A stretch of 12,176 bases of DNA from Armatimonadota bacterium. GTDB taxonomy: Bacteria; Armatimonadota; UBA10988. Position numbers and translations under genes: made by a program. Below, in pieces: positions 1 to 12,176 of this stretch (the stretch's first letter is position 1; each line of letters begins with the position of its first letter). The stretch lies in assembly GCA_016235455.1 (NCBI GenBank), contig JACRKZ010000157.1, positions 1 through 12,176 of the forward strand. Direction: 5' to 3'. A model generated the notes under the pieces. It had not been told where the DNA came from. It searched no databases and saw only the letters and a program-made list of their open reading frames with translations.

Positions 1-1164
1 GAGCCAGACGGTGAGGTGCAGCGTGCCGGCAAAGATCTGCGTGCTCAGGTCCAGGTTGGCCTGGTGCTCGCGGTCGGCACGGATCCAGCGCGCTCCGTAG
101 CCTCCCTCGAAGGTGCGGGCCTGGGTGATGCCGGCGAAGTCCACACTGCCCGGCGCGTCGAGCCCGGTGTAGTTCACGCTCGGGGTCCAACGCCGCCAGA
201 CTGGCTTCACGCCGGTCACGTCGGCGGCAGTGGTGAAGTCCGCGCCCGCTTCAATGGCGGCCTCGATGGGCCCGCGCGCCTTGGCCACGTCGAACACCTG
301 GCCATCCCAGAAGGTGTGCGCCAGCCCGGCGGTGACCAGCCACGGCGCCGGCGGCTGCGGGACCGGGGCCGGCGTCGACGGGCGCTCGAGGAGCGGTGCC
401 AGACGCTGCCGGGTGAGCAGCTCGGCCGCGGCCTCGTCGCCCAGCGCGCGCAGCATGGCCGCGGCCATGGCCAGGTGGCCGGCGTCGTTGGGGTGGACGA
501 AGTCGTAGGTCACATGGAAGTCCGGCCGGCCCTGCCGGCCCACGCGCAGCGCGTCGCGCATGGCCTGGTTGGTGGGGATGGCGATGGCGCCCAGCTCCCT
601 GGCCAGCGCGGCGGCCTGCTCGTTGAGCCGGTCGATGGCGGCGTTCTTGGGCGAGGCGGGATCCTCGGTGCACATCGTGGCGCTGGCCAGCGCCAGCGTG
701 CCGGGCGTGACGCGCGCGCGCAGCGCGGCGATCAACTGCCGGTAGCCGGCCAGCCAGTCGGCCAGCGACGCCGCGTCCTCGGTCACATAAGGCGACAGCA
801 CGTCGTTCATGCCGAGCATGATGACCAGCACGTCCGCCGGCCTGGCCAGCCCGGCCTGCACATCGACACCCTTGATGTCGAGAAACACGGGCTCGCGCCG
901 CGAGCGCTCCTCGACGTTGAGCCAACTGCGCACGCCCTGCCCACTGCCGCCCAGCGAGACGAGGTCGGGTTGGCAGCCGGGGTGGGCTTGGCGCAGCGCC
1001 CACTCGATCTGATGTGCCCAACCGCCCGCGGCATTGCGGCTCAGGCCGGTGATGCTGTCGCCGACGAACACCACGCGCGCGTTGCCGCCGCGCAGCAGAT
1101 CAGCGGCCTGGGCGGCGTGCAGTGCAACGAGCGCAAGCAGGGCGAAGAGGCGAATGCGGCGCAT
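1..1164 (-). CDS. Secreted SGNH/GDSL hydrolase with a C-terminal accessory domain (3' end outside window)
   Basis: Not in the ORF track because there is no stop in the window. Manual translation from ATG at 1164 (GGAG 8 nt upstream) gives signal peptide MRRIRLFALLALVALHAAQA, then SGNH block I VFVGDSIT, block II SLGGSG, block III MLGMND, block V DFVHPN. The frame stays open to base 1 (...GYGARWIRADREHQANLDLSTQIFAGTLHLTVWL). Confidence 0.9.
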   Translation of the reverse strand, partial: MRRIRLFALLALVALHAAQAADLLRGGNARVVFVGDSITGLSRNAAGGWAHQIEWALRQAHPGCQPDLVSLGGSGQGVRSWLNVEERSRREPVFLDIKGVDVQAGLARPADVLVIMLGMNDVLSPYVTEDAASLADWLAGYRQLIAALRARVTPGTLALASATMCTEDPASPKNAAIDRLNEQAAALARELGAIAIPTNQAMRDALRVGRQGRPDFHVTYDFVHPNDAGHLAMAAAMLRALGDEAAAELLTRQRLAPLLERPSTPAPVPQPPAPWLVTAGLAHTFWDGQVFDVAKARGPIEAAIEAGADFTTAADVTGVKPVWRRWTPSVNYTGLDAPGSVDFAGITQARTFEGGYGARWIRADREHQANLDLSTQIFAGTLHLTVWL

Positions 1165-1217
1165 GGCGTGGCTCCGCGCGGTAGTGTCCCATCGCCCGAT
1201 GGCCAGGTCAAGCGCCG

Positions 1218-2009
1218 CTAGACCAGCATTTCCACCTGGCTCACGGTGATCGCCTGGCCGCCCAGCAGGACGCGGTCGCCGTGGGCGGCGCAGCGCACCG
1301 TGCCGCCACGGGCGCTGAGCTGGCGGCCGACCAGCTCGACGCGGCCGAGCCGGGCCTGCCAGTAGGGGGCCAGCGCACAGTGCGCGGAGCCGGTGACGGG
1401 GTCTTCGTCGATGCCCATGCCCGGCGCGAAGTAGCGCGAGACGAAGTCGCTGTCCGGCTCGTCGGAGACCGCGGTGACGATGACCGAGCCGCTGGGCACC
1501 TGCGCCAGCCGCGCGAAGGTGGGCCGCAGATGGCGCACGGTGCTCGCGTCGGCCACCTCCACCAGCCAGCGGCAGTCGCTGCGGCCGACCCACGCGGGCT
1601 CCACGCCGAGCCCGGCGAACAGGGCCTCGGGCGCCGGCGTCTCGCTCACGGTGATGGCCGGAAAGTCCATGGCGATCCACGCGCCGTCTCGCCGACAGGT
1701 CAGCTCGCCGCTGCGCGTGGCAAACACGGCTGGTGCCTCAGCCGACAGAACGCCGGTCTGCCACAGGATGTGCGCGCTGGCCAGCGTGGCGTGGCCGCAC
1801 AGGTCGATCTCGGTCTGCGGTGTGAACCAGCGCAGCCGGTACCCTTGGCCCACGGGCGACAGAAACGCCGTCTCGGACAGGTTGAGCTCGCGCGCGACAA
1901 GCTGCATCCACTCGGCGCCGCGCTCCACGGGGAGCAGGCATACCCCAGCCGGATTGCCGCTGAACGGCTGGCTGGTGAAGGCATCGACGACATGCAGGCG
2001 GACACTCAT
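1218..2009 (-). CDS. PhzF family (YddE-like) isomerase/epimerase, 263 aa
   Basis: Motifs VDAFTSQPFSGNPAGV, ELNLSETAF (catalytic Glu), EIDLCGHATLA, EDPVTGSAH. Start moved to ATG 2009, which overlaps the upstream stop as ATGA. Confidence 0.93.
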   Translation of the reverse strand: MSVRLHVVDAFTSQPFSGNPAGVCLLPVERGAEWMQLVARELNLSETAFLSPVGQGYRLRWFTPQTEIDLCGHATLASAHILWQTGVLSAEAPAVFATRSGELTCRRDGAWIAMDFPAITVSETPAPEALFAGLGVEPAWVGRSDCRWLVEVADASTVRHLRPTFARLAQVPSGSVIVTAVSDEPDSDFVSRYFAPGMGIDEDPVTGSAHCALAPYWQARLGRVELVGRQLSARGGTVRCAAHGDRVLLGGQAITVSQVEMLV

Positions 2010-2965
2010 GGCGACAGGCTCCCTCGGCCGGGCTGGGTGCTTGACTGTAGCACGAGAAGGTCGGTTCGGCGCCCAAATCCGACCGCCTGCCAGAAGCGCG
2101 CGCCCTCGTCGTTGTCGGCGAACAGGAAGACGTTGCACTTGGCGATGCCCAGCTCGGCCAGGCTGGCCAGGCAACGCTCGACGAGCAGTCGGCCCAGGCC
2201 CTGACCGCGCTGCTCCGGCGCGACGGCCAGGTGGTGCAGGTAACCCCGCCGCCCGTCATGACCGCAGAGCACCGCGCCAATGACCCGCGCAACGGTGTCA
2301 GGAAGAACGGTGTCAGGGACCGTTTCGCTCACGAAACGGTCCCTGACACCGTTCTTCCTGTCACCGTTCCCGGAGACAGCTGCCCTGAGCACCAGGCTCA
2401 GCCCGGGGTTGCGCGCCAGGAAGGCGGCCAGTGGCGCGCGCTCGTCGCTCTCGTTGAGGCCCACGCCGTCGCAGGCGCGCCACAGAGCGACCACTTCGTC
2501 GTAGTCGTCCATGGTCAACGCCGACACGCTGGCGGTGGTCTTGGGGATCGAGGCATGCCCGCCGCCGTCAGCGCCAGGGTAGTTGCGCACGACCATGCCG
2601 ACCGACGGCATCATGCCGAGCCGCTGGTAGAAGCCCTGGAGTGCCGGATCGCAGGTCAGGTCCACCGCCGGCAGATGCGCAAAGGCCGTCAGCATGCGCC
2701 GCACCAGTTCGCTGCCGATGCCTCGGCCGCGATAAGCAGGAAGCACCTCCAGCAGGGGTATGAAAGCCGCCTGGACGCCATCGGTCAGGGCCGTGGCGAA
2801 GCCCACCACGCGGCCGGTCTGGTCATCGATGGCCAGCTGCGCCAGCGCGCTGCCGCGCAGGATGGCCAGATGCTGCGCCGGCGTGGGCACGCATCGCCAT
2901 CCCTCAAAGAAGCCGCCGAGCTGGTCCGGGCTGAGCTCGTCGGTGTGTGTCTGGTAGGTGATCAT
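2006..2965 (-). CDS. Tandem (two-domain) GNAT N-acetyltransferase; C-terminal domain YpeA-like with a 26-aa palindrome-derived insert
   Basis: Two acetyl-CoA binding motif A copies: VLPAYRGRGIGSEL and VAPEQRGQGLGRLL. The second domain has GHDGRRGYLHHLAV and DNDEGARFWQAVGF, typical of YpeA-like GNATs. Confidence 0.88.
   Translation of the reverse strand: MITYQTHTDELSPDQLGGFFEGWRCVPTPAQHLAILRGSALAQLAIDDQTGRVVGFATALTDGVQAAFIPLLEVLPAYRGRGIGSELVRRMLTAFAHLPAVDLTCDPALQGFYQRLGMMPSVGMVVRNYPGADGGGHASIPKTTASVSALTMDDYDEVVALWRACDGVGLNESDERAPLAAFLARNPGLSLVLRAAVSGNGDRKNGVRDRFVSETVPDTVLPDTVARVIGAVLCGHDGRRGYLHHLAVAPEQRGQGLGRLLVERCLASLAELGIAKCNVFLFADNDEGARFWQAVGFGRRTDLLVLQSSTQPGRGSLSP
2291..2368. repeat. 78-bp intragenic inverted repeat (REP/RPE-like hairpin)
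   Basis: Arms 2291-2327 and 2332-2368 (37 bp each) are reverse complements with one mismatch (T2298/T2361); loop CTCA. AACGGTGTCAGG is also directly repeated at 2291-2302 and 2306-2317. Confidence 0.95.
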
Positions 2966-2968
2966 GGC

Positions 2969-3454
2969 TCACTCAGTCACCGTCCGCACCACCCGAAACC
3001 CGCGCGCCAGGTAGTTGGGCAACGCGCGCGGGTGGTCCAGCGTGCAGGTATGCAGCCAGACACGGCGCGCTTCCCAGGCCCAGGCCGCGCGCACGGCCAA
3101 TGTCAGGAACGCGCCGCCCAGGCCCAGCCCGACGAACCGCGGCGCCAGGCCGAAGCTGGCGATCTCCACCTCGTCGCCCTGCCGTCGCAACTCGATGTAG
3201 CCCGCCGGCGAGCCGTCGTAGTAGCCCACCAGCGTACGCAGATCGGGCGATTCGGCGAACGCCGCCCATTCGTCGTCGCTCCACTTAAGCCGGTCGAACC
3301 ACTGCCAGTCGTGGCCCACCAGACAGTACAGGAAGTGGTTGAACCGCCATTGCGGCGCGAGTGCCTCGACCACCGTCAAGCGCGGGTCGGCCAGTTCCTT
3401 CGGTCGCAGGTCGTCGGGCGAGGTTTGTTCTAGATAGGTGATGGTGACAGGCAC
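2969..3454 (-). CDS. GNAT family N-acetyltransferase, 161 aa
   Basis: GTG start at 3454 with AGGAGG RBS just upstream. Motifs EIASFGLAPRFVGLGLGGAFL and RVWLHTCTLDHPRALPNYLARGF. Confidence 0.88.
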   Translation of the reverse strand: MPVTITYLEQTSPDDLRPKELADPRLTVVEALAPQWRFNHFLYCLVGHDWQWFDRLKWSDDEWAAFAESPDLRTLVGYYDGSPAGYIELRRQGDEVEIASFGLAPRFVGLGLGGAFLTLAVRAAWAWEARRVWLHTCTLDHPRALPNYLARGFRVVRTVTE

Positions 3455-3464
3455 GGCGCTCCTC

Positions 3465-4322
3465 CTACTTCGGCGCTTCGGTCGGCTGCGGCTTGGGGGG
3501 AACCTCGCTGAGCGCCTCGCCGCGGGCCCATTGGCCGATGACCGCCAGAAACGGCGCCGGCTCCTCGTGACCGTAGCCCCGCATGGCCAGCAGCGTGGAG
3601 TCGATCTTGCGGTTCTTGAGGCCGGCATCGGCGATGGCGAACATCAGCTCCCAGGTGCTCAGCGGCTTGTTGTCGGGCCGCGCGCGGTCGCCGACGATCA
3701 GCAGGAACCGGCACGGCTGCAAGGAGCCCTTCTGCAGCACGTTGGCCAGCATCGGTCCGGCGCCGCCTTCGAGCAGGAAGAAGGCGCGGAAGTGCTCCAG
3801 GATGAATGGATCCTGGCCAGCCAGCAGCACCGCGGTCGTGTGCGCGCCGTTGGAGAAACCGCCCAGCACGCTCCGCTCGGGCGTGATGTTCGGTACCGCC
3901 TCGAACAGCCGGCCCAGCATCGCGCGGTAGCAGCGGCTGATCACGCCGATGTCGTCCATGGACACCATCAGCCCGCCCGCGGGCTCGCCGCGGTCCATGT
4001 GGTCCTTGAACAGCGGCAGGCCGACACAGACGAAGTCCTTGTCGCCCACCACCGCGCGGCCGCGGTCGGGCCAGCCGCCGTCGCCGCCGTCGCCGCCCAG
4101 CAGGTAGACGAACAGCGGGAAGCGGCCCTCGGCGGTGTAGTTGGCCGGCAGCAGCGCGGTCATCTTGGCCGGCGCCTTCTTGCGCTGCGACATGGCCGTC
4201 AGCGTGTCGGGCAGGTCGGGGAACTCGAAGCTCAGTCGGGCGTTGGGCGTCGGCACCACCGGCTGGGCACAGGCCATGGTCACGCCGAGCAGCGCACCAG
4301 CCAGGATCAGGGCTCGTCGCAT
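3465..4322 (-). CDS. Secreted alpha/beta-fold hydrolase (esterase-like), 285 aa
   Basis: Signal peptide MRRALILAGALLGVTMACA; LPANY...FPLFVYLLGG strand typical of esterases; nucleophile elbow GFSNG (GxSxG); candidate catalytic His in GYGHE. Confidence 0.75.
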   Translation of the reverse strand: MRRALILAGALLGVTMACAQPVVPTPNARLSFEFPDLPDTLTAMSQRKKAPAKMTALLPANYTAEGRFPLFVYLLGGDGGDGGWPDRGRAVVGDKDFVCVGLPLFKDHMDRGEPAGGLMVSMDDIGVISRCYRAMLGRLFEAVPNITPERSVLGGFSNGAHTTAVLLAGQDPFILEHFRAFFLLEGGAGPMLANVLQKGSLQPCRFLLIVGDRARPDNKPLSTWELMFAIADAGLKNRKIDSTLLAMRGYGHEEPAPFLAVIGQWARGEALSEVPPKPQPTEAPK

Positions 4323-4371
4323 CGTCGATCACCTTGGCAGTGGTGGTTCGCCCCAGCCGCGCGAGTCCTGC

Positions 4372-4400
4372 TGGAAACGCCGCCGACCATGGTGTATCAT
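4372..4400 (+). promoter_or_regulatory. Putative sigma70-type promoter for the ior-paaK cluster
   Basis: TGGAAA (4372-4377), 17-nt spacer, TATCAT (4395-4400), located in the divergent intergenic region about 30 nt before the iorA ATG. Confidence 0.4.
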
Positions 4401-4431
4401 CCAACGCAACCCCTTAGTGACGGTGTTGTTG

Positions 4432-6069
4432 ATGTCCAAAGCATATCTGGCGCGCGAGCGCATGTTGTTGAGTGGTGACCAGGCCGTGGCCCTGGCCGCC
4501 CTGCACGCCGGCGTGGCCCTGGCCGCCGGCTATCCCGGTACCCCCTCCACCGAGATCCTCGAGGCGCTCAGCGTGCTCGGCGGGCCGGCGCAGTGGGCAC
4601 CCAACGAGAAGGTCGCCCTGGAGGTCTGCATGGGCGCGGCCTATGGCGGCGCGCGGGCCCTGTGCACCATGAAGCACGTCGGCGTGAACGTCGCCGCCGA
4701 CCCGCTGTTTACAGTGGCCTACACCGGTGTGAGCGGTGCGCTGGTGCTCATCTCGGCCGACGATCCCGGCATGGCCAGCAGCCAGAACGAGCAGGACAAC
4801 CGGCGCTACGCCGTGGCCGCGGCGCTGCCCATGCTGGAGCCGGCCGACAGCCAGGAGGCCTACGACTACACGCTGGCCGCCTTCGAACTGTCGCAGCGCT
4901 GGGGCATCCCCACCATCCTGCGCATGACCACCCGCGTCTGCCACGGCAAATCGGTCGTCGTGCCCGGCGGGCCGACCAGCGAGCCGCCGCAGCCGGGCTT
5001 CGTGCGCGACATCGCCGGCCGCGTCATGATCCCCGCCCACGCGCGGCCCGCCCACCGGCGGCTGCGCGCCAAGCTGGCCGAGATCACCGCCTTTGGGGAG
5101 ACCAGCGACCTGAACCAGGTGGTCGGCGAGGGCACGGCGTTGGGCATCGTCACCAGCGGCATCTGCTACCAGCATGTGCGTGAGGCGGCGCCCGAGGCCA
5201 AGGTGCTCAAGCTGGGGCTGAGCTACCCACTGCCTGAGCAGCGGATCCGCGAGTTCGCCGCCTCGGTCGACCGTTGCGTGGTCATCGAGGAGGGCGACCC
5301 CGTCCTGGCCGACGCGCTGGCCGCCATGGGGCTGCAGGTCGAGGGCAAGGCCGAGATGTACCGCTTCGGCGAGCTGAACGTGGCGCGCGTACGCCGCATC
5401 ATCGCCCGCGACGAGAGCCCCGAGCCCGTGCCCGCGCGCGGCAAGCCGCCACAGCTCTGTGACGGCTGCCCCTATCGCCGGGTGTTCGAGACACTGACCC
5501 GACTGGACTGCATCGTCTCGGGCGACATTGGCTGCTACACGCTGGGCGCGCTACCGCCGCTGTCGGGCATGGACAGCCAGTCGTGCATGGGCGCCAGCCT
5601 GGGCGTCGGGCTGGGCCTGCGCCACGTGCTGCCCGAGGCCGAAGCCAAACGCGTGGTCAGCATCATCGGCGACAGCACGTTCGTGCACAGCGGCATCACC
5701 GGCCTGGTGGAGATGGCCTACAACCGGCCCGCCACCGGCCACGTGCTGATCATCCTGGACAACGGCACCACCGCCATGACCGGCCAGCAGGAGCATCCCG
5801 GCACGGGTCGCCTGCTCGACCATGAGCCCACCCACAAACTCGACTTCCCCGCGCTGTGCCGCGCTATCGGCATCGACGACGTGACCACCATCGACGCCGC
5901 GGCCGACCCCGAGGGCTTCGAGCGACTGCTGGTCGAGGCGCTGGGCGATGGCCGGCTGCATGTGCTCATCGCCAAGCGCCCCTGCCTGCTGGCGGCCAAG
6001 CGCATCCGCGAGTATGAGCGGCGCGCGGAGCGCCAGGATGGCGCTTTGGAGGTGTGCGGCAATGAGTGA
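4432..6069 (+). CDS. iorA: Indolepyruvate (arylpyruvate):ferredoxin oxidoreductase alpha subunit, 545 aa, without a C-terminal ferredoxin domain
   Basis: LLSGDQAVA, GYPGTPSTEI, NEKVALE, MKHVGVNVAADP, SSQNEQDNR, PQLCDGCP, GDIGCYTLG, TPP motif GDSTFVHSG...LDNGTTAMTGQQ. Start at ATG 4432 (alternative 4462), not 4141. Confidence 0.93.
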   Translation: MSKAYLARERMLLSGDQAVALAALHAGVALAAGYPGTPSTEILEALSVLGGPAQWAPNEKVALEVCMGAAYGGARALCTMKHVGVNVAADPLFTVAYTGVSGALVLISADDPGMASSQNEQDNRRYAVAAALPMLEPADSQEAYDYTLAAFELSQRWGIPTILRMTTRVCHGKSVVVPGGPTSEPPQPGFVRDIAGRVMIPAHARPAHRRLRAKLAEITAFGETSDLNQVVGEGTALGIVTSGICYQHVREAAPEAKVLKLGLSYPLPEQRIREFAASVDRCVVIEEGDPVLADALAAMGLQVEGKAEMYRFGELNVARVRRIIARDESPEPVPARGKPPQLCDGCPYRRVFETLTRLDCIVSGDIGCYTLGALPPLSGMDSQSCMGASLGVGLGLRHVLPEAEAKRVVSIIGDSTFVHSGITGLVEMAYNRPATGHVLIILDNGTTAMTGQQEHPGTGRLLDHEPTHKLDFPALCRAIGIDDVTTIDAAADPEGFERLLVEALGDGRLHVLIAKRPCLLAAKRIREYERRAERQDGALEVCGNE

Positions 6070-6535
6070 GCGAGTGTACAACGTCGTCGTGGCCGGCCTC
6101 GGTGGCCAGGGCGTGATCAAGGCCTCCGATATCCTGGCCGATGCTGCCTTCCGCTCGGGCTACGACGTGAAGAAGGCCGAGATCCACGGCATGAGCCAGC
6201 GCGGCGGCTCGGTGAGCAGCGACGTGCGCTTCGGCGCCGAGGTGCTCAGCCCCATGGTGCCGCCGGGCGAGGCCGACATCCTCGTCGTGCAGGAAGCCAC
6301 CCAGATCGACGCCAACCGCGACCGCCTCAAGCCCGACGGGCTGCTCATCGTGCCCGACGACATCGATATCGACGCGCTGGCCAACCGGCGCAGCGCCAAC
6401 GTGGCCATGCTCGGGGTGCTGAGCCGCCACCTGCCCATCGCCGATGAGCAGTGGCACGAGGCCATCCGCGCCAACCTGGCCGAGAACCTGTGGGAAGCCA
6501 ACCTGGCCGCGTTCGCCCTGGGCCAGGGCGGATAG
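6062..6535 (+). CDS. iorB: Indolepyruvate:ferredoxin oxidoreductase beta subunit, 157 aa
   Basis: AGLGGQGVI, AEIHGMSQRGGSVSSDVRFG, SANVAMLG, NLAAFALG. ATG 6062 overlaps the iorA end by 8 nt. Confidence 0.92.
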   Translation: MSERVYNVVVAGLGGQGVIKASDILADAAFRSGYDVKKAEIHGMSQRGGSVSSDVRFGAEVLSPMVPPGEADILVVQEATQIDANRDRLKPDGLLIVPDDIDIDALANRRSANVAMLGVLSRHLPIADEQWHEAIRANLAENLWEANLAAFALGQGG

Positions 6536-6548
6536 GGTGGCAGAGGGA

Positions 6549-6634
6549 ATCAGCAGAGGGCGCAGATGACGCAGACGAGTAGGAGGACCGACTCATCTTG
6601 CCGACCATCCGCGCAATCTGGGTGATCTGTTGAT
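6549..6634. repeat. Degenerate 9-bp-periodic CAGAT/ATCTG inverted repeat between iorB and paaK
   Basis: CAGA units at 6554, 6563, 6572 and ATCYG units at 6607, 6616, 6625. Arms 6549-6577 and 6606-6634 match at 20/29 positions by hand count. Confidence 0.7.
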
Positions 6635-6658
6635 GGCCGAGAAGGAGTAGCGTCTGTC

Positions 6659-7981
6659 ATGAACCAGACCGCGACGTACCATCCCGCCAGTGCGCCGGAC
6701 TACCTGCCGGCAGCCCAACTGCGATCGCTGCAGTTCCAGCGGCTGCGTGCTATCGTGCAGCGCGCCTATGACAACGTGGAGTTGTTTCGCGCGCGCATGA
6801 CCGAGCGCGGTCTGATGCCGGCCGATGTGCAGACGCTGGCCGACATCGCCAAGCTGCCCTTCACCGAGAAGACCGACCTGCGCGACACCTATCCCTTCGG
6901 CCTGTTCGCCAGCCCGATGGGCGAGATCGTGCGGCTCCATGCCTCCAGCGGCACCACCGGCAAGCCCATTGTCGTGGCCTACACCGCCGAGGACATCCGG
7001 GTCTGGCAGGAGGCCATGGTGCGGTGCTTCGCCGCCTACGGCCTGACCCACGGCGACATCATCCAGAACAGCTACGGCTACGGTCTGTTCACCGGCGGGC
7101 TGGGCGCGCACTACGGCGCGGAGGCGCTGGGCGCCACGGTCATCCCCACCAGCGGCGGCAATACCGAGCGCCAGATCATGGTGCTCAAGGACTTCGGCGT
7201 CACGGCGCTGTGCTGCACGCCGAGCTACTTCCTGCACCTGGTCGACCGGGCCGAGGACCTGGGCGTCAACTGGGCCGAGCTGAAGCTCAAGGTCGGCGTG
7301 TTTGGCGCCGAGCCCTGGACCGAGGGCATGCGCCGGGCCATCGAGCAGGCCAGCGGCATCAAGGCCTTCGACATCTATGGCCTGTCCGAAATCCTCGGGC
7401 CGGGCGTGGGCTTCGAATGCCATGCGCAGGCGGGTCTGCACATCATCGAGGACCACTTCTACCCCGAGATCGTGGATACCGAGACCGGCCTGCCCCTGCC
7501 CGACGGCGAGGAAGGCGAACTGGTGCTGACCACGCTGAGCAAGCAGGCCATGCCCATGATTCGCTACCGCACGCACGACGTGACGCGCATCCTGGCCGAG
7601 CCCTGTGAGTGCGGCCGCACCATCCGCCGCATCCAGCGCATCCGATTGCGCACCGACGACATGCTCATTCTGCGCGGCGTGAACGTCTTCCCCTCGCAGA
7701 TCGAGGCGGCGCTGCTGGAGGTGGAAGGCACGCTGCCCCACTACCAGATCATCCTGACCACCGCCCACGGCCTGGACCGCATCGAGGTGCAGATCGAGGT
7801 GACCAGCGAGTTCTTCGGCGACCGCCTGGGCGCGCTGGAGCAGCTCCAGCGCCAGATCACCCACGCCATCGAGCACACCATCGGCCTCAGCGTGGCGGTC
7901 AAGCTGGTCCAACCCCAGACTCTGACCCGCTCGGAGGGCAAGGCCAAACGCGTCATCGACAACCGCGACAAGGGCGAGTAG
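6659..7981 (+). CDS. paaK: Phenylacetate-CoA ligase, 440 aa
   Basis: HASSGTTGKP P-loop, YGYGLFTGGLG, YGLSEILGPGV, EDHFYPEI, RTDDMLILRGVNVFPSQIE, EGKAKRVID; AGGAG RBS at 6643-6647. Confidence 0.95.
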   Translation: MNQTATYHPASAPDYLPAAQLRSLQFQRLRAIVQRAYDNVELFRARMTERGLMPADVQTLADIAKLPFTEKTDLRDTYPFGLFASPMGEIVRLHASSGTTGKPIVVAYTAEDIRVWQEAMVRCFAAYGLTHGDIIQNSYGYGLFTGGLGAHYGAEALGATVIPTSGGNTERQIMVLKDFGVTALCCTPSYFLHLVDRAEDLGVNWAELKLKVGVFGAEPWTEGMRRAIEQASGIKAFDIYGLSEILGPGVGFECHAQAGLHIIEDHFYPEIVDTETGLPLPDGEEGELVLTTLSKQAMPMIRYRTHDVTRILAEPCECGRTIRRIQRIRLRTDDMLILRGVNVFPSQIEAALLEVEGTLPHYQIILTTAHGLDRIEVQIEVTSEFFGDRLGALEQLQRQITHAIEHTIGLSVAVKLVQPQTLTRSEGKAKRVIDNRDKGE

Positions 7982-7995
7982 GCAGAACGGCCTTT

Positions 7996-8066
7996 GATCC
8001 ACAGATTACGCAGATGACACAGATGGGCAGATCCGATATCAGTGTCATCTGTGCAATCTGTGGATC
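7996..8066. repeat. 9-bp-periodic CAGAT/ATCTG inverted repeat between paaK and the ACT gene
   Basis: GATCCACAGATTACGCAGATGACACAGAT (7996-8024) pairs with ATCAGTGTCATCTGTGCAATCTGTGGATC (8038-8066) at 26/29 positions; 13-nt loop. CAGAT at 8002, 8011, 8020. Confidence 0.92.
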
Positions 8067-8084
8067 GGATGCATGGAGACGACC

Positions 8085-8513
8085 ATGAAGATCCATCAGC
8101 TATCGGTGTTTCTGGAGAACAAGCCGGGCGCGTTGGCGGTGCCGGTGAAGCTGTTGGCCGAGGCCGGGCTCAACCTGGATACGCTGGCCCTGGCCGACAG
8201 CAGCGAGTACGGCATTCTGCGCCTGATCATGCGCGAATGGGAGCAGGCCAAGACGGTCCTGCAGGCCGCCGGCTGCACGGTCAACGTCGTCGAACTCGTG
8301 GCGGTGGACGTGCCAGACGCGCCGGGCGGCCTGGCCAGCGTGCTCGACGCCATCTCCACCTCGGGCGTCAACATCGAGTACATGTACGGCTTCCCCAGCC
8401 ATGCGGATGGCCAGGCGGCACTGGTGCTGCGCTTCGACGCGCCGGACCGGGCGCTGGAGGCGCTGGCGGCGGCGGGGATTGGCGTGCTGTCGTTGGAGGA
8501 GTTTGTGGGGTAG
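8085..8513 (+). CDS. Tandem ACT-domain (amino-acid-binding) protein, 142 aa
   Basis: MKIHQLSVFLENKPGAL, LADSSEYGILRLI, VPDAPGGLASVL, VNIEYMYGF; GGAGA RBS before ATG 8085. This is the usual neighbour of paaK/ior genes. Confidence 0.92.
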   Translation: MKIHQLSVFLENKPGALAVPVKLLAEAGLNLDTLALADSSEYGILRLIMREWEQAKTVLQAAGCTVNVVELVAVDVPDAPGGLASVLDAISTSGVNIEYMYGFPSHADGQAALVLRFDAPDRALEALAAAGIGVLSLEEFVG

Positions 8514-8519
8514 GGGGCA

Positions 8520-10070
8520 TTAGTCCTGGCTGGCACCGGGCTGGCCGTGGAGCTTGTCGAGCCGGCGCAGCCGGCGGTTCATCAGGCTGAGGGGCGCGAG
8601 CAGCAGCGCGCCCAGTCCGCTCAGCACCAGCCCGATGAGGCCCAGCCAGCTGGACACGGGCGCCAGGTTGTATCGAGCGCTTCGCGGTGGTACCGGCCGT
8701 GCCGGTTCAGCTGTGGGCCGGCTGTAGTAGGGTCGCGAGGGCGAGTAGGCAATTGCCAGTTTCTCGCCAATCTGCCAGGTGTGGCCACCCTCGGCGACGG
8801 ACCGTGTATTCCCGTCATACGTCCTGCCGGCCACTTCGTAGCGGTAGTGCACATGCGGGCCGTCGCCATGGCCAGGGCAGGACCGTGTGGCCACGGCGAT
8901 GGTCTGCGACGCGCTGTTGGCCAGTTCCCAGAGGCCCAGGCGGCGGCTCACCTCGCTCTGGTCGGGAGCCAGCGCGCGTGCCGCCATCAGCAGGCATGCG
9001 CCCGTCATCAGCACGCCTGTCGCCAGTACGCCCAACCAGGCACGGCGCGCGATCGGCCCGTCCAGCAGCGCCACGAATCGCTCGGCCTCCTCGGGGTCCA
9101 TCGGCTCCTGGTCGTCGTCCGGGTCGAACACGGGAAGGAGCAGCTCATCCCAGGCGTCGGTCGAGGCAGCGTTGGTGCGGTCCTCCACGGTCGCCGAAAC
9201 TGATTTGGCCATGATTGCGGCGCACGCGGGCAGGTAGCCGTACGACCCGGCATTCAGCACCACGCGTGCCCGCTGACCCGTCACGGCCACGTACTCGCTG
9301 ATGGCATCGTTTTTCGCATCGCGGTGCAGTTCGATGCGCTGGACCGCCGGCCAAGACAGGCGTCGGCCAAAGCCGCGCCCAGATTCCAGCCCGTCGGCCG
9401 TCAGGCGCACCGCACGTGGCACGGTGCGCTGGATGTACCAGGTCGCCCAGAACAGCACCGCGGCCAGCGGCAACATGATTGCCAGCAGCGTGGCGTCACC
9501 GCTGGCGCACAGTTCGCCGATGCCCATCGCCGCCACCAGGATGCCGAACCCGCCGAAGACGAGCACAAACAAGGTCAGTAGCCAGCCGCCTGACGGGGGT
9601 AGCACCACCAGCCCCAGGCCGGCTACCTGCTGCCGCTGCCGAAGCAATGACCGGTTGTGGAGACCGCGCAGCCGGTCGGCCAAGTCCTGGCCCTCCTCGC
9701 CCAGCAGCTTGATCGAGATCTGCATCTGCTTGCCGTCGCCGGAACCGAGCCGGTACTCTGGCCAGCCGTAGCCGTCGGCGCGCGCTTCCGTGTGCATCAC
9801 ATCCGACCAACGTAGCGAGCAGACTTGGTTCCGGCGCTGGTGGGCGATACCGTCCGCATCCCAGCGGATGGTCTGGCGCGGCAAGGCCCTTGCCACAATG
9901 GCCATGGCGACTGCCGGCACCGCCATGATGGCCCCAAGCCAGCCGAAGATAGAGTCGTTGCGTAGCCACGCGATGAGCAGAATGAAGGCGATTGCACCCA
10001 GGAACGGGCCGGCGTTCTCAGCGCACCACGCGGCCGAACCCGACCGGTAGTTGATCTCGTGCGTCCCCAT
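8520..10070 (-). CDS. Multi-pass membrane protein: two (TM-hairpin + PH-like) modules and a DUF3592-like C-terminal domain, 516 aa
   Basis: About six hydrophobic segments. Internal repeat TIRWDADGI...LRWSDV and AVRLTADGL...LSWPAV. C-terminal VHYRYEVAGRTYDG...IGEKLAIAYSPSRP lies between two TM helices. Confidence 0.7.
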   Translation of the reverse strand: MGTHEINYRSGSAAWCAENAGPFLGAIAFILLIAWLRNDSIFGWLGAIMAVPAVAMAIVARALPRQTIRWDADGIAHQRRNQVCSLRWSDVMHTEARADGYGWPEYRLGSGDGKQMQISIKLLGEEGQDLADRLRGLHNRSLLRQRQQVAGLGLVVLPPSGGWLLTLFVLVFGGFGILVAAMGIGELCASGDATLLAIMLPLAAVLFWATWYIQRTVPRAVRLTADGLESGRGFGRRLSWPAVQRIELHRDAKNDAISEYVAVTGQRARVVLNAGSYGYLPACAAIMAKSVSATVEDRTNAASTDAWDELLLPVFDPDDDQEPMDPEEAERFVALLDGPIARRAWLGVLATGVLMTGACLLMAARALAPDQSEVSRRLGLWELANSASQTIAVATRSCPGHGDGPHVHYRYEVAGRTYDGNTRSVAEGGHTWQIGEKLAIAYSPSRPYYSRPTAEPARPVPPRSARYNLAPVSSWLGLIGLVLSGLGALLLAPLSLMNRRLRRLDKLHGQPGASQD

Positions 10071-10140
10071 GCTGGTTCCCCGCCCACCATTTCCGTCGGC
10101 GGCGCAGGGCTCCTTCGATCTTGTCTTGCGCCTCCTCGGA

Positions 10141-10162
10141 AATGTAGGCTGTACCTACGGAT
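10141..10162. repeat. 22-bp direct repeat copy 1 (AATGTAGGCTGTACCTACGGAT)
   Basis: Identical to 10225-10246 and 11592-11613; internal GTAGG-5nt-CCTAC hairpin. Confidence 0.95.
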
Positions 10163-10224
10163 GCGCGGCGGTCCATTTTCAGCCGCGCCGCGCCGCGCCG
10201 CCCAATCCCAGGCGCCGCGTCCTC

Positions 10225-10246
10225 AATGTAGGCTGTACCTACGGAT
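10225..10246. repeat. 22-bp direct repeat copy 2, overlapping the cytochrome stop codon
   Basis: Exact copy; 24-bp identity with copy 3 (10224-10247 vs 11591-11614). The TGA stop occupies 10246-10248. Confidence 0.95.
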
Positions 10247-11451
10247 CAGTCCGACCCGCCAAACCGATGGTCGAAGCCCTCGTCCGGCGTGCTCGTATGG
10301 CACACCGTGCAGGTGTTGATCGTCCCCGAATGCCCTTGCAGCGCAATCGCCTGCGCGTTGTCCGCGGCGTTGGTCGCTGGGCCGACCGCGTGCGGGCTGC
10401 CGTGGCAGGCGGCGCAGTGGATGCCGTGATGGCCACGGCTGTCGCGGTACAGCGTGCCGGCCTGCTCGAACTCGAAGCCCGAGCGCGTGTGGCAGGTGCC
10501 GCAGCGCGGCTCGTCGACCCAGGGACGGCGCGCGGGGTTGCCCACGGCCGTCATCGACTCATGGCAGTTCTTGCAGGTGATGCCCTTGGCCTTGTGCACA
10601 TCGCGCTGGCATTGGGTGGTCACGCCCGGATGGCAGGCATAGCACTCGTTGGCCAGGCCGGCGGCGGCCATGCGGCCCGAGTGCGAGCTGTGCATCGAGC
10701 TCGACAGGCTGGGCACACCGACGGTGCCGGTGCTGCCCAGGTTGGGCTCGGCGTGGCAGCGGGCGCAGTTCACCGGCTGCTGGCTCTCCAGGTTGGTGCC
10801 ATGCGCGCTGTCGTGCTTGCGCAGGATGTCCACGTCGGCCGAGATGCCCGGCGTGTTGTGACACAGGTTGCAGCTGATCTCCCACGAGACGGGCATCACC
10901 GCCTGCGTGCTGGCCACCTGCGTGGCGCCGGAGGCGACGGCCACCGAGGCCAGTTGGTAGGCGTTGAGCTGGTTGGCGTCGGTCATGGGCGTGAGCGGCA
11001 CGCCAGTCACGCTCCAGTCGTTGTTGCCCGTGGCGGTCATGGTGCCGGTCAGGCCGTGGCCGGTGAGGCCGACATTGGGCGCGGGGGCCGTGCCGAGCAG
11101 CGCGGCGGCGTAGGTCCAGAAGTTGGTCTTGGTGGTCGAGACGGTGTTGCCCGGCACCGAGTAGCCGACCGTGAGACCGGAATCGGTGATGCGCGGCTCG
11201 TCGCCACGGCGCACGACCTGCGCGTGCATGGTGTTGTAGGGCGGCAGGATCATCAGGCTCTGGAAGTCCTGGTTCATGCAGTGCATGCCCAGGTCGTTCC
11301 AGGCGAAGACCACATACGAGCCGCGATTGGTCGGCGGCGTGGTCCCGCCACTGCTGCTGCCGCAGCCGGTCAACCACGCCACGGTGGCCGCCAGCAACAT
11401 GCCGGCCAGCGCCGTGCGCCAGCCTGCCCTACGCCCAGAAGATGCGCCCAA
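10246..11451 (-). CDS. Multiheme (7 x CxxCH) c-type cytochrome lipoprotein, 401 aa
   Basis: TTG start with GGAG 6 nt upstream; lipobox LTGC followed by a G/S/T/P tether. CxxCH motifs: CNLCH, CARCH, CYACH, CKNCH, CGTCH, CAACH, CTVCH. Heme-free N-terminal domain starts VVFAWNDLGMHCMN. Confidence 0.92.
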   Translation of the reverse strand: MGASSGRRAGWRTALAGMLLAATVAWLTGCGSSSGGTTPPTNRGSYVVFAWNDLGMHCMNQDFQSLMILPPYNTMHAQVVRRGDEPRITDSGLTVGYSVPGNTVSTTKTNFWTYAAALLGTAPAPNVGLTGHGLTGTMTATGNNDWSVTGVPLTPMTDANQLNAYQLASVAVASGATQVASTQAVMPVSWEISCNLCHNTPGISADVDILRKHDSAHGTNLESQQPVNCARCHAEPNLGSTGTVGVPSLSSSMHSSHSGRMAAAGLANECYACHPGVTTQCQRDVHKAKGITCKNCHESMTAVGNPARRPWVDEPRCGTCHTRSGFEFEQAGTLYRDSRGHHGIHCAACHGSPHAVGPATNAADNAQAIALQGHSGTINTCTVCHTSTPDEGFDHRFGGSD

Positions 11452-11552
11452 GATGCTCTCCGCGGGCAGATAGATGCCCCGCAGGGTATGGTGACCGCCG
11501 CGCTGGGTGTCGTCAAGGGCAACTGAGCGCGCGCAAGGTGCGGTGGACGCGA

Positions 11553-11586
11553 CCGCGCCGCCCCGGCGGTTGCCTGGGCGGCGCGG
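11553..11586. repeat. GC-rich hairpin adjacent to repeat copy 3
   Basis: CCGCGCCGCCC (11553-11563) pairs perfectly with GGGCGGCGCGG (11576-11586); an inner GGC/GCC pair closes a GGTT loop. Confidence 0.75.
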
Positions 11587-11591
11587 CGGGC

Positions 11592-11613
11592 AATGTAGGC
11601 TGTACCTACGGAT
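11592..11613. repeat. 22-bp direct repeat copy 3, upstream of the cytochrome gene
   Basis: Exact copy of AATGTAGGCTGTACCTACGGAT in the same orientation as copies 1 and 2. Confidence 0.95.
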
Positions 11614-11651
11614 CGGTCAGGGTGTGGTACCGCGTCCAGGCGGAGCGTCCC

Positions 11652-11680
11652 TTGACATGGGCGGCAGGGCACCTCACACT
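11652..11680 (+). promoter_or_regulatory. Putative sigma70-type promoter for the PAP2 gene
   Basis: Perfect TTGACA (11652-11657), 17-nt spacer, CACACT (11675-11680), 27 nt before ATG 11708. Confidence 0.45.
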
Positions 11681-11707
11681 GCCCGCGACCCAAGGAAGCC
11701 CGAACCC

Positions 11708-12176
11708 ATGCCACTGCGACCACTACTCACCGCGCTGACCCTCGCTCTGCTGACCACCGCGGCCCGCGCCGATACCGAGCGCACGTTCTGGGAGATCACC
11801 TCCAACAGCGTGTTTGCGCTGGTGGGCGGCGGCGAGCTGGCCATGGCGCTGGACGGCCGCGACGGTCGGCAGGCGGCGCTGCAGGGGCTGGAGGCGTTGG
11901 CGGCCCAAGGCGCGACAGCGCAGTTGCTCAAGTGGACCGTGCGCGAGAAGCGCCCCAACCGCCGCGAGTTCGACAGCTTCCCCAGTCTGCACGCCTCCAC
12001 GGCGTTCTGCATGGCCGAGATCATCCGGCAGTACGATCCGCGTTGGGCGCCCTACGCCTATGTCGGCGCTGGGCTCATCGCCGCGTCGCGGGTGCAACTC
12101 GACGAGCACCACTGGCAGGATGTCGTGGCCGGCGCGGCGCTGGGCTACGTGTCCGGCCACTACCTGGCCAGGCACC
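11708..12176 (+). CDS. PAP2 family phosphatase (3' end outside window)
   Basis: Not in the ORF track. Manual translation: MPLRPLLTALTLALLTTAARA signal-like N-terminus; C1 KWTVREKRP; C2 SFPSLH; C3 SRVQLDEHHWQD, followed by VVAGAALG. Confidence 0.9.
   Translation, partial: MPLRPLLTALTLALLTTAARADTERTFWEITSNSVFALVGGGELAMALDGRDGRQAALQGLEALAAQGATAQLLKWTVREKRPNRREFDSFPSLHASTAFCMAEIIRQYDPRWAPYAYVGAGLIAASRVQLDEHHWQDVVAGAALGYVSGHYLARH

Follow-up and report, generated by a model that had tools for sequence, protein, structure and literature searches.

How a palindrome of 78 nucleotides (nt) comes to lie in frame inside an acetyltransferase gene is the question raised by this locus. The window, a stretch of 12,176 nt, is the whole of one contig (C130) of a 6.5-Mb draft genome of an Armatimonadota bacterium, which is in 185 contigs with a G+C content of 69.3%. 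We put the probability at roughly 85% that the palindrome is a REPIN of a genome-wide REP family, lying in frame in a loop of a GNAT protein and likely mobilised by a RAYT.

The element occupies positions 2291-2368 and, as a palindrome, is assigned to neither strand. Sequence reading and repeat finding place its 37-nt arms at 2291-2327 and 2332-2368 around a 4-nt loop, with T2361 against A2298 as the sole mismatch. Each arm carries an internal duplication with a period of 15 nt, as AACGGTGTCAGG begins at 2291 and again at 2306, with mirror copies at 2342 and 2357. Both the dimensions of the hairpin and the duplication within its arms are as given in the original prediction. The inner part of the element consists of two REP units, AACGGTGTCAGGGACCGTT at 2306-2324 on the plus strand and its inverted partner at 2335-2353 on the minus strand, each with 0 mismatches to the master sequence of the family. 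The outer units are partial: AACGGTGTCAGG at 2291-2302 (plus) is a 15-nt-period duplicate of the head of the inner unit, and CCTGTCACCGTT at 2357-2368 (minus), in the other arm, bears the single arm mismatch. Mirrored outer partial units of the same architecture are found in the copies on contigs C131, C174, C18 and C66. Each REP unit is itself a small hairpin, with an AACGGT/ACCGTT stem and a GTCAGGG loop. The minus-strand RNA of 2270-2390 (121 nt) is predicted to fold at -84.7 kcal/mol, against -44.9 +/- 3.5 for 200 shuffled sequences, none of which folded as well (z = -11.3). No Rfam family matched this region at its gathering score, the only hits being to generic hairpins and far below it (mir-H1, for example, at 36 bits against 97).

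On the minus strand the element is translated as NGDRKNGVRDRFVSETVPDTVLPDTV within an open reading frame (ORF) of 319 amino acids (aa) at 2006-2965. Translation of that ORF bears out the claim that the insertion is in frame, with the start and the end of the element exactly on codon boundaries. The element has a single sense frame free of stops among its three, namely the one used in the GNAT ORF. The reading frame survives because the length of the element is a multiple of three and because it is read in this only stop-free sense frame. The predicted tryptic peptide spanning the insert is FVSETVPDTVLPDTVAR. The ORF holds two GNAT domains, an N-terminal one being joined, with no stop between, to a YpeA/PA4534-like GNAT domain at 2006-2527 (minus) that carries the insert in its beta-hairpin turn. 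At 2512-2600 (minus) the first GNAT runs without a stop into the YpeA-like GNAT (…VVRNYPGADGG…); the G004 orthologue of the first GNAT (L010, G004:C81) has a stop right after VVRRY. Possible internal starts for the second domain are GTG 2527 and ATG 2512, and the locus is either a fusion of two GNAT genes or a pair in which the second begins at one of these starts. The database gene call for the contig is a 196-aa protein (P0002).

A further GNAT ORF lies directly upstream on the same strand (2969-3628, minus), and a PhzF-family ORF (1218-2009, minus; Pfam PhzC-PhzF, E = 1.3e-61) follows, its ATG overlapping the TGA stop of the GNAT as ATGA at 2006-2009. Over positions 1-3628 the minus strand encodes three GNAT domains, followed by PhzF and, after it, a GDSL-like lipase. 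The plus strand beyond carries an unrelated gene set, with a TPP-dependent oxidoreductase and an AMP-binding enzyme. A natural fusion of a GNAT-family domain with PhzF is found in P0224 (445 aa, from a record labelled Pirellulaceae). Such a fusion speaks for a functional tie between the GNAT and phzF.

As the genome is a 185-contig draft, the hairpin could be a fold-back artefact of assembly or a chimeric join at a repeat. Nine sequencing runs, all non-RNA, hold part of the stretch; three of them (X1, X2 and X3) come from one study, possibly the source of the assembly, and X4 comes from an independent study. In the Logan contigs of X1-X3 the left flank reaches 2320 or 2327 and the right flank starts from 2339 or 2364, so that contigs extend 30-37 nt into the element from each side in all three runs. 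Within the element they break off, and no one record covers its full length, as an artefact would allow; no joint that skips the element was found in them. Against an artefact, a copy-specific 64-nt Logan record matches 2298-2360 exactly, the flank depths in X1 are equal (27.4 and 29.5), and both flanks are GNAT sequence in the right order and frame. The contig from X4 covers 2009-2300 and so includes no more than the first 10 nt of the element. A fold-back had been named in advance as a way in which the hairpin might prove spurious. The entry of contigs into the element from both flanks argues against it, making a fold-back unlikely, and with the further evidence an artefact of either kind is extremely improbable.

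If the element is a mobile insertion, it should be missing from related proteins at the same site. A search of 5.8 billion proteins gave 4031 matches, with a best non-self identity of 66%. The query domain has 173 aa, whereas most of the top 120 matches measure 133-163 aa. In all 21 homologues taken from the matches and aligned, a gap of 28-29 aa falls exactly at the insert site, and the DNA of a same-family orthologue (G002) is 87 nt shorter at the insert point. A gap of about 26 aa had been predicted at this turn; its position was exact but its size was underestimated. The homologues run continuously across the site (LSLVLRxx-GRVVGAVLCG). Beside the element, the 9 nt at 2369-2377 (minus; GTCTCCGGG in mRNA sense, VSG in the protein) also have no counterpart in the homologues, and their origin is uncertain, as they could be native loop or belong to the element as a degenerate third tier. 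Since the nearest homologue is only 66% identical, the boundaries of the element are uncertain by about 9 nt. No orthologue match was found in the same-genus genome G001, which is 80% complete, and with the entire 319-aa ORF as query no further protein bearing this insert came up. At the same beta-hairpin turn P0126 (327 aa, 42% identical) carries an unrelated 20-aa tandem-repeat insert (…TAEQCGPRVTAEQCGPR…), which suggests, at the level of sequence, that this turn is permissive and recurrently so.

The motif was expected to be present in many copies in the genome, and it is. The core 15-mer of the repeat has 43 exact matches in 24 clusters, and AACGGTGTCAGGGACCGTT with up to three mismatches yields 77 units at 40 loci, comprising 31 inverted '+-' doublets, 3 triples and 6 solos. 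The units fall into two sub-types, GGGACCGTT and GGACCCGTT, and the spacers in the doublets are 10-17 nt. A degenerate pattern of the repeat has 73 matches in this genome (0-1 for a reversed-pattern control) and 0 matches in 40 related genomes, including the 80% complete G001, so the family is genome-specific relative to those 40. By a crude frame test, with 3 of the 40 loci passing as coding-like, the repeat is mostly extragenic. The family thereby shares with REP/REPIN-RAYT systems a short palindrome present in many copies in a single genome, the folding of inverted doublets into hairpins (for the window copy, with the z-score given above) and a mostly extragenic location. The description of the element as REP-like in the original prediction fits these short palindromic units and inverted doublets, and fits a RAYT-adjacent copy as well. 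Neither the GTAG nor the CGTC end tag that defines the two REP superfamilies in the literature occurs in the unit or its conserved flanks (RAGA-AACGGTGTCAGGGACCGTT-TTC).

The genome has three matches to Y1_Tnp, and only the one on contig C129 adjoins this REP. There the end of a REP triple and the start of a 227-aa Y1_Tnp ORF downstream of it are about 45 nt apart, with REP units on that side only. A RAYT/TnpA(Y1) gene had been expected near a copy, and the C129 gene fills that place beside a copy other than that of the window. The loop of the C129 upstream unit is inverted relative to the units of its relatives. Around the other two Y1_Tnp genes (C111:4188-4478 and C159:62884-63192) this REP is absent to a distance of about 1.5 kb, and they may serve other repeat families. 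The C129 ORF scores 41.9 bits with Pfam Y1_Tnp, above the cut-off of 23, and 62.5 bits with NCBIfam REP_Tyr_transpos, below the cut-off of 80. As a single sequence it has no match in the PDB at E <= 0.01. With a profile of 16 sequences, made up of this ORF and 15 relatives, the best solved structure is that of E. coli TnpArep (4er8_A, E = 8.8e-7). Throughout the profile H60-W61-H62, which forms the HUH motif, and Y122 do not vary, and they align to the HUH motif and tyrosine helix of 4er8; a C-terminal region of about 100 aa is extra and conserved.

The same hairpin motif accompanies related RAYTs in other genomes. In 15 of 80 related RAYT loci, whose record titles are mostly Planctomycetota or Nitrospira, GGTGTCAGG/CCTGACACC is present, 27 times in all, where shuffled sequence gives a mean of 3.4 and a maximum of 10. 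Nine loci have a copy 42-58 nt upstream of the start, and eight have an inverted one at the stop or up to 35 nt beyond it. The REP stems vary by genome (AAAAAGG/CCTTTTT versus AACGG/CCGTT) and the loop is kept. Among the genomes of these loci, G042 holds 55 copies of the hairpin motif, mostly doublets, and four others hold 3-7 each. On C129 (L014 1373-1400), as in the related loci L034, L039, L049, L052 and L066, a conserved TTCTTGAC follows the REP unit upstream of the RAYT and may represent the -35 box of the promoter of that gene.

The RAYT is flanked by the same REP, as in known REP/REPIN-RAYT systems, with flanking on two sides in the related loci only. Given that REP units adjoin the C129 RAYT on one side only, their proximity might be coincidental and the element a MITE of a DDE transposase or another element independent of RAYTs. 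This is very improbable, as the hairpin motif stands at fixed distances on both sides of related RAYTs (15 of 80 loci) and the element has neither terminal inverted repeats around unrelated internal sequence nor a target-site duplication. Inspection of the flanks in the window revealed no direct repeat abutting the element, in line with the earlier claim that no duplication is visible, and the element is built throughout of REP units arranged as a palindrome; a MITE of a DDE insertion sequence would carry a target-site duplication and terminal inverted repeats inherited from its parent, and the element shows neither. Association of the REPIN with the RAYT remains the preferred reading.

Further in-frame copies were anticipated, and one more was found. 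The crude coding test, applied to all 40 loci, called for an open frame spanning the element and coding-like GC3 on both sides; it flagged the window copy (C130), a copy on C183 and a solo unit on C178. The C183 copy is a 75-nt REP triple that encodes NGVRDRFRRAKTVPDTVFRSVPDTA in frame in a 600-aa ABC exporter, where it lies in the inter-domain linker between ABC_membrane (23-288) and ABC_tran (372-521). This segment is absent in 4 of 4 aligned homologues, including a same-genus orthologue at 61% identity, and the homologues have a shorter proline-rich linker in its place. In both the GNAT and the ABC exporter, then, homologues lack the segment at the same site, as for a mobile insertion. The C130 and C183 copies are translated in the same frame of the element. 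At neither of the two coding sites was a target-site duplication found, nor do the sites share a target motif.

The remaining contacts of the repeat with ORFs are less clear-cut. An exact solo unit at C178:41275-41293 lies in a YfhO-like membrane-protein ORF, in a region whose length varies among orthologues and which is shorter in this genome. On C129 (L014 240..1400) the ORF of a GT4 glycosyltransferase enters the REP triple and ends inside it (…ERCQGPFSLAETVPDTVLRKRSLTPFS*), and the annotated C-terminus of that protein may be derived from the repeat. Among 37 loci of the same REP type in G042, the crude frame test placed 0 doublets in a frame that looked coding; a solo 13-mer, in an ORF whose GC3 is coding-like, was set aside as probably a chance match.

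The predicted fold of the host protein appears little disturbed by the insert. The window GNAT matches Pfam Acetyltransf_1 (E = 1.7e-24) and has both the fold and the acetyl-CoA motif of the GNAT family, with RGQGLGR kept. In the PDB matches 4ubr, 5ib0 and 2pdo (YpeA among them), query residues 7-48 and 75-161 align with contiguous chain residues. Because the match to NCBIfam PRK03624 is split by the insert, it scores 76 bits, below the cut-off of 124. AlphaFold2, run on an alignment of 22 rows, gave a model with a mean pLDDT of 83; by 10-residue blocks, residues 1-50 and 81-130 average 92-98 and the insert (51-80) averages 48-56. The model places the insert between strands E45-48 and E82-90, and its best Foldseek match is PA4534 (4ubr_A; TM 0.89 normalised to the target). 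The modelled protein is thus probably an intact GNAT fold with an extra, disordered, hydrophilic loop of about 29 residues.

The insertion could instead have freshly inactivated the GNAT gene. Under this scenario the REPIN killed the gene, which is now a young pseudogene with its frame intact through recency and a one-in-three chance of phase. Consistent with that, a terminator-like hairpin lies within the ORF, the start of the second GNAT is ambiguous and the ORF is fused to the upstream GNAT. However, the window protein retains all 31 columns that are invariant across the 22 aligned sequences, and pLDDT exceeds 90 in the predicted core fold. The position of the insert at a hairpin turn, where P0126 has its unrelated 20-aa insert, also speaks against inactivation, as does the second in-frame case in a linker, a pattern expected if purifying selection filters insertions. 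Recent loss of the gene is on balance unlikely, though it deserves serious consideration. From the alignment and the model, we read the insertion as probably a tolerated passenger and not an adaptation.

It is likewise possible that the hairpin has been retained as a regulator. An intrinsic-terminator-like pattern, a 20-bp stem followed by a TTCTTCCT tail, occurs at 2308-2351 on both strands. As the stem and tail match the pattern of a terminator, the element could plausibly affect both phzF and the distal half of the gene. An attenuator, terminator or RNase barrier at this position might then set the GNAT:PhzF ratio, in keeping with the very stable fold, the overlap of the GNAT stop with the phzF start as ATGA and the GNAT-PhzF fusion P0224. 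Retention for such a role is quite improbable, given that the same element is scattered over 40 unrelated loci, that no relative has the element at this site, and that the T-rich tail is paired within the longer hairpin.

An insertion of the REPIN that the protein tolerates is therefore the scenario we favour, and it likely arose in a stepwise manner. The REP family would have multiplied in this genome, with the C129 RAYT-type HUH/Y1 transposase most likely mobilising it in trans. The element would have moved as single-stranded DNA and inserted without a target-site duplication; single-strand transposition by Y1 enzymes is not expected to leave one. One copy would then have entered the turn between two beta strands of the YpeA/PA4534-like GNAT. 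Selection would subsequently have kept only those coding insertions that were in frame, free of stops and placed in a loop or a linker. Whether as RNA or as single-stranded DNA, the element would form a very stable terminator-like hairpin, and the 3' half of the gene and the coupled phzF may be expressed less as a result.

The palindromes of the family often reach beyond the conserved unit. In 21 of 34 doublets the palindrome extends at least 6 nt past the unit and up to 29 nt, against a null rate of about 1.1%; outer stems of up to 27-29 nt are found, for example, at C144:51862-51909, C131:44556-44603 and C88:80172-80221. The extensions are locus-specific and almost always perfect, and some outer stems are alike across loci. 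The flanks of the GNAT copy are complementary at 20 of 40 positions, with 11.5 +/- 3.0 expected (p about 0.008). Compensatory change between the arms of REPINs has been published (Bertels and Rainey 2011, PMC3116915), and the portions of that paper available to us do not discuss perfect locus-specific extensions of such length. One tentative and rather doubtful explanation is that copying within the hairpin keeps the arms of a REPIN identical while the palindrome grows outward into host sequence; alternatively, insertion might prefer the centres of quasi-palindromes. If true, either process would write new, symmetric and frame-compatible coding sequence inside genes, and would explain both the 9 nt at 2369-2377 and why the ABC exporter has its linker replaced.

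The locus offers a clean case, from an uncultured groundwater organism, of a RAYT-associated repeat that makes new peptide in two unrelated proteins. The REP type involved is outside the published GTAG/CGTC scheme and is marked by its GGTGTCAGG loop, which recurs beside related RAYTs in records labelled Planctomycetota, Nitrospira and others. A search of the literature for the motif strings found no related paper. The locus also carries a warning for annotation, since such inserts depress the scores of family models, as with the GNAT below its NCBIfam cut-off. Together, the GNAT and the ABC linker provide a natural pair of proteins for gauging the tolerance of loop insertions.

Among known systems, Rickettsia palindromic elements (RPE) are palindromic repeats that lie in frame in coding genes and add a peptide at a permissive site; RPE-1 is longer than the element described here. 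The comparison with RPE made in the original prediction holds as an analogy for in-frame coding insertion, and the likeness goes no further, as the organism differs, kinship in sequence is not expected and a cognate RAYT is identifiable here. The C129 RAYT resembles the TnpA of IS200/IS605 and E. coli TnpArep (4er8) in that the HUH motif and catalytic tyrosine align. Unlike TnpArep, to which its similarity is distant and detected by profile only (E = 8.8e-7), it has the extra C-terminal region of about 100 aa.

The closer precedents are REPINs and intragenic REPs. As far as the accessible text of Bertels and Rainey (2011, PMC3116915) goes, REPIN-RAYT systems share with this family inverted doublets that form hairpins, compensatory changes in the arms, restriction to a lineage and a RAYT beside the REP. 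The REPINs analysed there are those in extragenic space, whereas 2 of the 40 loci here are in frame inside genes, and the family here has very short spacers (10-17 nt) and locus-specific outer palindromy of up to 29 nt. A nearer parallel than RPE is found in the intragenic REP dimers and grouped repeats, tagged with GTAG and CGTC and encoding 20-30 aa, that are described in the consulted sections of Di Nocera et al. (2013, PMC3733652). Those sections present them as a minority of an otherwise intergenic, tyrosine transposase-associated family and suggest that they are neutral, since they lie in linkers or loops that are flexible. The element here is likewise a dimer inside an ORF, at a linker or loop site, with an associated tyrosine transposase. 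It differs from the REPs in those sections in lacking a GTAG/CGTC head, its conserved part being the hairpin loop GGTGTCAGG, and its hosts are a GNAT and an ABC exporter whereas DNA repair and replication genes are emphasised there. Intragenic REP dimers are, so far as these sections go, already described in other bacteria in that paper; the REP type found here is modestly new.
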